Shown: piece by piece, positions 1-63,489 of the stretch | Position numbering within the stretch: position 1 is the stretch's first letter | Layout of the letters: each line of letters starts with the position of its first letter | Virus record (IMG/VR): IMGVR_UViG_3300050029_000088 | Location: 1-63,489 of that record | Source: a virus | Taxonomy: Duplodnaviria > Caudoviricetes | DNA: 63,489 nt | Strand: one strand, 5' to 3' | Program-made: the position numbers and the translations under genes | The notes under the pieces: generated by a model | Told to the model about the DNA's origin: nothing | Database searches by the model: none | What the model saw: the letters and a program-made list of their open reading frames with translations, nothing else

Positions 1-74
1 CGCAGGTCTGTTCGACGACGATGGACGCTCGATGTAGATGCAGCCCTCGCCCTCGAACAGACCTGCGGCCCACT

Positions 75-1913
75 CTACTCCGAAGGAAGCCACGGGGCAT
101 CCTCCGTCTCGACATACTTAGGGTAGTCGTTTCTGTAGTGTTGGCCCCAGCGTTGCACGCAGTCGGCTTCGACTTCGAGCACGACGCCGGGGAAGTTGTC
201 GCGGTCAGGCATGACCTCCGTGATCGTCTCGACTACGGCGGCTGCCTCGGCGTTCGGTACTTGGAATAGTAGCTCATCATGCACGGCGAGCCGAAAGAAG
301 CTGCCAAGCCCGGCGTTCGAGAGTGCCACGATCCGCTCCTTGAGCGAGATGGCACACGAGCCCTGGATTCGGAAGTTCACGCCCTTGTACGCCTTCCCGG
401 CCTCGACCGGAAGCCGACGGCCGTCAACCAAGATCACGTAGCCGTTGCCGGTGCGCTTGCCTCCGGCAGACTCGATCACTTGTCGCGCGACCTCCTCCTT
501 CCATCCCTTGATGCCAGGGAACATCTCGTCATACGCATCGCGGAACTCCTGCGCGACGGCGACATCGACTCCGGCCGTGACCGCGAACTTGTCAACGCCC
601 GCGCCGTAGATGTTGGCGAAGCCGCCGTTCTTGCAGAGCGTCCGCTGAGGCTTGGTGAACCCCGAGCCGTAGAGCTTTTCGGCGGTCATATCGTGCAGGT
701 CGAGCCCGTCCAAGAACGCTTGCAGCATCGTCGGTTCCTGCGAGAACGAGGCGAGCACGCGAAGCTCCATACCCGCGAAGTCGGCCATGACGAAGCACTC
801 ACCCTCGGGTGCGACGATGGCATCCCGCACGAGCCGACCGCGCGGAAGCGTCTGCATCGGTGGGTCGGTCACGGACATCCGTCCCGTCCGGGCCTCCACC
901 GGCTTCGTGCTCGCGTGCAGGAGTCCTTCGACTGCCAGCCCGACGTACTCCCCCTTCCGATTGAACAGTTCTCCGTACCCGTTCGGCTCGCCACGCTCCC
1001 CGAACTTGTCGATGTAGTTGCGGAGGAACCGCGACTTGCTCCGGTACTCGGACAGCGGGCCGCAGACCTCGAAGCCGCGATCCGCGAGCCATGAGAGTAC
1101 GTGCTTGTCGACCGAGAGGCTACCGTGCTCCGTGCGCACCGTGAGCGGCGCGTTGATGCTGAGCAGGTACTTGACAACCTGTTGATCCGAGTCCGGCTTC
1201 TCGATAGGGATGCGCCCGCGCAGGACTTCAAGCTCGCCCATGAGCTTGATCGCGCAGCGGGATCGGTACTCCTCGTCCACACGGAGCCCGGCAATCTCGG
1301 CCTCGCGCAGACAGTGAATCACGCCGACCTCAAGTTCGTATGCCCTCTTGTTGATGTCCGGGTAGAGCTTCTCCGCGAGCGGCGAGGTCAGCGCCGTGTC
1401 GAGCGCAGCATACTGCCAGTAGCCGGGGAAGTCGAGTGGCACTGTGCCGAACGTCCAGCCCTGCTGAGACATCGCCGCCTTGAGCACGTCCTGCCCGGCG
1501 GCGGCGCGGTGATCGAGGTAGCGGACGGCGGACGGCTTGAGCCCCATCGCGACGACGGGATTGGTCAGGTGCGCCATGACCATCGAGCAGTGCGCCCACT
1601 TCTGCGGGATCACGATGCCGTCGGCCTTGAGCATCTTGGAGTCGTAGAGCAGGTTGTGCGCGACCATCGGCGCTCGGTATGTCTCGATCACTTCCTTGAC
1701 TACGCCACGCCAGTCGCGGTAAGACAGCGCCCAGCCGTGGGTCGAGTCTCCGAACTGCACCATGCGGATACGGTCGCACCCGACGTTGAGCCCGGTCGTC
1801 TCGCAGTCGACCGCGAGGAACTCCCGACGCTGGCCGAGCCACTGCATCATCGCCTCGACTTCTGCGAGCGACTCGACCAGCGTCAGGTCGACTTGTTCGA
1901 GCGGGAAGCTCAA
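75..1913 (-). CDS. polA: DNA polymerase family A with 3'-5' exonuclease domain
   Basis: ExoI DCETTG, ExoII AHNLLYD, RTGRMS, motif A DFAGMELR, motif B RTLCKNGGFANIYG, motif C VHDEL. Start set at the TTG overlapping the upstream stop; the longer N-terminus in the ORF track overlaps the ligase gene. Confidence 0.95.
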   Translation of the reverse strand: MSFPLEQVDLTLVESLAEVEAMMQWLGQRREFLAVDCETTGLNVGCDRIRMVQFGDSTHGWALSYRDWRGVVKEVIETYRAPMVAHNLLYDSKMLKADGIVIPQKWAHCSMVMAHLTNPVVAMGLKPSAVRYLDHRAAAGQDVLKAAMSQQGWTFGTVPLDFPGYWQYAALDTALTSPLAEKLYPDINKRAYELEVGVIHCLREAEIAGLRVDEEYRSRCAIKLMGELEVLRGRIPIEKPDSDQQVVKYLLSINAPLTVRTEHGSLSVDKHVLSWLADRGFEVCGPLSEYRSKSRFLRNYIDKFGERGEPNGYGELFNRKGEYVGLAVEGLLHASTKPVEARTGRMSVTDPPMQTLPRGRLVRDAIVAPEGECFVMADFAGMELRVLASFSQEPTMLQAFLDGLDLHDMTAEKLYGSGFTKPQRTLCKNGGFANIYGAGVDKFAVTAGVDVAVAQEFRDAYDEMFPGIKGWKEEVARQVIESAGGKRTGNGYVILVDGRRLPVEAGKAYKGVNFRIQGSCAISLKERIVALSNAGLGSFFRLAVHDELLFQVPNAEAAAVVETITEVMPDRDNFPGVVLEVEADCVQRWGQHYRNDYPKYVETEDAPWLPSE

Positions 1914-2626
1914 GCGGGGATGTCCTTGTGCTTGAGCTTGAACATGACCCGATCCCCTCGGTACGTGAACAGGTACGGATCGGTGCGGGCGACGACTCCC
2001 TCCATCTCGATGCCGTCGATGTCGCCTTCCTCGAAGGCCACCGTCGAGAGCTTCCACGAGGGCAGGGTTGCCTCGATGTACGCCGTCGTCTCGTTCTGCG
2101 CGAGCACGGGAACCGTCCTGACGCCGAGCACGGAGGCGACTACCTCCACGTCCGCCCACGTCCGCCAGAGCCGGTGCCCGAGACGGCGTTCACCGTCCTC
2201 CTCGATGATCCGGCACGTCGCCACGTCGAAGACCCGGAAGGACTTGTGCGGTGCGTACGCCCCGCCGCCCTTCTGGATTCCCGGCCCGTAGCCCTCGCCA
2301 TAGACGATCATCGCGAGCGAGCCGGGCTCGGCCTCGGGCTCGATGGACAAGAGCGCCATCGCCATATGCACGGCCCCGATATGCGGCACGGCCTCATCCG
2401 AGAAGTTCTTGGGCAGCGTGGCGGCGTCCGACCGACCGCGAGCCTCATAGAGCGGGCCGCAGCATCCCCAGTCGAGGATGAGCCGGATGTTGGTGCCGTC
2501 GATCTTCTCCAAGACGAGCCACGAGTTGACCTGCTCGAAGGCAGGGTTGCTCCTTGTGCCGGGCAGGCAGTGCTTCTTGTCCTCCTCGTTACGCACGAGG
2601 AGGTTGTATATCTTCGGGAACTCCAT
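1910..2626 (-). CDS. RNA ligase (Rnl2-like nucleotidyltransferase)
   Basis: Motif I EKIDGTN, plus YGEGYG, FRVFDV, EGVV and FKLK motifs; no OB domain. Confidence 0.8.
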   Translation of the reverse strand: MEFPKIYNLLVRNEEDKKHCLPGTRSNPAFEQVNSWLVLEKIDGTNIRLILDWGCCGPLYEARGRSDAATLPKNFSDEAVPHIGAVHMAMALLSIEPEAEPGSLAMIVYGEGYGPGIQKGGGAYAPHKSFRVFDVATCRIIEEDGERRLGHRLWRTWADVEVVASVLGVRTVPVLAQNETTAYIEATLPSWKLSTVAFEEGDIDGIEMEGVVARTDPYLFTYRGDRVMFKLKHKDIPA

Positions 2627-2754
2627 CAGGACTTCTTCTCTCCGGCGATCCCCATGACCACGAAGCCGGTGAGCGCGAGCGCCGCGAAGATGGAATCGTT
2701 GTATCCCGTGAACGCGGCCACGAGTAGCGTCGGAACGAACAGGAACAGTAGCAC
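2626..2754 (-). CDS. small membrane protein (42 aa)
   Basis: GTG start after GGAGG; hydrophobic LLFLFVPTLLVAAF; stop overlaps the next ATG. Confidence 0.55.
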   Translation of the reverse strand: MLLFLFVPTLLVAAFTGYNDSIFAALALTGFVVMGIAGEKKS

Positions 2755-2769
2755 CTATTTGACCTCCCC

Positions 2770-3327
2770 CTAGATGTTGAGTGCGTCGAGCATATCACTA
2801 ACGGCAGGAACTAGGTCGTCTAGTGAGCCGTCGTTGTAGAGCGTGGCGTCGATCAGTGCAAGGTCGGGCATCGCCTCGGACGGATGATCGTCCGTCGCGT
2901 CCATCCCGAACCGCTCGACGCGAACGGTCTTCCCCCCGAGCCCCCGGATCGCGGCAAGCTCGTTGTCAAATCTGGCATCGGTCAGCACGACGGCGGCATC
3001 GTTGGGCAGCCGCGCGATACACTCCTTGATCCAGAAGTCGTAGCCGAAGACCTCGCGGTGCGACTCCGTGCCGTACCTCTGCATGAAAGTGCGCCAGTCG
3101 AGCGCCGCGTGCGTGAACGGGCCGGACTGCACGATGATGCGGCAGTCGGAGTCATGCTTGAGCGCCTCCCACTCGGCACGCGGGATATTGAACAGAGCCG
3201 CCACAGAGTCGTAGATCAGGTCGGCAAACTTGGCCCGTTGGAAGCCGTGATGCTCGACCAGGACTGACCCGACGGCATCCTTGCCAGCGCCCTTGAAGCC
3301 GTTGAGCCCGATCAGCCTTCCTCCCAT
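2770..3327 (-). CDS. deoxynucleoside monophosphate kinase (T4 gp1-like)
   Basis: IGLNGFKGAGKD P-loop, FAD, MQRYGTE, TDARFDNE, HPSE motifs; leaderless TACAGT-N6-ATG. Confidence 0.9.
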   Translation of the reverse strand: MGGRLIGLNGFKGAGKDAVGSVLVEHHGFQRAKFADLIYDSVAALFNIPRAEWEALKHDSDCRIIVQSGPFTHAALDWRTFMQRYGTESHREVFGYDFWIKECIARLPNDAAVVLTDARFDNELAAIRGLGGKTVRVERFGMDATDDHPSEAMPDLALIDATLYNDGSLDDLVPAVSDMLDALNI

Positions 3328-3458
3328 CTACCCACTGTAGCAGGGCGGGCCGAGTTGCGCAAGAGAGTAAGCGAGGGGACGGAGCCTATAGACGGCCCGG
3401 CGCTGGGAGGAGGGTAGGCCGGTTCCCGCAAAGGAACTCGACGCCCCCTCTCGCTTAT

Positions 3459-4385
3459 CTATGCCACGGAGTCTACCACGCCGCGCCGAGCGCGGAGGGG
3501 TTCCTCCTGCGCGAGCAGGTCGAGCGCCTCGGCCCGTCGCGTCTTGATCGTGTTGGGAGACAGCGGCTTTCCCTTCGGCCCCTTGAGTACGTGAGCGATG
3601 TCCTCCGCGCTCATCGGCGGCTTGCCGGTCAGTCCGAAGCTCATCTCGATGATCCGTTGAAGCTGGCGGCTCGGCACGCGATTATCCCACTCGTCCAGCC
3701 GCGCCACGTACGCGAGCACGTAGGTCGGCGCGTCGATTCCGGCGGGCCGCGTCTCGGACGGCCCGAGGTCGGCAGGGTCTTCGGCGTGCGGGTCAGGCGT
3801 ACCGTCGAGCATCGTCTGCGTGAAGTCGTCGCCGTACATCTCGCGGTCGAGCGAGGTCACGACCTCGGCCGCGTCGAGCGCCCGCTCGATGTTCGCGAGC
3901 GAGATGTCCATATCGGCCGCGAGCGCCACGAGCGTCTGCTCGGAGTCGCGCGTCAGCGCCGCGCGAGCCTTCGCCCGTCGACCGGCGACGTGCGCCGGGA
4001 GCCGGATCGCTGAGCCCCCGCTCGTGAGCCCCCGCTGGATCGCCTGCTTGATCCATAGGGTCGCGTACGTCGAGAAGCGGATGTTGCGCTCCGGGTCGAA
4101 CTTGCGAGCGGCGCGGTCGAGCCCGAGGATGCCGTTCTGAATCACGTCCCCCATCGGCAGTCCTCGGTTGCGGTAGTACCGCGCGATGTTGCACACGAGC
4201 CGGATGTTGCAGTTGACTAGCTCGTGTCGAGCGCGGCACGAGGGGCACGTCGAGCAGGCGTGTTCGAGGTTCTTCGAGTAGACGCGGCGGGCCACGCGAC
4301 CGAGCGACTTCTCCTCCTCGGCGGAGAGCAGCCGATGGTCGGCTGCCGCATTGAGGAAGCGCACCAAACCTTCGTCATCACGCAC
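3459..4385 (-). CDS. phage sigma-70 family RNA polymerase sigma factor
   Basis: LLSAEEE (region 1.2), NIRLV..IARYY, DVIQNGILGLDRAARKFDP..RFSTYATLWIKQAI (region 2), SLD, region-4-like HTH; TATGCT-N7-GTG start. Confidence 0.92.
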   Translation of the reverse strand: MRDDEGLVRFLNAAADHRLLSAEEEKSLGRVARRVYSKNLEHACSTCPSCRARHELVNCNIRLVCNIARYYRNRGLPMGDVIQNGILGLDRAARKFDPERNIRFSTYATLWIKQAIQRGLTSGGSAIRLPAHVAGRRAKARAALTRDSEQTLVALAADMDISLANIERALDAAEVVTSLDREMYGDDFTQTMLDGTPDPHAEDPADLGPSETRPAGIDAPTYVLAYVARLDEWDNRVPSRQLQRIIEMSFGLTGKPPMSAEDIAHVLKGPKGKPLSPNTIKTRRAEALDLLAQEEPLRARRGVVDSVA

Positions 4386-4474
4386 GCCGGGAAGCATAGC
4401 ACACGGAAAATCTGCAAAGTTTTTGTGCCAAAAAACTTGCCATGCAAGAGACTAGCGTACAGCACAGAACGCAA

Positions 4475-4498
4475 AGAGGCCCGATCACTCGGGCCTCT
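4475..4498 (-). terminator. intrinsic terminator after DUF932 gene
   Basis: AGAGGCCCGA/TCGGGCCTCT 10-bp stem followed by TTT on the minus strand. Confidence 0.6.
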
Positions 4499-4555
4499 CT
4501 GCAAGTGGGGACTTTGCTCCCCGTTGCCCCCGGCCTCGGTAGCCGGGGTCTTCCC

Positions 4556-5704
4556 TCAGACCGCTACCAACCCCGCCACGTCGCGGATCAGCGGGACGAG
4601 AGCGTTCTTCGCGCGGTTCGGTGTGATCGTCCGCTTGATGTAGCTCTCGACGTTCTTCGGAGCCGCGATGTCCGACCCGCCCACGCTAGGGCGCAGGTGA
4701 TCGAGGTACTCGGTTCCGACGTTGTAGAGCCCCCAGCCCGTGAAGCGGTGGGCCTCGGGGATCGACTTCGACCGGAGCGCCGCGTAGACTGCGGCCCGCG
4801 CCGTGTCGATGTTCTTGACCTGGCGATCCGACGCCTCGCCTTCGAGCGCGAGGAGCGAGTCCGGGTACGGGATGAACCGCTCCACGAACTCCTTGCGCTG
4901 CTCGCTCGTGACCGTGATGGCCGCAAGCTCCGTCGCAAGCTCGTGGAACTCCTCGTGGGCGACGGCGATTCCCTGAATCGCCATCTTGGCGTCGTTCACT
5001 TTCTCCATCACGTTCTTCGTGTGCTTGAAGCTGTAGAGCCGACCCGACCCCTCGGCCTCGCTCTCGGCAGCGCCGCGAGTGTTGGCGCAGACGATTCGGA
5101 TGCTCGTCCCGCCGAGGTTGAGGGCACCGGCCGCGTCGTGTCGCCACGTCGCGAACAGGTACGGGTAGACCTTCGAGTTGTCTCCGTCAATCTGGAACGG
5201 AGTGTCGAGGTACGCGGTGACGAAGCACGATGCCCCGCCTTCGAGAACCCCGCCCGTCTCGTAGTTGAGCTTGAGCCCCTTGTTGATCGACTCGTCCGTG
5301 AGCATGGCGTCGAGCAAGTCCCACGGCACCGTGTTCTGGATCGGCTCGTACGTCTTGTTGACGTGCTTGATCTTCTTGCCGTGCAGTTCGCCGGGCACTC
5401 CGTCTCGCACCTGATAGATGCGAAGCCCCTTCTCCCTGTCCGAGCGCGAGTAGCTTCGGAACTCCCACTCGCCGGTCGCCTTGCCCTTCGCGTCCATCTC
5501 GGGCACGCGGCAGAACGGGCCGGTGAAGGTGTAGGGGTCAACGATGGCACCCTCGTCGCCTACGACACACTCTCGAACGTCGTAGTCGTGACCCGCTGCG
5601 ACGAACGCAATCTCGCGTCCGGGGTACTCATCGAAGACGGTCGTCTCAAGCTCGTGCCAGCTTGGCACGCGCACGACGAAGCCCATCTCGTATAGCCCTG
5701 CCAT
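4556..5704 (-). CDS. DUF932-family phage protein
   Basis: PSWH, YEPIQN, YETGGVLEGG, IRIVCANT, FKHT, TGWGLYN..EYLDH signature pattern. Confidence 0.85.
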   Translation of the reverse strand: MAGLYEMGFVVRVPSWHELETTVFDEYPGREIAFVAAGHDYDVRECVVGDEGAIVDPYTFTGPFCRVPEMDAKGKATGEWEFRSYSRSDREKGLRIYQVRDGVPGELHGKKIKHVNKTYEPIQNTVPWDLLDAMLTDESINKGLKLNYETGGVLEGGASCFVTAYLDTPFQIDGDNSKVYPYLFATWRHDAAGALNLGGTSIRIVCANTRGAAESEAEGSGRLYSFKHTKNVMEKVNDAKMAIQGIAVAHEEFHELATELAAITVTSEQRKEFVERFIPYPDSLLALEGEASDRQVKNIDTARAAVYAALRSKSIPEAHRFTGWGLYNVGTEYLDHLRPSVGGSDIAAPKNVESYIKRTITPNRAKNALVPLIRDVAGLVAV

Positions 5705-5740
5705 CTAGCTCCTCCTCCTCTCGATGTCCATGCGCTAAAC

Positions 5741-6196
5741 CTACATGAGCCACGCGGCTCTGTCAAGGGGGAACTGTGCGATATGGTCGAGCAGAGCCGG
5801 GCCGGGCTCGAACTCCTCGCCGTCGAGACGAAGCGCCGCGAACTCGCGGTGACGCTGGGCCTCGCGTGGGTAGCCGCCCGGCTCGACGGCAAGCAACACG
5901 GCCCCGAGAGCCTCGACACGGCGAATCGGGTCTTGCGACATCCCGATCTTGATGTTCTCGTTTGGTAGCCGGGCATAGTAGACCTGCGGCGACAGCTTGC
6001 CGGTGCCGTGACAGTGGGGGCACACGGGGCGAGCCTCCTCAAGAGCCGCGATGAACTCGGGCCGGTGGAACCATCGTTGTACGGTGCGTGCGGAGTGGTC
6101 AACGGCGGAGCTAAGCTCAGCGGCGCTCGTGATGCCCTCGCGGATCAGGTCGAGCGCCTTCCATCGAGCTTCTTTGGTGTAGTCGTGTCGTCGCAT
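5741..6196 (-). CDS. HTH + GIY-YIG-like (T5orf172/Mug113) protein
   Basis: N-terminal HTH (SARTVQRW), CPHC, VYYA..IKIGMSQDPIRR, E..RHREF..GEEF; TAGACT upstream. Confidence 0.75.
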   Translation of the reverse strand: MRRHDYTKEARWKALDLIREGITSAAELSSAVDHSARTVQRWFHRPEFIAALEEARPVCPHCHGTGKLSPQVYYARLPNENIKIGMSQDPIRRVEALGAVLLAVEPGGYPREAQRHREFAALRLDGEEFEPGPALLDHIAQFPLDRAAWLM

Positions 6197-6961
6197 AGCT
6201 GTCTAGTCTATCACAAGTGTCGCTCTCCTCGACAGTTTGGTCGCGCTTTCCCCAAAAGACGACACTTCAAGCTACAGCTTGAAAACGGCCCCTACGATTT
6301 CAAGGTGCAGCTTGTCACCGTACGGTGGCAAGACCGCGATGTCACCGCTCGGGGTCAGGCGTGCGCACGTCACCGGGCGGCTGTGCCGTGTGGCCGGTCG
6401 TCCCTGACCAACGGATGCAGCGGCCCTCGGGAACCTCGTGCTCGGGTGGGAGCACCGGAGCCTTGCGCCGGATGCGGTCGGCGGGGATGCGGTCAGGGGC
6501 GGGATCAGGGAAGCCGCACCCGATGAAGCGGGCTCGGCGGCTCATCGCGGGAACCACTCGACCACGAGCACGGACTGCGGGATGATCCACAGGACGCCGG
6601 GCACGAGCGACCATGCCGTGTTGTAGTCGAAGGCGAGCCACAGTGCGAGCCCGAGCAGGACAAACCACGCGAGCGCGACGGCCTTCATTCGAGGTCGCTC
6701 ACCATGCAGTCGACCGAGCAGTAGGCCACGTCGCGACCGTCCGGCGGAAGGCAGGCGACGATCCACCCCGCCTCGAACTCGTCGCCGGGCTCATCGAAGA
6801 CGGCCTCGGCCTCGCACCAATCGCACTCGATGTGGATTTCGGAGACGGCCACTACTCCTCCTCCTCATCCTCCTCTAGCGTCGTAGGCGGCGCGGGCCTC
6901 CGCAGAGAGCAGAATGGGCACGAGCATCCCTCGACGGGCGGGCCTTTGCCGGGACAGAGGA

Positions 6962-7402
6962 TCATTCACCGAACCGGATACGGAGCGCCTGCCGGATGAT
7001 CGCGTCCGACTTGATGTACCGCTCGCGCAGAGACTCGGCCCCCTCGGCTGGCATGAGGTTGTCTGCCAAGTCTGCCAGCTTGACGCGGAGCGCCGTGTAG
7101 CTGCCCCCCGTCGCCGTCCGCTCGATGAACTCGTCGTAGGACTCGAACTCCCCGCGCGAGAGCGTCTGCACGTCGACTGCGACCTCCGGCCCGAACATGG
7201 CGAGCAGGGCGGTGAAGGTCAGTCCGGTTTCCTCGATCACGTCATGCAGTAGGGCGACGGTTTCGGCGTGCGGCCCGAGATGAGCCACGCGCGAGGCGAC
7301 ACGGCAGACGTGGCCGTACATGGGCGATCCGTCCTTGCGCACCTGCCCGTCGTGAACCGTCTCGGCTACGCGGCGGGCCAGTCCGGCGCGGTTATGCGTC
7401 AC
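6962..7402 (-). CDS. HD-domain RelA/SpoT-type hydrolase (small alarmone hydrolase / Mesh1-like)
   Basis: HDGQVRKDGSPMYGH..RVA, ALLHDVIEET, RVKLADLADN; stand-alone, no synthetase domain. Confidence 0.85.
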   Translation of the reverse strand: MTHNRAGLARRVAETVHDGQVRKDGSPMYGHVCRVASRVAHLGPHAETVALLHDVIEETGLTFTALLAMFGPEVAVDVQTLSRGEFESYDEFIERTATGGSYTALRVKLADLADNLMPAEGAESLRERYIKSDAIIRQALRIRFGE

Positions 7403-7635
7403 GAGCCGAACCTCGTGCGAAGCTGGATCATGCCCGTGACCGGATACACCGGGCGAAGATAGGGCGCGACGAGCCCGAGCGCGAGGGTGTCATCGGCGGC
7501 ACGCTTCTCGGCCTCGCGCCAGAGCGCCTGCATCTCCTTGATGAGCGCCGCGTGCAGCCGCTCGACGGCCTCGGGATGCCCGTCGACCTCGAACGTGAAG
7601 CCGGTCAGTTCGGCTTCTCCGTTCACCATAGCCAC
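7399..7635 (-). CDS. hypothetical protein
   Basis: Coupled ORF with phage-like codon usage. Confidence 0.6.
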   Translation of the reverse strand: MAMVNGEAELTGFTFEVDGHPEAVERLHAALIKEMQALWREAEKRAADDTLALGLVAPYLRPVYPVTGMIQLRTRFGS

Positions 7636-8270
7636 CGGAAGAAGGCGCGAATCTTGCCGACCGGCGGGCCGGGCTCCAAGCCTGGTAGGTCGAGCATCGG
7701 GATGTCCTTGAGCACGAGCATCGGCTGCGCCGCACGCTCGGCGGCGTAAAGCTCCGCGTCCGGGCCGGGCGGGATCAGCGCACGCAGGTCGCGGATCGTG
7801 GTCGCGATCACGGTGAGCATTTCGTCAATCTGCTCGCGGTCTTGCAGGCGGGCCGTCTCCTCCGCCGCGAGCGACTCGGTAAGCTCCACGATCCGACTGG
7901 CGTGCTCTGTGCTCCATTGGAGCAACTCTGCTACCTCAGCGCGAAGCTGCGTGATCCCGGCGCTTGATCGCTTCGGCTTCGGGTCGGAAGATGGCTCGGT
8001 CAACGGCTCGGGCGCGGGGGGCGCAGACTCAGCCTCGACGCGCATGGTGTCCTCGGCCTTCGCCTCGGCCTCCCACTCCTCAAGCCCCTCGGCCCGGTAC
8101 TCGGCCACGAGCACGTCGAAGCGGTCGGCAAGCTCGCGCGGACTCTGGCCCGGACGTGCGGCGGAAGTCGAGATGGTGGACACGTCGACCGTCTCGCCCC
8201 CGCGCATGGAGCCCCGCGACCGCGCGATTGCGGCGGTGAGGTCTTCACTCCTTGCGTCTACTCCTGCCAC
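7623..8270 (-). CDS. hypothetical coiled-coil protein
   Basis: E/A-rich helical ORF within the operon. Confidence 0.65.
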   Translation of the reverse strand: MAGVDARSEDLTAAIARSRGSMRGGETVDVSTISTSAARPGQSPRELADRFDVLVAEYRAEGLEEWEAEAKAEDTMRVEAESAPPAPEPLTEPSSDPKPKRSSAGITQLRAEVAELLQWSTEHASRIVELTESLAAEETARLQDREQIDEMLTVIATTIRDLRALIPPGPDAELYAAERAAQPMLVLKDIPMLDLPGLEPGPPVGKIRAFFRWLW

Positions 8271-8455
8271 TCGTCCTCCTCCTCGGGCGTTAGCTCACGT
8301 TGTCTCCTGAGAGTAGCAGCTACTCGGCAAGTCCGCAAGGAACCGTCCACGTTCTCGACCGCGACGTAGCCCGGCGGGCACCACTCGGGCGTGCCGGTGA
8401 CGTGAAGCGTCCCGTCCTCGCCCTCGAACTCGTAGCCGATAAGGTCACTATTCAA
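8258..8455 (-). CDS. hypothetical protein
   Basis: TTG start overlapping the LAGLIDADG stop; GC3-rich codons. Confidence 0.5.
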   Translation of the reverse strand: MNSDLIGYEFEGEDGTLHVTGTPEWCPPGYVAVENVDGSLRTCRVAATLRRQRELTPEEEDEWQE

Positions 8456-8885
8456 GAGGCTGTGACCTCCCCACAAGCTCAACGAGAAGGCGATTCCGGG
8501 CTGCCGTCTCAGTCTTCGTATAGCCCGATGGCTTCCCTTTACGACCTCGCTCATGTGTCAGATTGGCTAGTTCAAGAATCTTGAGGGCACGCGATGTCTT
8601 GAGAGTCAGGTAGGGAAGAAGAAGCGGGATAGTGGTGCGGCAAGCAATACCGCCGTTGATACTCCACGCCCAAACTATGCTTCCTGACGATGAGCGCGTC
8701 TTGCACTCGCGCAGAGAGCCTCCGAGCACTCGTTGAAGCTTGCGAAGTGGAATCGGGCTCGTCTGCTGAGCCGAAACGGAAACCTGAACTCGACGTTTTG
8801 TGATGCTGACCGTAAAGCACCCCTCCCCGTCTAGGAACCCGGCGCACCATGCAAGATCAACTTTAGACCGGCGATAAAGTCTCAT
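8448..8885 (-). CDS. free-standing LAGLIDADG homing endonuclease
   Basis: DLAWCAGFLDGEGC motif, LLLPYLTLK; lower GC than neighbours. Confidence 0.88.
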   Translation of the reverse strand: MRLYRRSKVDLAWCAGFLDGEGCFTVSITKRRVQVSVSAQQTSPIPLRKLQRVLGGSLRECKTRSSSGSIVWAWSINGGIACRTTIPLLLPYLTLKTSRALKILELANLTHERGRKGKPSGYTKTETAARNRLLVELVGRSQPLE

Positions 8886-9112
8886 CGGGAATCTTTCTCT
8901 TTTGGCCTCGGAGCGCCAGTTCTAGCTCTCGGTTCATTCCTCCCCCTCCGGTTTCGATGACTTTCTCAAGCATAGCACTCATCGGCCCGCCGTTGAGATG
9001 ATCGCCGTCGCGTGCTGGATCATGGCGACGTAGGGAGCGAGCAGGTGAGGAACGCCCACCTTCGCGGCGGCAACTGCCGCCGCCGTGATGAACCCGTAGG
9101 AGATAGCGTTGG

Positions 9113-9325
9113 TCATGCCACCTGCCGACGGCGCTTCGCAGCTTCCCTAACCCAGCCGGACTGACCTCGCGGCCCGTGAGGGGCAGCAGCCTTCTCGTTC
9201 GAGCACCCGTGGAACGCCCGGCAGCACACGCCCGAGCAGAACGGGTCTTTGATGCACGACTCGGGACGCGGCCCCCTGCACTGCGAGCAGAGCCCGTCCC
9301 GCCGGAGCCGAGGATCAGTCCTCAC
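9113..9325 (-). CDS. small Cys-rich (zinc-finger-like) protein
   Basis: CSQC...DPFCSGVCC motif. Confidence 0.55.
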   Translation of the reverse strand: MRTDPRLRRDGLCSQCRGPRPESCIKDPFCSGVCCRAFHGCSNEKAAAPHGPRGQSGWVREAAKRRRQVA

Positions 9326-9530
9326 GGAGCGCCGCCTCGGTCGCGGCGGCGCAGGCCCGCATGTGAGACGCCGTTGCCGCGTGGCGAAGCCGATCCTGTA
9401 GCGCGGCCAGCCTCATCTTCTCCTCGGCCGTCGTGTCGGCGTACGCTTCGAGCGCCGATACCGCCGTGATGAGGTCGAGGATTTCCCCGTGGCGGAGGGG
9501 GACGTTCACGTTGTCGGCTCCGGCCCTCAT
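9315..9530 (-). CDS. hypothetical protein
   Basis: Coupled ORF. Confidence 0.5.
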   Translation of the reverse strand: MRAGADNVNVPLRHGEILDLITAVSALEAYADTTAEEKMRLAALQDRLRHAATASHMRACAAATEAALRED

Positions 9531-9670
9531 TCGCCCGCGTTCTCGATGGCGTTGTCGAACTCGGAGCGCAAGCTGTCCTCCGTGTTGCCCTCCGTGTCGA
9601 GGAACTCCGCGACTAGGGATTGGAACTCCTCGAACCACTTGATGTACCGCTCGTCATCGTACTCACGCAT
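9527..9670 (-). CDS. small acidic hypothetical protein
   Basis: GGAGG SD; MREYDDERYIKWFEEF. Confidence 0.55.
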   Translation of the reverse strand: MREYDDERYIKWFEEFQSLVAEFLDTEGNTEDSLRSEFDNAIENAGE

Positions 9671-12281
9671 TTGTTGCCTCCTCCGTGTTGAGATTGAGCC
9701 CGAGCACGAGATGCGCTCGGACGGGGGTGAAACTAGCAGGCGGGACGACGTGCTCGCCCGCGCCATCCGGGCCGGACTCGACTTCGTACCGCTCGCGTAA
9801 GTAGGCGAGCATCGCGCGGCTACGGCCCGGCAGTTGAATGTCGAGCTTCTCCCGGTCGATGATCGCGCAGACCTGGACAGGACGTATCCACGTCCCTCGC
9901 CCGTCGGGATCAGTCCACACAGCCGCCTCTTTGCTCCTCATCGCCGCGCACTCGTGGAGCGCCGTTTCGTAGACGTTCTCGCGCTCGTGGCCGGGGCTTT
10001 CGACCTCGAAGCAACTGAGGTCAGGCTCCGTCGGGATGGCAGGAACGTCCTCGCCGTTCGCGGCGCAGTGCGCGAGGTAGGCGGCGAGCGTGGCCCAGCC
10101 CGCGAGCAGCACGGCGCGGTTGTATTCGGGGCGGGTTGGTTGGGCCGGGCCAAGAGGGGGAAGACCCTTCGCCTCGAACGCGAGCCACCGATGCAGCCCC
10201 TCACCGAACCGCTCGATGGGGGAGAGGTTGATGTAGTTGAGCGCCCGCACGTTCTGCGCCGCCTTGCTCGGCTGGATCACGACCGTCCGGTCAAGCTCGC
10301 GGTCGAGCGTGAAAGTGTCCTCCCCGGCGACGATCACGGGCGCGAGCATCGAGTATGTCGTGGAAGATAGGTCAGCCTGCCCGCGCTCGGCGCGGCCTCC
10401 GGTGTAGAGCACGGGGATGATCCCCTGCAACTGCTCGCGTGTCTCCTTCTTGGACAACCGCGTCCACTCGTCCACGAAGATCGGCAGGCTCCGGCTCGCG
10501 GCGAGCGTGCGTAGCAGGATGAAGGGCGTGTTGGCCGCGAGGTCTATCTCGATCTTGGAGCCCATGAGTCGGGTGCCGAGCTTGGCGAGCGTCGACTTGC
10601 CCACGCCGCTACTGCCACCGATGAACAGGAGAGGGAACTCCTCAACCTCGGGGCGGCGGGCGCTCGCGACTAGCCACGCGAGCAGCGGGTGCGTGACCTC
10701 GGATGCGGACAGGGCGAGGAAGGCCGAGAGCCACGGCCAGTAGAACGCCCCGGTGTCCTCCTCGTTGCGCTTCCTGCTCGGAAGCCAGAGCCGGTCTGCC
10801 ACGTCCGCCGCGCGAACTCCCGGTGAGTACCGCCACGGCACCTTCCCGACGTACGTGTCTCCCGCGTAGACAACAGACTTCCCGGCGTCTTCGTAGAACT
10901 CGGGAGCGTCGTGTATGCCGACCTGCGTCGTATGGAAAATCTCGGGGCAGACGGAGCCGAGTGCCTCGACTAGCTCCGCGATGGCCTTGCGGTCGTTGTC
11001 CGTGCCGGTGAAGATCAGGTCGTTCTTGTTGGCCCACTTGACGAGCGCCTGCACGGAGCCGAGGTCGGCCAGCAGGATGACGCCCGGCCTCGGCTGCCGC
11101 CGATGGTGGACGGTCACGTCGAAGCCGGAATCCTCCGAGCCCGAGAGCTTCGCCACCGGGTCGACCGTCCAGTTGGTGAAGCGGTGCGGGATGCCGTCCG
11201 CGTCGGTCTTGTAGTAGCCCCTGCCGTGGGGCGCGGCTGCGATCCTGGCATCGTCGGGAGCGCCGACCGGGGACTTGGCCCGCCCGAGCAGGCGGCGCAG
11301 CCCGCCGCGTGAGAGCCCGCAGGCCCGCAGGTCTTGGTCGAGCGGGAGGATGCAGACACGCACGTCGCCGTGGCCTTCCTCGTTGAGCGCCTTGATCCAC
11401 GCGCGGGTCGCGTTGACTCCCGCCGCGTCCGGGTCGAAGGCGAGGTAGAGCGTGCCACCCCGCCCGAGGAAGCCGAGTTGCTCCGGCGTCGGCGGTCGCG
11501 CGGCCCCGGATGGCAGAGCGAAGATGTCGATGGCGATGGACTCCTCGGCCGCGAGCCATCCTGCGACCACGGCGTCTGACTCACCTTCGGTGAGTAAGAC
11601 ATCCGAGTGCCGCCGCCCGAGCCATGATCCGTAGAGCGCGACGTACTTGGAGCCGGGCAAGGAACCCTTGCGGACTCCCAGCCGCGTCTTGCATCCCGTC
11701 AGGGTGCCATCCTCCGTCCAGTGCGGCATGTAGATCGTGCCGGTAAGGGGGTCTAGCCCCCATCCCCACGTCGTCCGAAGGTACGCATCCCAGCGGTACG
11801 CCTCCGTGATTTCGGTGTCAGAGTTGACAAGCCGCGTCCATACTGACAACTTGCCGTTAGACTCCTCGGCCTTCGCGGCTGCTTGCGCGGCGGCGACTTC
11901 CGATTGCCAGTCGGCAACCGTGGGCTTGATGCGAGGCTCGATGCGCGGCGGCTCGTAACCCGGCGGAAGGTCGGCCAGCATCCGAGCGGCGACAGCCTGA
12001 GACTCGGGGAAGCCGACGGACTGCTTGCGCTGGATCAGGTCGAAGATGTCACCGCCGAACCCGCACGGCTGGCACCACCAACGCATGATCCCGTCGTCGC
12101 CCTCCCATAGATAGTAGGAAGGGTCAGTGTCATCATGGAAGGGGCAGTGGCCCCGGCCCTCCCGGTCGAGCGGGATGCCGAGCCGGTGCGAGACGTAGGC
12201 CATCGAGAGCCGGGCGCGAAGCTCGTCCTTCGAGGGGATGTACGGGATGCCGTCGTTGCCGTCGTCCAGCTTGCGAATCAT
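9663..12281 (-). CDS. primase/helicase (CHC2 zinc finger + TOPRIM + P-loop ATPase)
   Basis: CPFHDDTDPS..CQPC, TEGESD, AFDPDAAG, Walker A GGSSGVGKST, Walker B IFVDE. Confidence 0.9.
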   Translation of the reverse strand: MIRKLDDGNDGIPYIPSKDELRARLSMAYVSHRLGIPLDREGRGHCPFHDDTDPSYYLWEGDDGIMRWWCQPCGFGGDIFDLIQRKQSVGFPESQAVAARMLADLPPGYEPPRIEPRIKPTVADWQSEVAAAQAAAKAEESNGKLSVWTRLVNSDTEITEAYRWDAYLRTTWGWGLDPLTGTIYMPHWTEDGTLTGCKTRLGVRKGSLPGSKYVALYGSWLGRRHSDVLLTEGESDAVVAGWLAAEESIAIDIFALPSGAARPPTPEQLGFLGRGGTLYLAFDPDAAGVNATRAWIKALNEEGHGDVRVCILPLDQDLRACGLSRGGLRRLLGRAKSPVGAPDDARIAAAPHGRGYYKTDADGIPHRFTNWTVDPVAKLSGSEDSGFDVTVHHRRQPRPGVILLADLGSVQALVKWANKNDLIFTGTDNDRKAIAELVEALGSVCPEIFHTTQVGIHDAPEFYEDAGKSVVYAGDTYVGKVPWRYSPGVRAADVADRLWLPSRKRNEEDTGAFYWPWLSAFLALSASEVTHPLLAWLVASARRPEVEEFPLLFIGGSSGVGKSTLAKLGTRLMGSKIEIDLAANTPFILLRTLAASRSLPIFVDEWTRLSKKETREQLQGIIPVLYTGGRAERGQADLSSTTYSMLAPVIVAGEDTFTLDRELDRTVVIQPSKAAQNVRALNYINLSPIERFGEGLHRWLAFEAKGLPPLGPAQPTRPEYNRAVLLAGWATLAAYLAHCAANGEDVPAIPTEPDLSCFEVESPGHERENVYETALHECAAMRSKEAAVWTDPDGRGTWIRPVQVCAIIDREKLDIQLPGRSRAMLAYLRERYEVESGPDGAGEHVVPPASFTPVRAHLVLGLNLNTEEATNA

Positions 12282-12487
12282 GGTGCCTCCTGACGTGGTA
12301 GGTCGAGAATGGGATCGGGGTTCGAGGTTGCGACCTTCTTGGACGTATCGTTGATCGTTTCTCTCTTGTCGGGTGGCCCCTCGCGGCGAATGCGCCGGTA
12401 CTCGTCAGGGGTCTTGGCGTTGCGAGCTTCCGCCTCCGCTCGCCGGGTGGCTCGGGCCTTGTTGCCGTGTCGCGTGTGCTGGGTCAT
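12278..12487 (-). CDS. small basic hypothetical protein
   Basis: Coupled to the primase start. Confidence 0.5.
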   Translation of the reverse strand: MTQHTRHGNKARATRRAEAEARNAKTPDEYRRIRREGPPDKRETINDTSKKVATSNPDPILDLPRQEAP

Positions 12488-12699
12488 GCGATCCGTCCGC
12501 AGATGATCGCGTTGGCCTCGTCGCTTGAACGGACTTGGACGGCCCTCTTGAGCAGGTCGTCGCGAGCGTCGGCCGCGTACTCCTCCGAGACGCCGAGCGC
12601 GAGCAGCCGCTCCTCGAAGTCGTCGGCTACCTCGGCGGGCTCGCGCATCACGTAGATCGGGTGCATCCTCTCCTCCTCCTTCGGTTGCGTTCCTCCCAT
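12484..12699 (-). CDS. hypothetical protein (first gene of the leftward operon)
   Basis: TAAGCT-N7-ATG leaderless promoter. Confidence 0.6.
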   Translation of the reverse strand: MGGTQPKEEERMHPIYVMREPAEVADDFEERLLALGVSEEYAADARDDLLKRAVQVRSSDEANAIICGRIA

Positions 12700-12719
12700 G
12701 CACCGGAGCTTAGCAGGTG

Positions 12720-12985
12720 TCTGTCGTTTCGCAGAGGGGCGGCTCGCGAGACGTAGGCGAAACGAGACAAAGTGGTAACATATGTTACGATGTACCCTAC
12801 GTTTCAGTTTAGACTTCTTGAACCAAAATGTGAGACGGATGAGACACAGACAGGCTTCACTCCCAGTTCAACAGTTTCACGTTTCATACACTACACAGAA
12901 AATATAGATGATATAAACACAGGGGGTAGGTACCCCTACGTTATTGTGCTAAGGTGTCCGTGTGTACCCACAGCGAAACGTGAGG
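12720..12985. other. putative replication origin
   Basis: AT-rich island at the strand switch next to the primase operon; repeated GA(A/G)AC / GTTTC motifs; palindrome GTAACATATGTTAC. Confidence 0.5.
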
Positions 12986-12993
12986 AGGAATCT

Positions 12994-13425
12994 ATGACGC
13001 TCGAAGACCTACTACCGCACGAGGGGCAGCGAATGAGACGGATGCTCGCCTACGCGCTCATCGAGCTAGGGCACGTTCTCCGGTGCGAGATGGAGGAGTG
13101 CGCCTGCGCGACCCGCGAGGAGTTCGCGCCGAACGGGCCTCGTCGTCTGAGCATCGACCATAGGATAGCAGTGGCGGAAGGTGGCTCGGATCACCCGAGC
13201 AACCTGCGCTTCGCTCATCTCTGTTGCAACATCGGTAAGGGGTTGAGCTTCAACCCGGCCGGTCGACCTCGCAAGAGCACGACGAAGGTGGAGGTACTCG
13301 ACTGGATCGCGTGGGAAGACCTGACTGCCATGACCCGAGAGCTTCTATGGGTGGTCGACGGTGCTGGCCCCGGCACGCACTGGGCGTGGGATGGTCAGGA
13401 GTGGAGGCTTCGCACCGTCGAGTAA
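12994..13425 (+). CDS. HNH endonuclease
   Basis: GAGGAGG SD; SIDHRIAVAEGGSDHPSNLRFAHLCCN. Confidence 0.88.
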   Translation: MTLEDLLPHEGQRMRRMLAYALIELGHVLRCEMEECACATREEFAPNGPRRLSIDHRIAVAEGGSDHPSNLRFAHLCCNIGKGLSFNPAGRPRKSTTKVEVLDWIAWEDLTAMTRELLWVVDGAGPGTHWAWDGQEWRLRTVE

Positions 13426-13514
13426 GTGCAACCCTACGGTTGCGTTCCCCGCCGGGTAGACCGACCGCCTCGCCTCGCCCCCGGTGCCGGGTGTCCGTGG
13501 TAGACTCCACCTGC

Positions 13515-14126
13515 ATGAGCGAGGGTGACAACAGGGTGCCGGGGCATGGTGACGGGAAGACGCCTCCCAAGATGACGCTCGCGCAGGCAGCCGAGGCGCT
13601 CGAACGCCACCGTCTAGGTGAGACGAAGACGGCGCTCGCGGACGAGTACGGACTCTCGCGCCGGGCGCTGTCGGATTGGCTTGCGAAGGCAGCCGACGAG
13701 GAAGCTCGCGCCGCCGCACCGCCGGACTCCGGCGTCCAGCGCACGCCGCGCGAAGTCTTGCAGGCGATCCTCAACAACGCGGCCCTCAAGGCGGAGACGC
13801 AGGTGGCGGCGGCGAAGGCGATGGACGCGCTCTCGGCCAAGACGCTCGACGGCGGCGAAGACGTGGCCCGGCCCGAGTCGATCACGCTCTCCGGCCCGGC
13901 CTTCTGTCCGGGGTGCGGGCTCGACCTCGCGGACGTGCGCGAGATTGAGCTAGACCTCATCATCGGGAGCCTGTCCGCAGAACAGGACGCGGGCACCGCG
14001 CCCGCAGAACCGGACATCGCGCCGCTCGCGCCGGTTGTCCCGATTCACGGGCACGAAGTCATCGGCCCCGGCGGGAAGCGTGTCGACCCGCCCTCTACGG
14101 TAAGCGCAGACGACCCGCCCTTCTAG
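13515..14126 (+). CDS. HTH protein with CxxC, possible terminase small subunit
   Basis: KTALADEYGLSRRALSDW HTH; FCPGCG; TAGACT-N8-ATG. The TerS role is inference only. Confidence 0.5.
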   Translation: MSEGDNRVPGHGDGKTPPKMTLAQAAEALERHRLGETKTALADEYGLSRRALSDWLAKAADEEARAAAPPDSGVQRTPREVLQAILNNAALKAETQVAAAKAMDALSAKTLDGGEDVARPESITLSGPAFCPGCGLDLADVREIELDLIIGSLSAEQDAGTAPAEPDIAPLAPVVPIHGHEVIGPGGKRVDPPSTVSADDPPF

Positions 14127-14130
14127 GGTC

Positions 14131-14442
14131 ATGCGCAACCCGGCCGACGACCTCTACCAAGACGAGAACGGCTCATGGCGGCGGCGCTCGATCATCGTCG
14201 GCTCTGACCCGTACGCGACGGCCCGCGACTTCACCAAGCGCAAGATGCGCGTGCCGGACGTGCTCAACGCGGCCTACGGCTTCGGCCCGCCGGGCCATGA
14301 TCGCCCGCCTGTAGGTTTCATCCCGCCGGAGGATCGCATGGTGCGGATCAGGCGGGTGAACGAGCGCGGCCACGAGGTCACGGAGTCGGTTCGGATGCGC
14401 GACCTCAACGCGGCGCTGGCAGCCGGGGCGGTGAGGGTGTGA
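14131..14442 (+). CDS. hypothetical protein
   Basis: GC3-rich ORF. Confidence 0.6.
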   Translation: MRNPADDLYQDENGSWRRRSIIVGSDPYATARDFTKRKMRVPDVLNAAYGFGPPGHDRPPVGFIPPEDRMVRIRRVNERGHEVTESVRMRDLNAALAAGAVRV

Positions 14443-14511
14443 AGGAGTGCCCGCGCTGCGCGGCGATACTCGTGTGGGCAACATCCTCGGCTACCACGAA
14501 GGGTGTTGCGG

Positions 14512-14832
14512 CTAGCCCAGTCCTTTCTTGTCGAGGGAAGCCAAGCACCGCTTGCAGGTGACGGCTGGCACGGTGCCCGCCGGATCGTACTCGCCTGCGT
14601 AGAAGGCTGGGGAGTGCGGCTGGCAGAGAGTTCTCGGATGGTCGAGCCCCTGATAGCCTCGCACCGTCTTGGTGGAAGCGTGCTCGACCTTCCCGTGGCC
14701 GAGGTAACAAGTCAGGTAGCCTGGCCCCTCGGTCTTCGCGTGGGCCAACCGCGCTGCCAGCCGCGCGTTCTTCGCAGCGGCGTAGCCGGGGTCGACAGCG
14801 GAGGGGAGCGGGGCGGTGAGAGCGGTAGTCAC
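14512..14832 (-). CDS. hypothetical protein
   Basis: Leaderless GTG 6 nt after GATACT; VTCKRC motif. Confidence 0.65.
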   Translation of the reverse strand: MTTALTAPLPSAVDPGYAAAKNARLAARLAHAKTEGPGYLTCYLGHGKVEHASTKTVRGYQGLDHPRTLCQPHSPAFYAGEYDPAGTVPAVTCKRCLASLDKKGLG

Positions 14833-14867
14833 GAACTAAGTATCGCTTGCGGGGCGGTGGCGTCAAC

Positions 14868-14881
14868 CCCTCGAACGAGGG
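14868..14881. promoter_or_regulatory. CCCTC-N4-GAGGG box between divergent GATACT promoters
   Basis: CCCTCGAACGAGGG; GATACT 24 nt away on + and 23 nt away on -. Confidence 0.7.
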
Positions 14882-15150
14882 AGTGACATCTTGACAAGCG
14901 TGTGCGATACTGAGAGTGCAGTGATGACTCTCCTTCCCACTTTCGCCGCTTTCGCCTCTGCTCTCTCGGTCGCGCTGGCCTGCTTCCCCGATGACTACTT
15001 CATCGCGATCATCGCGCCGTGGAGTCCGGGCAGGGCACACGCCATCGTGATGCACGGCGACCAAGTGGTCTACGACCCGAGCTTCCAGAAGCGCCGCCGC
15101 TATCAGAAGAAGGGCATCTCGATCATCACGCTCGAACGGATGACCTTCGC

Positions 15151-15534
15151 ATGATCGGCCAGCCCGCTCTATCACATGCCGCCTCCGTGATGGCCGGGCA
15201 GCCGGTGACAGTGATATGCGCGCGGACGCCGGGCGCGGAGGGATGGGCGCAGGGTACGCGAATCACGCTCGACACTTCGACGTGCCGAGCGTTGCTCCTA
15301 CGCAACGCTCGTGGGCCGGACAACATCGACGCCGCCGAGGCGACCGCCGCGCTAGCGCATGAGATAGGGCACGTTGTTGTAGGCGGCTGCGAGCGTGCTG
15401 CCGAGCACTACGCGATGACTCACTGGCAGCGGCTCTATCGGGCGCTTGGCTTCGGGACGGCGGACTCCATCGCTCGTGTCTACGTTCTGAGTATGCACGA
15501 CTCACTCCCGCGCGAGTACCGTATGCGCTGTTGA
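15151..15534 (+). CDS. putative zinc metallopeptidase
   Basis: ALAHEIGH (HExxH) with a downstream E. Confidence 0.6.
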   Translation: MIGQPALSHAASVMAGQPVTVICARTPGAEGWAQGTRITLDTSTCRALLLRNARGPDNIDAAEATAALAHEIGHVVVGGCERAAEHYAMTHWQRLYRALGFGTADSIARVYVLSMHDSLPREYRMRC

Positions 15535-16045
15535 GTGGCGGAGCCCAGCGGGCTACGGCAGCGCCCGCTCCGCCGCTGCTACACTTCCCGCATGAGGTAC
15601 GTCTTCGCTGTAGTCGCCGCCTTCGTGATCTTGTGGCTCGGACTCATCGCCTTCGTCGCCGTTCACTTCTTGGAGCGGGTTTGGTGAGCGCCGTCGGCAC
15701 CACGAGCAACGGCAAGACCTACATCTTCTCCAAGCTCCTCGGCATAGGGATCGGCCGCGTCATCATCGGCGCAGAGTACGCCCTCGGCGTGTGGATCATG
15801 CTTCGCCTGCTCGGGAGCCCGTGGTAGTGAGGGTCGCAATCGCCAACGACAAGGAACTGCCCTGCAAGGGCACGGACATCGTGCATCCCTTCTTCACTGT
15901 CGACCATCGCATCCTGCTCGTGCGCAAGGGCGTCTTCGGGCCGAGCTACCGCGAGGTTCCCGCGAACGATCCCGAGGTAGTCGCGGCCATCGCGATCTAC
16001 GGGCAGCAGACGCGCGGCTGACGTAGACGCGGTATAGTCTCCGGC

Positions 16046-20115
<4,070 letters not shown>

Positions 20116-20116
20116 G

Positions 20117-20908
20117 ATGGCGCTCAAGAAATACAACGACATCATCGCCCGCATCGCGTCCGGGTACTGGGCAGCCGAGCCGTTCTACGGCAACCGAGCG
20201 GTGGCGGCTGCGAACGTTGACCTGATTCCCTCTACGGGTTGGAACGCCGCCAACAACAGGCCGTGGATTGTCGGCTGGGTACGGACGACACAATCCCTGC
20301 CAGCGGGTGTCACGGCGTACATCTTGTCCGAGGTCAGCCTGTCTCTATTTCCAAACCGGCCCGTACTGCTTGCCGAGCTAGTCAACCTCGGCAGCATTGA
20401 CATCTCGGGCGCGAGCGGCACGTTCACGGACGGGTCAGTGATGCCGACCGAGACGGAGCTAGGTGCATCCGTCGTCAAGTTCGGCCCGGTGCTCGTGGAG
20501 GTCACGGCGGCGCTCAACGCCACGCCGGGCAGCCTCACGGTCACGTACACGAACCAAGACGGGACGACCCTGCACTCCTCGGGCGCTCTCGTGCTCGGAG
20601 CATCATGTGGCGTCGGGCAGGCCAACTTCCTCACGCTCGCGGCGGGCGACTACGGCGTGCGCGACATCACCGCCGCCGCGCGGTCTGGGGGCACGACCCC
20701 CGCCGGGACGCTCAAGTTCTGGGGTGTCATCCCCATCGTACAGACCGGCATCCCAACGGGCGGAGCGGCCGTCTCAGAGAACCTGCTCTTGGACTCTTGC
20801 AACCCGCGCCGCATCGGGGCGGGTAAGCTCATCGCGGCGATCCAACTCGGTGCGACCAGCTCGCAGGGAGTCGTCTTCGGGTCGGCATTCCTCGTGGGAG
20901 ACAACTAG
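20117..20908 (+). CDS. putative virion protein (paralogue 1)
   Basis: TVTYTNQDG..GDYGVRDIT motif shared with the next two genes. Confidence 0.6.
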   Translation: MALKKYNDIIARIASGYWAAEPFYGNRAVAAANVDLIPSTGWNAANNRPWIVGWVRTTQSLPAGVTAYILSEVSLSLFPNRPVLLAELVNLGSIDISGASGTFTDGSVMPTETELGASVVKFGPVLVEVTAALNATPGSLTVTYTNQDGTTLHSSGALVLGASCGVGQANFLTLAAGDYGVRDITAAARSGGTTPAGTLKFWGVIPIVQTGIPTGGAAVSENLLLDSCNPRRIGAGKLIAAIQLGATSSQGVVFGSAFLVGDN

Positions 20909-21697
20909 GTGCCCGACATCCTGACCTCTGTGGACGCGATGTTGCAAAGTGGGGCCGACTACGGGCCGTGGGTGCGGGCCTTCAACTTCCCCGGAGTTCC
21001 GTCAAGCTCCACGGCGGCACTCGCGACGTGCGGATCGTTGTCGGGATCGAGGTACGGCTCCATTCCCGCTCCCTCGATGGGTGCGGGCGTCAAGGGCATG
21101 TACCTATCACAGTGCCGGATGGTTCACCTTTGCGGAGCCGCGTCCGTCTCGCTTGTGTGCGCGCTTGAATACTTGATGGGCACGTTGACCGTTTCTGTCA
21201 ACTCGTTCGCGGATGGGGTGGTCATGCCCTCGAAGGTCGTGCGCGGCCTGTCCGTGCAGACCGCTTCTCTGATGCCGGTGCTTCACGTCTCGACCACGCT
21301 CATCGCCGCCACCCCGATAGTCACGATCACGTACAAGAATCAGAACGGAGTAGGGGGCCGGACGGCCACGCTCACGCTGCCCACGAACGCCGTCAAGGGG
21401 TCTGTCTATCAGATCGCTCCTCACCTACAGTCCGGTGACTCTGCCATACAGGATGTGACCGCAGTGTCGATAAACACCGGCACGGGCGGGGTGATTCAGG
21501 TGATGGGCCTGTTGCCGCTGGGCCTCGGACTCGCGGACTCCTTCATTCAAGGACAGAACTCACTTGATCCCCTGGCCTCACCGTGGCCGGTGTTCTTGGT
21601 CGAGCCTGCCGAGAACATCGCCGTCTATCGCTTGGGGCGTGTGACCTTCAACGAGGGCGTGCTCTTGTCTTGCGTGGGGATCGCGCAGCCCGCATGA
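20909..21697 (+). CDS. putative virion protein (paralogue 2)
   Basis: TITYKNQNG..GDSAIQDVT. Confidence 0.6.
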   Translation: MPDILTSVDAMLQSGADYGPWVRAFNFPGVPSSSTAALATCGSLSGSRYGSIPAPSMGAGVKGMYLSQCRMVHLCGAASVSLVCALEYLMGTLTVSVNSFADGVVMPSKVVRGLSVQTASLMPVLHVSTTLIAATPIVTITYKNQNGVGGRTATLTLPTNAVKGSVYQIAPHLQSGDSAIQDVTAVSINTGTGGVIQVMGLLPLGLGLADSFIQGQNSLDPLASPWPVFLVEPAENIAVYRLGRVTFNEGVLLSCVGIAQPA

Positions 21698-22560
21698 GCA
21701 TCGTCGGCATCGACACCTGGCTACAGAACTTCGCAAAGGGCTACGGCGCGTTGCGACCCTTCACGACACACGCCGGGGTGTTGACCACGGCGGCTGCCGC
21801 TGCCTCCGGTTCACTAACGTTGGAACCCCTTTTCAACGCCATCGGGACGGTCGCGCCGGGAACCTTAGTGTCCCTGCCGCAGCCGGGGTCAGCGGACGGC
21901 GACATCCTGACCTCGCTCGGGGCGATGATCTACGACCGCAATATCTCGGTCGGCATGTGGCTCGGCTACCTCTACGTCATGGGCACGCTCGACCCGACAG
22001 CGACCGGCGACAAGTTCACGCACGACGCGGCGACCTTCCCCGTGCTTCGCACTCAGTTCGGCCAAGTGTCCAAACCCGTGACCCTTCACCCGACGATCTA
22101 CGTGACGACGGCCGTGACCGGCGCGTCCCCGGCGATCCGTCTTCGCACGAACGCGGGCGCGGCAGGCTATGTCAACCAGGACGGAGCCTCAGTCGTCGGC
22201 ACGCGGACGTTCACTTTTCCGGCAACGCCGGTCGCTCAGAGCATGTATGAGTTCATGCTTGAGGACGGCTCGCCGGGCGATACGGGCGTCCGTGACATCA
22301 CGAAAATCCTAGTGGACACTGCCTGCACGGCAGGAGCGATGCAGGTGTTCGGATTTGAGCCGTTGATTCCGTGCGGGTGTATGGGCGCGACGGCCGGGAA
22401 CATGACGGTGGCCGACACACTCGTTGGGTCGCTGCGAGCGAACTCGCTCAAGCCTGCCGTGGCGACCGCTGGAACCGTGACGGCGTATCTTTGCGTCATG
22501 CTCGGCGGCAACCAAGTGGCGACGGCTTCGGGATGGTACGCCGGGGCGGTGGCGAACTAA
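21694..22560 (+). CDS. putative virion protein (paralogue 3)
   Basis: GYVNQDG..GDTGVRDIT. Confidence 0.6.
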   Translation: MSIVGIDTWLQNFAKGYGALRPFTTHAGVLTTAAAAASGSLTLEPLFNAIGTVAPGTLVSLPQPGSADGDILTSLGAMIYDRNISVGMWLGYLYVMGTLDPTATGDKFTHDAATFPVLRTQFGQVSKPVTLHPTIYVTTAVTGASPAIRLRTNAGAAGYVNQDGASVVGTRTFTFPATPVAQSMYEFMLEDGSPGDTGVRDITKILVDTACTAGAMQVFGFEPLIPCGCMGATAGNMTVADTLVGSLRANSLKPAVATAGTVTAYLCVMLGGNQVATASGWYAGAVAN

Positions 22561-22736
22561 TGGCCGCGCACACGACAGGAGTTTCGGCGCAGGCGAACAC
22601 CGCTTGCGGGCCGGGGCAGGTGTGGGGGCGCATCCGACTCGCGGAGCCCGACAAGGGCGTCGGCGGGCAGGTGCCGATCAAGGTGCCGCCGATCAAGAGC
22701 CCGGCGACGAACTTCCAGAATCCCGGTCAGGTCTAG
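22560..22736 (+). CDS. hypothetical protein
   Basis: TAATG translational coupling. Confidence 0.5.
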   Translation: MAAHTTGVSAQANTACGPGQVWGRIRLAEPDKGVGGQVPIKVPPIKSPATNFQNPGQV

Positions 22737-22795
22737 AGCCGGTAGAGTGTCGCACATGCGAACGATAGATCGAGGGCCATACGACCGGAGCCCTC

Positions 22796-23149
22796 ATGCC
22801 CGAGGGTAGTGACGAGCAGGTGGCCGTCAGCCGCGAAGAACACCTAGCCGCGATAGCACGGCTCGATAACGCCGACTCCGAGCTTCGTGCCTCAATCGTT
22901 GCCACGGAACGGGCGCTCCGCACGGACTACGAAGACAAGATCGCCGGAGCGGTGCTTGCCGTCAAGGATGACATCATTGGCGTGCGCACGGCGATGTCCG
23001 TGGACGTGGGCAATGTTCGCGACGACGTGAAGGACGTGCAAGATCACCTGACCTGGCAGGATCGGCTCGTCGGCGGCGGACTGTTCACGGGCGGCATCAC
23101 GTTCGCCGTGCTGCTCGTCTTGCAGTTCACGCAGCACATCTTCGGCTAG
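22796..23149 (+). CDS. coiled-coil protein with C-terminal TM helix
   Basis: Heptad pattern followed by GLFTGGITFAVLLVL. Confidence 0.6.
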   Translation: MPEGSDEQVAVSREEHLAAIARLDNADSELRASIVATERALRTDYEDKIAGAVLAVKDDIIGVRTAMSVDVGNVRDDVKDVQDHLTWQDRLVGGGLFTGGITFAVLLVLQFTQHIFG

Positions 23150-23171
23150 CTCAACGGGGTAGACTCCCCGC

Positions 23172-23735
23172 ATGGCCCGGCTGTCCCTACGCGAGCGCAT
23201 CCGGGGGGAGGAGAAGTGGTGGCACGGGATCGGAGAGAAGTTCGCAGACTACGTGGCTGCGCGAGCCGGTCGCGTGTCGGCCATCGTCGTGCATACGGTG
23301 TGGTTCGTGGTGTGGTTCGCATCGGGGCTCGACCACTACCCCTTCAACTTCCTGACGCTGACCGTCTCCCTTGAGGCCATCTACCTATCCCTGTTCATCC
23401 TCATCTCGCAGCGACGGTCGGCAGAGCGTGACGCTGTGACCATCGCCCGCGACCGCGAATCGCAGCGGATCGCGCTCGAAGCCGTGGTTGCCAACTCGAA
23501 GGCGCTGCTCGACATCACGGAGGCCGTTCGGCACGGAATGGCCGAGCAGGACGAGATTCTTGAAGACCTACATGATGCGCTTCCCGTGCCACCCGAGGCG
23601 GGCGTCTGCCCGTCGTGTGGGCTGGCCCAGCATGGTAGCGACGTGTTCTGCAGCGGGTGCGGATCACGGGTCGTACCGCCCGAGGACGCCGTGCGCTGGG
23701 ACGAGGAACGCCGCACTCGCGGTGAGATAGAGTAG
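23172..23735 (+). CDS. DUF1003-like membrane protein with zinc ribbon
   Basis: DHYPFNFLTLTVSLEAIYLSLFILISQRR; CPSC..FCSGCG. Confidence 0.8.
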   Translation: MARLSLRERIRGEEKWWHGIGEKFADYVAARAGRVSAIVVHTVWFVVWFASGLDHYPFNFLTLTVSLEAIYLSLFILISQRRSAERDAVTIARDRESQRIALEAVVANSKALLDITEAVRHGMAEQDEILEDLHDALPVPPEAGVCPSCGLAQHGSDVFCSGCGSRVVPPEDAVRWDEERRTRGEIE

Positions 23736-23891
23736 ACCGCATGGGTAAGGTGCGCGATCATCTCGAAGTGTCTCTCGCGGAGGGTGAGCGTAGGTTCGCG
23801 GCGTGTCCCCGGTGGCGATGGCGGCGACGGCGCAAGCTAGCCAACTACGTCGTCTACTGCGAGCAGCTTCTCTCGCGCTATACTGGCAAGT

Positions 23892-24040
23892 AGTCGGCAG
23901 CCGACCCGTGCCCTTAGACAGCCGACGGGGCAGCGCGCAAGCGGGGATGCCGGGTGCTCCACCCGTCTGAGAGCCGGTTGGCTCAGGAGAGGGAGGCTCC
24001 GCACGGAGCCGGGTCACGTCGGGAAGGGGGCGTGGCGCTA
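23892..24040 (+). ncRNA. candidate multibranch small RNA
   Basis: TATACT at 23879; closing stem GACCCG/CGGGTC enclosing several hairpins. Confidence 0.45.
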
Positions 24041-24080
24041 CTCACTTGCAGGGCTCTCGCGTTTGTGCTATCTTAGGTGC

Positions 24081-24490
24081 ATGAAATGCTAGCGACCTAC
24101 GAAAGCCTCCTGCGTTGCTCGGCCCCTTCCGAGGGGGTATAGCGGCTCGGAGGGACGGCAGGAATATCGGGCGCGAGCCCGAGAAACTCATCCGCCTCCG
24201 GGTATTCGTGGAAAACCTCGGGCACTCGGGCGGGGGGCTTTCGGAGGTCGACAGCGTATTAGGGGCGCACGCGCGGCGCACTTCGGCCAGTAGCCCCATC
24301 CCCGCGTCAAGCGTGCTGCGCGGCGGGGGAGAAGCCCGGATCGCTCAGAATCGCGCGGTGCTTCCGCAGAAGCCGGGTACAGCAGGGAGCCCCCGGACGG
24401 CAAGGGTAACACCGGGCCGGTAAGGGGGCTCTCGAACGTCCGGGGCCGGGGCAAGGGCTTATTCGCAGAGTCGTCTACCCCGGCCCTTCC
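24081..24490 (+). ncRNA. candidate ~400-nt structured RNA
   Basis: TTGCAG-N17-TATCTT promoter; long helix 24094-24110/24233-24249; GCGA tetraloop hairpin; no credible ORF. Confidence 0.55.
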
Positions 24491-24512
24491 TTCTCGCGGT
24501 AGACTCTCGGGC

Positions 24513-25085
24513 ATGGCTTATGCTCCCGTGGCCCGGATCACGCTCGCACCGTCCCCGCAGACCTCGGGCACGCTGCTCAGCGTCTTCGACGGACAGAGCG
24601 GGTCGCACGGATCGACTGCCGACCGCTTCCCCGATACGCCGTTCCCGGCTCTCGTCTGCCGACCGCAGACCATCCCGATCTTCTCTGGCCCGGATCAGAA
24701 CGCCGAGGAAGTGACCGTGGTCGACATCTCGGGAGACGACCTCACGATCATCCGGGGTGAGTCGCCCCTCGCCATCACGGCGTCGATGCAGATTTCGGCG
24801 CTCGCCTCGCTCGACATCGTGAGCCTCGGGCAGCCGATCACCGTCTCGGACGTGTTCGTGGTTGGCAACCCGCCCTACTCGATCACGCTCAACTCTCCGC
24901 AGGGCAACATCATCTCCTTCGGCCCGCTGGAAGGCGTGACAGACGGGGGCGCTGGCAAGGTCAGCTTCAAGTTCACGCCGCTGCTCTCCGGTCAGTGGGG
25001 CTACCGCTTCTTGGACGCCGATGGACTGCCTCGCGCTGACCGCAAGTTCTTCGTCCGCTTCACCGATATGTACGATCCGACCTAA
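24513..25085 (+). CDS. putative virion/tail protein
   Basis: TAGACT-N7-ATG; AEEVTVVDISGDDLTIIRG motif common in phage tail proteins. Confidence 0.6.
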   Translation: MAYAPVARITLAPSPQTSGTLLSVFDGQSGSHGSTADRFPDTPFPALVCRPQTIPIFSGPDQNAEEVTVVDISGDDLTIIRGESPLAITASMQISALASLDIVSLGQPITVSDVFVVGNPPYSITLNSPQGNIISFGPLEGVTDGGAGKVSFKFTPLLSGQWGYRFLDADGLPRADRKFFVRFTDMYDPT

Positions 25086-25595
25086 ATGGCGATCTTCGAC
25101 AACGCCGTCGAGATTCAGTACGTCTTGCAAGGCTGGCAGGGCGACTGGGATGGAACCCTCGCCTACCTCGAAGGCGACCTCGTGCTGTGGAACGGCACCA
25201 TCTATCAGGCGTCCGAGCCGGTCGACGCCAACGGGCTCGGCCCGGCAGACAACTCCTCGCAGTGGGCCGTCATCTACGACCCGACGGCGCAGCCGCCTAC
25301 GCTTCTACCTGACTCCGTGGGGCCGTTCGTGGACAACCCCGAGGGCTCGATCCTCGTCGTGTCGGACATCGGATCGTGGGGCAACGCGGCGCTCGATCAG
25401 ACCTCATGGGCCTTCGAGTGGCAGTCGGGCGACTCGTCAGACCCGGACGATCCTTCATGGGCCGACTCTGATCCCAACACCAACCTCATCGACGGCCCGT
25501 TCATGGACGTGGCCGACGGGGCGAGCTTCCACCGCGTCATCGTCATCGTCACCAACGCCTTCGGCACGGTAAGCGCGACGAGCCCGGCGGTCTAG
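25086..25595 (+). CDS. acidic virion protein with carbohydrate-binding-like and Ig-like segments
   Basis: WQGDWDGTLAYLEGDLVLWNGTIY; VTNAFGTVSATS. Confidence 0.6.
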   Translation: MAIFDNAVEIQYVLQGWQGDWDGTLAYLEGDLVLWNGTIYQASEPVDANGLGPADNSSQWAVIYDPTAQPPTLLPDSVGPFVDNPEGSILVVSDIGSWGNAALDQTSWAFEWQSGDSSDPDDPSWADSDPNTNLIDGPFMDVADGASFHRVIVIVTNAFGTVSATSPAV

Positions 25596-25596
25596 C

Positions 25597-28500
25597 ATGG
25601 CCGTCACGTTCCTCGGGCAAGTCTCCGCCATCGTGGACGGAGCGGGCGCGGCCGTCGCCGTCCCGATCACGCAGCGCGTCCCCCGATCCGATCCGACCAC
25701 GGCCCGTCACATCGTCGTCTGCGTGCAATCGTTCTCGGCTACCGGCACGCCGGACGTGTCTTCGATCACGGACGACGCGGCCATCGACCCCTTCTACGAT
25801 ACGCACTACGGGCCGGGTAACATCTACGCCTACCTGGACGCGAGCACGGGCATCAACTCGGGCGACGGCGACTTCCTCACGCATCGGTGGTATGGGCTCG
25901 TGCTCCACCCGCTCGAAGTGGCCGACGTGGTGACGGTGCATCTCACCGGGAGCCCGAGCGCGGTCAAGGTCGTGATCTTCGCAGTCGAGGGCGCGTTCGC
26001 GAACACGTCACGGCCGGGGGCGCGAGAGAATCCGACGCTCAACGGGGGGCCGCAGGGCGACCCGGCGGTCTTCTGGAATCGCGAGCCCGCCGACCTCGAC
26101 ATCACGGTGCTTCAACCCTCGCCTACAGGCTGGGGATGGGCCACGCCGAGCCTCCTGCTCTACACCGCCTTCGGGGACAACGAGCCCGGCGTTACGGGAT
26201 TCGCGTTCGATGACGGCGGGATCGCGGTGGACGCCTCGTGGTTCAAGGCCATACACGAGGGATTCTTCATCACGGGGCACAAGTCCGTCTCGGGCGCGGT
26301 GGACGACACGGCGAAGGTGGGCGGCAACTCGACCTCGCTCGCGATGGGAGAAATCGCCGGGCACGCAGTCGCTCTCAAGGCTGGCCCCGGCCCGGCCGCG
26401 CCGCCGCAAGAGGAGCGGTTCTACGCAGGGGCGTGCGCCGTGACGATCCAGTCAAACGACTCGACGGCAGTCACCTTCCGAAATAATCAAGGCACCTTCG
26501 CGATTTACAAGAAGTTCGTCGCGGCCGGGCTCAGCTACTACGCGCCGGGGGTGATCGGATGGATCAAGGACTTCGAGGGCCACATGATCCTCGATGACGC
26601 GGCAGGCTTCGCAGCGCAGCCGAGCGACCTCACCAAGCAGGGCGGCTCAGTCAACGACCCCGCGCATGGCGGCGGCGGTGGCGTGGGCGTTCATATCGGA
26701 CGACACAACTCCCTGTTCCCGAACTTGGACAAGGTGGTCGATTGGACGTGGGATTTGACGACGCGCTACGGAGTCAACCCCGGCCCGGTTGGCTTCGGGC
26801 TCCCGGCTGGCAGCTTCGGCGTGCAGGCAGTCACGATCAACAACGAGCCTTCCGTCTCGGGATCAGGCGCGACGTGCCAGGGCCACTTCTCGATCACGCT
26901 CACGCTCGGAGAGAACGGCAACCTCAGCTTCGACGTGACCTACGGCTACACGATCTTCAACGACCGAGTGGAGCAGAGCATCGTCGTCTCGGGCAAGCCC
27001 GGCTCGGCTGGGCTGTTCGTCAAGGAACCGAAGGCGGTCGTCACGGCGCTGACCGGCTTCAAGGGCATGGACTTGCTCGATGCCGCTGGTAAGGCACTCG
27101 TCAAGGTCAACCTCGCCTCGATCCCCGATCCCCGGTGCGGCACGCGGCAGTTCGCCAACCCCGCTCGCGCGGGCGTGCGATTCAACGGCGGGCCGGGCCG
27201 CGACATTCAGATCATGTGCGACAATGGCTTCGAGTCGTGGGCGACGGCAGCGGACAGTCGCGCCAAGATCATCGGACTGCCGTGCGGCGGCTACTGCCTC
27301 GATCCCGGCACGGCCAAGCTCCGGCGGCGCTGGGAGCTTCCCCACTTCAACGCGAACCCCGAGGCCAACAGGATCGGATGCTGGCAGCCGTTCACCGTCG
27401 ACCCCGCCTCGAACCACGTCAAGATCAGAACAAAGTTTGACTGGGGGCTCACGGTCAATCAGCGGCTCCACTTCCGCCGAGCGTCGGGCGGGCGGGCGCT
27501 CCCGGCTCCGCTCAAGCCGTACACGGACTACTACATCGTCTCGGTCGACCCGGCGGATGACTCGCGTGTGCAGGTCAGCACGACGAAGGGCGGCGGTGTT
27601 CTCGACATCACGGGTGCGGGCGGCGGCATCTTCGCTCGCGGCTACGAAGACGACCTCGCCGCGACTGTCGGCATCTTCTTCCACTCGTGGGAGGGCGGCA
27701 ACGGCTACCCGGACTGCCTCTGCGCGAGCAGGGCGCACGGCCCTACCGACGCCCATTCGATGAAGCTCACGTACACGCTGCCCCTCGGAACGTCGAGCCC
27801 ACCGCCACCGCCTCCCCCGCCACCGCCTCCGCCTCCCCCGCCGCCGACCGGCGGGACACTGAGCCGGTGGACGCTAGACGAGGCACCGTGGAGGCACAAG
27901 CACGTCTACATCTCAGAGGAGATTCATACCGGGATGTTCTCGCCGCAGAGCCTCGTGGCGAAGTGTGTCCAAAACAACGTCAAGGGCATATTCTTCGAGA
28001 TTGGTGACGTGGGGGAAGACCCTGATTGGCTAGCGCACGCGCTGGCGCTCAAAACATTCTGCCATCAGAGCGGGCTCAAGCTCGTGGTGTGGAACATGAT
28101 TTCGCAGATTCCTGGCACCGTGCAGGCAGTCATCAAGATGATTCAGCAGATCGGCCCGGACGCCTACGTCGCAGACGTGGAGACGCACGACGAATACACG
28201 TTCGCCGCCGCAATCGACGCGGCGTTCCCGAACCTGCCTCGTGCGATCACCGCGACGGGCGGCGGACTCGACACGCAGTTCTACGTCGACCCGTGGGGGC
28301 CAAACTGGGATGTCCAGGTGCAGGACTACATCACGCCGAACACGGGCGGCGCGACTGGGAGACAGTGCCCTGCGGCAGCCGAGAACTTCTGCTACTGGCG
28401 CTCGCCCGCGACAGGGCACCCGAACGGAATCCGGCTACAGAAACTCGCTAATGGCTCCAAGATGTACCACGTCCCGTTGCTCGAAGTGAACGCCGATGGC

Positions 28501-28614
28501 ACTCCTGGCCTTGCTCCGCAGATTCCGCTCGTGGCTCCGTGGGGAGAAGCAATCGGCGTCTACAAACCGGACGCGATGACAGGCGGCGACTGGACGGCGC
28601 TCGCTGGCGCTTAG
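25597..28614 (+). CDS. large multidomain virion/receptor-binding protein with polyproline linker
   Basis: 1005 aa, beta-rich; 16 consecutive Pro before a C-terminal alpha/beta domain. Confidence 0.65.
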   Translation: MAVTFLGQVSAIVDGAGAAVAVPITQRVPRSDPTTARHIVVCVQSFSATGTPDVSSITDDAAIDPFYDTHYGPGNIYAYLDASTGINSGDGDFLTHRWYGLVLHPLEVADVVTVHLTGSPSAVKVVIFAVEGAFANTSRPGARENPTLNGGPQGDPAVFWNREPADLDITVLQPSPTGWGWATPSLLLYTAFGDNEPGVTGFAFDDGGIAVDASWFKAIHEGFFITGHKSVSGAVDDTAKVGGNSTSLAMGEIAGHAVALKAGPGPAAPPQEERFYAGACAVTIQSNDSTAVTFRNNQGTFAIYKKFVAAGLSYYAPGVIGWIKDFEGHMILDDAAGFAAQPSDLTKQGGSVNDPAHGGGGGVGVHIGRHNSLFPNLDKVVDWTWDLTTRYGVNPGPVGFGLPAGSFGVQAVTINNEPSVSGSGATCQGHFSITLTLGENGNLSFDVTYGYTIFNDRVEQSIVVSGKPGSAGLFVKEPKAVVTALTGFKGMDLLDAAGKALVKVNLASIPDPRCGTRQFANPARAGVRFNGGPGRDIQIMCDNGFESWATAADSRAKIIGLPCGGYCLDPGTAKLRRRWELPHFNANPEANRIGCWQPFTVDPASNHVKIRTKFDWGLTVNQRLHFRRASGGRALPAPLKPYTDYYIVSVDPADDSRVQVSTTKGGGVLDITGAGGGIFARGYEDDLAATVGIFFHSWEGGNGYPDCLCASRAHGPTDAHSMKLTYTLPLGTSSPPPPPPPPPPPPPPPPTGGTLSRWTLDEAPWRHKHVYISEEIHTGMFSPQSLVAKCVQNNVKGIFFEIGDVGEDPDWLAHALALKTFCHQSGLKLVVWNMISQIPGTVQAVIKMIQQIGPDAYVADVETHDEYTFAAAIDAAFPNLPRAITATGGGLDTQFYVDPWGPNWDVQVQDYITPNTGGATGRQCPAAAENFCYWRSPATGHPNGIRLQKLANGSKMYHVPLLEVNADGTPGLAPQIPLVAPWGEAIGVYKPDAMTGGDWTALAGA

Positions 28615-28629
28615 AGGTAGACTACTCGC

Positions 28630-29490
28630 ATGACTCTGGCTTTCAACTGGCAGTCCCTCGGGGCGTGGGTCAACGACTGGGAGAACGTCAAGGGCTGGCA
28701 ACTCGACAAGTTCGCCGCCGTCGGCGGCAAGTGGATCACCGTCTCCCTGATCGAGCTTTCGGGCGGGGCCGGGACGGACAACCCCGAGATGCAGTGGAAC
28801 CGCGCCAACATCGAGTCGATCAAGTCAGCGTGCGCTCAGCGCGGCATCGTTGTCTCCGGGTGGTACGTCGGCTGGGGAGGGGACGCCGCCACGAACGCTG
28901 CCGAGGTCGCAGCCTTCCATAAGACCCACGCGCTCGGCCCGATCATCCTAGACCTAGAAGGCCCGTACCAACTCAACTTGAAGGTGGCCGACCTGACTCT
29001 CGCCATCCGGCAGCAGTTCCCGGTCGGCACGAAGCCGGTGGGCGTGACGACCAACTCGCTCAACGACTCGCAGGTCTACAACGGCCGCGTCGGCAGCGTG
29101 ACGGCCCCGAGCGACAAGAGTTTCTACGACCTCAAGATCAGGGTGATTCCGCAGTGGTACAACTCGCCAGCGTACGGCGGGTGTTGGACTGACCCGGTGT
29201 GCAACATGAAGACGCTCTACGGGCCGGGTGGCACGGGCGCGAGCGACAACCTCTCCGACCCGGACGCGCCGGGCGGTCGCGCGGTGCAACCGGGCTGGGT
29301 CAAGCCGGTGCTCGAAGTCACGGCGCTCGAAAGCTCGACGCTCGCCCCGGAGCTTTCCTCGTGCGTGGCGGCGCAGGTGTACGGGCTCGGCAAGGGCGTT
29401 TCGATCTACCTGCTTGAGAACGTGCCCGACGGCGACCCGCACGGAGACTTTCAGAGCCTCGCCGCCTATCGCGGCCACCTGTTCCTGTAG
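28630..29490 (+). CDS. hypothetical protein, possible glycoside-hydrolase-like barrel
   Basis: TAGACT-N6-ATG; GIVVSGW..IILDLE..VIPQWY..GVSIY pattern. Confidence 0.5.
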   Translation: MTLAFNWQSLGAWVNDWENVKGWQLDKFAAVGGKWITVSLIELSGGAGTDNPEMQWNRANIESIKSACAQRGIVVSGWYVGWGGDAATNAAEVAAFHKTHALGPIILDLEGPYQLNLKVADLTLAIRQQFPVGTKPVGVTTNSLNDSQVYNGRVGSVTAPSDKSFYDLKIRVIPQWYNSPAYGGCWTDPVCNMKTLYGPGGTGASDNLSDPDAPGGRAVQPGWVKPVLEVTALESSTLAPELSSCVAAQVYGLGKGVSIYLLENVPDGDPHGDFQSLAAYRGHLFL

Positions 29491-29499
29491 ACTACCTGC

Positions 29500-29745
29500 G
29501 TGGCTAACGAGCCAAAGGAGTTCATGCGGTACGCGGCCCTCGGGCCGGAGTTTCAGCGTGCATGGGCGCGGCTCGACAAGGAGATGAAGGTGCCGCCGTC
29601 GTGTGAGGTCTTCCTCCACGGCTACACGAAGGCGAAGGAGCACCGCTACCTCACCCCCGAGGCATACGCCGCGCACGCGATCCAAGAGGTCAGGCATCCG
29701 GTGAAGGGCAAGCCGTCCATCACGACGGACGAGCCGAACTTCTAG
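29500..29745 (+). CDS. hypothetical protein
   Basis: TAGACT-N6-GTG. Confidence 0.6.
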   Translation: MANEPKEFMRYAALGPEFQRAWARLDKEMKVPPSCEVFLHGYTKAKEHRYLTPEAYAAHAIQEVRHPVKGKPSITTDEPNF

Positions 29746-29766
29746 CGAGGCGATAGACTACCCCGC

Positions 29767-30120
29767 ATGGCTCGCACCGTCATCCCTGTCTCCGAAATCT
29801 CTCGCGCGGGCATCGCCCCGCCTGCGCAGCAGACTGCCGATCAACCGAACGGCAACTACATCGCCTCGAACGACGGCACGATCTTCGTGGAAATCGAGAA
29901 CACGGATGCGTCCCCTAAGAGCGTCGGCTTCGTGATCTTCGGGTCGCAGGTCGATGGCGTGACGATTCCCGACAAGGTTGTCACCGTGCCAGCGGGCGCG
30001 ATCCGGTGGGCTGGGCCGTTCCCGGTGCGCTACTACGGGCAGGTCGATGCGTCTCTCTGGATCAACCCGGACGCTGCGACCTCGCTAAAGTTCCGCGCCT
30101 ACAAGCTCCCCGTCAGCTAG
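29767..30120 (+). CDS. putative head/decoration protein
   Basis: TAGACT-N7-ATG; WAGPFP motif, paralogous to 55918..56262. Confidence 0.55.
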   Translation: MARTVIPVSEISRAGIAPPAQQTADQPNGNYIASNDGTIFVEIENTDASPKSVGFVIFGSQVDGVTIPDKVVTVPAGAIRWAGPFPVRYYGQVDASLWINPDAATSLKFRAYKLPVS

Positions 30121-30265
30121 ACTTCTTCTCGCGCGGTAGGCCACCGCGCCGCTGCTAGGGAAGCTCGCCTGCCCTAATCGAGCGATTCCTGCGGGGGGCA
30201 CGCGGTGGGCTCGCGTGCTCCCCCGCCCTTACTGCTATAGTGTACGGCAGGAAAGGAGGCAACAT

Positions 30266-30475
30266 ATGGCGAAGAAGCAGAGCATCACGGATCAGGTTCT
30301 CAAGGCGCTCGGCACCGCGAAGACGAAGGATGCCGTCGCGGACAAGCTGGGCGTGAGCTTCGGCTACGTCTCGCGCACGATCAACGACCTCGTGGCGTCG
30401 GGCCAGGTCGCGCAGACGAAGGTCAAGTCGACCTACGGGATCGGCAGGCCCGCCGCGTACTTCAAGCGCGTCTAG
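30266..30475 (+). CDS. winged-helix DNA-binding protein
   Basis: AAAGGAGG SD; VADKLGVSFGYVSRTINDLV..GRPAAYF. Confidence 0.75.
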   Translation: MAKKQSITDQVLKALGTAKTKDAVADKLGVSFGYVSRTINDLVASGQVAQTKVKSTYGIGRPAAYFKRV

Positions 30476-30578
30476 GGGGCTTCCCGTGAAGCGGGGAGAG
30501 CGGAGGGCCGGGCAACCGGCCCTTCGCGGTGGTAGACTCCGTGCAAGCGGAATACTCCGCAACAAAGGAGGAAACGGC

Positions 30579-30848
30579 ATGGCAGTCACCAAGACGGGAG
30601 AGCGCAAGGTCGTCCTGTTCAAGTTCCAGGCAGAGGGCTCGCATGTGAGCATCTCCGCCGCGAAGATCAACGCCGACGGATCACACGGCGATGTCTTCGA
30701 GAAGAAGGAGACGCCCAACCACGTAGACGCCGAGGGGTTCGGCCACGGTAACGTGTCCTACCCCGCAGGCTACTCGGGGTCGTCCTTCATCGTCGTGCAG
30801 GGCTCGCATCCGGGCTCGGCTCCCGACGAGGGCACCATCTCCGCCTAG
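30579..30848 (+). CDS. hypothetical protein
   Basis: AAAGGAGG SD, upstream TAGACT, terminator downstream. Confidence 0.65.
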   Translation: MAVTKTGERKVVLFKFQAEGSHVSISAAKINADGSHGDVFEKKETPNHVDAEGFGHGNVSYPAGYSGSSFIVVQGSHPGSAPDEGTISA

Positions 30849-30859
30849 CAGACCGACGC

Positions 30860-30892
30860 GGCAGGCGGGCACAATCGGCCCGCCTGCCATTT
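30860..30892 (+). terminator. intrinsic terminator
   Basis: GGCAGGCGGGC/GCCCGCCTGCC stem followed by ATTT. Confidence 0.65.
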
Positions 30893-31013
30893 CCATGCGC
30901 CACTGGCTTGCCCATCCCCACGTCCACGTCACGTACAAGCTTGTGCGTGGTGTGATCGAGGGCATCGCCATCGCGGCCAACTTCGTCGGTCTACTTCGCA
31001 TCTTCGGGATTCT

Positions 31014-31574
31014 GTGATCGACTTCCTCACCCTCGACTCGTGGGTCACGTCGGATCAGCACTGGGGGCACGACAACATCATCCGATTCCAGGGTAGGCCG
31101 CAGAGTCACGAGGCGCTCATGCGGCGGCAGTGGGAGAGCCGCGTGCAACCGGACGACGTGGTGCTCCACTTGGGCGACCTCGTGTGCTTCGAGTACCGGC
31201 AGGAGTACCGCGACAAGAACTACTGGGCCGAGTATGTCGCAGAGCTTCCCGGCCAGAAGTTCATCATCCTCGGCAACCACGATGACCATTCCCCGGCGTG
31301 GTACGGGGCCGCAGGCTTCACCGTGCTCGGGCGCGGCAATACGCCGTTCTTCTGGCACCGGCCCGACAACGGGGCGCTCGTGGCCTTCTCGCACGAGCCT
31401 GTCGAGGACTGCGGCGGGTGGAGCATGAACGTCCACGGACACACTCATGGCAACACGCACCGCCCGCTCCCGAGCGACCGCGCCTACCGCAACGTCCAGC
31501 GCCGCAACGTCTGCGTCGAGGTCACGAACTACGCACCTGTTCGGGTGCGCAGCGTGCTAGACTCTCCCGCGTGA
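31014..31574 (+). CDS. calcineurin-like metallophosphoesterase
   Basis: SDQHWGH, HLGD, GNHD, SHEP, HGHTH. Confidence 0.9.
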   Translation: MIDFLTLDSWVTSDQHWGHDNIIRFQGRPQSHEALMRRQWESRVQPDDVVLHLGDLVCFEYRQEYRDKNYWAEYVAELPGQKFIILGNHDDHSPAWYGAAGFTVLGRGNTPFFWHRPDNGALVAFSHEPVEDCGGWSMNVHGHTHGNTHRPLPSDRAYRNVQRRNVCVEVTNYAPVRVRSVLDSPA

Positions 31575-32332
31575 AGCTCAAGCGGGTCATCAAGAACGGC
31601 ACGACCGGCTCCGACGCGCGGGCCTGTAAGCGGGCGCTCGCTCGCGCGGGCTACGGGCCGGGGAAGCTCGGCGGAATCACGCCGGTCTTCGGGCCGTTCT
31701 CGGTCGTGTGGCTCAACCACTGGAAGAAGACCGTGGGCCTGCCGCAGAACGGGAAGATCGGGCAGCAGGCGCTCGACAAGCTCGCGCCGTGGTTTGATGC
31801 ACTCGCGCTCAAGTGGTACGCCGACTTCACGATCCCGGCCAAGCAGGTCAACCCGTTCGCGCACGCGCGAGGGCTCGTCCCCGAGCGCACGGACGACGGC
31901 GTGGACTACGGCGGCGACCGGCTCACGCGGATCGACGCGCTCGGGCGCAGCCGGATCATCAAGGCCGTCACAGACTCGACCTGGCCCGGCCCGTACGGGT
32001 CGGCGTCCGGTTTCAACGGCACGGGTGGCTTGATCCACGGCGTCTTCCTCGACGGGCCGAACGTAGACGAGGAGTGGTATCTCGCGGAGTTCATGTACGT
32101 GGACGTGAAGGCAGAGTGGGTCGTGCAGGCTGGGCAGCAGATCGCCCGCTTCTACCACGATGCACGCTCGGGCGTCGGGATCGAGTACGGGTTCGGCGTC
32201 GGCGGCTCCTCGCAGGTGGCGACCGAGGCAGGTAACGCATGGGCGCGACTTCTTCTCAAGACCGGCGCTCCGGTTCGGGACAATCCGGGGCCGGGCTCGT
32301 CTCTCTCGCCATTTGGTAAGATAGTCCGATGA
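31571..32332 (+). CDS. peptidoglycan-binding domain + M23-like domain protein (endolysin-like)
   Basis: G.TGSD..KRAL..FGP..GLPQNGKIG; RTDDGVDY, V.AGQQIA; TAGACT-N7-GTG. Confidence 0.65.
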   Translation: MKLKRVIKNGTTGSDARACKRALARAGYGPGKLGGITPVFGPFSVVWLNHWKKTVGLPQNGKIGQQALDKLAPWFDALALKWYADFTIPAKQVNPFAHARGLVPERTDDGVDYGGDRLTRIDALGRSRIIKAVTDSTWPGPYGSASGFNGTGGLIHGVFLDGPNVDEEWYLAEFMYVDVKAEWVVQAGQQIARFYHDARSGVGIEYGFGVGGSSQVATEAGNAWARLLLKTGAPVRDNPGPGSSLSPFGKIVR

Positions 32333-32619
32333 TCGTCGCCGCTGACTACGTGCTGTTCGGCCTCGGCCTCGCGTGGGCGCTCATCGTCTTCGGCTGCATC
32401 GCTTGGATCGTGGGAGGGTTCACTGTCGAGTGGTGGAAAGGGAGGAAAGCGTGAGCTTCATCGTCATCGGCCACTTCTGCCCGACGGACGCAAGCCCCGA
32501 GGACTACCCGGATATGGGCACGCTCGGCGGCGACCTCATCGCCTTCGGCCCGTTCGAGACGAAGAAGGAGGCCGAGGACTTCGCCCGCGAGGACTTCTGG
32601 CTTCCTGACGCCACGGTGG

Positions 32620-33165
32620 TTGAGCCGGTTGCCTGACCGGCTCGGGTTCGCACTCCTACTCGCGGATCGCTCGGGGCTCGACCCCGAGGTCACGCTCGGT
32701 TGGACGTACTTCGAGACGAGTGACGCGACCGAGCCGAACCATCCGTACAACTGGATCAACTGGAAGGATGCCCCTGACCTCGTGGGGCCGTTCGTGTCGC
32801 ACTGGCCCGCGAGCGACGGCGGCACGATCCCCGGCTACGCCAACCTGCACGACGCGGTAGACGACTGCGAGCGCCGCCTCGCGCTACCCAAGTACGATGC
32901 GATCCGCGCGAGCGCCGGTAAGGGCGCTGCCTTCCGGCAGCCGCAGCTTGACGCAATCATCGCCTCGAAGTGGGGCACAAAGAACTTGCAGTGGATCGCC
33001 TACCACGTCGACTCACATCTCATGTGGACGTGGATCAGTTGGAGACTGGGGCGCGACTGGGCGCGAGAGTTCGGCCCGCGCAGCGTGGCGCACCGTCCGT
33101 ACGTGTTCCCTACTGGGAGCAACATCCCCGCCTCGTGGTGGGATGAGCTAGCCAAGTTCCACTAA
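32620..33165 (+). CDS. putative lysozyme-like cell-wall hydrolase
   Basis: E..YNWIN..YANL.DAV..YDAIR..AIIASKWGT pattern; adjacent to the PG-binding gene. Confidence 0.4.
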   Translation: MSRLPDRLGFALLLADRSGLDPEVTLGWTYFETSDATEPNHPYNWINWKDAPDLVGPFVSHWPASDGGTIPGYANLHDAVDDCERRLALPKYDAIRASAGKGAAFRQPQLDAIIASKWGTKNLQWIAYHVDSHLMWTWISWRLGRDWAREFGPRSVAHRPYVFPTGSNIPASWWDELAKFH

Positions 33166-33178
33166 CAAGGAGGGCACC

Positions 33179-34213
33179 ATGAACGATGACATCGCCGGGC
33201 AGACGCCCGAGGAGGACGAGCTTCTCAAGGCAGCCGAGGAGCTTGGGATCGACCTGAGCCCGAAGGACGGCAACCTCGACGGCAACGGAGACGACCTCGG
33301 GCCGACGGGGGCTGCCGGGCCAGCAGGATCATTCGGCGCACCGGGGCCGAGCGGCAACATCGGCGCACCGGGTACTCCGGGGCCGACAGGGCCGACGAGC
33401 GCAGCCGACAATCTCGGAGCGCATCTCCTCGGTCGCGTGCCGTCCACGCCGGATGCTCGTGACTTCAAGATCGAGATGCTCCTGTCGACCGACCCGGCCG
33501 ACGTGATCCTCTCCAAGCTGCTTGCGTCGAAGTCCGTGGCGCAGGCGACGAAGGACTGGGCGGCGTTCTGGACTCCTGCCCTCAAGACCATCGGGGGCAA
33601 GCCGATTCCGCCGCCGACGCCCTCGGGGAGCAAGCTGTGGGCCGACGCCGAGGTCGTGCTCGATCAGGGGCAGACCCCGCACTGCGGCGGCTTCGGGGGC
33701 TGCCAGTTCGGGAACACCGATCCGGTGGACGACAAGTACGGCAACCCGGACGGCGAGAAGCTCTACTACGAAGCGAAGGTCATCGACGGCGAGCCCAATC
33801 AGGAGAACGGCACGTCCGTTCGCTCGGTCGTGCAGGCGCTCGTCAACCGAGGCCGAGTCGGAACGTACGCCTTCTCGACCAACATCGAGACGCTCAAGAA
33901 GTTCGTTCTTACGAACGGCCCGATCATGGTCGGCTCGGATTGGCTCGACGGCATGTTCACTCCCGACGCCAACGGGTACGTTGTGCCGACCGGCAACGTC
34001 GCGGGTGGGCACTTCTACTTGCTCCGGGGATTCCTCCCCGCGATCCCGAGCCCGCAGGGCGTGCCCTTCGTCGTGAAGGAGGACACGTTCGCCTTCCTCA
34101 ACTCGTGGGGGCCGAACTGGGCCGCGAGCGGCTACTTCTACATGACCGTCAAGGACTTCGCCTCGGTCTTCGCCAACGGCGGCGAAGCGTGCGCGGCGGT
34201 CGAGCTTCCGTAG
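33179..34213 (+). CDS. papain-like (C1) cysteine peptidase with short collagen segment
   Basis: LDQGQTPHCGGF, GGHFY, FLNSWG catalytic motifs; AAGGAGG SD. Confidence 0.85.
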   Translation: MNDDIAGQTPEEDELLKAAEELGIDLSPKDGNLDGNGDDLGPTGAAGPAGSFGAPGPSGNIGAPGTPGPTGPTSAADNLGAHLLGRVPSTPDARDFKIEMLLSTDPADVILSKLLASKSVAQATKDWAAFWTPALKTIGGKPIPPPTPSGSKLWADAEVVLDQGQTPHCGGFGGCQFGNTDPVDDKYGNPDGEKLYYEAKVIDGEPNQENGTSVRSVVQALVNRGRVGTYAFSTNIETLKKFVLTNGPIMVGSDWLDGMFTPDANGYVVPTGNVAGGHFYLLRGFLPAIPSPQGVPFVVKEDTFAFLNSWGPNWAASGYFYMTVKDFASVFANGGEACAAVELP

Positions 34214-34240
34214 CCTCAACTGACAACACGCAAGGCAAAT

Positions 34241-34270
34241 GAAAGAGCCCCGCCGCAGCGGGGCTCTTTC
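34241..34270. terminator. terminator between convergent units
   Basis: GAAAGAGCCCCGC/GCGGGGCTCTTTC 13-bp stem. Confidence 0.8.
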
Positions 34271-34345
34271 TGTTGCCTCTGAGTGTTCGGTACTGTCCCT
34301 TGTTGACTCTAGGCCGGAATACCTCCTTTGTCTCGGGGTCACAAG

Positions 34346-34425
34346 TGGAGACGGGCGGACTCGAACCGCCGTCCGGCGCAGTCCCGCGTGCGGGCTTTCT
34401 GGCCGTCGATACCTGTCTCGTCCCC
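34346..34425 (-). ncRNA. ssrA: tmRNA-like RNA reduced to its tRNA-like domain
   Basis: GGGGACG/CGTCTCC-A acceptor stem with G3.U70; unpaired D-loop AGACAGGTATCGA; GAC linker; T arm GGCGG-TTCGAGT-CCGCC; own TAGACT-N6 promoter. Confidence 0.85.
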
Positions 34426-34444
34426 GTGGGTAGTCTAGCGCGGG

Positions 34445-36149
34445 CTAGCCGTCCGAGCCGCCGGGACTCCAACCCGGCGCAGACACGCACCTGCCCGCAA
34501 GCACGCGCTGCTCTGTCCGTTGACCCGGACGACCAATCCTCCCGCGCGACCGGCCCGACGAGGCGAGAGCGGCCATCGGCCGTATGCAGCCCCGCTACTG
34601 AGCGGGCGTTCGGTCACGCGGAAACTCCCGAGCGACCGGCCCGTGAGCACTGCCCTTGTGCGGGCTCGCTACTGTGGGCGCTCGGTCGCACGGAAAACGT
34701 GGGTCGCGTCGAGGGGAGGGACGGAGCCTTGAGCGGCTCCGGCAGCCGTTAGTCTGCGAAGGGGGCGCGGCGTGTACCTCAACGATCCGGGCATAGCCCA
34801 GGCAGTCGTTGGCCCAACCCTCCTAGAACACGCCAAGTTCGTCTTCTCGGCGCGACCGTGCTCAAGATGTATCCCCCGGTGGGGCGCTTGGTCGACTGCG
34901 ATCAGGCGTCTTACGTCGAGCCTACCGGGGGACGGGGCGCGGCGCTCACCCCGGCTCGCGGCGACCAACCGCAAGGAGTACCCGAGGGAGCGCCGAACTC
35001 ACCCGCCTCACGGCCACAACCTCTTACGGAGGGGCCGCGTCTACGGCGGGCGAAGAAGAACAGGAGCCCGTAACACTCAGAGAGGGATACGTGATGGCGG
35101 AACCGACTCGGTTGCGGAACGTCTGACGACGCACGCAAGCGGCCAGCACGCCCTTCGGCATGGCCCTTCATGTAGTGCGCAGGGTGGCGGCGAGCTTTCT
35201 CCGGCGTCCCGGTTCGTGACGCTCGCAGGCAGCCTGCTTGGGCTCCTGATTCGGGGACGGCGGAGGGGGCGGCATCGTTCCAACGGCTTGCCCTCTCTTA
35301 CCTCACGACTAGACCGTCCATACAGCCGGGCGTTGAGCTTTCTTCCCCGGCCTAAACTTGGTGGAAGCTCGGCTTGAAGCAGAGCACGTACTCTAAGAAG
35401 CACCGCGACCGAAGTCCGGTTTGTGAGCAGCCGAAGCCGAAGCCCCTTTGCCTGAGTTGCGTGCCCGGCAAGAACGCAGGGGATCGAACCCGCCGAGCGG
35501 ACGGTTTCTGCCCCGCCACCCTGTAGCCCGAAAGTCTCTGCTTCAAGCCGAGATTTTTCGAGACGCTCGATGAAGCGGACGGTCGCGCCGTCGCCGTCGC
35601 CTACCCTCCCCGGATCGTTGCAACTCCCCGGATACTCTCGGCTCAAGCTCGGACGTGTTACCGCTTCACTCGCCTTACCGTTCACTCTCCACGCACCTTC
35701 ATTCAGGGATCGATCGGTTGTCCGCGCGAGCTTCGCGCTCGTTCTCCGAGTCGTGGTCGTTAGCCGTCAGGGTGGTTTCGCAGAGCTACTTGCGACGGTG
35801 CCTCACGAGCGGACGGCACCGTGGCAAAAATCACGGGACATCAAGCGCACCCTGACTGGGAGCCAGAGCACGAATACCGGCGGGGCCGAGAAGCACCGTC
35901 CGCTTGCGAAGGGCGACAAGCCAAACCCGCACACGTCACGCGACGACGGCGCTCGAATGGGAAGTCTCCAATCTCCCCCACGAAGAACCAAGCCGCCGCG
36001 CGGCCCGCGCAAGCGCGAGCACCGTCGGAACGGTCGCTCTCTCCGAGAGAGAGGGAAGAACCGCCCGGAACCCGAGTGTCCGACGCCTGGCGGTGGCGGC
36101 GAGGGGAGGGGAGAGGGAGAGAGGCCCGACTCGACAACCCCTTGCTTGC
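34445..36149 (-). ncRNA. candidate giant structured RNA (~1.7 kb)
   Basis: No credible ORF; boxed GATACT promoter at 36156-36161; perfect 17-, 12- and 11-bp long-range complementarities; cUUCGg loop; tRNA-like 3' module. Confidence 0.65.
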
Positions 36150-36184
36150 ACTCTTAGTATCGACTATTTGACCCCGCTTCGCGT

Positions 36185-36198
36185 CCCCCTTTCGAGGG
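36185..36198 (-). promoter_or_regulatory. CCCTC-N4-G(A/G)GGG box of the large-RNA promoter
   Basis: CCCTCGAAAGGGGG-N23-GATACT on the minus strand. Confidence 0.6.
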
Positions 36199-36213
36199 GT
36201 TCTATGTAAAGTC

Positions 36214-36238
36214 GAAACGGCCCCTTTCAGGGCCGTTC
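36214..36238 (-). terminator. hairpin terminator after the GT2 operon
   Basis: AACGGCCC/GGGCCGTT stem. Confidence 0.55.
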
Positions 36239-36258
36239 CTGGCCTGGCGGAGACACCC

Positions 36259-36408
36259 CTACGCCTGGCGTCTTGGAGCGATCCGGCCGAGTGCGAACCC
36301 CGCGCCGATGAGCGCGAAGGCCGCGAGCACAATCCAGCCGAGCCCCAGCCCGGTGAATGGAAGCGTCCCGACGATGGCAGCCGGGCCGAGCGTGTTCGCG
36401 TGATACAT
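36259..36408 (-). CDS. 49-aa LPxTG sortase-signal peptide
   Basis: MYHANTLGPAAIVGT-LPFTG, then a hydrophobic helix and PRRQA; TGATG coupling to the GT2 gene. Confidence 0.7.
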   Translation of the reverse strand: MYHANTLGPAAIVGTLPFTGLGLGWIVLAAFALIGAGFALGRIAPRRQA

Positions 36409-37445
36409 CACCAATCCTCCCCTCGTCTAAGTAGAGCCCCGGCGTAGGCGTACGCCTGGACGACCTGCAAGAATGAATCGTACAGGAACTCGGGCACGAG
36501 AGCGGCCCCCACGAGCATCATCCTCCACCCGCGCTCGCGCACGGTCACAGCCCGCTCGACCATGAAGATGCCTGAGACTCCGATCCAGAGAGGGTGCAGG
36601 TGCATCCCGACGATGGCCCCGTACACGAGCGAGGCGAAGTAGCCGACGGTCACGAGGATGCCTGCGAGCGCGAGCGCCTGTCGTCCCCAGTACGGTGCGG
36701 TTAGCCGGTTGAGTCCGTACTGACGAAGGTTCTCGAACGCGCCGCGCTTCCATCGGAGCCGCTGCCGGGCGAGGTCGCGCCACGTCGGCATGACCTCGGT
36801 CGTCAGGACGCAGCCCTTCGGGCTCAAGACGTGGTGGCCGAGCGTGCGCAGGGCGAAGGTCATCTCGTTGTCCTCGGTCAAGACCGTCGTGTCGTAGACG
36901 AGCCCGCGAGCGCCCGGCAGCCGCGTCCCGCGCTCGTGTGCGACCTCCTGCAAGGCCGAGACGCAGAAAGCGGTCGCGGTGCCCGTGAGCACGAGGCAGC
37001 GGCCCTTGAGCCGCGCCACGTCGCGGGCGTAGCGGGCGTACTCGTTGCGCTGGCACATGCCGAGGAATCCCGCGCCGGGCTGCCCTCGGAAGTTGCCTCC
37101 GACGGCGGAGTACCCGTGGCCGAGGTAGTCGAGCGCCGTCTTCACGAAGCTCGGCGCGAGGATCGAATCGGCATCGACCACGAGCACGACATCGAATGGC
37201 TCTAGCTGCCCGAGGCCCACGTCGAGCGCCTGATTCAGTGCGCCAGCCTTCTTGTCCCGATTGCCGACCGTGCGGATGAGGCCCACGTCGCCACGAGATA
37301 GCACGATCTGTTCTGTCTCGTCCGTGCAGTTGTCCGAGACAACGAATGTCTCATCCGGCGGGCGTGCCTGAGCCGCGAGGGCGTCGAGGCACGCGCCGAT
37401 CCCGGCTTCTTCGTTGTGCGCCGGGATGAGGGCGACGACCCTCAA
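36408..37445 (-). CDS. membrane-bound processive-type glycosyltransferase family 2
   Basis: LIPAHNE, SDNCTD, KAGALN, VDAD, TED, QRLRW and C-terminal TM helices. Confidence 0.92.
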   Translation of the reverse strand: MRVVALIPAHNEEAGIGACLDALAAQARPPDETFVVSDNCTDETEQIVLSRGDVGLIRTVGNRDKKAGALNQALDVGLGQLEPFDVVLVVDADSILAPSFVKTALDYLGHGYSAVGGNFRGQPGAGFLGMCQRNEYARYARDVARLKGRCLVLTGTATAFCVSALQEVAHERGTRLPGARGLVYDTTVLTEDNEMTFALRTLGHHVLSPKGCVLTTEVMPTWRDLARQRLRWKRGAFENLRQYGLNRLTAPYWGRQALALAGILVTVGYFASLVYGAIVGMHLHPLWIGVSGIFMVERAVTVRERGWRMMLVGAALVPEFLYDSFLQVVQAYAYAGALLRRGEDW

Positions 37446-37636
37446 CCGTTGTCCACGAGAATCTGCATGAGCGCGGGCACCGCTTCGAGGGCGCACGGCT
37501 TGCAGTAGGGCAGCGCCGACTTGGGCGCAGTGCGCTCGTCGTAGTAGATGAACGTGCTCATCCTCTCCCGGCTCGGGCGCTGGGTCTTGAGTGCGCAGCG
37601 GGCCGGGTTCGTGCAACCTTCCGTAGTGCAGTTCAT
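37442..37636 (-). CDS. small Cys-rich protein
   Basis: CTTEGC...YCKPC. Confidence 0.55.
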   Translation of the reverse strand: MNCTTEGCTNPARCALKTQRPSRERMSTFIYYDERTAPKSALPYCKPCALEAVPALMQILVDNG

Positions 37637-37947
37637 GCCTTCTTCCTCCCCTTCTTGGCGACCCGCAGGTCAGGGTCGTACTTGGCTAGCTCCTCGCCCT
37701 TCTCGGGTGTGAGCATCCGCGCGTACGTTTCCGAGTGGAAGGCCGGATGGTAGAACACGTCGTATCCCGCCTCGGGCTTCGTGATGATCGCGTCGACCTC
37801 AACCTTCGAGACGACGTGCGTCACGCGGACGACGGCCTGCTCGGGCTCCTCGACCGATGGCTCGAAGTCGAGCGTGATGACGTAGCCGTCGCCGCAGGTG
37901 CGCTCATCGAAGGCCATGCTCCCCAGTGTAGTCGCCGGGGCGCTCAT
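37633..37947 (-). CDS. hypothetical protein
   Basis: ATGA-coupled ORF. Confidence 0.55.
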   Translation of the reverse strand: MSAPATTLGSMAFDERTCGDGYVITLDFEPSVEEPEQAVVRVTHVVSKVEVDAIITKPEAGYDVFYHPAFHSETYARMLTPEKGEELAKYDPDLRVAKKGRKKA

Positions 37948-38123
37948 CGTCCAGCCGCCGTGCAGTAGCCCGCCTCGATCAGTGCTTCGGCAGCGCGGCC
38001 GTAGGAGCCCTGCAAGCTCCACGCGGCCCCCGTGTCGATGAGATTCTGAAACAACTCGACGGTGCCATCCTCGTCAAGCTCGCCGTTTTCGTAGGCGATG
38101 ATCTTGTCCACGTCGATTCTCAT
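37944..38123 (-). CDS. conserved-looking small phage protein
   Basis: IIAYENGEL..LFQNLIDTGAAWSLQGSYGRAA. Confidence 0.65.
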   Translation of the reverse strand: MRIDVDKIIAYENGELDEDGTVELFQNLIDTGAAWSLQGSYGRAAEALIEAGYCTAAGR

Positions 38124-38437
38124 GCTCGACCCTCCCTCACGAGTTTGACTGCGTACTGTTCCCGCGCCCTCGCCGACGCGATCCTTGCCATCGAGGAGGC
38201 CCGCTCGCGGACGCTGGCCGGGAACGCGGCCACGGTGCCGTGCTTCGCGCAGTGGGCGTCGTAGACGTTGTGCGCGGCCCGCTCACCGGCCCGCTGGCCG
38301 GACGTGATCGCCTTGCCGCTCAACTCGCGCAGAAGCCGGTAGGCCCGAGCCGAGATTGGCGCATCCGCCGCACGAGCCTCAGCGATCAGGCGGTCGCGCT
38401 CCGCGCAGAGCCGGTCGTATGTTGGCGTCTCGCTCAT
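38120..38437 (-). CDS. hypothetical protein
   Basis: GGAGG SD; coupled. Confidence 0.55.
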   Translation of the reverse strand: MSETPTYDRLCAERDRLIAEARAADAPISARAYRLLRELSGKAITSGQRAGERAAHNVYDAHCAKHGTVAAFPASVRERASSMARIASARAREQYAVKLVREGRA

Positions 38438-38725
38438 CTAAATCCTCCCCTTCAAGGATCGGATGCCCGCCAGTTCGTGCTCTAGATCAGCGAGAGTCTC
38501 GTCGGACATCACTTCTCTGTACCGACCCTTCTCGCCCATCACTTCGACCCGGACGGCCCCTTCGTACTCGCCGCCGCAGAGATAGTGGTCGAGCTTGAGG
38601 TACTCCTCGCCTCCCAGCTTCATCGTGCCCAGCACGCCAACCCGAGCGAAGCCGTTGGGATGCGTCACGCGGACGCGGCTACCGACGTGCGGCTTCATCG
38701 CCGCGATCACTTCGTAGTAGTTCAT
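38438..38725 (-). CDS. hypothetical protein
   Basis: GGAGG SD; MNYYEVI start. Confidence 0.6.
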   Translation of the reverse strand: MNYYEVIAAMKPHVGSRVRVTHPNGFARVGVLGTMKLGGEEYLKLDHYLCGGEYEGAVRVEVMGEKGRYREVMSDETLADLEHELAGIRSLKGRI

Positions 38726-39051
38726 CGTGCCTCCCTCATCATGGCGAACATGCCTCGGACGTTCGCGTCCTTGAAGACGTGCTTGGGGAAGCACTCGCCC
38801 AGCATATCCGCGTAGACGCCGTTCACCGTGTCGCTCGTGGCGTCGTAGCCCTTGCCCATCTTGTGAGTCGTCACGTCGTAGAGGTCGAGCCCGGCGTCGT
38901 AGTGGACATCGACGTTCGTCCGACCGAAGTTGAATCGCACGGTCGCGTCGTCAACCAGGAAGACCTTGCCCTTCTTGACGAAGACCTGCTCACAGACCTG
39001 AGCAACTATCGTCTTGGTCACGTCGTTCATGGTGTCTCCTTTCGTGGTCAC
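38722..39051 (-). CDS. hypothetical protein
   Basis: Follows a boxed GATACT promoter. Confidence 0.65.
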   Translation of the reverse strand: MTTKGDTMNDVTKTIVAQVCEQVFVKKGKVFLVDDATVRFNFGRTNVDVHYDAGLDLYDVTTHKMGKGYDATSDTVNGVYADMLGECFPKHVFKDANVRGMFAMMREAR

Positions 39052-39087
39052 GTACTAAGTATCGGGCCACGGCCCGGCTACGTCCAT

Positions 39088-39101
39088 CCCTCAAAAGGGG
39101 G
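39088..39101. promoter_or_regulatory. CCCTC-N4-G(A/G)GGG box between divergent promoters
   Basis: CCCTCAAAAGGGGG; TGGACG..GATACT on -, TGGACA-N17-TAGAGT on +. Confidence 0.65.
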
Positions 39102-39562
39102 AACTGGACAGACCCGCTCGGGCACGCTAGAGTGGGCTCATGGTCGAGCGCATCTACGCCGAGTTCCTCGAAGGCTACGCCTGGCCCCACACGGGCTGCC
39201 GCCCGCCGCTGTTCGTGGGCGAGCGCATCAAGCGCGGGCTCATATGGGCGGCGTACACGCTGCGCGAAGAACTGTCTGACCTACTCCACCCGGACGGCCC
39301 CCGGTGAGGCAGCGGTGGCGAGCCCGGCAGGAGCGACGGCGCATCGAGCGCGAGTGCCGCGATCACCTGCGCCGCGTGATCGCGATGCTCGAAGCCACCT
39401 TCGCGCCCGCGAGCGACCCGCGCGGATGAGCGGCCCCTGGACGACGGATGACCTGCCGACCGTATCCGTCCATCAAGTCAAGAAGTTCAAGGTCATCCCC
39501 GGCCCGCCCCACGGCCCCGTGCCGGTGGCAGGCAAGCCGAAGCGAAAGCGGGCGAAGCGCAA

Positions 39563-39910
39563 ATGACCGATGCGTTCTTCAAGCCCGAGAGCGGGGCGAA
39601 TGACGAGGAAGTCTCCGCGCGGCTGTCCGAGTGGGATGGTACGCCGCGCGTTCTCATGGACGAGGAGAGCTACATCTACCTCGCGAGCTTCGTGCCGCAC
39701 TTCACCGGGCTCATCGCCGGGCCGCACACGTTCGGCTCGCCGCCCGAGGCGCGAGCGGCGGTCGCGTGCCGCGTGATCCTGACGCCGGATCGGCGTATGG
39801 CCGAGATGGTCTTGTGGAAGCAAGCACGGCGTCTCTGCGATGAGGCGAAGTACCCGTGGGATGAGGACGACTGGGAGATTGCGTACCTCCAACCCGTCAA
39901 CTGCTGCTAG
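39563..39910 (+). CDS. hypothetical protein
   Basis: GC3-rich ORF. Confidence 0.6.
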   Translation: MTDAFFKPESGANDEEVSARLSEWDGTPRVLMDEESYIYLASFVPHFTGLIAGPHTFGSPPEARAAVACRVILTPDRRMAEMVLWKQARRLCDEAKYPWDEDDWEIAYLQPVNCC

Positions 39911-40498
39911 GATTCCAACTACCCCCGGCGCTGGAAGTGCGCCACGGCAACATCGCCAAGCGACTCCGCGCCGGGGGCTTTCAACAAGGAGGAGAGCATG
40001 ACGATCACCCCGAAGTGCGATACCCCCGGCTGCATCAAGCCGAGCGTCCACGTCTACGTGACCGAGAAGATTCTCGGGCTCATCCGGCGGGCGAAGCGGC
40101 TCTGCGCCGGGTGCGACACGGCGATGCACGACCGGATCAACAAGCGCCGGTCTTGACAATCGCCCGGCGCAACTGTATCGTGAGTCGGATGCACGCCGAC
40201 GACGATCAAGACTTCCTCATCGAGCAGGAGGAGCGCGAGGAGGAGGCCCGCCTAGTGGTAGCGGACATCGCCCGTGTCCAGCGGGCCGACGCCGCCTTCA
40301 ATCTCCTGCGGCGCGACCGGGACAACCACGATCCCTACCTCCTACTCGCGGCAGTCGTGTGGCCGGAGACGACCGAGCTTCGGGGGATGGTGTAAGTCGT
40401 GGGCTCGAACGCGCCGAACGTGTGCGCCGAGTGCGAGGCGCAGGTCGCGCAGGCCGAGGCGAACGAGTTGCTCTGCCCCGCCAAGCCCGCACGCTAAT

Positions 40499-40512
40499 CC
40501 CTCCTTCGAGGG
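40499..40512 (+). promoter_or_regulatory. CCCTC-N4-GAGGG box
   Basis: CCCTCCTTCGAGGG-N24-GATACT-N6-GTG. Confidence 0.7.
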
Positions 40513-40548
40513 ATGGCGTGCGGGCCGTCCATAGGCGATACTCAGTAC

Positions 40549-40764
40549 GTGACCTTCACCGCCAAGACCATCACGACCACTGTGCTGCCGACCTTCCACG
40601 GTCACGGCGCGGGGATCGAGTACGAAGTCCATCTCTACGTCGGGCTTGAGCGGCGGCTGTTCGTGACTCGGAGGACGCACGTCGAGGCAACCTACACGGA
40701 GACGCACTATCGCAAGCTGTATCACCGGCTGGGCGAGGGCGTCGACCGGGAGGAGGAGCGATGA
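40549..40764 (+). CDS. hypothetical protein
   Basis: Leaderless GTG start. Confidence 0.6.
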   Translation: MTFTAKTITTTVLPTFHGHGAGIEYEVHLYVGLERRLFVTRRTHVEATYTETHYRKLYHRLGEGVDREEER

Positions 40765-41237
40765 GAGCGAAAGACGTACAGGTCGGCGCGGTCTACACCG
40801 CGAAAGTGTCCGGCGTGCTGACGACCGTGCGGATCAAGAACGAGCGGTACGGTGGCTCGGGCTGGGTCGGCGTCAACGAGAAGACGGGGCGCGAGGTTCG
40901 GATCAGGACGGCGGCGCGGCTCCGGTCGCTCGTGCTGTCCGCCAAGCACTCGGGTTTCCGCATGATCGACACGGACTACGAGGAGGCCCGCGAGCGCGAG
41001 TTCGCTTCGAGCCTCATGGTCGCTCCGGGCGTGCCGAGCTTCATCGACGGCGAGACGGCGCAGGAGCGCGAGGATCGACTCATCGCCGCCGCTCCGTCGA
41101 GGCCGCTCGTCGCCAAGTGGTGCGACTGCGGAAGCGACACGGGATTCCGCTGCTACCCCGGCGATGGTGAGTGCGAGTGCGGGATGCACAAGCATCACGT
41201 CCACGGCACTTGCGGCCACGTCACGCAGGTCGGATGA
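40761..41237 (+). CDS. hypothetical protein with C-terminal Cys/His cluster
   Basis: VGAVYTAKVSG..N.KTGREVRIRTAARLR; WCDC..CECGMHKHH. Confidence 0.65.
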   Translation: MRAKDVQVGAVYTAKVSGVLTTVRIKNERYGGSGWVGVNEKTGREVRIRTAARLRSLVLSAKHSGFRMIDTDYEEAREREFASSLMVAPGVPSFIDGETAQEREDRLIAAAPSRPLVAKWCDCGSDTGFRCYPGDGECECGMHKHHVHGTCGHVTQVG

Positions 41238-41512
41238 CGGTCAAGGAAACACACGCGGCCTACCGCGAGGCCCGCGCCGAGTTCGAGCGGCTCTCCGCGC
41301 TCGCGGAAGCCGCCTTCGTTCGGTGGTTCGTCAAGTGCCGCGAGGGCGAGCCCACGAACGGCGCGGCTGCCGCCCGGCTCGGGAACCTCGCCAACTACGC
41401 GAGCGCCGACCTGGCCGGAGCCGAGCTTGCCGTCTACCGGGCCTACGACGATGCTGGATTCTTCGAGCAGCCTGACTTCGATGCCATCTACGCGAGAGGG
41501 GACGGAGGATGA
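41234..41512 (+). CDS. hypothetical protein
   Basis: ATGA coupling. Confidence 0.55.
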   Translation: MTVKETHAAYREARAEFERLSALAEAAFVRWFVKCREGEPTNGAAAARLGNLANYASADLAGAELAVYRAYDDAGFFEQPDFDAIYARGDGG

Positions 41513-41937
41513 TCTACCACGGCAAGGAACGGAATAGCTTGGCCGACCTACCGGCGGTCGTGAAGCGCACGGTCAAGACTCTCAAGGCCGCGCTGCTCAC
41601 GGAGGACTTCGACTGCATCGGCGTCTCAGGGATGTCCGGCGTCGTTGTCGGCGTGCCGGTCGCGCTCGCGCTCAAGGTGCCCTGCGTGATCGTGCGCAAG
41701 CAGTCCGATATGGACGACAGTCACGCGACCTACTCCATTCTCAACCGGGACAACATCGGGAAGCGCATCCTGTTCCTCGATGATTTCGTCGGGTGCGGAG
41801 GGACGCGGGCTCGGGTGGTCGAGAAGGTGCAGGGCGTCTCCGGCGTGCGGGTGGTTGCGGAGTACCTCTACAAAGACGAGGAATACAACCCGGCTCCGCG
41901 AGGAGGATTCTCTCCGACAGGCGGCTGGGATGGCTGA
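41509..41937 (+). CDS. type I phosphoribosyltransferase
   Basis: PRPP-binding loop ILFLDDFVGCGGT; IVRK. Confidence 0.85.
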   Translation: MIYHGKERNSLADLPAVVKRTVKTLKAALLTEDFDCIGVSGMSGVVVGVPVALALKVPCVIVRKQSDMDDSHATYSILNRDNIGKRILFLDDFVGCGGTRARVVEKVQGVSGVRVVAEYLYKDEEYNPAPRGGFSPTGGWDG

Positions 41938-42020
41938 GTGGGCCGAGCTTCGGCGCATCGGGCTCGTGGTCGGAATCGACATCGACACGCAGGCCGGAAT
42001 GGACACCGTGATCGGCATGA

Positions 42021-42034
42021 CCCTCGAACGAGGG
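42021..42034 (+). promoter_or_regulatory. CCCTC-N4-GAGGG box with TTGACT-N17-GATAAT promoter
   Basis: CCCTCGAACGAGGG-A-TTGACT...GATAAT. Confidence 0.75.
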
Positions 42035-42460
42035 ATTGACTTATTGGACGAGGATGCCGATAATGAGAGTGTGGAAACTACGAAGGGAGCATCATGGCAA
42101 GCCTCGCACCCGTGCGAGTGACAGACGAGGAGCGCAAGCACGGCACTCGGAACGAGGTCGTGCGCCTGCTCAATCAGGTCGAGTCCCTGCTCACCGGCTG
42201 GGTACTCAAGGAAGATCGCGACGAGGTAGCTCGCCTGACCGGCCCGCTCTATGAGATGGCCGACCCGACCCCGGACGGTCAGTGATGGCGAGCAAGGCCG
42301 TCCATCTCGGGATCAACCGGGGCTACGCGGCCCGGTACTACCCGAAGCGTGTGAAGGGCCAGGGCATCTACGCCGACCAACTGCCGGGGATGCCGCGCGG
42401 TGTCCACGCGGCTCGCGGCCCCGGTGACGTGCCGTGCCGGTGCGGGCGGTGCTCGTCCCG

Positions 42461-42790
42461 ATGAGCACGGAGACTCCCGACACGGTGGAGCAGTGGGCTC
42501 CTCAGTTCGCCTTCTTCGCCGGGACGACCAACGCCAAGTTCACGGACGCGCAGATTCTCGCGATGGCCGTGAGCCCCGGCGGCGATTGGTGCAATCTCTG
42601 TAATGCGCCCGTGCCCGAGGGCGAACTTGCCGAGCGGCACGTCAAGCAGCACGGACGCGAGCTTCGCGAGTGGCGCAAGCGCCGTCGGCGCGAGGCAGAG
42701 AAGCGCAGCATCTCAGGGCTCAAGGCGGCTCGGGCAGAGAAGAAGCTCGCAGCCGAAACGATCAACGAACCGACAGAGGAGGACGAATGA
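42461..42790 (+). CDS. zinc-finger-like basic protein
   Basis: WCNLC...RHVKQH; Arg-rich. Confidence 0.55.
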   Translation: MSTETPDTVEQWAPQFAFFAGTTNAKFTDAQILAMAVSPGGDWCNLCNAPVPEGELAERHVKQHGRELREWRKRRRREAEKRSISGLKAARAEKKLAAETINEPTEEDE

Positions 42791-43040
42791 AGATCGGAGA
42801 GGTTGACATCGGAAAGGAGTATGGGGCTCTCGACAACCCGAAGCGGTCACACTGGCATCCGAGCAGGTTCGGGTCGATGCCGAGGTCGCACTCACCGAGC
42901 GGGTCAAGGCGCTCGTCGGGCGCAAGCCCGAGTACGGCACCTGGATCGTGAAAGTCCGCACCGGGGGCTCCACGGAGTTGCAGATTCACGACGGCACGCT
43001 CGACAAGCTCCTCGCGCTGGCCGAGGCAGGAAAGAAGTGA
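42787..43040 (+). pseudogene. frameshifted small gene
   Basis: The start (GAGGAGG-ATG) and the GC3-rich 3' half are in different frames. Confidence 0.45.
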
Positions 43041-43341
43041 GAGGCCGAGGCCGCACCCGCTCGCGCAGCTTGAAGACGGGCTACGTGGACGTGGTGGACG
43101 TGGGGAGCGGGGGTCAGGGCATCCCGATCCCCCGCTACGACATCATGCGCCGCGACGGGCGAGGTCGTATGTTCGTCGCGGCGGTCTACTCGAAGGCACG
43201 CGAGGCGCTCGCGGTCGTCCGCGAGGACGACATCATCGTCTCGACGGTAGTGGACGAGCAGGGACGGAAGACCGTCCGGCAGTGCTGGCCGCAGCCGTTC
43301 ACTGGCGAGCGTCAGCAAACTGCACTACGATTGGAGGAGAC

Positions 43342-44019
43342 ATGATTCTGGAACGAGAGCAGGGGGACGCAACATTCAAGATCACGCTTGAGGTCGGAGA
43401 CGTGCTCGACGTGGCCGTGCCTGGCCCGGCCGGAGGCATCCCGAGTGCGATCAATCTCTACACGCACACTGCCGAAGGCCACTCCTTTGCGATTCACGAT
43501 TCTGACAACGGGTGCGTGCGGTTCTCGGTGCTCGTGGACTTCGAGGAGACAGCGGACGCCAAGATATTCACCCGAGCGGTTCGGGAGAGCCCGTATCTCG
43601 TCTACCTCTCCGACCCCGGACTGACGCCTCCGCCTAAAGGCACGCGCTTCTTCCTCTCGCGTGATCGTAAGACCGGGTTCGCCATCTTGCCCGACGGCGA
43701 CCTGTGCAATGTCTTCCGCAATCCCGGTGGTGCGGTTGGCTCCGGCAAGACCGCCGTTGCTCGCGCGATCAAGGAGGGTGCGGTCACGCTTGACGCCTAC
43801 GACGGGTTTCTGACGAACTACTACGCGAGCTTCGGGTTCCGCGTCGTTGGGAGGATGAAATGGATTGACGAGTACGCGCACCCGGATTGGGACTATGCCA
43901 GGTACGGCAAGCCCGACGTGGTGTTCATGGCCCTCAACGCTGATGCGCCCGTTCGGGTATTCTCCGACTGGGACGAGGCCAAAGCGTACGCGAGGGAGGT
44001 AGCGGTTGCCAATAGCTGA
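43342..44019 (+). CDS. hypothetical protein with GNAT-like C-terminal motif
   Basis: LDAYDGFLTNYYASFGF..YAHPDWDY..PDVVFM. Confidence 0.6.
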   Translation: MILEREQGDATFKITLEVGDVLDVAVPGPAGGIPSAINLYTHTAEGHSFAIHDSDNGCVRFSVLVDFEETADAKIFTRAVRESPYLVYLSDPGLTPPPKGTRFFLSRDRKTGFAILPDGDLCNVFRNPGGAVGSGKTAVARAIKEGAVTLDAYDGFLTNYYASFGFRVVGRMKWIDEYAHPDWDYARYGKPDVVFMALNADAPVRVFSDWDEAKAYAREVAVANS

Positions 44020-45529
44020 GATTCACGAGGGAGCGATTCGCGTCTATCTGCCGGACGGGCAGGTAGACGCGCCGCTCTCGTGGGATTCCTGTCTCCTGCT
44101 CCGTGAGACACACGGCGCTGAGCTACAGGTCGGCCCGCTGCTCAATGAGTGGGCGCTCGCGCACCGCCCGCTTGACCTACCGGGAACGTGGCGAATGGAC
44201 ACCGGGGACTGCCGCGACCTGCTCAGGCGTCTTCCAGACGCCTGTGCCGACTCCGTGGTCTGCGATCCTCCCTACGAACTCGGGTTCATGGGCAAGAAGT
44301 GGGACGCCTCGGGCATCGCCCACGACGTGGAGATGTGGGCTCAGGTGCTCCGCGTGCTTAAGCCCGGCGGACACCTGCTCGCCTTCGGCGGCACGCGCAC
44401 CTACCACCGGCTCACCTGCGCCATCGAGGACGCGGGCTTCGAGATTCGGGACTGCCTCGCTTGGATGTACGGGCAAGGCTTCCCGAAGTCGCTCGACGTG
44501 TCGAAAGCCATCGACAAGGCGGCGGGAGCGGAGCGCAAGGTTACAGGCATCCGAAAGTTCGCAGATGGGACGAAGGCCCGGAGAACGGCTGGCGGTGCGG
44601 GAGTGCCCGGTAGTGGCGCGTCAGGACAAGCCGAACTTACGGCCCCGGCCACTCCCGAGGCCGAGCAGTGGGAGGGATGGGGCACCGCCCTCAAGCCCGG
44701 ATTCGAGCCTATCGTGCTCGCCCGCAAGCCGTTCAAGGGCACCGTCGTCAAAAACGTGCTCGAACATGGGACAGGCGCGATCAACGTGGACGGGTGCCGG
44801 ATCGGAACGACGAAGGACGTGCCCGCCAGTATCAGTAAACACACGGCACGTGACGAGGGCGTGTACGAGGTAAACCGAGACGGGTCGTGGGCGGGCGAGC
44901 CGGGCGGCGCGGGAAGCGGGCACGACCCGAATACTGGCCGATGGCCCGCCAACGTCGTGCTCTCGCACACGGAGGATTGCATGCTCGTCGGCGAACGGAA
45001 GGACTCCCCGGAGGATTACGGACAGTACGCGGGCGGCTACGCCGACGCCGATGGTAAGGAAACAGTCGAGGCATGGGACTGCTCCCCCGACTGCCCGGTA
45101 CGGATGCTGAATGAGCAGAGCGGAGAGTCAAAACCAAAGCCAAGACGGACAGGTAAAAAGGGCGGGAATAGTGGCGCGCTCGGGCAGTTTGCAGGCTCCA
45201 CACCGGATGCAGAAGGGGTGTGGCCCGCTGATCCTGGCGGCGGAGCCTCCCGGTTCTTCTACTGCGCCAAGGCGAGCAAGCGGGAGCGGAACGCGGGTGT
45301 AGAGAAAAACGCGCACCCAACCGTCAAACCGCTTGCGCTTATGCGTTGGCTCACCCGGCTCGTGACGCCGCCCGGCGGGTTCGTGCTCTGCCCGTTTGGA
45401 GGCTCGGGATCGGGAGGCGCGGCTGCCGTACTGGAAGGGTTCCGATGGCTCGGGTTCGAGCTTGACCCGGAGTATGTCAAGATCGCCAACGCAAGGATCA
45501 CCTACTGGGAGGTAGAGAGTGGAGACTGA
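44006..45529 (+). CDS. DNA amino-methyltransferase (N6A/N4C, beta-type order)
   Basis: DPPY, RVLKPGG, HPTVKP, VLCPFGGSG, FELDPEY. Confidence 0.92.
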   Translation: MPIAEIHEGAIRVYLPDGQVDAPLSWDSCLLLRETHGAELQVGPLLNEWALAHRPLDLPGTWRMDTGDCRDLLRRLPDACADSVVCDPPYELGFMGKKWDASGIAHDVEMWAQVLRVLKPGGHLLAFGGTRTYHRLTCAIEDAGFEIRDCLAWMYGQGFPKSLDVSKAIDKAAGAERKVTGIRKFADGTKARRTAGGAGVPGSGASGQAELTAPATPEAEQWEGWGTALKPGFEPIVLARKPFKGTVVKNVLEHGTGAINVDGCRIGTTKDVPASISKHTARDEGVYEVNRDGSWAGEPGGAGSGHDPNTGRWPANVVLSHTEDCMLVGERKDSPEDYGQYAGGYADADGKETVEAWDCSPDCPVRMLNEQSGESKPKPRRTGKKGGNSGALGQFAGSTPDAEGVWPADPGGGASRFFYCAKASKRERNAGVEKNAHPTVKPLALMRWLTRLVTPPGGFVLCPFGGSGSGGAAAVLEGFRWLGFELDPEYVKIANARITYWEVESGD

Positions 45530-45761
45530 TACGTTCGTCGCACGAACGTACAACGTCGAGGTCGTCATCGTGATCGGTGCGGGCGACATTGACGAGGCCG
45601 ACAAGCTCGCGGAGCGGATCGCGGCGGACACCAAGAAGGCGTACGCCTACCGCATCGCGGGCGGGCCGGACGCCGTGGTCGCGGACTGCACCGTCGAGGC
45701 CATCGTCCCGAAACAACGGCCCGCGTAGGTAGACTGCGGGAAACGTCAACAAGGAGGAAAC

Positions 45762-46064
45762 ATGGACAGCGAAGCCACACTGCTCGGGGAGAAGACCCCG
45801 AGCAAAGAGGAGCGGACGCAGGAGTACCCGAAGCCACCCGAGCGGGTCTACCTGCGCCCGGTCGGCTACGGCGTCGAGTTGAACGGGGATGAGGTCAACC
45901 TCGGCCTGCTCATCTCGCCGCTCAAGTTCGTGCAGATCGAGATGCCCGGCCCGATGGCCGTCGAGGTCTTGCAGGACTTGCTCGCCACGCTCAAGCCGGG
46001 GCTCACTGCCGAGGGCAAGGCCGCGCTCATCGAGGCACTCACCGGGATCGTGACGGTCACATGA
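45762..46064 (+). CDS. hypothetical protein
   Basis: TAGACT promoter and AAGGAGG SD. Confidence 0.6.
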   Translation: MDSEATLLGEKTPSKEERTQEYPKPPERVYLRPVGYGVELNGDEVNLGLLISPLKFVQIEMPGPMAVEVLQDLLATLKPGLTAEGKAALIEALTGIVTVT

Positions 46065-46456
46065 GGGTCGAGAAGGACGGAGCCGCCACCATCTTCATCT
46101 TCTCGCGGCGCAACCTGCTCACTCTGCTCGCCAAGCTCGACGGGCATCCGCCCAACTCGGCGTGCAAGATCGGAGCCCCGCCCATGTACGGACACTACTG
46201 GGCTCGGGTCGAGGAGGACGACGTTCACTACGCGCACTCGGATCGGGACGAGCCCGGCGTCGGGCTCATGCCCGCCGGTCGGATGCACCCGGAGACGGAG
46301 CACGGTATCCGTGACCTTGCACTCACGCACGGGTACGCAGCAGTGGCCCCCATGCAGTCCGACGGGCAGGCACTTCTTGCCTTCCAGCGCGAGCAGGCGA
46401 CGATCATGGATCGCCCCGGATTCCCGGCTGACACTGTGCTCGATCCCCGCGACTAG
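46061..46456 (+). CDS. hypothetical protein
   Basis: SRRNLLTLLAKLD motif; coupled. Confidence 0.6.
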   Translation: MRVEKDGAATIFIFSRRNLLTLLAKLDGHPPNSACKIGAPPMYGHYWARVEEDDVHYAHSDRDEPGVGLMPAGRMHPETEHGIRDLALTHGYAAVAPMQSDGQALLAFQREQATIMDRPGFPADTVLDPRD

Positions 46457-46926
46457 GAGCGCATCATGGAGGGGCGTGGCTTGTAGTCGCTACCGTCTAC
46501 CAGCGGCAAGCCACGCTTCTCCCGGTAGTAGTTGCGCTGACGAAGCGCATGTGCTCGAACGCACTCAGGGCGACGGCATCTGTAGTTGTCGTAGCAGGTA
46601 GCCGACCCGTGACCTTGCGCTCGTGACCAGCGATGCGGAGTCTGCGTGTTTAGAAGGCGGCGTCCCTCGCTCTTGAGCCGGACGTACCACTGATACTCGG
46701 CTTCTCGTAGGTTCTCACCTTCGGGTACTGACTCAAGGATGACGTACCTCATCCTCGTGCCGACCGACTTCTTCCAGGCATCCACAAGAGGGCCGTGGCT
46801 GCCCATCACTCGCGCCTTCACATCACGGCACGTTGCCCCTACATAACGGATCGGCCCGTTCTTCACCTTTAGCCCGTAAACCGTTCCGCCGCCTGATCTT
46901 TTCGCGAATGGGTTGTGCTCCTCCAC
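46453..46926 (-). CDS. GIY-YIG endonuclease
   Basis: GTVYGL..IRYVG..R..E..LLN; HG..CY..CRRPEC tail; TAGCCT-N6-GTG. Confidence 0.8.
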   Translation of the reverse strand: MEEHNPFAKRSGGGTVYGLKVKNGPIRYVGATCRDVKARVMGSHGPLVDAWKKSVGTRMRYVILESVPEGENLREAEYQWYVRLKSEGRRLLNTQTPHRWSRAQGHGSATCYDNYRCRRPECVRAHALRQRNYYREKRGLPLVDGSDYKPRPSMMRS

Positions 46927-47006
46927 GAGTTGAGGCTATCATATCGGCGGGCCGCTGCGTGCTCTCTTTTGGTCGGTTTTCTTGATACGGGCTATAGTCC
47001 TGCCCC

Positions 47007-47597
47007 GTGGACGCGATCCGTCTAGCGAAACTACTCATCACCGAGACTTCCTCGGTCGATGACCCGGCGAACGAACTGCCGGGCTGGATCGTGCAGAAGG
47101 CAGCGGGCACCGGCCCGACTGCTCCAATCGTGGCGAAGATTCGGGACTTGATCCTGGGTGCGCCGCTCGAAGGAAAGGACGACATCGAAATGGATGCCGC
47201 AGAACTGACCGCGATCTTGGACGAGCGCATCGAGAAGGCGCTCGCCGCGAACGCGGACGCGGTTGCCAAGACGGTCGAACCTGCGCCTACGGGCGAGGTC
47301 GCGCCGGTCGTGGTTCCCGCAACTGAGGTCGCTCCGGCGACCGAGCCCGTCGCCATCGCTCCCGGCCTGACGGCCGAGGACGTGACGAAGGGTGTCAAGG
47401 AGGCCATCGAGCCTCTGCTCGAAGTGATCGACAAGGCACTCGACCGGATCGAGAACGTCGAGACGGCTCTCGGCTACGCGGCTCGCAAGAGCATCGAAGG
47501 CCAGGAGACGAACGAGGGTGCCGAGGGTGAGGACAAGACCCCCGACTTGGCCGACGCCATCGCAAAGGCGTTCCGACATCCGGCGAGCCGCCGGTAG
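47007..47597 (+). CDS. putative capsid scaffold/protease-partner protein
   Basis: ITETSSVDDPAN..WIVQK N-terminal motif; acidic helical body; directly upstream of the capsid gene. Confidence 0.7.
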   Translation: MDAIRLAKLLITETSSVDDPANELPGWIVQKAAGTGPTAPIVAKIRDLILGAPLEGKDDIEMDAAELTAILDERIEKALAANADAVAKTVEPAPTGEVAPVVVPATEVAPATEPVAIAPGLTAEDVTKGVKEAIEPLLEVIDKALDRIENVETALGYAARKSIEGQETNEGAEGEDKTPDLADAIAKAFRHPASRR

Positions 47598-47638
47598 CAG
47601 GCGCTAAACAGGCGCTCAGCAGAAAGGTAAGGAAGCAC

Positions 47639-48610
47639 ATGCTCAGTCTCGAAGCCCTGCTACAGAAGGCAGTCCTCAACGTCACCGGCCCCGGTGGCGA
47701 TGTAGGCGCAGCCGACTTCGGTGGAATCGGTCAGGCACCGCTCTCCATCGAGCAGGTCAAGGAGTTCATCGTCTTGATGTCGACCCAGCAGGTCATGCTC
47801 GGTCTAGTCAGGACAGTCACTTCGGGTGCCTCGAAGTGGCAGGAGTCCGTCATCGGCATCAACGACCGCGTGATGCACGCCGGTATCGAGGCAACTCGGC
47901 TGGCCGCTGCGGATCGCGGGAAGCCCGTCACGCAGATCGTGGAGCTTTCCACGGTGCTTCTGCGCGGCGAGTACCCCGTCTCGGACGAAGTGATGGAGGA
48001 CAACGTAGCTGGCACGCAGGTCGTCCAGTACGTGCAGTCCATCATGGGCGACCGGGCCGGTTTCGACATCGAAGACCTCATGGTCAACGGTGACACGACC
48101 GGAGGGGACGCCTACCTCGGCCTCCTCGACGGTTGGCTCAAGCAGGCCAACGACAACGGCCATGCGTTCTCGGGTGCCTCGTTCGGCCAGGACTACCAGG
48201 CCATCTTCAACGAGGCAATCAAGGCGCTGCCGTACAGGTATCTGCGCAACCTGGCAGACTACCGCTTCTTCGTCCCCAAGAGGATCGAGCAGAAGTACCG
48301 CGACATCCTTGCGAGCCGCATCGGCACGTACGGCGATGCCATGCTCACCGGGACGCAGGGGTTGACCTACCAGGGCGTCGAAATCGTGGGCGTGCCGTCC
48401 TTCGGCATCAAGTCCGGCTCGCCGGACTCGTCCTCGATCCTGTTCGCCAACAAGAACTCCCTCTACGCCGGGTATCACCGGGCGATCAAGATGGAGACGT
48501 GGCGTGACCCCCGCGAGGGCGCGACCTCGTTCGTCCTGACTGCCCGCGTCGATGCGAAGGTGGCAGTGCCGGATGCGGCCGTCGTCTTCAACACCGTAGA
48601 CGTGAGCTAG
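47639..48610 (+). CDS. major capsid protein
   Basis: 323 aa; EVMEDNV, DIEDLMVNGDT, DGWLK, TARVD pattern typical of HK97-fold XkdG-like capsids; strong terminator after. Confidence 0.88.
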   Translation: MLSLEALLQKAVLNVTGPGGDVGAADFGGIGQAPLSIEQVKEFIVLMSTQQVMLGLVRTVTSGASKWQESVIGINDRVMHAGIEATRLAAADRGKPVTQIVELSTVLLRGEYPVSDEVMEDNVAGTQVVQYVQSIMGDRAGFDIEDLMVNGDTTGGDAYLGLLDGWLKQANDNGHAFSGASFGQDYQAIFNEAIKALPYRYLRNLADYRFFVPKRIEQKYRDILASRIGTYGDAMLTGTQGLTYQGVEIVGVPSFGIKSGSPDSSSILFANKNSLYAGYHRAIKMETWRDPREGATSFVLTARVDAKVAVPDAAVVFNTVDVS

Positions 48611-48633
48611 GTCGAGCCACCACGTCAGACTGC

Positions 48634-48665
48634 CGAAGGGCCGCGCCAAGCGGCCCTTCGTCTTT
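48634..48665 (+). terminator. intrinsic terminator
   Basis: CGAAGGGCCGC/GCGGCCCTTCG followed by TCTTT. Confidence 0.8.
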
Positions 48666-48684
48666 CCTGCTAGACTTAGGTGCT

Positions 48685-48757
48685 AGCGGAGTGGAGCAGT
48701 TGGTAGCTCGCCGGGTTCATAACCCGGAGGTCGCTCGTTCGATCCGAGCCTCCGCTA
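48685..48757 (+). tRNA. tRNA-Met(CAT), initiator-like
   Basis: Full cloverleaf; anticodon arm CCGGG-TTCATAA-CCCGG with three G-C pairs; TTCGA T-loop; TAGACT upstream; no encoded CCA. Confidence 0.92.
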
Positions 48758-48762
48758 CTCCG

Positions 48763-49101
48763 ATGGGCTACAAAAGCCGCGCACTACAGAGGCAGTATCA
48801 GCGTATTTGGATCGCCCGACGACGAGCCGAGTTCTTCAAGGGCAAGGCGTGCGATACGTGTGGTGGCACTCAAGACCTCGAAATCCATCATCGGAACCCA
48901 CGGAAGAAGATAAGTCACCGCATTTGGTCTTGGAGGCGGAAGCGTCGAGAAGCGGAGCTAGTGAAGTGTGCTGTAAGATGTGAAACGTGCCACGTCAGTC
49001 ACCATGCAGACCTTTGCCGTCTTCCTTGTGTGCAGAACCGAGACGACTGTCGTTGCCGACGACGGCATCGAGTCATCGGTACGGTGTGTGAAATCGGATG
49101 A
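48763..49101 (+). CDS. HNH endonuclease
   Basis: CDTCG..LEIHHRNP..KC.VRCETCH. Confidence 0.8.
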   Translation: MGYKSRALQRQYQRIWIARRRAEFFKGKACDTCGGTQDLEIHHRNPRKKISHRIWSWRRKRREAELVKCAVRCETCHVSHHADLCRLPCVQNRDDCRCRRRHRVIGTVCEIG

Positions 49102-50399
49102 CGGACGAGGATCACATCGGGCAGGCACTCGCGAGGGAGCAACCCGAGGGAGTCTCGCCGTCCGAAGTTGAAGCACCGGAACCCGAGGCTACCACGGACG
49201 AGCGCTCACCGATCATGTGGTGGAGCAACGCGCCGTGGGTCGGCACGGGCTACGGGATGCAGACGGCTCTCATCGGCCCGCGTATTGCAGAGTACGGATA
49301 CCGGCTCGCATTCGGAGCCTTCTACGGACTTAAGGGGAGCCGCCAGGTCTGGACGGCTCCCGACGGCAAGCCATATGTGATATACCCTGGCGGGCGGGAC
49401 AACCACGGGAATGACGTGATGGCCGCGCATGCCCGGCATTGGTTCAAAGGAAAGAACGGAATCACCATTCTCCTATCCGACCCGTGGGTCATGCGGCCCG
49501 AGATTGCCGGGCGTGTGTCCTGCGTGGCATGGTGCCCGGTCGACCACGATCCTCTCATCCCGCGCACTCTGGATTGGTTCCGAATATCGCAGGCGATCCC
49601 GGTGGCGATGTCCCGGTTCGGGATGGGGGCGTTGGAGGAGGCCGGAGTTGAGGATGTCATGTACGCCCCGCACGGATTTGACCCCGGTGTCTTCGGGGCC
49701 ATCGACCGAGGCGCAGCACGCAAGGCGCTCGGCATCCCGCTCGATGCTTTCGTGGTCGGTATGGTCGCGGCCAACATCGGATCGCCGTCGCGCAAGTGCT
49801 TCTCGCAGGCGCTCTGCGCGTTCTCGGAGTTCCGGCTCAAGCGATCCGATGCCGTGCTCTACCTGCACACGCAGATGGAGCACCCGCTCGGAGAGAACAT
49901 CCCGACGCTCTGCGATGCGCTCGGCATCCGCCCGCTCACGGCGGATCAGTACGGGCTCATTCTAGGGACACCCGCGAAGGTCGTAGCTGCCACGGTAGCC
50001 GCCTTTGACGTGCTCCTCAACCCCTCGCAGGGCGAGGGCTTCGGCGTGCCGCTCGTGGAAGCGCAGGCGTGCGGGACGCCGTGCATCGTGTCGGACTTCT
50101 CCTCGATGCCCGAGGTCGCGCCCGCGAGCGAGGGCAACTGGAATGTCGCCGGGCAGCCGGTATGGACGGACTTCGACAGCTTCCAGGCCACTCCATTCAT
50201 CGAGGGAATCGTGGAGGCGCTCATCGAGGCCCACGACGAGCCCGAGGAGGCCCGGCTCATGCGGCGCATCGGCGTCCACGAGTGGGCCTACCAGGAATAC
50301 CAGGCCGACCACGTAGCCGAGTTCTGGAAGCCGATCATCCCGTGGGCGCTGGACGAGTTCAAGTGGCGTAGCAAGAGGGCCAACCGCCTGCCCACATGA
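49098..50399 (+). CDS. glycosyltransferase family 4 (GT-B)
   Basis: SNAPWVGTGYG, PHGFD, RK, PSQGEGFGVPLVEAQACG. Confidence 0.9.
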   Translation: MTDEDHIGQALAREQPEGVSPSEVEAPEPEATTDERSPIMWWSNAPWVGTGYGMQTALIGPRIAEYGYRLAFGAFYGLKGSRQVWTAPDGKPYVIYPGGRDNHGNDVMAAHARHWFKGKNGITILLSDPWVMRPEIAGRVSCVAWCPVDHDPLIPRTLDWFRISQAIPVAMSRFGMGALEEAGVEDVMYAPHGFDPGVFGAIDRGAARKALGIPLDAFVVGMVAANIGSPSRKCFSQALCAFSEFRLKRSDAVLYLHTQMEHPLGENIPTLCDALGIRPLTADQYGLILGTPAKVVAATVAAFDVLLNPSQGEGFGVPLVEAQACGTPCIVSDFSSMPEVAPASEGNWNVAGQPVWTDFDSFQATPFIEGIVEALIEAHDEPEEARLMRRIGVHEWAYQEYQADHVAEFWKPIIPWALDEFKWRSKRANRLPT

Positions 50400-51151
50400 T
50401 CGTCTCCCTGACCGCGTTCGAGCGTCCACGCTACCTGCGCGAGACGTTGGCACACTTCGCGGCGGCGGCGAGCAGCCTAGAGGAGCCGACCGTCGTGCTC
50501 GCGCAGGTCGAGCCAAGCGACAAGCTCGATGAAGTGCTCGCGCTGCTTGCGCCGTACCCGAACATCTATGTCCGGGTCAATGAGGAAAGGCTCGGGCTTC
50601 AAGCGAACACGCTAGCCGCGCTCGACTGGGCGTGGGGTGTGGCCGCAGTATCGGGCGACGGCTTCGTGCTTCATCTCGAAGACGACTTGCTAATCGCGCA
50701 CGATGGGCTCCGACTTGCAGCGTGGCTCCGCGACACGTACCGCGATGACGCGGATGCGCAGTTCGTCTCCCTGACCAACTGCGGGTCTACTCGCGCCAAG
50801 CTGTACGACCGATCAGTTCCTCCCCCCTCCGACTGGAATCGCGTGTGGAGGACGGATTGGTTCGAGTGCCATGTATGGGGAACCTGGACGCCGGAGTGGG
50901 AACGTCTGCGATCCGTGTGGCCGCACGAGCGCCGCGACCACTGGGCCGCTCGGGTAACCGAGGGCGAACTGACCGGACATCAAGTTCTGCCGGTGCTCTC
51001 GCGGTCGAAGTCCATCGGCATCGTGGGTCAACACTGCGAGCCCCATGCGCACGAGGAGCATAACCCGCTTGTGTGGGCCGACGACCTCGGGTTCCGAGTC
51101 CGAGGGGGATACGAGGAGTGCCCGCATGACTCCGCATACCGTCGGCTCTAA
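50396..51151 (+). CDS. GT-A fold glycosyltransferase
   Basis: TAFERPRYL, LHLEDD, WGTW, SRSKSIG. Confidence 0.7.
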   Translation: MIVSLTAFERPRYLRETLAHFAAAASSLEEPTVVLAQVEPSDKLDEVLALLAPYPNIYVRVNEERLGLQANTLAALDWAWGVAAVSGDGFVLHLEDDLLIAHDGLRLAAWLRDTYRDDADAQFVSLTNCGSTRAKLYDRSVPPPSDWNRVWRTDWFECHVWGTWTPEWERLRSVWPHERRDHWAARVTEGELTGHQVLPVLSRSKSIGIVGQHCEPHAHEEHNPLVWADDLGFRVRGGYEECPHDSAYRRL

Positions 51152-51232
51152 GCCCTCGTTCCTGTTCCGCGTCGTGCTCTGCACAAGGATCGCCTTGCAG
51201 ACCTGGAAGAAATCGTGGAGAATGTGGGGTAG

Positions 51233-51973
51233 ATGAACGTCGCCGTCATCACTACCGCCTACAACGTCGAGCCGTGGCTCGTGCAGTGCATCAACTCCGT
51301 CCGGGCTCAGACCGTACCACCTATGCAACACATTGTTGTAGACGATGGATCGACGGACGGGTCACTACTCCTTCTTCGGTCACTCGAAGGGTGCGGGAAT
51401 CCTCCTACGACTGTCTTGTCAATAACGAACCGAGGCACCGCTAACGCAGTGAACGCCGGGCTCATCGCGCTCGCGCCCGAGGTCGAGGCCGTGGCGTTCC
51501 TCGACGGCGACGATTGGTACGAGTCCAACTACATCGAGGCGTGCCTCGCGCATATGCACGAGGGCGATGCCGTGCTACCGGCGATCAACTTCCGTGAGGA
51601 GCGTACGACCTACGCTCGCGACACGTACGGCGTCCCGGCAAATACGCCGATCCTACGCAAGCCACTGCACCCGACGTTCGCGCAGACGTGGGAGTGCTGT
51701 AAGTCGCACTCATCCGCAATGTTCCACCGCCGCGTGCTCACGGAGATGGGCGGCTTGCACGGACTGATGGGCGCGGACTGGGATTGGGATATGTGGCTCG
51801 ATTTCCTTGCTCGCGGCTACCGGCTGGCCTACGCACCCGAGACGCATCTCAACTATCGGCTCCGCTGGGGCTCCAATAGTCGTCACGAAGGACGCGGAGA
51901 CAAACGCGAGGCCAACCGTGAGGAGATTCTTCGGCACCATGCGCTGACGTTCGCTAAGCTGGGGCTGACGTGA
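51233..51973 (+). CDS. glycosyltransferase family 2
   Basis: TAYN, VVDDGSTD, FLDGDD, DWDMW. Confidence 0.92.
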   Translation: MNVAVITTAYNVEPWLVQCINSVRAQTVPPMQHIVVDDGSTDGSLLLLRSLEGCGNPPTTVLSITNRGTANAVNAGLIALAPEVEAVAFLDGDDWYESNYIEACLAHMHEGDAVLPAINFREERTTYARDTYGVPANTPILRKPLHPTFAQTWECCKSHSSAMFHRRVLTEMGGLHGLMGADWDWDMWLDFLARGYRLAYAPETHLNYRLRWGSNSRHEGRGDKREANREEILRHHALTFAKLGLT

Positions 51974-52653
51974 TTGATCCCGAGAACATCTGCGCGATCC
52001 TGCTCACACGCGGCGACGTGCCCGACGCAATGAAGCAGATCAGGGACAGCCTTCCCTACGGAGAGGTTCGGGTGTGGGACAACGCGACTCGCCCCTTCGA
52101 CGCGAGGGTCTACGGGCGCTACCTCGCCATCGAGGAGACGGACAAGCCGGTGATTTATTTTCAGGATGACGATTGTGTCGTCAAGGATTGGAGCCACCGC
52201 GAGTTGATGGAGAACTACCAGCCTGGCACGATCATCGCCAACATGGTCGCAGGCCACCGCGACGACGAACCGCCGATGCTGGGCTGGGGTGCCCTGTTCG
52301 CTCGCGACCTGCCCGCGCGAGCGTTCGCCAAGTGGCACGCGGCGGGCTATCCCTTCGATTGGCGGATCGCCCGCTATCCCGAGTCCATCTTCACTGCGCT
52401 GACCCCGTGGAAGAAGCTCGTCCACGGCACGCACGCCGCGCCGGATGAGAAGGCGTACGTCGGGCTGCCATGCGAGACTGCGCCGAACCGCTCGCACCTA
52501 CAGGCCGACCACTACGGCAACTTTGCGCAGGTCTTGCAGGAGGCTCTCGCGGTCGCTCGCGGCGTCGAGGCCGTGGCCGAACCGAGCGCGAAGCTCACCG
52601 GCTCCGAGTCCTACGATGATGAGCTTTCCGCTCGACTCGCGCGTTGCGGTTGA
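51970..52653 (+). CDS. putative GT-A glycosyltransferase
   Basis: VWDN, YGRY, IYFQDDD, GWGALF. Confidence 0.65.
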   Translation: MIDPENICAILLTRGDVPDAMKQIRDSLPYGEVRVWDNATRPFDARVYGRYLAIEETDKPVIYFQDDDCVVKDWSHRELMENYQPGTIIANMVAGHRDDEPPMLGWGALFARDLPARAFAKWHAAGYPFDWRIARYPESIFTALTPWKKLVHGTHAAPDEKAYVGLPCETAPNRSHLQADHYGNFAQVLQEALAVARGVEAVAEPSAKLTGSESYDDELSARLARCG

Positions 52654-52913
52654 GGACGGCTGGGAGGGCTCGTGCGCCGAGCACGGGCGCGAGTTCGATC
52701 CCGGCTGTTCCGTCTGTTCGCTCCTAACGCGAGTCGACCGAGCGCAGCAGGCCGCAGTCCGGGCCACCCGGCGCGAGGAGGAGGACAGAGTAACGCAAAT
52801 AGCCATGCTTCGTCCGAATAGCCCCGTGGGCCGCTCATGGGAGATACCCCCGCGCTGGCAGTCCGCGCTCGCGCTCGCGGCCGGGATCGCGTTCATCGTC
52901 GTCTTCCGTTGAT

Positions 52914-52927
52914 CCCTCGTTCGAGGG
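52914..52927 (+). promoter_or_regulatory. CCCTC-N4-GAGGG box
   Basis: CCCTCGTTCGAGGG-N24-GATACT-N6-ATG. Confidence 0.7.
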
Positions 52928-53263
52928 ATGGCGCTCGCGGGCCGCGTGGGCGATACTTGATATATGGCGTTCACTCCCCACTGGGCCGAGGTTGACGGGC
53001 CGCTGCCGCACCGCTGCGAGGCGTGCGAGAAGATGGTCACGGGGCCAGTGTGGGTCTACTGGCACCGCTTCGACGGGTACAACCACTGCGTCTGCGCGTC
53101 GTGCGCGGGTGCGCTGACCGAGGAGAAGGCCGCATGAGCGACGACTTCAACCCTCCCTACGACGAGGACGACGTACCGTTCGAGCCCGGCGAGCCCCCCG
53201 AGCCCTGCACGCTCAAGGAGTTCCTCGATTCCTACCCCTACGGAACCGTCCCGCACCCCGAAT

Positions 53264-53277
53264 CCCTCTGACGAGGG
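53264..53277 (+). promoter_or_regulatory. CCCTC-N4-GAGGG box
   Basis: CCCTCTGACGAGGG-N24-GATACT-N6-GTG. Confidence 0.7.
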
Positions 53278-53504
53278 ATGGACAAGAAGCCCGCAAATGG
53301 CGATACTAGGAGTGTGATGAAAGAGATGTCCTTCCTTCTGGCTTCCACCCCCGCCGACGGCGGCAGTCCCGTGTTCGAGATGTTCTACTGCCCCGGCGAG
53401 TTGGCCGAGTGGAAGATGGTGTTGGAGGAGATGGGCTTCTCGTGCTCGGTCAGCGAGCACCCCTGCGAGACTCACGACCACGGCCCAGTGCTAGGAGGTA
53501 AGAA

Positions 53505-53783
53505 GTGAGCGGCAAGATGACTGACCCGGAGAATCTGGCCTTTGCGATGAGCCTCGGCGTTGAGTTCACGGAGGTCGCAGTCACCGCGATCTTTGTCGAG
53601 CAGGCGTCCGATGAGGACGCGACCGGCGACGAGCGGATTTGTTTCTACGTCTACCCCGGTGATGACGATGGGGAGGACGCGCTGTTCGGAAAGGGCTACA
53701 CCTACTACCACGCGGGAGAGGCGCTCGCCCACGCTCACAAGATGGCGAGCAACTACTGCGTGGACGAGATTGTGACCTGCTAA
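53505..53783 (+). CDS. acidic hypothetical protein
   Basis: AGGAGG SD. Confidence 0.55.
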   Translation: MSGKMTDPENLAFAMSLGVEFTEVAVTAIFVEQASDEDATGDERICFYVYPGDDDGEDALFGKGYTYYHAGEALAHAHKMASNYCVDEIVTC

Positions 53784-53794
53784 GAGGAGGAGCG

Positions 53795-54010
53795 ATGGCG
53801 ACTGTCTACACATACGATCCGGTGGGCTGGGATGTCTTCGACGGACGAACCGACTTGAAGCCGGGGGATCGCGTTGTCAAGACGCAGCCGCACGGGTGCC
53901 CGCGCAACGGCACGATGGGTCACTGCTTCGTGGCCGACGCCGAGACGGGCAAGTTCGTCGGGCTCGTGATGGTGAAGTCCCTCAAGCGTGCGGGCCGGGT
54001 GGCAGCGTGA
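53795..54010 (+). CDS. hypothetical protein
   Basis: GAGGAG SD; GCPRNGTMGHC. Confidence 0.6.
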   Translation: MATVYTYDPVGWDVFDGRTDLKPGDRVVKTQPHGCPRNGTMGHCFVADAETGKFVGLVMVKSLKRAGRVAA

Positions 54011-54418
54011 ACGCGCGGGCCGGTCAGGTCAGGCGGGCGCAGCGGGCGCTCCGGCTCGCGCCGGACACTCGCGCTCTCAAGCGCGAGCTACAGCACGGCA
54101 ACCCGTACGCGCTGGCCCTGCTCGGGCGGCGTGGGCTCGTCTACACCTTCGGAGCAATCCGGCGGAAGGAGGGATGATGGAGGAACGTGAGATGTTCGAG
54201 GAACTGCTCGCGGGCCTGCGCGGTCGCACCGATGCGATCAAGGATAACGCCGAGCGCCGCAAGGTCGCAGAGCGCGAAGGCGTCAAGCGTGCCCGGCGCG
54301 AGACAAGCTCCCTGCGCGGGCGAGTTCGCTTCGGCAACGAGGGCTACCGAGCCCGCGACTAGCTGCCCCGCCAGCACGGGTCGCTTTCTGCGACCCGTGC
54401 TACAATCCCCCGTAGCTC

Positions 54419-54721
54419 ATGTATCACACGAAGGTCATCCCCGTCGAAGTCGTGCAGGCCGGGGGCACTTCCCTCGGAAGTGTCGGCGTCCCGCCCTGTC
54501 GATTCGCAGGCTCCTTCTACACCTGCGAGCCGGACGGCGACTTCGGGGTCGTGCTGACCAACAAGGATCAGACCTTGCAGACGCTCACCAACGTAGACGA
54601 CGGCGATATGCGCCCGCTCGCGTGGGATGCCGAACTGCTCTGCTCGGGAGAAATCAACGTCGCCGTGTCGGGCGCGAGCGCCGACGGCATCGTCTACGTC
54701 TCCTGCCTCATCCGCTACTAG
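54419..54721 (+). CDS. hypothetical virion protein
   Basis: TACAAT upstream; first gene of the head-tail block. Confidence 0.5.
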   Translation: MYHTKVIPVEVVQAGGTSLGSVGVPPCRFAGSFYTCEPDGDFGVVLTNKDQTLQTLTNVDDGDMRPLAWDAELLCSGEINVAVSGASADGIVYVSCLIRY

Positions 54722-54736
54722 GGGTACACTCGGCGT

Positions 54737-55270
54737 ATGCCGTGGCTCGCCGTCACCGGGACTACTCAGTGGGGCGCGGGACGCAACCTGCCGACGTTCA
54801 AGCCGGGCGTCTACGAAGTCTCTGAGGAAGTCGCCGCCATCGCTCGCCGGGACGCGCCGCCGCGCGTCGTCGTCTGCAACGAGGAGCCGACTGTCACGAC
54901 CGGGCACGGCGAGCCGCCGCTGACGCTGGACGACCTGCGCATCGGTACGGGCGACGGAGTGCATCTCACACGCGAGGACATCCCCGAGCTAATGCCCGAG
55001 ACGTTGGCGGACGAGCCCGTGATCGACCTCTACCCCTGCGAGTTCTGTCCCGACAGCTTCGCGAACGAGGCTCCGCTCCGGCGGCACATTCGTCTACACC
55101 ACGAGGTTCACCACGAGCGCCTGACTGCCGAGGAACAGGCCGAGGCCGACCGGCTACGGGCCGAGCGCGACGAAGCGGCAAGGCTGGCCGCTGCCATCGC
55201 GAAGGACTTGCACCCGGCAGAGCGCGAGATTCTCGATCCTGACCTCGGGGCCGAGGTAGACTCTCCCTAA
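54737..55270 (+). CDS. C2H2 zinc-finger protein
   Basis: YPCEFCPDSF..LRRHIRLHH; TACACT-N6-ATG. Confidence 0.7.
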   Translation: MPWLAVTGTTQWGAGRNLPTFKPGVYEVSEEVAAIARRDAPPRVVVCNEEPTVTTGHGEPPLTLDDLRIGTGDGVHLTREDIPELMPETLADEPVIDLYPCEFCPDSFANEAPLRRHIRLHHEVHHERLTAEEQAEADRLRAERDEAARLAAAIAKDLHPAEREILDPDLGAEVDSP

Positions 55271-55917
55271 TGGCAGCCGACCTTGCAAGCATCGCGGACG
55301 TGAAGCGAATCCTTCGGATCGAGTCTTCGACTGATCCCGTGATCGACGCACGCCTACAGGCGGGGCTCGACGTGATGGAGGAGTGGGTACTCCCGAAGCT
55401 CAAGTACGTCGGCAAGGAAGGAGCTTGGTGCGAGGTCTACTTCGACATCTCGGAGGACGCCACACTGCGGCTCCCGGCCAACGACATCACGATCACGAAG
55501 GTCAACGTCTTTGAGTACCCCTCGTCCTTCGGCATCCCGCTCTCGCCTATCGAGCTAGGGCTCGGGCACGGATTCGACCAAGACGATCAGGGCAACCTCA
55601 TGCTTCGCCCATCGCTATACTTCTCGCCCTTCCAGGGCGCGGTAGCATCCCGTCCTCGGCGCACGTATTCGCGCGTCGAGGTTCACTATCTCGGCTCGGG
55701 GGTAGTTCCTCGAACCATCACCGAAGGCATCGCCTTCCTTGCAGCGGGCTACTACCAGGATGGCCCTCGGATTCTCGCGGGGCTCAAGAGCGAGAAGATC
55801 GGGGAATACAGCTACACGCTCGCAGACCGACTCGCGCCGGACGAGGCCGACTACGTGGCGCAGGGTCTTTGGTTCCTCGGCCCGCAGTTCAAGCGTCAAC
55901 GGGTGGCGGTGATCTAG
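55270..55917 (+). CDS. head-tail connector/adaptor
   Basis: LASIADVK, VEVHY..VP, LKSEKIGEYSYT. Confidence 0.8.
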   Translation: MAADLASIADVKRILRIESSTDPVIDARLQAGLDVMEEWVLPKLKYVGKEGAWCEVYFDISEDATLRLPANDITITKVNVFEYPSSFGIPLSPIELGLGHGFDQDDQGNLMLRPSLYFSPFQGAVASRPRRTYSRVEVHYLGSGVVPRTITEGIAFLAAGYYQDGPRILAGLKSEKIGEYSYTLADRLAPDEADYVAQGLWFLGPQFKRQRVAVI

Positions 55918-56262
55918 GTGGCCGGTCTTCCGATCCCCGTGCTCGTGGTCACACGCGACTCGCCCGGCCAGGATGTCCCGAGCGCGATCACAGACGCGGG
56001 CGACGGGCTCGTCATCGAGGACAACTACGGCAACGTCTTCCTATTCGTGACCAACCCGGAGTCGGGGGAGGGCACGGCCACGATCACCCCACACGCGACA
56101 GGGCCGGGCGGCGCAGCCTTCGCGCCGTCGGTCATCGTGATCCCGGCAGACTCCTCGGCGTGGGTAGGGCCGTGGCCGACGGCGATCTTCAACGATGACG
56201 CCAACACGGTCTACGTGTCCGACCCGTCGGGCACTTTGGAGTTCACCGGGCTGAGGTACTAG
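55918..56262 (+). CDS. putative virion protein
   Basis: WVGPWP; paralogue of 29767..30120. Confidence 0.55.
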   Translation: MAGLPIPVLVVTRDSPGQDVPSAITDAGDGLVIEDNYGNVFLFVTNPESGEGTATITPHATGPGGAAFAPSVIVIPADSSAWVGPWPTAIFNDDANTVYVSDPSGTLEFTGLRY

Positions 56263-56266
56263 GCCC

Positions 56267-56689
56267 GTGGCCTTCACCGATCTTCTCATTCACACGGTTG
56301 AGGTCTACGGTCGAGCAGCCGAGGACGAGACGGGCACCGCGAAGCTCGACCGCTTCGGGCAGCCGCTCTCGGTCAACCCCCGACAGCACGAGGTCGGCGG
56401 GCAGACGCTCGTCGCCACGTACCCGTGTCGCGTGTACCTCAAGGCGGGCGGGCTCGTGATGATGGAGCGGGCCATCGACACGTTCGAGCGTGTCTACTGC
56501 ATGTTCACGGAGCCGGACACTCTCATCTACGAAGACGACGCCGTGCGCGTGCTCGATCAGAACGGCCGCGTGCTCATCAACCTCGCCAAGATCAAAGACG
56601 CCGAGGAGAAATACGACGGCGCGGGGCCGCATCACATGGAGTTCGCAGTTTGGGAACAGTCCGGCCCGAAGCCGGAGCGGGTGCCGTAG
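56267..56689 (+). CDS. head closure/stopper protein
   Basis: LLIHTVEV..DRFGQP..PCR..HHME. Confidence 0.7.
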   Translation: MAFTDLLIHTVEVYGRAAEDETGTAKLDRFGQPLSVNPRQHEVGGQTLVATYPCRVYLKAGGLVMMERAIDTFERVYCMFTEPDTLIYEDDAVRVLDQNGRVLINLAKIKDAEEKYDGAGPHHMEFAVWEQSGPKPERVP

Positions 56690-57111
56690 TGGGCCAGGTC
56701 GGTAAGAACTCGTGGTTTGGGCCGGAGATTGTTGCGCGGATCAACCGCGCGTCGGGTCGCGCCATCGTCGGGATCGGCATGGCCGTCGCCGTCGAGACGA
56801 AGGTCGTGACGCACGTCGTCTCGGGCAACCTGCGCCGCTCGATCCATGCGGCTCCCGTTCGCTACACGGACGCCGAGGCAGACCTGCGCAACGTCGAGTC
56901 GTTCGCTGACCTCATGTTGCTCTACGGCCCGCCGCCGCCGACGCGGACACCGCTCGGCCCGGCCATCGAGGTCGGCTCGTGGCTCCCGTACGCCTGCGTC
57001 GAGTGGGTCGGCCGGATGCACCCCGGCATCACGCTCGGGCTCGAAGCCGTACGCGGACAGCGGGCTCACAGAATCGTCTACACGGCGTTCAAGGCAGAGG
57101 GGTTGGTATGA
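56689..57111 (+). CDS. HK97 gp10-like tail completion protein
   Basis: HVVSGNLRRSI..VGSWLPYACVE. Confidence 0.65.
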   Translation: MGQVGKNSWFGPEIVARINRASGRAIVGIGMAVAVETKVVTHVVSGNLRRSIHAAPVRYTDAEADLRNVESFADLMLLYGPPPPTRTPLGPAIEVGSWLPYACVEWVGRMHPGITLGLEAVRGQRAHRIVYTAFKAEGLV

Positions 57112-57527
57112 ACACGACCAACGAGATAAGCCCGGCGGAGCTTGCCGCCGACCTGCTCACCCGCTGGGGGCTGCCTCCGGTGCGAGTAGTCGTCGGCCCG
57201 GCGACGGACAAGCTACAGCAGGCGGGCGTCATCTCGTGCATGGCGGCGGGCCTTCCTGTAGTAGAGGAGTACGTGCCGATCCAGTGGGCTCGGGTACAGA
57301 TGCGATGCCTCGCCGGAACGCTCGCGCAAGCGGATAACATCTCGCAGGCCGTCCAACGGGACATTCATGCGAAGGTCAGGAAGTTCGTCTACATGGCGTC
57401 GACCGACTCGTGGTATCTGCTTCATCTCTGCAAGATCACCGCTGGGCCGTCGATGCACTTCGACTCGCCCGAGACGTGGGAGACGCTCGTCTTCGCGGAG
57501 CTAATGCTCTCGAACGAGCGACTCTAG
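57108..57527 (+). CDS. tail terminator protein
   Basis: Position in the block; RVQMRCLA motif. Confidence 0.6.
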   Translation: MNTTNEISPAELAADLLTRWGLPPVRVVVGPATDKLQQAGVISCMAAGLPVVEEYVPIQWARVQMRCLAGTLAQADNISQAVQRDIHAKVRKFVYMASTDSWYLLHLCKITAGPSMHFDSPETWETLVFAELMLSNERL

Positions 57528-57598
57528 CTCCGGGTCAGGGGATCGAACCCTGCCCTCCGCGTCCAGAGCGCGGCGTCCTACCGATAGACCAACCCGGA
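57528..57598 (-). tRNA. tRNA-Gln(CTG)
   Basis: TCCGGGT/ACCCGGA acceptor; CCGCG-CTCTGGA-CGCGG anticodon arm; TTCGA T-loop. Confidence 0.9.
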
Positions 57599-57618
57599 CG
57601 TGCTACAGTCTACTCGAC

Positions 57619-57687
57619 GGTCACGTAGCTCAGATAGGTAGAGCGCCGGGGCACCGGAGGTCGCGGGTTCGAGTCCCGCCGGGGCGT
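57619..57687 (+). ncRNA. tRNA-like gene with collapsed anticodon loop
   Basis: Intact D arm (TAGCTCAG..GGTAGAGC) and T arm (GCGGG-TTCGAGT-CCCGC); anticodon arm is CCGG-GGCA-CCGG; poor local acceptor pairing. Confidence 0.65.
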
Positions 57688-57880
57688 CACGTTGGGGCCA
57701 AGCGGCTCGGGCACATGACCCTCATGGCCGGGTAGCCTGAGAGCCGGGGCAGCGCCCGGCTCCCCTTCTCATCTTCACTGTTTGGGCCTTCTTCACCGTG
57801 ACGGTGAATATGCACGTTCGCGCACATACGGCGTTCGCTCGGCCCGTGGCCCTGCAATCTGCGTGATCGTGCGTCGTGAT

Positions 57881-58087
57881 CTAGGTAGAACGCGACGGCG
57901 GACGGCCTAGATGCCACGCTAGCGCGAGTGCCCAGCCGACGATCCCGATGCGAGCGGCGAGCGGCCAGCGGCGGCTAGCGGCCCACGCGGCGTGTGAGAC
58001 GCGAGGCATACGCTCGTCCAACACGGACAGGGCTTCCCACGCGCCGAGCGCGATGGCGGTGCTCGCCCATACGTCCCCTGTCGTCAT
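57881..58087 (-). CDS. small membrane protein
   Basis: Two Trp-rich hydrophobic segments. Confidence 0.55.
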   Translation of the reverse strand: MTTGDVWASTAIALGAWEALSVLDERMPRVSHAAWAASRRWPLAARIGIVGWALALAWHLGRPPSRST

Positions 58088-58096
58088 GGGAGGAGT

Positions 58097-58831
58097 CTAT
58101 CGGTCGGCAGAAAGCAGGTCGGCGTAGGCCCATGCAAGAGTGCCCCGGTCAACCTGGCCCGAGCGCGTCGGCTTCCAGAACAGGGGATCGAGCGCGGAGC
58201 CGAGGTCAATCACCGTCATGCTTGGGTCGCGCTCGATCAGTTCCCCGGCGACGTACTTCGCCGCGTGCGCGGCAGAGAGGAGCACGACCTCGTAGGCCGA
58301 GAGGAAGCGCACGAGCGAGTCCTGCTCGACGCGGGAGTCCTGCCATTCCTGCCCGAGCGGCACCGGAACCCAGTCGGCCCGCATCATCCGAGCGCCGTCC
58401 TTGAGCGGGACGGGCGCGACGTACGCCTTGCGCCGGTCGTCCCGCGCGACCGCCGTGTAGAAGCGTCTCAGATCGGCGGAGAGCCGGTCGTGCTCAACGG
58501 CGTGCGCCGAGAGGAAGGGACGGTGGCCGATCACCTTGAGGAGTTCCTGCCACTCCGGCTCTAGCCCCTCGGGAAGCTCCCCGAAGAAGCACTGCTCGGG
58601 CGAGTCCGCGAGCTTGACGAGCGCCGACAGGGTGAGGGCTCCCGTCTCGGGGCGAAGGTAGAGCCCGTTGGCGTCCGGCGCGTCCCCGCGCCCATAGGCC
58701 GTTACGCCGTAGATGTTGCAGACCACGCCGTCCCCGATCTTGACGTAGGAGAAGGGGGTACGGGATACGAGATGGGCGCGGAGGATCGCGGCGGACTCGT
58801 CCGGGCCGGGCGTGCCGGTGCCGCGCTTCAT
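58097..58831 (-). CDS. GT-D fold (DUF1792-like) glycosyltransferase
   Basis: PFSYVKIGDG, VLLSAA..AK, IDLGSALD. Confidence 0.7.
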   Translation of the reverse strand: MKRGTGTPGPDESAAILRAHLVSRTPFSYVKIGDGVVCNIYGVTAYGRGDAPDANGLYLRPETGALTLSALVKLADSPEQCFFGELPEGLEPEWQELLKVIGHRPFLSAHAVEHDRLSADLRRFYTAVARDDRRKAYVAPVPLKDGARMMRADWVPVPLGQEWQDSRVEQDSLVRFLSAYEVVLLSAAHAAKYVAGELIERDPSMTVIDLGSALDPLFWKPTRSGQVDRGTLAWAYADLLSADR

Positions 58832-58999
58832 CGGGGCACCGGGACAGAAGGCCGTTTCGTCGTATACTCCTGCATGTGACCACCCGAGAAGAAGCCCGCG
58901 ACGATATGGCATGGGCGATTTATGCCGAGGAGCAAGAAGCCCGAAAACAGGCACGTCCGGTTGAGAGACAGTGGCCGGGTGATGATGTTCTCCGCCATG

Positions 59000-59356
59000 C
59001 TATTGAGGACGCCCATCGCGGCGACCAAGCTCGGGAGGACGACACCACGACATAGCGGTTTCAGCCTGTCTGCGCTTGGGCTGCCCTACGTGGGGAAGGA
59101 TCAGGCGGAGGACTCGCCACGCATCCGGGCCAGTGATGGCGAGCCGGTGCAGGTTTTTTCGTTCGTGCTTAACTCTCTGTTTAGGTACGCCGACCAAGCG
59201 AGCGAAGCGATCAAGAGGACGCCGATCCTTTTGGGGCACCGTGACTCTCAGGTAGTACCGCATCGTTCCGTCTCCCTTATTGCGCTGACGTATCGTGGTT
59301 GCAGACCCCTCCGCCTCAAAGAACCCAGCGAGCCACCCGAGGTCGGCCTCTTTCAT
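59000..59356 (-). CDS. free-standing LAGLIDADG endonuclease
   Basis: DLGWLAGFFEAEGS; ILPH..KRRQA. Confidence 0.85.
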   Translation of the reverse strand: MKEADLGWLAGFFEAEGSATTIRQRNKGDGTMRYYLRVTVPQKDRRPLDRFARLVGVPKQRVKHERKNLHRLAITGPDAWRVLRLILPHVGQPKRRQAETAMSWCRPPELGRRDGRPQ

Positions 59357-59523
59357 CGCTTCACCGGGCCGGGGCCGCGCATCTCGACGCCTGCCAGCCG
59401 GAGGAGGCGGATCACCTTGCCACGGCTCCAACCCGTGAGAGAGGAGATGCCCCGCGTCGAGAAGCCGCGCCGGTAGAGCATGGCGGCGTGCTCTATGTCC
59501 GTGCGCCTGACGACGTGGGGCAT
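59353..59523 (-). CDS. small HTH protein
   Basis: LYRRGFSTRGISSLTGWSRGKVIRLLRLAGVEMR. Confidence 0.65.
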   Translation of the reverse strand: MPHVVRRTDIEHAAMLYRRGFSTRGISSLTGWSRGKVIRLLRLAGVEMRGPGPVKR

Positions 59524-59579
59524 GAGTGAATGGTACTACATAGCAGACGGGCGGCGCGGGGCGCGGTATCTTACTGGGC

Positions 59580-59804
59580 ATGGGACAGGTATACGACCTC
59601 TACACCGCTGCGGTTGACGCAGTGGACGCCTACTCCGACGCTTGTGGTACGGCTCAGGCCGGGTACACGGACGACACGGAGACGATGGCGCTGTACGGGC
59701 TCGGGGTCGTGTCAGCCGACTTCGCGCAGTTCGCTCTCACGGGTGAGCTTGGCGCGAGGGCCGCGAACCGCATCCTGGCCGACGAGGGCATCGACAGCTT
59801 CTAG
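59580..59804 (+). CDS. small acidic helical protein
   Basis: TATCTT-N7-ATG. Confidence 0.6.
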   Translation: MGQVYDLYTAAVDAVDAYSDACGTAQAGYTDDTETMALYGLGVVSADFAQFALTGELGARAANRILADEGIDSF

Positions 59805-59806
59805 TC

Positions 59807-60373
59807 ATGGCGAACGTCGAGCCCTTCGAGATTGTTGCTGGCCCGCTGGACGTTTTCTTCAAGGCGACCGGCGGCAGCTTCCCGGCGCTAGGCGCTGACC
59901 CCGGCACTGCCGGGTGGACGAAAGTCGGGTACACCGAAGGAGGCGTGAAAGTTGGATCGCCGCAGGTCGTGGTCGAGCTTCGCGCCGATCAGGTCACGGG
60001 AATCCTCAAGGCCGTCCGCTCCGAGGAGGATTGCGTCATCACCTTCGACATCGCCTCCCTGACCCTAGAGAACTACGCCCTGGCCCTCAACCGCGCCCTC
60101 TCGGGTGGCGGCTCGGACGGCGTGGGGCAGCCTCTCTATCGCGGCGGCTTCCAGGTCGAGACGCTCAGCCTCCTGCTCAAGAACGATCATCTCAGTCCTT
60201 ATGGCGATTCACCCTTGCAGTTCGAGCTTCCGGTCGTGTTCCAGGCCGGTAGCCCCGAGGCGGACTTCACGAAGGACAACAAGGCCGTGCTCCACTGCGA
60301 GTTTCACGTACAGATCGACCCGGCCGTCGCCCCCAACGATCCCGCGTCCTTCGGCTACATCCGAGCCGACTAA
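59807..60373 (+). CDS. major tail (tube) protein
   Basis: GWTKVGYTEGGV..DQ..TLENYALAL pattern. Confidence 0.85.
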   Translation: MANVEPFEIVAGPLDVFFKATGGSFPALGADPGTAGWTKVGYTEGGVKVGSPQVVVELRADQVTGILKAVRSEEDCVITFDIASLTLENYALALNRALSGGGSDGVGQPLYRGGFQVETLSLLLKNDHLSPYGDSPLQFELPVVFQAGSPEADFTKDNKAVLHCEFHVQIDPAVAPNDPASFGYIRAD

Positions 60374-60582
60374 TGTCCGTCCTGACTGACTACGAGGCAG
60401 CCGTTGCGGCTGTCGAGGCTGCGCAGGACACCGCCGAAGCCGCGCTCGATCCAGTTGCCAACTCCGGCTACGACAACGGCATCTACGCGAAGGTGGCCCA
60501 GTCGTGCGCCGAGGCACTCGCCTCCCTCAAGGGCGGCGCGGGTCAGTTGAGCCAACTCGACAACAAGCTACATCACCTGTAG
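60373..60582 (+). CDS. small acidic helical protein
   Basis: TAATG coupling. Confidence 0.6.
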   Translation: MSVLTDYEAAVAAVEAAQDTAEAALDPVANSGYDNGIYAKVAQSCAEALASLKGGAGQLSQLDNKLHHL

Positions 60583-60585
60583 GCC

Positions 60586-60834
60586 ATGACGATCCCCTCG
60601 AACCTCACCGAGTCTCGCTCCATCAACGCCGGATGCTTCGTCGTCAAGACGCTCGACGGCGCGGTCAACGCCTTCCTCTCCGGGCTCAACGGCGCGGCGA
60701 GCGACCTCGACATCGTTGCCGACGGGCTCGCCCTTTGGGCCGTCGCGGCTGAGGAAGACGAGTTCGGGGCAGGTGGCACCGCCTTCATCGTCTCCGCCGA
60801 AGCCTTCAAGCGCGTTCACGCCCGCCGGTACTAG
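60586..60834 (+). CDS. hypothetical protein
   Basis: GC3-rich; in the operon. Confidence 0.55.
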   Translation: MTIPSNLTESRSINAGCFVVKTLDGAVNAFLSGLNGAASDLDIVADGLALWAVAAEEDEFGAGGTAFIVSAEAFKRVHARRY

Positions 60835-60837
60835 GCC

Positions 60838-61092
60838 ATGACGCCGCCGACCGCGCCGGACATTCTGTTCAAGGCCGCGAGCGATGCCGTCAAGGCGGCA
60901 ATCGACTCCGCCGAGTTCTACCTCGACTTGAACGCCGATACGCACGACACTTCCCCGGATGCCGGTAACGACAACTTTCTAGTCACCCTCGCTCGCGCGA
61001 ACCAGGCGCTTCACGCGGCTCAGGAGATTCTCGACGGGCCGACGGGCAACAAGGCCACGTACAACGCCCTGCACAACTCGCCGGGCGCATAG
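60838..61092 (+). CDS. small acidic helical protein
   Basis: GC3-rich; in the operon. Confidence 0.55.
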   Translation: MTPPTAPDILFKAASDAVKAAIDSAEFYLDLNADTHDTSPDAGNDNFLVTLARANQALHAAQEILDGPTGNKATYNALHNSPGA

Positions 61093-61157
61093 CCAACACC
61101 CCGCTCGGGGCTCAACACGGAGGCACGGCCATACCGGCGCAACCTCAACTGACGATC

Positions 61158-61316
61158 ATGCTAGACCTCTCCGCTGCGCGTGCGCAGGTGAAGAAGGTCG
61201 TGCGTGCTGCCGACGAGGCGAACCGGGAACTGGCCCGACTCGAAGACAGGCTTGCCGAGCTAGAGGCTCGGCTGGCATCCGTAGGAATCCACTTGGAGGT
61301 ACAGAATGGAACGTGA
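61158..61316 (+). CDS. small coiled-coil protein (possible upstream ATA start at 61131)
   Basis: LARLEDRLAELEARL heptads. Confidence 0.5.
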   Translation: MLDLSAARAQVKKVVRAADEANRELARLEDRLAELEARLASVGIHLEVQNGT

Positions 61317-61698
61317 AGTCGCACTCATCCTGAGCACCCGGCTCAAGGAGCCGAAGCTCATTCAGATCGACGGCGAGGACTTCTCGCTTCTCGGCGTCGA
61401 CCATCTCACTCCGACCGAGGAGTCGGAGGTCATGGCGCTGTTCGCCCGCTACGGCTACAAGGCAGCCGAACTCGACGCGCAGCCGAACGTCGCCAAAGGC
61501 AAGGTGCTGGCCGACGCGATGAAGGAGACTCGCATCGTGCTCATCACCAAGCTGACGGACATCCCGAAGGCGGTCGCGCTCAAGCTGCCGCTCTCGCAGC
61601 AGGTCGTGCTCCTTGAGACGATCCAGGCGCAGGTGCAGGCCGTCGAGGACGGCGACGATACACCGGATGAGGACGAGCCGGAGGATGGCACGAGCTAG
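61306..61698 (+). CDS. tail assembly chaperone
   Basis: Between tail tube and tape measure genes; IQIDGEDFSL. Confidence 0.7.
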   Translation: MEREVALILSTRLKEPKLIQIDGEDFSLLGVDHLTPTEESEVMALFARYGYKAAELDAQPNVAKGKVLADAMKETRIVLITKLTDIPKAVALKLPLSQQVVLLETIQAQVQAVEDGDDTPDEDEPEDGTS

Positions 61699-62077
61699 CC
61701 TCCGTGACTGGCCCCGCCTGACTCGCTTCTACGGGATCGGCCCGAGCGAGCTTGCCAGCCTTCCCCACGCCGTCATCACTATGTACGCCGAGCAACTCCA
61801 AGAGATTCAGGCGGAGGAGCTTGAGCTTGCCATCATGGTGAGCGATATGCCCCACGCCGAGGAGAAGGATCGCAAGTCGGTCTTCCGACGCATCTCGCGT
61901 CTCACGCAACCCGATCCCCCCGCGCCCGAGCCCCGGCGACGGTTCCGCCGCGCCCGGCCCGCCACGGGCGAGGAGAAGGCCGCAGGGCCAATCAATGAGC
62001 AGGCGGCAGCAGCGTTCGGATTCCAGGTCGTGCGCGGCGACCGGAAGCCGCCTGAGCCCAAGAAAGAAGCGGGGTAG
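61685..62077 (+). CDS. second tail assembly chaperone ORF
   Basis: PRLTRFYGIGPSELASLP motif; position. Confidence 0.65.
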   Translation: MARASLRDWPRLTRFYGIGPSELASLPHAVITMYAEQLQEIQAEELELAIMVSDMPHAEEKDRKSVFRRISRLTQPDPPAPEPRRRFRRARPATGEEKAAGPINEQAAAAFGFQVVRGDRKPPEPKKEAG

Positions 62078-62086
62078 AGTCTACTC

Positions 62087-62596
62087 ATGCCCGGAACGAT
62101 CTACGCACTCAGACAAGGCAGCGAAATCCGCTATGTCGGCAAGACGACGGGAGACATCACCCTGCGTCTGCGACAGCATCTACAGGCTGCCGCACGAGGG
62201 GCACACACGTACGTTGCGCGGTGGCTCCGCTCTGCGAAAGATGTAGAGGTAGTCGTGCTCGAATGCGACCCTCCGGGCGGGCTCGACGCAGCCGAGCGGG
62301 CGTGGATCGCGCACTTGCGCGACATAGGATGTCAGCTCACAAATCTGACAGACGGCGGGGACGGTATGGTGCCGGGCGAGCTTGCACGCGAGGCAGGGCG
62401 CAAGGGCGGGATCGCTCTACGAGGCAAGCCAAAGTCCCCGGAACATCGCGCCAAGATTGCCGCCGCGCTCCGAGGAACCACACACTCTCACATGACGCCC
62501 GAGGTTCGAGAGAAGATCGGGAAAGCCAACACGGGGGATTGTTGCACTTGTCGTAGTAACCGACAGTGCGCTTTCTGTCTGAGACAGGTGAACTAA
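62087..62596 (+). CDS. GIY-YIG endonuclease with NUMOD3-like repeats
   Basis: GTIYAL..IRYVGKT..R..H, E..WI..LTNLTDGGDG, KSPEHRAKI. Confidence 0.88.
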   Translation: MPGTIYALRQGSEIRYVGKTTGDITLRLRQHLQAAARGAHTYVARWLRSAKDVEVVVLECDPPGGLDAAERAWIAHLRDIGCQLTNLTDGGDGMVPGELAREAGRKGGIALRGKPKSPEHRAKIAAALRGTTHSHMTPEVREKIGKANTGDCCTCRSNRQCAFCLRQVN

Positions 62597-62597
62597 G

Positions 62598-63489
62598 ATT
62601 CCTGAACTGGGCAAGGCCACGTATGAGCTTGTCTTCAACACGTCGCAGGTGCAGAAGATGGCAAGCGCGGACGCCCGCGTGGACGCCGCCACCAAGTCCA
62701 TCGCGGCGTCCGTCGGCATGGCCGACCGGCAACTCTCCCTGTTCGGGGAGACGAGCGCCGTCGTCGCGGGCGAGGTCACAGCCGCGAGCGGCGAGATGCA
62801 GGGCGCGATGGAGAAGACCGGCGCAGCGTCGACCGCTGAGTCTGACGCGGTAGCCGCGTCCAACGCGAAGATCGGAGCAAGCTCGCGGGCGAGCGCGGGT
62901 GCGGTTGCGGCCTCCTCGGGGCGCATCCGCAAGAGCTTCGCCTCGATGGCGGAGTCGGGTCGCGCAAGCTGGAAGATGCTCGGCATGGGCGTGGCCGGGG
63001 TCGGCGCACTCGCGCTGTTCGGCGGCTACAAGGAGTTGAAACTAGAGAATCAGGGGCTCGCCGGAATCCACTCCGCGATGCAGTCCAACAAGAATCTCGC
63101 ATGGGCCAGCGTGCCCGTGCTCACGGCGCTCGCCAACTCCTTCGAGAAGAACGGTATCGAGTCGCGCGGCGCGGCGATGGGTATGGAGTCACTCCTCCTG
63201 CGCTACCCGATGATCCGCAACGAGGCGGGCAAGGGCAACGACATCCTCAATAAGACCGTGATCGCGCTGCGCGAGGTCGACGCCGGTATGCAGATCGCAG
63301 GCCGCAACGTCAAGCTCCCGCAGTTGGCGATCATGTTCGGTCGCGCCCTGACCGACCCGGCGAAGGGACTCTCGGCCCTCGGCCGCGCGGGTGTCCGTTT
63401 CACCGCCGGGCAGCAGGCTGTCATCAAGGCGCTCATCGCCGCGAAGAAGCCGCTACAGGCGCAGCGGTTCATGGTCGATACCGTCATCA
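62598..63489 (+). CDS. tape measure protein (5' part, runs off the window)
   Basis: Open frame ELGKATYELVF..., Ala/Ser-rich, GRALTDPAKGLSALGRAGVRFT motif; start apparently non-canonical. Confidence 0.85.
   Translation, partial: MPELGKATYELVFNTSQVQKMASADARVDAATKSIAASVGMADRQLSLFGETSAVVAGEVTAASGEMQGAMEKTGAASTAESDAVAASNAKIGASSRASAGAVAASSGRIRKSFASMAESGRASWKMLGMGVAGVGALALFGGYKELKLENQGLAGIHSAMQSNKNLAWASVPVLTALANSFEKNGIESRGAAMGMESLLLRYPMIRNEAGKGNDILNKTVIALREVDAGMQIAGRNVKLPQLAIMFGRALTDPAKGLSALGRAGVRFTAGQQAVIKALIAAKKPLQAQRFMVDTVI

Follow-up and report, generated by a model that had tools for sequence, protein, structure and literature searches.

Bacteria rescue ribosomes and tag proteins mainly by trans-translation, and a virus that brings nothing but the tRNA-like end of tmRNA suggests that this system can be redirected cheaply, by RNA alone. 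The locus studied here raises three questions: whether a minus-strand element of 80 nt in an uncultured peat phage is a tmRNA gene without a tag, whether it belongs together with the long non-coding stretch upstream of it, and what it might do in the infected cell. The window, that is, the whole stretch of DNA that was analyzed, comprises the 63,489 bp of an IMG/VR virus record, with a GC content of 65% and an estimated completeness of 71%; it contains genes for tail and tail-fibre proteins, an endolysin-like lysis protein, a primase and a methyltransferase (methylase).

Architecture of the 80-nt element

The Rfam tmRNA model (RF00023) matched positions 34343-34425 on the minus strand with 57.7 bits, the gathering score being 47 and the E value for the whole window 5.6e-20. 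The alignment spans model positions 1-374, with 24 nt in place of 316 central positions; the tRNA-like domain (TLD) was matched end to end at both termini of the model and the consensus was aligned with posterior probabilities of 9 or *. This 83-nt match was the only one reported over the whole stretch at E <= 1, and nothing upstream was aligned to the pseudoknots or the tag region. In addition, a strict TLD detector pointed to 34346-34425 as the sole place in the window. The first-pass annotation had described an 80-nt tmRNA lacking the mRNA-like domain and had named the Rfam model as a check, and the model bears out this description. The parts of the element are the following:

34346-34425, minus strand: mature mini-tmRNA (TLD only), to the discriminator A73 (RF00023, minimum-free-energy fold, alignment with DS6A)
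34425-34419, minus strand: 5' strand of the acceptor stem, GGGGACG (sequence, fold)
34418-34406, minus strand: stemless D-loop of 13 nt, AGACAGGUAUCGA, of the GG...UCGAC type, loop end UCGA (sequence, RF00023)
34405-34399, minus strand: 5' strand of helix 2a, CGGCCAG (sequence, fold)
34398-34395, minus strand: AAAG (sequence)
34394-34383, minus strand: inner hairpin CCCG-CACG-CGGG, 4-bp stem and tetraloop (fold)
34381-34374, minus strand: 3' strand of helix 2a, CUG-C-GCCG, with a bulged C at 34378 (sequence, fold)
34373-34371, minus strand: GAC linker (sequence)
34370-34354, minus strand: T arm GGCGG/UUCGAGU/CCGCC, 5 bp with a 7-nt loop of the UUCGANU type (sequence, RF00023, fold)
34353-34347, minus strand: 3' strand of the acceptor stem, CGUCUCC (sequence)
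34346, minus strand: discriminator A73 (sequence)

The minimum-free-energy fold is exactly the expected TLD architecture, with the acceptor stem GGGGACG/CGUCUCC paired at 7/7 positions and carrying G3:U70, and helix 2a formed by 7 bp and one bulged C. The folding energy was not separable from that of shuffled sequences (z = -0.84), so it is the covariance model and the comparison that support the mini-tmRNA. After A73 the sequence continues with CUU, without an encoded CCA. The minus-strand letters read in the first-pass annotation (TAGACT, six nucleotides, GGGGACG through the T arm, CGUCUCC and A) were found as given, and the G3:U70 pair, discriminator A, stemless D-loop, helix 2a and 3-nt linker are present in both sequence and fold. 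Its inner hairpin, drawn with a 5-bp stem and a 2-nt loop, had to be redrawn, as the fold gives CCCG/CACG/CGGG, a 4-bp stem closed by a tetraloop.

The score above the gathering threshold, the acceptor stem with G3:U70 and A73, and the D-loop, helix 2a and T arm place the element among tmRNA TLDs. Its G1:C72, G2:C71, G3:U70 and A73 make up the alanine identity set. A canonical full-length tmRNA it is not, being without mRNA-like domain, resume codon, tag frame and the pseudoknots PK1-PK4. The short hairpin joining the two TLD halves, the length of 80 nt (about 62-95 nt in the class) and the location in a phage genome are those of the phage TLD-only form known from DS6A. The 80-nt element is a tmRNA tRNA-like domain closed by a short hairpin, far beyond chance.

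Peat-metagenome contigs from three runs, X1 (which may be the source sample), X2 and X3, are identical to the window over the element (0 differences), with neither a joint nor an insertion; the X1 contig covers 34058-34510 and the X2 contig 33900-34429. Since the contigs of three peat runs agree with the short form, the mini-tmRNA is not the product of an assembly deletion, a danger which the first-pass annotation had raised in the form of a full-length tmRNA in the reads. A minor variant contig of X2 carries nine substitutions and a 2-nt deletion, all within 34430-34492 and none within 34400-34429. Close relatives of the phage were not found by megablast against phages, and no related loci were recovered through two flanking proteins.

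The mini-tmRNA family and its known relatives

The first-pass annotation had pointed to a similarly reduced tmRNA in Mycobacterium phage DS6A. This precedent holds: a listing of tmRNAs in PMC4131195 includes "Mycobacterium phage DS6A (TLD only)", a passage of PMC11915505 gives the TLD-only form of DS6A again together with CDS-less tmRNAs of jakobid mitochondria and some plastids, and both refer to its description in 2009 (Mao et al., 2009). The literature search found no description of phage TLD-only tmRNA forms beyond DS6A.

The DS6A element was located at 28478-28560 of JN698994, where it scored 43.2 bits with RF00023 (57.7 for the window element), and the two were aligned. Both are phage-borne, have an 83-nt Rfam span and share the order of parts, the hairpin core CCGCACGCGG, a 7-bp acceptor stem with G3:U70 and A73, a stemless D-loop ending in UCGAC, helix 2a, the T arm, the absence of an encoded CCA and a -10-like hexamer ending 6 nt before G1 (GACAAT in DS6A). 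The 3-nt linker is GAC in the window and CAC in DS6A. The identity is only 73%, with compensatory changes in the acceptor stem, helix 2a and T stem, and the two phages have a DNA methyltransferase alone in common by tblastx, the other rows being noise. The DS6A gene follows gp33 on the forward strand, whereas in the window 2 kb of non-coding DNA precede the gene, which stands where convergent genes meet. The window element is a further member of the already known DS6A type and nothing new in kind.

Two sequence patterns were used to search IMG/VR for similar elements. The first pattern, with GGGG, TCGAC, the T loop and CTCCA fixed and 20-50 nt between the halves, was found in at least 119 contigs; the second, with the acceptor stem unconstrained, was likewise found in at least 119. 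Among the matches listed for the first pattern, 95 unique IMG/VR elements of 63-92 nt follow the same plan as the window element. The acceptor stem is paired at 7/7 positions in 118 of the 120 elements listed (DS6A included), only four of these pairs being fixed by the pattern. Among the same listed matches, which together with the window give 96 unique sequences, each free acceptor pair is kept in 94-95 and each of the four free T-stem pairs in 96/96, and 3-6 standard pair types occur at each free position of the acceptor and T stems. The GG of the D-loop, which the pattern does not fix, is at least 90% conserved in 55 family members; a MAFFT alignment of these 55 misplaced the 5' ends, and pairs were counted by position in a script instead.

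With the second pattern, a 7-bp acceptor stem was found in 84 of the 98 unique elements among the matches listed, while the remaining 14 resemble chance hits or the 3' portions of longer tmRNAs. Thirty of these 84 elements came from loci that the first pattern had missed. G1:C72, G2:C71, G3:U70 and A73 are invariant in all 84 (among the matches listed), pair 4:69 occurs as five types across the same 84, and pairs 4-7 covary. Covariation together with invariant identity nucleotides in well over 100 phage contigs indicates purifying selection, and on this comparison the alanine charging of the family appears to be under selection. Judged by at least 119 contigs for each of the two patterns, TLD-only mini-tmRNAs are common in uncultured phages.

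Additionally, one bacterial genome per species was scanned with a hairpin-specific pattern, which gave 40 matches: 14 complete elements with 7/7 acceptor pairs, one more with 6/7, and 25 chance matches in GC-rich DNA. These 14 prophage-type copies lie in Actinomycetota in 12 cases, and carriers of such copies include Streptomyces, Micromonospora and Pseudonocardia genomes; the alanine identity set, including G3:U70 and A73, is present in 14/14. From the 65% GC of the window, the RNA module that it has in common with Mycobacterium phages (see below) and the 12/14 genome copies with the same hairpin in Actinomycetota, we infer an actinobacterial host.

The family is diverse. The nearest relative of the window mini-tmRNA is only 77% identical among the matches listed, blastn of the element against phages returned only a 30-nt match at chance level, and the exact DS6A-like hairpin pattern retrieved only DS6A itself from IMG/VR. 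Among the matches listed, ARAGORN missed 111 of 114 mini-tmRNA loci and stretched the remaining three into "tmRNA" calls; 18 of these 114 loci have a tRNA gene no more than 500 nt away, and in 91/114 the mini-tmRNA gene stands alone, with no tRNA gene anywhere in the locus. A gene for SmpB was not found in the window (a record that is 71% complete) or in any of 50 carrier virus records, 19 of which are at least 90% complete, so the mini-tmRNA must use host factors. A reading frame starting from GCA in the hairpin was rejected after two family sequences were inspected by eye: in one a stop follows after five codons, and in the other none occurs before the 3' end.

The element can also be set against better known RNAs. 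The standard tmRNA (RF00023; for example, the genes of about 436 nt in Mycobacterium phages of about 155 kb) shares the tRNA-like domain and has PK1-PK4, the resume codon and the tag frame, all three of which the window element lacks. With tRNA-Ala it has in common G3:U70, A73, the 7-bp acceptor stem and a T arm with a UUCGANU loop, but it has neither D stem nor anticodon arm, and neither ARAGORN nor the Rfam tRNA model called a tRNA on it. The CDS-less tmRNAs of jakobid mitochondria (Jacob et al., 2004, as cited in PMC11915505) and the plastid forms of about 65 bp in Mallomonadaceae resemble it, in a comparison by description only, in having little beyond the tRNA-like domain and an SmpB encoded elsewhere (a passage of PMC11915505). 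These forms are the only tmRNA of the organelle, presumably needed for rescue, whereas the window form is a viral extra copy. A cell infected by a mini-tmRNA phage has its own full tmRNA.

Flanks of the gene and the upstream non-coding stretch

The features around the gene, and two matches in other records, are the following:

34432-34437, minus strand: TAGACT, -10-like hexamer (TANNNT) and candidate promoter, ending 6 nt before G1 (sequence)
34241-34270, minus strand: terminator-like hairpin, 13-bp stem with 9 G-C pairs (terminator scan, inverted repeat I1)
34214-36258, minus strand: stretch of about 2.05 kb without coding periodicity (GC frame plot)
about 35597-35808 (extracted 35531-35852), minus strand: core (about 210 nt) of a conserved structured RNA module (comparison, RNAalifold)
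G001:91672-91724 (L180) and G008:21865-21917 (L183): weak 53-nt tmRNA-model matches of 13.8 bits

The first-pass annotation had credited the gene with its own promoter. In favor of this, TAGACT lies 6 nt upstream, and TANNNT at this gap occurs in 10 of 100 non-redundant family members, the other 49 offsets having a mean of 1.8 and a maximum of 6; kinship among the 10 carriers leaves about six lineages. TAGACT is also unchanged in the X2 variant contig, a retention that is not statistically significant. Against it, upstream of TAGACT no -35 element was recognisable, and a sigma-70 scan of the minus strand called no promoter. An own promoter is therefore only plausible, the hexamer being its one recognisable part.

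At the other end, the terminator-like hairpin lies 75 nt past the 3' end of the mini-tmRNA, where plus- and minus-strand genes converge, so 3' trimming and CCA addition would be needed. The 75-nt trailer between the mini-tmRNA and this hairpin contains a strong Shine-Dalgarno-like AAAGGAGG (34320-34327, minus strand), after which there is no ATG, GTG or TTG start and only a possible ATT-CCG-GCC-TAG.

A 15-nt piece of the mini-tmRNA (34373-34387) is repeated with 87% identity 100 nt upstream (34474-34488), and directly downstream of the repeat lies a T-arm-like hairpin, CCGGG-TTGGAGT-CCCGG (about 34457-34473, minus strand). From their sequences, the two may have arisen by partial duplication of the mini-tmRNA's 3' half, followed by decay. 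This possible duplicate lies in 34430-34492, the location of all the differences of the X2 variant contig.

The mini-tmRNA sits near the 3' end of the 2.05-kb stretch, with convergent gene blocks on either side. The flanking genes have a GC3 of about 0.9, and no frame stands out over 34225-36400 in the GC frame plot. Searched with Rfam at E <= 1, the stretch contains the tmRNA family only. Two 20-nt inverted arms (35365-35384 and 35536-35555), complementary to 95%, enclose a domain within it, and a pair of tandem units, each about 80 nt long, occupies 34539-34681. Instead of a single giant RNA, the stretch may well be an island made up of several RNA elements.

The conserved module in this stretch has no match in Rfam 15. 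It includes invariant blocks such as CCCTGACGGCTAACGACCACGA and CGAYCCCTGAAYGAAGG, and over 55 nt it matches 202 records of Mycobacterium phages (about 155 kb each) with 87% identity; searched with short words, it turned up in 14 IMG/VR contigs (22-mer) and in 63 metagenome contigs (20-mer). RNAalifold on 10 copies predicted 37 pairs, 25 of them with compensatory changes, and a second block, which was not used to select the copies, is exact in 43 of 59. MAFFT and alifold on all 59 copies gave results too gappy to use. No protein neighbour is conserved across the module loci.

In one other phage, a 93,768-nt contig (L135/L236) and a distant relative having two homologous proteins in common with the window, a tmRNA and the module lie inside a non-coding island of at least 1.4 kb. 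Its tmRNA of 329 nt (L135 281-609, minus strand) scored 46.7 bits, just under the gathering score, and has a perfect TLD, a middle that aligns poorly to the model and no canonical ...AA tag; it may be an intermediate-sized, possibly tag-less phage tmRNA. A tRNA-like element follows it at L135 162-228. The 53-nt matches listed above come from two related module-bearing records and span model positions 1-374 with only 13.8 bits; they may be even shorter TLD-like elements, or chance.

These observations bear on whether the gene works alone. The first-pass annotation had suggested that the mini-tmRNA and the upstream RNA act together, for example with a template supplied in trans, and had proposed co-occurrence as a check. 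The mini-tmRNA would then belong to the upstream 2-kb transcript, either as an RNase P or stability signal or as such a partner; it does lie 75 nt before the only terminator-like hairpin on that side of the strand, and in the 93,768-nt contig the module is followed on the same strand, after about 360 nt, by the 329-nt tmRNA. Elsewhere, however, the mini-tmRNA does not travel with the stretch. None of the 120 mini-tmRNA loci (among the matches listed) is similar to window positions 34426-36300, and a tmRNA-type gene is found at only one of 64 non-redundant module loci, 30 of which have at least 1.5 kb of downstream sequence. Ten module-bearing records searched whole gave three clear tmRNA-model matches (46.7-75 bits), of which only one is adjacent to the module, the other two being tens of kilobases away from it; the weak 53-nt matches come from two more of these ten. 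A mere processing signal would not need an invariant G3:U70 and A73. The template in trans was rejected, as no canonical tag-like frame end was found upstream on the minus strand (0 found, 0.135 expected from shuffles). Membership in the upstream transcript is thus improbable and the proposed cooperation is not upheld; the adjacency of mini-tmRNA and module is most readily explained by common ancestry or a clustering of RNA genes, rather than by an obligate partnership.

Two further readings are less likely still. ARAGORN called a full-length tmRNA of 396 nt at 34345-34740 (minus strand) with the tag ASPHKGSAHGPVAREFPRDRTPAQ, to which we give practically no credence. Its 5' strand GGAGCCG (34740-34734) pairs at only 6/7 positions and gives A3-U70, whereas the inner GGGGACG pairs at 7/7; the tag is without the usual ...AA ending; the Rfam model at E <= 1 reports nothing beyond the 83-nt match; and the program missed or stretched the family members in the same way, as described above (111 and 3 of 114, among the matches listed). 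On acceptor pairing, A3-U70, tag ending and Rfam the call was rejected. It is also very unlikely that the element is a functionless, decaying remnant, either of a deleted phage tmRNA or of a piece of host ssrA used as an attachment site. Phages often integrate into tmRNA genes and carry tmRNA 3' ends (a passage of PMC10865867), and the 15-nt repeat beside the T-arm-like hairpin could be counted in favor of such an origin. Both TLD halves, though, are present and perfectly paired, and decay is at odds with the covariation and the invariant identity nucleotides seen in well over 100 phage contigs. An attP fragment of host ssrA was rejected since both halves are present, not the 3' part alone, and since the record (71% complete) has no match to a tyrosine or serine integrase (PF00589, PF00239).

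Proposed function and a second tRNA-like element

The TLD is the part of tmRNA recognised by alanyl-tRNA synthetase (AlaRS), SmpB and EF-Tu. We lean toward the reading that the mini-tmRNA is charged with alanine and competes with the host tmRNA for host SmpB and stalled ribosomes. Transcription would begin at G1 from the -10-like promoter, or else RNase P would cut the RNA out of a longer transcript; the 3' trailer would be trimmed and the host would add CCA; host alanyl-tRNA synthetase would charge the RNA and host SmpB would bind it. It would then contest SmpB, EF-Tu and the empty A site of stalled ribosomes with the full-length host tmRNA. Lacking both a resume codon and a tag frame, the mini-tmRNA would lower or block, during infection, the tagging for degradation of proteins made from broken messages. 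In E. coli, a molecule resembling the TLD-only form is reported to inhibit tmRNA strongly, "perhaps acting by titrating SmpB" (passages of PMC4131195 and PMC11915505), and the inhibition by a similar molecule is described as independent of chargeability (a passage of PMC4131195). The ideas of a decoy and of a tag-free rescue RNA, both put forward in the first-pass annotation, agree with proposals in these passages of PMC4131195 and PMC11915505.

The alternative of a tag-free rescue is possible but more doubtful than the competitor. A charged mini-tmRNA with host SmpB would enter the stalled ribosome and the nascent chain would move onto its alanine; with no template to follow, the chain would be released by drop-off or hydrolysis and the ribosome recycled, with no degradation mark on the proteins and a gain in rescue capacity for the phage. 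If true, this would be a minimal trans-translation RNA that adds a single alanine, restores ribosomes on broken messages and spares phage proteins. The alanine identity set, invariant in 84/84 (among the matches listed) and 14/14 while neighbouring pairs vary, argues for selection on aminoacylation and not only on SmpB binding, and such strict invariance is predicted by tag-free rescue and not by a pure SmpB sponge. The small gene, standing alone in 91 of 114 loci (among the matches listed), also fits, as do the CDS-less tmRNAs of jakobid mitochondria and plastids, which are read as still aiding incomplete mRNAs (a passage of PMC11915505). By contrast, the reported E. coli experiment gave inhibition of tmRNA, not rescue (passages of PMC4131195 and PMC11915505). 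SmpB would, moreover, still be limiting, because no carrier record (0/50) encodes it. We know of no other experiment on such a molecule, nor of any release step shown for a peptidyl-mini-tmRNA.

Between these two readings and a passive sponge, the identity nucleotides carry the weight. If inhibition is independent of chargeability, pure titration of SmpB leaves the invariance of the alanine set unexplained, and tag-free rescue fits at least as well. The invariance of G3:U70, A73 and G2:C71 suggests that charging matters; across the sequences compared, it argues for entry into the ribosome, as a dead-end competitor or in tag-free rescue, over a passive SmpB sponge. The invariance thus gives a clear, testable contrast between "sponge" and "charged entry".

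Apart from the mini-tmRNA, the window has another tRNA-like element at 57619-57687 (plus strand), which scored 40.4 bits with the Rfam tRNA model (gathering score 29) and received no ARAGORN call. Its acceptor stem is paired at only 5/7 positions, and it has no anticodon because the anticodon arm, CCGG-GGCA-CCGG, has a 4-nt loop. The element lies back to back with a tRNA-Gln(CTG) gene at 57528-57598 (minus strand).

Follow-up and report, generated by a model that had tools for sequence, protein, structure and literature searches.

A stretch of about 1.7 kb (34445-36149) with no obvious gene lies in the window, which here means the whole 63,489-nt stretch of viral DNA that was analysed; a preliminary description had proposed that it encodes one giant structured RNA of a new class, and the question it raises is whether the region holds one RNA, several, or something else. 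The stretch is non-coding, and the minus strand is supported as its sense strand. It is likely to be a minus-strand island of non-coding RNA genes at the end of a glycosyltransferase operon, with one secure part (35847-35563) and further RNA-like pieces downstream, rather than one giant RNA.

The module at 35847-35563 and its family

The secure part, hereafter the module, is composed as follows.

35563-35847, minus strand: member of a conserved phage structured-RNA family, ~285 nt, identified by profile HMM and covariation
35847-35838 with 35572-35563, minus strand: outer part of P1
35808-35805 with 35661-35664, minus strand: P2, 4/4 pairs, two of them G.U
35800-35794 with 35667-35674, minus strand: P3, 7/7 pairs
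35777-35771 with 35691-35697, minus strand: P4, 5/7 standard pairs
35770-35753, minus strand: 18-mer CUGACGGCUAACGACCAC, the exact family motif
35753-35745 with 35711-35718, minus strand: P5, 6/7 pairs
35710-35698, minus strand: junction AUCCCUGAAUGAA, 3' of the 18-mer, in the same order as in the family
35631-35628 with 35613-35610, minus strand: P6, 4/4 pairs
35624-35617, minus strand: self-complementary P6 loop GUUGCAAC, the same palindrome as in locus L107

The family profile HMM matches the window at 35842-35554 (E=5e-50, model positions 10-273) in a single copy; paralogues in the window were sought with nhmmer sequence profiles, a search that may miss diverged structural paralogues. Similarity to other family loci is confined to 35810-35584. 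On these sequence matches, the module is securely identified as a member of the phage RNA family defined by the motif CUGACGGCUAACGAYCAC.

The search for homologues in IMG/VR, which had been suggested as a check, yielded 33 stretches, 28 of them through the 18-mer and five through a second, gapped pattern; the profile matches all 28 stretches found with the 18-mer, L024 being cut by the locus end. A 55-nt core of the module is matched by 201 records of Cluster C mycobacteriophages, and a hypothetical protein is annotated over it in some GenBank records; a search with the L019 module aligned most of its length to Phabba and roughly one third of it to Myrna, Tonenili and Dandelion. For Cluster C phages such as Dandelion or Bxz1, the site concerned is the gap between genes 70 and 71 (record 23150-23508), from which a gene-sense RNA of about 400 nt would be expected. 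The 18-mer search of 185,579 species genomes (596 Gb) returned five stretches, of which only L082, on an Acidimicrobiales MAG contig and with the same module as L005, carries the full module; L084 has 50 nt of it alone, while L081, L083 and L085 hold the 18-mer without the module, in agreement with chance occurrence of a motif of this length in a search of that size. Outside the window, the module is a free-standing unit of 223-414 nt with its own long terminal stem, the two short values in this range being those of members with a closing stem of only 12 bp or one placed manually.

ROOL and GOLLD are among the models of the Rfam library; when 35530-35880, together with the modules of L019 and L002, was compared with Rfam 15 (E up to 10), none of GOLLD, ROOL, OLE, raiA and HEARO matched, and 18 family loci gave no match at the gathering score. 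No description of the family was found in the literature searched. The proposal of a structured RNA outside Rfam is thus upheld for the ~285-nt module, to which no Rfam 15 model corresponds.

In the family, a core of P2-P5 surrounds the 18-mer and the junction CCCUGAAYGAA (GAYCCCUGAAYGAA in its longer form), and a long terminal stem, P1 (25-35 bp), joins the 5' and 3' ends. The 18-mer is identical among the members fetched with it, and the second search gave a C-to-U variant. The fold was tested on a 15-sequence alignment (A2) against 500 shuffles: paired cells amount to 88.8%, versus 63.7% in the shuffles, and the covariation score is 0.618 versus 0.184, a value that none of the 500 shuffles reaches, with slid partners scoring at most 0.111. 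Compensatory changes occur at 27 of the 35 pairs of this alignment, and at 22/29 pairs when 22 sequences are folded with RNAalifold. Complementarity of the P1 strands has a median of 51.5 within loci, versus 23.0 +/- 5.1 (mean, sd) between loci, and the 95th percentile of the between-locus values is exceeded in 19 of 26 loci. P1 is interrupted in the window, where a 10-bp outer part is followed by inner pieces; its score of 36 is higher than the 95th percentile of cross-locus scores (32) but lower than the family median, and a clean P1 was not recovered in the constrained fold of the window copy. The G.U pairs of P3 would be mismatches on the opposite strand and so support the minus-strand sense.

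The surroundings of the module also bear on its strand. An upstream ORF is co-oriented with it in 19 of the 21 loci that have one, and a sigma-70-like promoter stands within 90 nt upstream in 4/22 loci, versus 1.3% of random windows; L027 has a TTGACT-17-GATACT site upstream of its family member, with GATACT as the -10 element. The promoter scan beside the window's copy found none. No second conserved module was detected in the flanks of the family loci, except in the related pair L016/L017. Five of 22 distinct loci (the window, L005, L020, L021 and L025) have tRNA-like genes downstream on the same strand, and L025 carries a full-length phage tmRNA 400 nt downstream of the module; in Cluster C mycobacteriophages such genes are absent at the flanks examined.

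Other parts of the proposed island and the tRNA-like domain

The following features surround the module, in the order of minus-strand reading.

36216-36237, minus strand: hairpin with 8-bp stem and hexaloop, from sequence reading, just after the 51-aa ORF 36259-36414
36156-36161, minus strand: GATACT hexamer, present by sequence reading
35860-36150, minus strand: upstream non-coding stretch, including a C/U-rich tract (36130-36092)
35365-35555, minus strand: ~190-nt element closed by a 17-bp perfect stem, from an inverted repeat and a predicted fold
34702-35364, minus strand: lineage-specific non-coding sequence with local hairpins, e.g., 12-nt arms 34872-34883/34921-34932
34539-34701, minus strand: two tandem hairpin units of ~75-86 nt each, with direct repeats D1 and D3 at spacings of 74 and 86 nt
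34455-34488, minus strand: presumed partial duplicate of the tRNA-like 3' half, CUGCGCCGG followed by a CCGGG-UUGGAGU-CCCGG arm
34343-34425, minus strand: tmRNA tRNA-like domain without mRNA-like domain, 83 nt (Rfam RF00023, 57.7 bits versus a gathering score of 47)
34241-34270, both strands: bidirectional intrinsic terminator with 13-bp stem and T tail, z of -5 to -7 on each strand

At the upstream border, a terminator and a GATACT promoter had been described. The hairpin and the hexamer are both present; however, the consensus promoter scan made no minus-strand call at 36161-36156, where there is no acceptable -35 element, and called only a plus-strand promoter at 36131-36160; a weak T tail kept the hairpin at 36237-36216 from being called as a terminator. 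From its sequence and position, the hairpin is a possible terminator of the glycosyltransferase operon; the same gene order, a glycosyltransferase followed by a ~50-aa membrane protein, is found in Microbacterium phages. The adjacent stretch 35860-36150 has no Rfam match and no homologue in the fetched loci. At the opposite border, the terminator at 34241-34270 is common to the tail/peptidase gene on the plus strand and the RNA island on the minus strand.

The ~190-nt element at 35365-35555 is closed by a stem longer than the longest repeat in all 200 shuffles (maximum 13) and in six coding controls (maximum 12). Its predicted folding energy (35360-35560) is -87.2 kcal/mol on the minus strand (z=-2.9) versus -76.5 kcal/mol on the plus strand, in agreement with the minus-strand preference noted earlier, and the two motifs pointed out before, a T-loop-like GGUUCGAUCC (35490-35481) and a GAC-UUCG-GUC hairpin (35416-35407), are both present on the minus strand. 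No homologue of the element was found, and its fold is predicted from a single sequence; one contig of the near relative X4 has three changes in one arm of the 17-bp stem, located at its loose end at 35359. The long closing stem and the T-loop-like GGUUCGAUCC recall bacterial Y RNAs (YrlA), which are closed by a stem and have a tRNA-like part; however, Rfam gave no match (E up to 10) and the T stem would have only three pairs. Moreover, a gene for the Y RNA partner Ro/TROVE is absent from the 63-kb contig, which is estimated to be 71% complete. SmpB and RtcB genes are likewise absent from the contig.

The tRNA-like domain at 34343-34425 aligns to both ends of the tmRNA model (acceptor stem, D-loop analogue and T arm); a G3.U70 pair (alanine identity) and A73 are present, CCA is not encoded, and a TAGACT hexamer lies 7 nt upstream. 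Only 24 nt separate its halves, versus 316 in the RF00023 model, and it contains no resume codon, tag reading frame or pseudoknots. It thus shares with tmRNA the tRNA-like ends, but it adjoins the stretch and is not the stretch itself. Its direct repeat D6 (34373-34387) recurs at 34474-34488. A longer ARAGORN call (34345-34740, 396 nt), with an atypical tag ending in TPAQ and a 6/7 acceptor stem, finds no support in the Rfam alignment; a gapped pattern for other tmRNA heads devoid of a coding part gave 21 stretches, all ordinary tRNA-like or unrelated. The binding of tmRNA fragments by an anti-CRISPR protein, as reported in one study (PMC11662646), offers a loose lead for this domain.

The ~1.3 kb outside the module yielded no alignable homologue and was found only in near relatives, which come from other metagenomes. 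In X4, 36112-36190 is replaced by 66 other letters and 34973-35052 by 135 letters, while 35955-36111 is kept with 20 changed letters and 7 gaps, 35053-35359 with 23 changes and 19 gaps, and 34873-34972 with 5 changes in 100 nt, versus 34 in 175 nt at the flanking end of the tail gene. The segment 34621-34700 is missing from one X4 contig, and 34440-34701 from an X6 contig; X3 and X6 leave parts of the stretch uncovered, and such gaps in coverage are not counted as losses. Searches in IMG/VR with the peptidase and glycosyltransferase flanks as handles found no relative; the glycosyltransferase retrieved 48 loci from JGI metagenomes, none with any part of the RNA region, and nothing comparable to the gap exists in those Microbacterium phages whose glycosyltransferase is closest (57% identity).

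The gain, loss or replacement of blocks of ~80-260 nt among relatives fits modules and not one rigid fold, and the segments downstream of the module are read as separate fast-evolving RNA modules or remnants; they may be co-transcribed and then processed. The strongest competitor of this reading, which we regard as rather unlikely, is that function is limited to the ~285-nt module and the tRNA-like domain, the other ~1.3 kb being spacer, decaying duplications or leftover DNA at a junction of convergent transcription. The tandem repeats and the partial copy of the tRNA-like arm, the indel polymorphism exactly at repeat borders, the ordinary folding z-scores and the restriction of homologues to near relatives would all agree with it; however, it is rare for a phage genome to retain 1.3 kb of DNA that has no use, the 17-bp stem around the 190-nt element is far beyond chance, and X4 conserves 34873-34972 better than the end of the tail gene.

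The self-complementary P6 loop

The P6 loop contains a Watson-Crick palindrome of at least 6 nt in 21 of 22 sequences, with a mean length of 7.7 nt versus 4.7 in shuffles (maximum 6.0 in 500). At least nine different loop palindromes occur across the family, and the variants at the loop centre include GCGC, GGCC, CCGG and UGCA; between L108 and L110 only 7 positions in 256 are different, four of them through a change from GGCC to CCGG at the loop centre. Symmetry that is kept while the sequence changes is the signature of a symmetric kissing loop, and the pattern in the sequences suggests that the module RNA probably dimerises or oligomerises by a loop-loop kissing contact. From palindrome switching of this very kind, Kretsch et al. 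(bioRxiv 10.1101/2024.12.08.627333) argue that OLE and GOLLD form intermolecular kissing loops. The module RNA would be a stable, trans-acting molecule, forming homodimers or larger assemblies via the symmetric kissing loop, as shown for OLE and GOLLD, and the changing palindrome would decide which molecules can pair.

It is improbable that the module acts instead in cis, whether as a leader or regulator of a downstream gene or at the level of DNA, for instance as an origin, as a packaging site or, at the palindrome, as the operator of a protein. A small ORF does begin 12-60 nt after the module in many loci, but no protein cluster within 4 kb of it is shared by at least three distinct loci, and no credible gene follows it in the window. 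Similarly, the palindrome could serve a dimeric protein, but a fixed protein site would be destroyed by shifts of sequence that leave only the symmetry in place. Furthermore, a 25-35-bp terminal stem between the two ends is a typical feature of stable RNAs, and the G.U pairs and compensatory changes favour pairing of RNA over recognition of DNA. A trans-acting RNA is the preferred reading of the module.

Long-range complements, coding status and relation to known RNAs

The giant RNA had been proposed on the basis of long-range complements, and the three longest of these are indeed found.

35365-35384 with 35536-35555: inverted repeat, 17 bp perfect (20 nt at 95%)
34780-34791 with 35609-35620: inverted repeat, 12 bp
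35180-35190 with 35513-35523: inverted repeat, 11 bp

When the 1705 nt were dinucleotide-shuffled 200 times, perfect inverted repeats reached a maximum of 9-13 nt, and this maximum was at least 12 nt in 41 shuffles and at least 11 nt in 116; six coding stretches of the same phage have longest inverted repeats of 10-12 nt. Only the 17-bp complement exceeds chance, while those of 12 and 11 bp, the latter being the proposed pseudoknot arm, are of chance length. The 12-bp helix would also disrupt the locally conserved P6 hairpin, because it takes its 3' strand and half of its loop, and it is not supported as a long-range pairing. Folding z-scores in 150-nt sliding windows range from -2.7 to +2.4 within the region and are unremarkable, the strong values (-5 to -7, both strands) belonging to the terminator at 34241-34270.

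One ~1.7-kb structured RNA of a new class, built on these helices and the pseudoknot, is therefore very improbable. It could draw on the non-coding character of the whole stretch, delimited by a hairpin at one end and a terminator at the other, and on one relative that retains most of it, although in relatives blocks of ~80-260 nt are deleted or replaced; it could also point to five perfect inverted repeats of at least 11 nt, versus 0.85 expected from shuffles, although coding stretches of the same phage contain 0-4 such repeats. Besides the chance length of two helices, the competition with P6 and the ordinary local z-scores, the proposal is weakened because homology and covariation cover only the ~285 nt of 35847-35563 and because the homologous module is a self-contained unit elsewhere. 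The fallback offered in the preliminary description, a polycistronic RNA array, comes closest to the evidence, with transcription, transcript ends and processing presumed. Among the sequencing runs, none listed with the sequence is an RNA run.

As to coding status, codon-position GC periodicity is absent over ~34150-36400, including all of 34214-36258, the difference between maximum and minimum GC by phase being 0.00-0.16 versus 0.3-0.5 in the flanking genes, which confirms that no ORF with GC3 bias is present. The ten longest ORFs of the stretch gave no match in Pfam (0/10) and no credible family in PHROGs, where one of the ten had a weak match (E=0.015), and the earlier statement that they lack protein motifs stands. 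A cmscan against Rfam 15 over 34200-36300, at E up to 10, returned the 83-nt tmRNA tRNA-like domain as its sole match and nothing over the full length of the stretch; models of group I and group II introns and of RNase P RNA gave no match at this threshold, as the inspection of the sequence had indicated. That a protein gene is hidden here, by an unusual code or frame or as a very novel protein, has a negligible probability: ORFs of 195-202 aa do exist on both strands, but long spurious ORFs are expected at 65% G+C, neither periodicity nor protein families support them, and the 202-aa ORF overlaps the RNA module with covariation support.

ROOL and GOLLD are large phage and prophage RNAs of unknown function, recently shown to form RNA-only cages, and to our knowledge there are few further classes of large structured phage RNA. 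OLE, which occurs in extremophiles of the Firmicutes, is a bacterial RNA that has protein partners; it has no homology to the module, and its host range and context differ. The switching of its palindrome, a symmetric kissing loop with internal tetranucleotides such as GGCC, GAUC and AGCU in the preprint (bioRxiv 10.1101/2024.12.08.627333), nevertheless parallels the GCGC, GGCC, CCGG and UGCA of the module. The same preprint places ROOL and GOLLD often near tRNA genes, describes their molecules as joined by kissing loops, and reports a covarying palindromic loop in GOLLD. Like the module, ROOL and GOLLD are phage-encoded, several hundred nucleotides long and multi-helix, with no partner protein gene known; unlike them, the module measures no more than 223-414 nt, is closed by a long terminal stem, would oligomerise by inference from its loop, and belongs to actinophages of high G+C and to viral contigs of soil or peat.

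The locus illustrates that a long non-coding gap rich in complements can represent several separate RNA genes and not one giant RNA. As to its role, our best guess is that the island either interferes with host translation or RNA quality control or supports them. We propose tentatively, as a possibility somewhat short of an even chance, that the module represents a new class of self-assembling RNA, an actinophage counterpart of ROOL and GOLLD in which the palindrome would be a programmable self-recognition code, exchanged as a whole between nearly identical phages (GGCC to CCGG) and restricting the RNA of each phage to partners of its own kind, and that the 2-kb island adds an alanine-accepting tmRNA head lacking a tag template and a tRNA-like element closed by a stem, together a toolkit directed at host translation or ribosome rescue. 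The family is new to Rfam 15, yet it is present in at least 201 sequenced records of Cluster C mycobacteriophages; these phages grow on Mycobacterium smegmatis mc2 155, so that deletion, Northern blots and cryo-EM are immediately possible, and a palindrome that changes while remaining self-complementary makes a clean, testable prediction of RNA-RNA self-recognition.

The non-coding island and its borders

The contig (IMG/VR viral; 63,489 bases, G+C 65%) has a gene set that, judged from its sequences, looks like that of an actinophage; it encodes a primase and tail-fibre proteins with collagen-like repeats, its glycosyltransferase is 57% identical to the enzymes of Microbacterium phages, and a peptidase domain is similar to counterparts in Arthrobacter, Gordonia and Streptomyces phages. 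Genes for Ro/TROVE, SmpB or RtcB were not found in it, at an estimated completeness of 71%. The island is present in peat metagenomes and measures about 2 kb, since it is bordered by two genes, the second of which has a counterpart of about 50 aa in Microbacterium phages, a membrane protein likewise located 3′ of the glycosyltransferase:

Ends at 34213, plus strand: peptidase gene, left border
36259-36414, minus strand: 51-aa ORF, last of the minus-strand operon, right border

The preliminary description had taken this region to be non-coding with the minus strand as sense, and both points are borne out. The codon-phase GC difference (maximum minus minimum) collapses to 0.00-0.16 across about 34150-36400, against 0.3-0.5 in the flanking genes, and the ten longest ORFs inside the gap gave no Pfam match and a single weak PHROGs match (1/10, E=0.015); the minus strand is indicated by the strand evidence for the RNA module described below and by the folding of a 190-nt element. 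Rfam, searched both at the gathering score and with an E limit of 10, returned no full-length known family, its sole match being an 83-nt tmRNA tRNA-like domain (34343-34425, minus strand). The GATACT hexamer proposed as a minus-strand promoter was not called by the promoter scan, which called an overlapping plus-strand site instead. This site (36131-36160, TCGACA-18-TAGTAT), the only sigma-70-like one in 34100-36500, is aimed at hairpins at 36186-36237 and at the antisense of the small ORF.

An RNA family carried by phages

When 34200-36300 was compared by blastn with 50,697 phage records, only 55 nt (35750-35804) matched, in 201 records, 200 named Mycobacterium phage and one Mycolicibacterium phage. 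The matches listed, such as Dandelion, are Bixzunavirus records, from the Cluster C mycobacteriophages; in Dandelion the match lies in gene-sense orientation between genes 70 and 71, which are 360 nt apart. Many Cluster C GenBank records have a “hypothetical protein” annotated across the 55-nt core, others, Dandelion among them, have an empty gap, and none of the Cluster C rows among the matches listed has an annotated RNA.

The 18-mer CUGACGGCUAACGACCAC (window minus strand), common to the window and Dandelion, was found in 28 IMG/VR stretches, whose comparison revealed conserved blocks alternating with hairpins of differing yet complementary sequence. The profile derived from their alignment matches all 28 (L024 is cut by the locus end) and has a single match in the window (35842-35554, minus strand, E=5e-50), corresponding to a module of about 285 nt. 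A second, gapped pattern, with the last bases of the 18-mer left free, gave 17 stretches, five of them new (L107-L111), all matching the profile and bearing a C-to-U variant of the motif. Among cultured phages, the module of locus L019 matched only Phabba, Myrna, Tonenili and Dandelion (8 records). The 18-mer occurs in five stretches from 185,579 species genomes, of which just one, the Acidimicrobiales MAG contig L082, has the full module, the same as that of L005; thus, phages seem to carry the RNA, which this exact-match scan of bacterial genomes recovered almost nowhere. In Rfam 15 the module is without a match, both with an E limit of 10 (window 35530-35880, L019, L002) and at the gathering score (18 loci), and no description of it was found in literature listings and abstracts, though it may have been described elsewhere.

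Alignment A1 comprises 22 of 30 extracted sequences, omitting the identical or near-identical L008, L009, L011, L015, L028, L029 and L032 and the truncated L024; for 22 sequences RNAalifold predicted 29 pairs, with compensatory changes at 22. Alignment A2 was restricted to 15 compact members, without the long-insertion members and L012, and its named structure has 35 pairs in seven helices. Standard pairs fill 88.8% of its cells, against 63.7% in shuffles and 28.9-40.1% with partners slid by 1-3 columns; the covariation score is 0.618, against 0.184 in shuffles (0/500 reach it) and at most 0.111 with slid partners, and changes on both sides affect 27 of 35 pairs, against a shuffle mean of 20.1 (again 0/500) and 11-16 with slid partners. 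The G.U pairs of helix P3 become A-C mismatches on the opposite strand.

Both ends of the RNA are united by a long terminal stem, P1, whose sequence differs in every phage. The best complementarity of the 5′ and 3′ flanks has a within-locus median score of 51.5, against 23.0 +/- 5.1 across loci, and 19 of 26 loci exceed the cross-locus 95th percentile; the other seven are three short-stem members and the long-insertion members, in which the 3′ segment chosen missed the stem and which scored 49-71 separately. Members are 223-414 nt long, the two shortest being L014, with a closing stem of just 12 bp, and L021, with ends set by hand. Of 21 distinct loci with an upstream ORF, 19 have it in the orientation of the RNA, and in 4/22 loci a sigma-70-like promoter of the same sense precedes the RNA by no more than 90 nt, against 1.3% of random windows. 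No protein cluster is common to at least three distinct loci within 4 kb of the module, and hence no partner protein is evident. The window's own copy has the following core, all on the minus strand:

35808-35805 with 35661-35664: P2, 4/4 standard pairs
35800-35794 with 35667-35674: P3, 7/7 standard pairs
35777-35771 with 35691-35697: P4, 5/7 standard pairs
35753-35745 with 35711-35718: P5, 6/7 standard pairs
35631-35628 with 35613-35610: P6, the 3′ hairpin, 4/4 standard pairs
35624-35617: palindrome within the P6 loop

Its P1, broken by an extra hairpin, scores 36, low for the family and above the cross-locus 95th percentile (32). Since the scan called no promoter-like site just upstream, transcription of this copy may start at a more distant promoter or depend on read-through.

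The self-complementary loop

In the window, P6 reads CCGG...CCGG and the centre of its loop is palindromic. Within the 37-nt P6 segment, a Watson-Crick palindrome of at least 6 nt occurs in 21 of 22 sequences, L012 being ambiguous; the palindromes average 7.7 nt, compared with 4.7 for shuffles, whose highest value over 500 was 6.0.

Palindromes of the P6 loop in the window and in fetched loci (L-numbers)
GUUGCAAC: window, L107
GUGCGCAC: 11 members
GUGGCCAC: L006, L010, L026, L031, L108
GUCCGGAC: L110
GCUGCAGC: L005
GGUGCACC: L111
GGUGCAUC (with G.U): L018, L022, L109
GACGUC: L013
GUGCAC: L027; inside a longer palindrome in L030

Scored as pairs, three of the four palindrome positions have changes on both sides. 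The phages of L108 (4180-4435) and L110 (576-831) are about 98% identical around the module, and 7 of 256 module positions differ; at the loop centre, four of these differences replace GGCC by CCGG, with self-complementarity kept. The palindrome thus changes yet stays a palindrome, and adjacent loop bases are unable to pair within one hairpin, which argues for pairing between two RNA copies; we infer that the module RNA would form at least a symmetric dimer. The same argument is made for OLE L9.3 and GOLLD L21a by Kretsch et al. (bioRxiv 10.1101/2024.12.08.627333), who observed these contacts by cryo-EM; for the module, self-pairing is predicted from sequence. Among known systems, ROOL and GOLLD resemble the module most in kind: like it, they are phage-borne, large and multi-helix, have no partner gene, are sometimes near tRNA genes and bear kissing-loop signatures. 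The module falls outside both and every other Rfam family tested, none of whose models matched.

The remainder of the island and its tRNA-like elements

The preliminary description had favoured a single giant RNA of about 1.7 kb, held together by long-range complements, with an RNA array as fallback. All the inverted repeats that it listed are present where it put them, but the sole one to exceed chance is the 17-bp pair 35368-35384/35536-35552: when the 1705 nt were dinucleotide-shuffled 200 times, perfect inverted repeats reached a maximum of 9-13 nt (at least 12 in 41 shuffles, at least 11 in 116), and in six coding stretches of the contig a maximum of 10-12 nt. The 12-bp complement (34780-34791/35609-35620) and the 11-bp pseudoknot arm are of chance length; the former would also draw half of the palindrome, together with the 3′ strand of P6, away from a family-conserved hairpin. 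The 9-bp complement 35766/35848 would occupy part of the invariant 18-mer and the P4 strand. Sliding 150-nt folding z-scores are ordinary within the region, the strongest signals being the terminator at 34241-34270 and, weaker (z -2.7), the hairpins around 36200.

The 17-bp helix is real, and closes its own element of about 190 nt (35555-35365) directly after the module, with a folding energy of -87.2 kcal/mol on the minus strand (z=-2.9) against -76.5 on the plus strand. Homologues of 36150-35860 or 35555-34430 were found neither in the 50,697-record phage collection, nor in the module-family loci or their flanks, nor in 48 metagenome glycosyltransferase loci, nor in 21 stretches retrieved with a tmRNA-head pattern. 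Contigs of other metagenome runs contain relatives of the island; those of X4 (soil) cover most of it at roughly 80-95% identity.

Island segments in X4
34873-34972: kept, 5 changes
35053-35359: kept, 23 changes, 19 gaps
35559-35807 (module): kept, 11 changes, 23 gaps
35955-36111: kept, 20 changes, 7 gaps
34268-34344, 34621-34700 and about 35454-35558: replaced or missing
34973-35052: replaced by 135 letters
36112-36190: replaced by 66 letters, the GATACT hexamer being lost along with it

In X6 (freshwater), a 151-nt contig runs from 34439 straight into 34702, with 262 nt left out. What the relatives skip coincides with a tandem pair of hairpin units (34701-34539, repeats D1 and D3) and takes in an incomplete copy of the tRNA-like domain's 3′ half (34488-34455, repeat D6). 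Blocks of the island thus come and go among relatives, unlike the evolution of one rigid 1.7-kb fold; the giant-RNA reading fails, and the array best fits the evidence, its blocks being either functional RNAs or decaying duplicates. A 19-nt direct repeat, D4 (36092-36110 and 34702-34720, 17/19 identical; minus strand CCCUCCCCUCG.CGC.ACC), flanks 1.39 kb of the island and could mark a place of recombination or processing; the X6 joint coincides exactly with 34702, and an X4 joint falls at 34701.

Several tRNA-related elements were located in the window and in other loci:

34343-34425, minus strand: tmRNA tRNA-like domain without mRNA-like domain, 83 nt, G3.U70, A73, no encoded CCA
57528-57598, minus strand: tRNA by Rfam, also by ARAGORN as tRNA-Gln
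57619-57687, plus strand: tRNA by Rfam (40.4 bits), without ARAGORN call
L025:284-609, minus strand: phage tmRNA by ARAGORN, typical GGGGCCGACCUGGCUUCGACGG 5′ end and T arm
L020:2500-2545, plus strand: minihelix-like element, 7-bp acceptor-like stem and perfect UCGGG-UUCGAUU-CCCGA T arm, no anticodon arm

From its sequence features, the domain at 34343-34425 could be charged with alanine, protein tagging being impossible, and it might sequester SmpB or RNase R as a decoy. Upstream of its first G is a -10-like hexamer, TAGACT, which ends 7 nt away. The two tRNAs at 57527-57687 are back-to-back on opposite strands. The tmRNA of L025, full-length and typical at both its 5′ and 3′ ends, is on the same strand as the module, 400 nt downstream, and is below the gathering score of the Rfam model; in L021 a tRNA-like gene is immediately 3′ of the module, while L005 and L020 have T-arm sequences downstream, the L020 element (no ARAGORN call) at about 220 nt. 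Such neighbours thus occur in 5 of 22 distinct loci, counting the window, and in none of the Cluster C phages within the flanks examined.

An uncatalogued phage RNA family, supported by covariation and endowed with a self-complementary loop, is a valuable result, and its presence in at least 201 sequenced mycobacteriophage records makes it directly testable in these phages.
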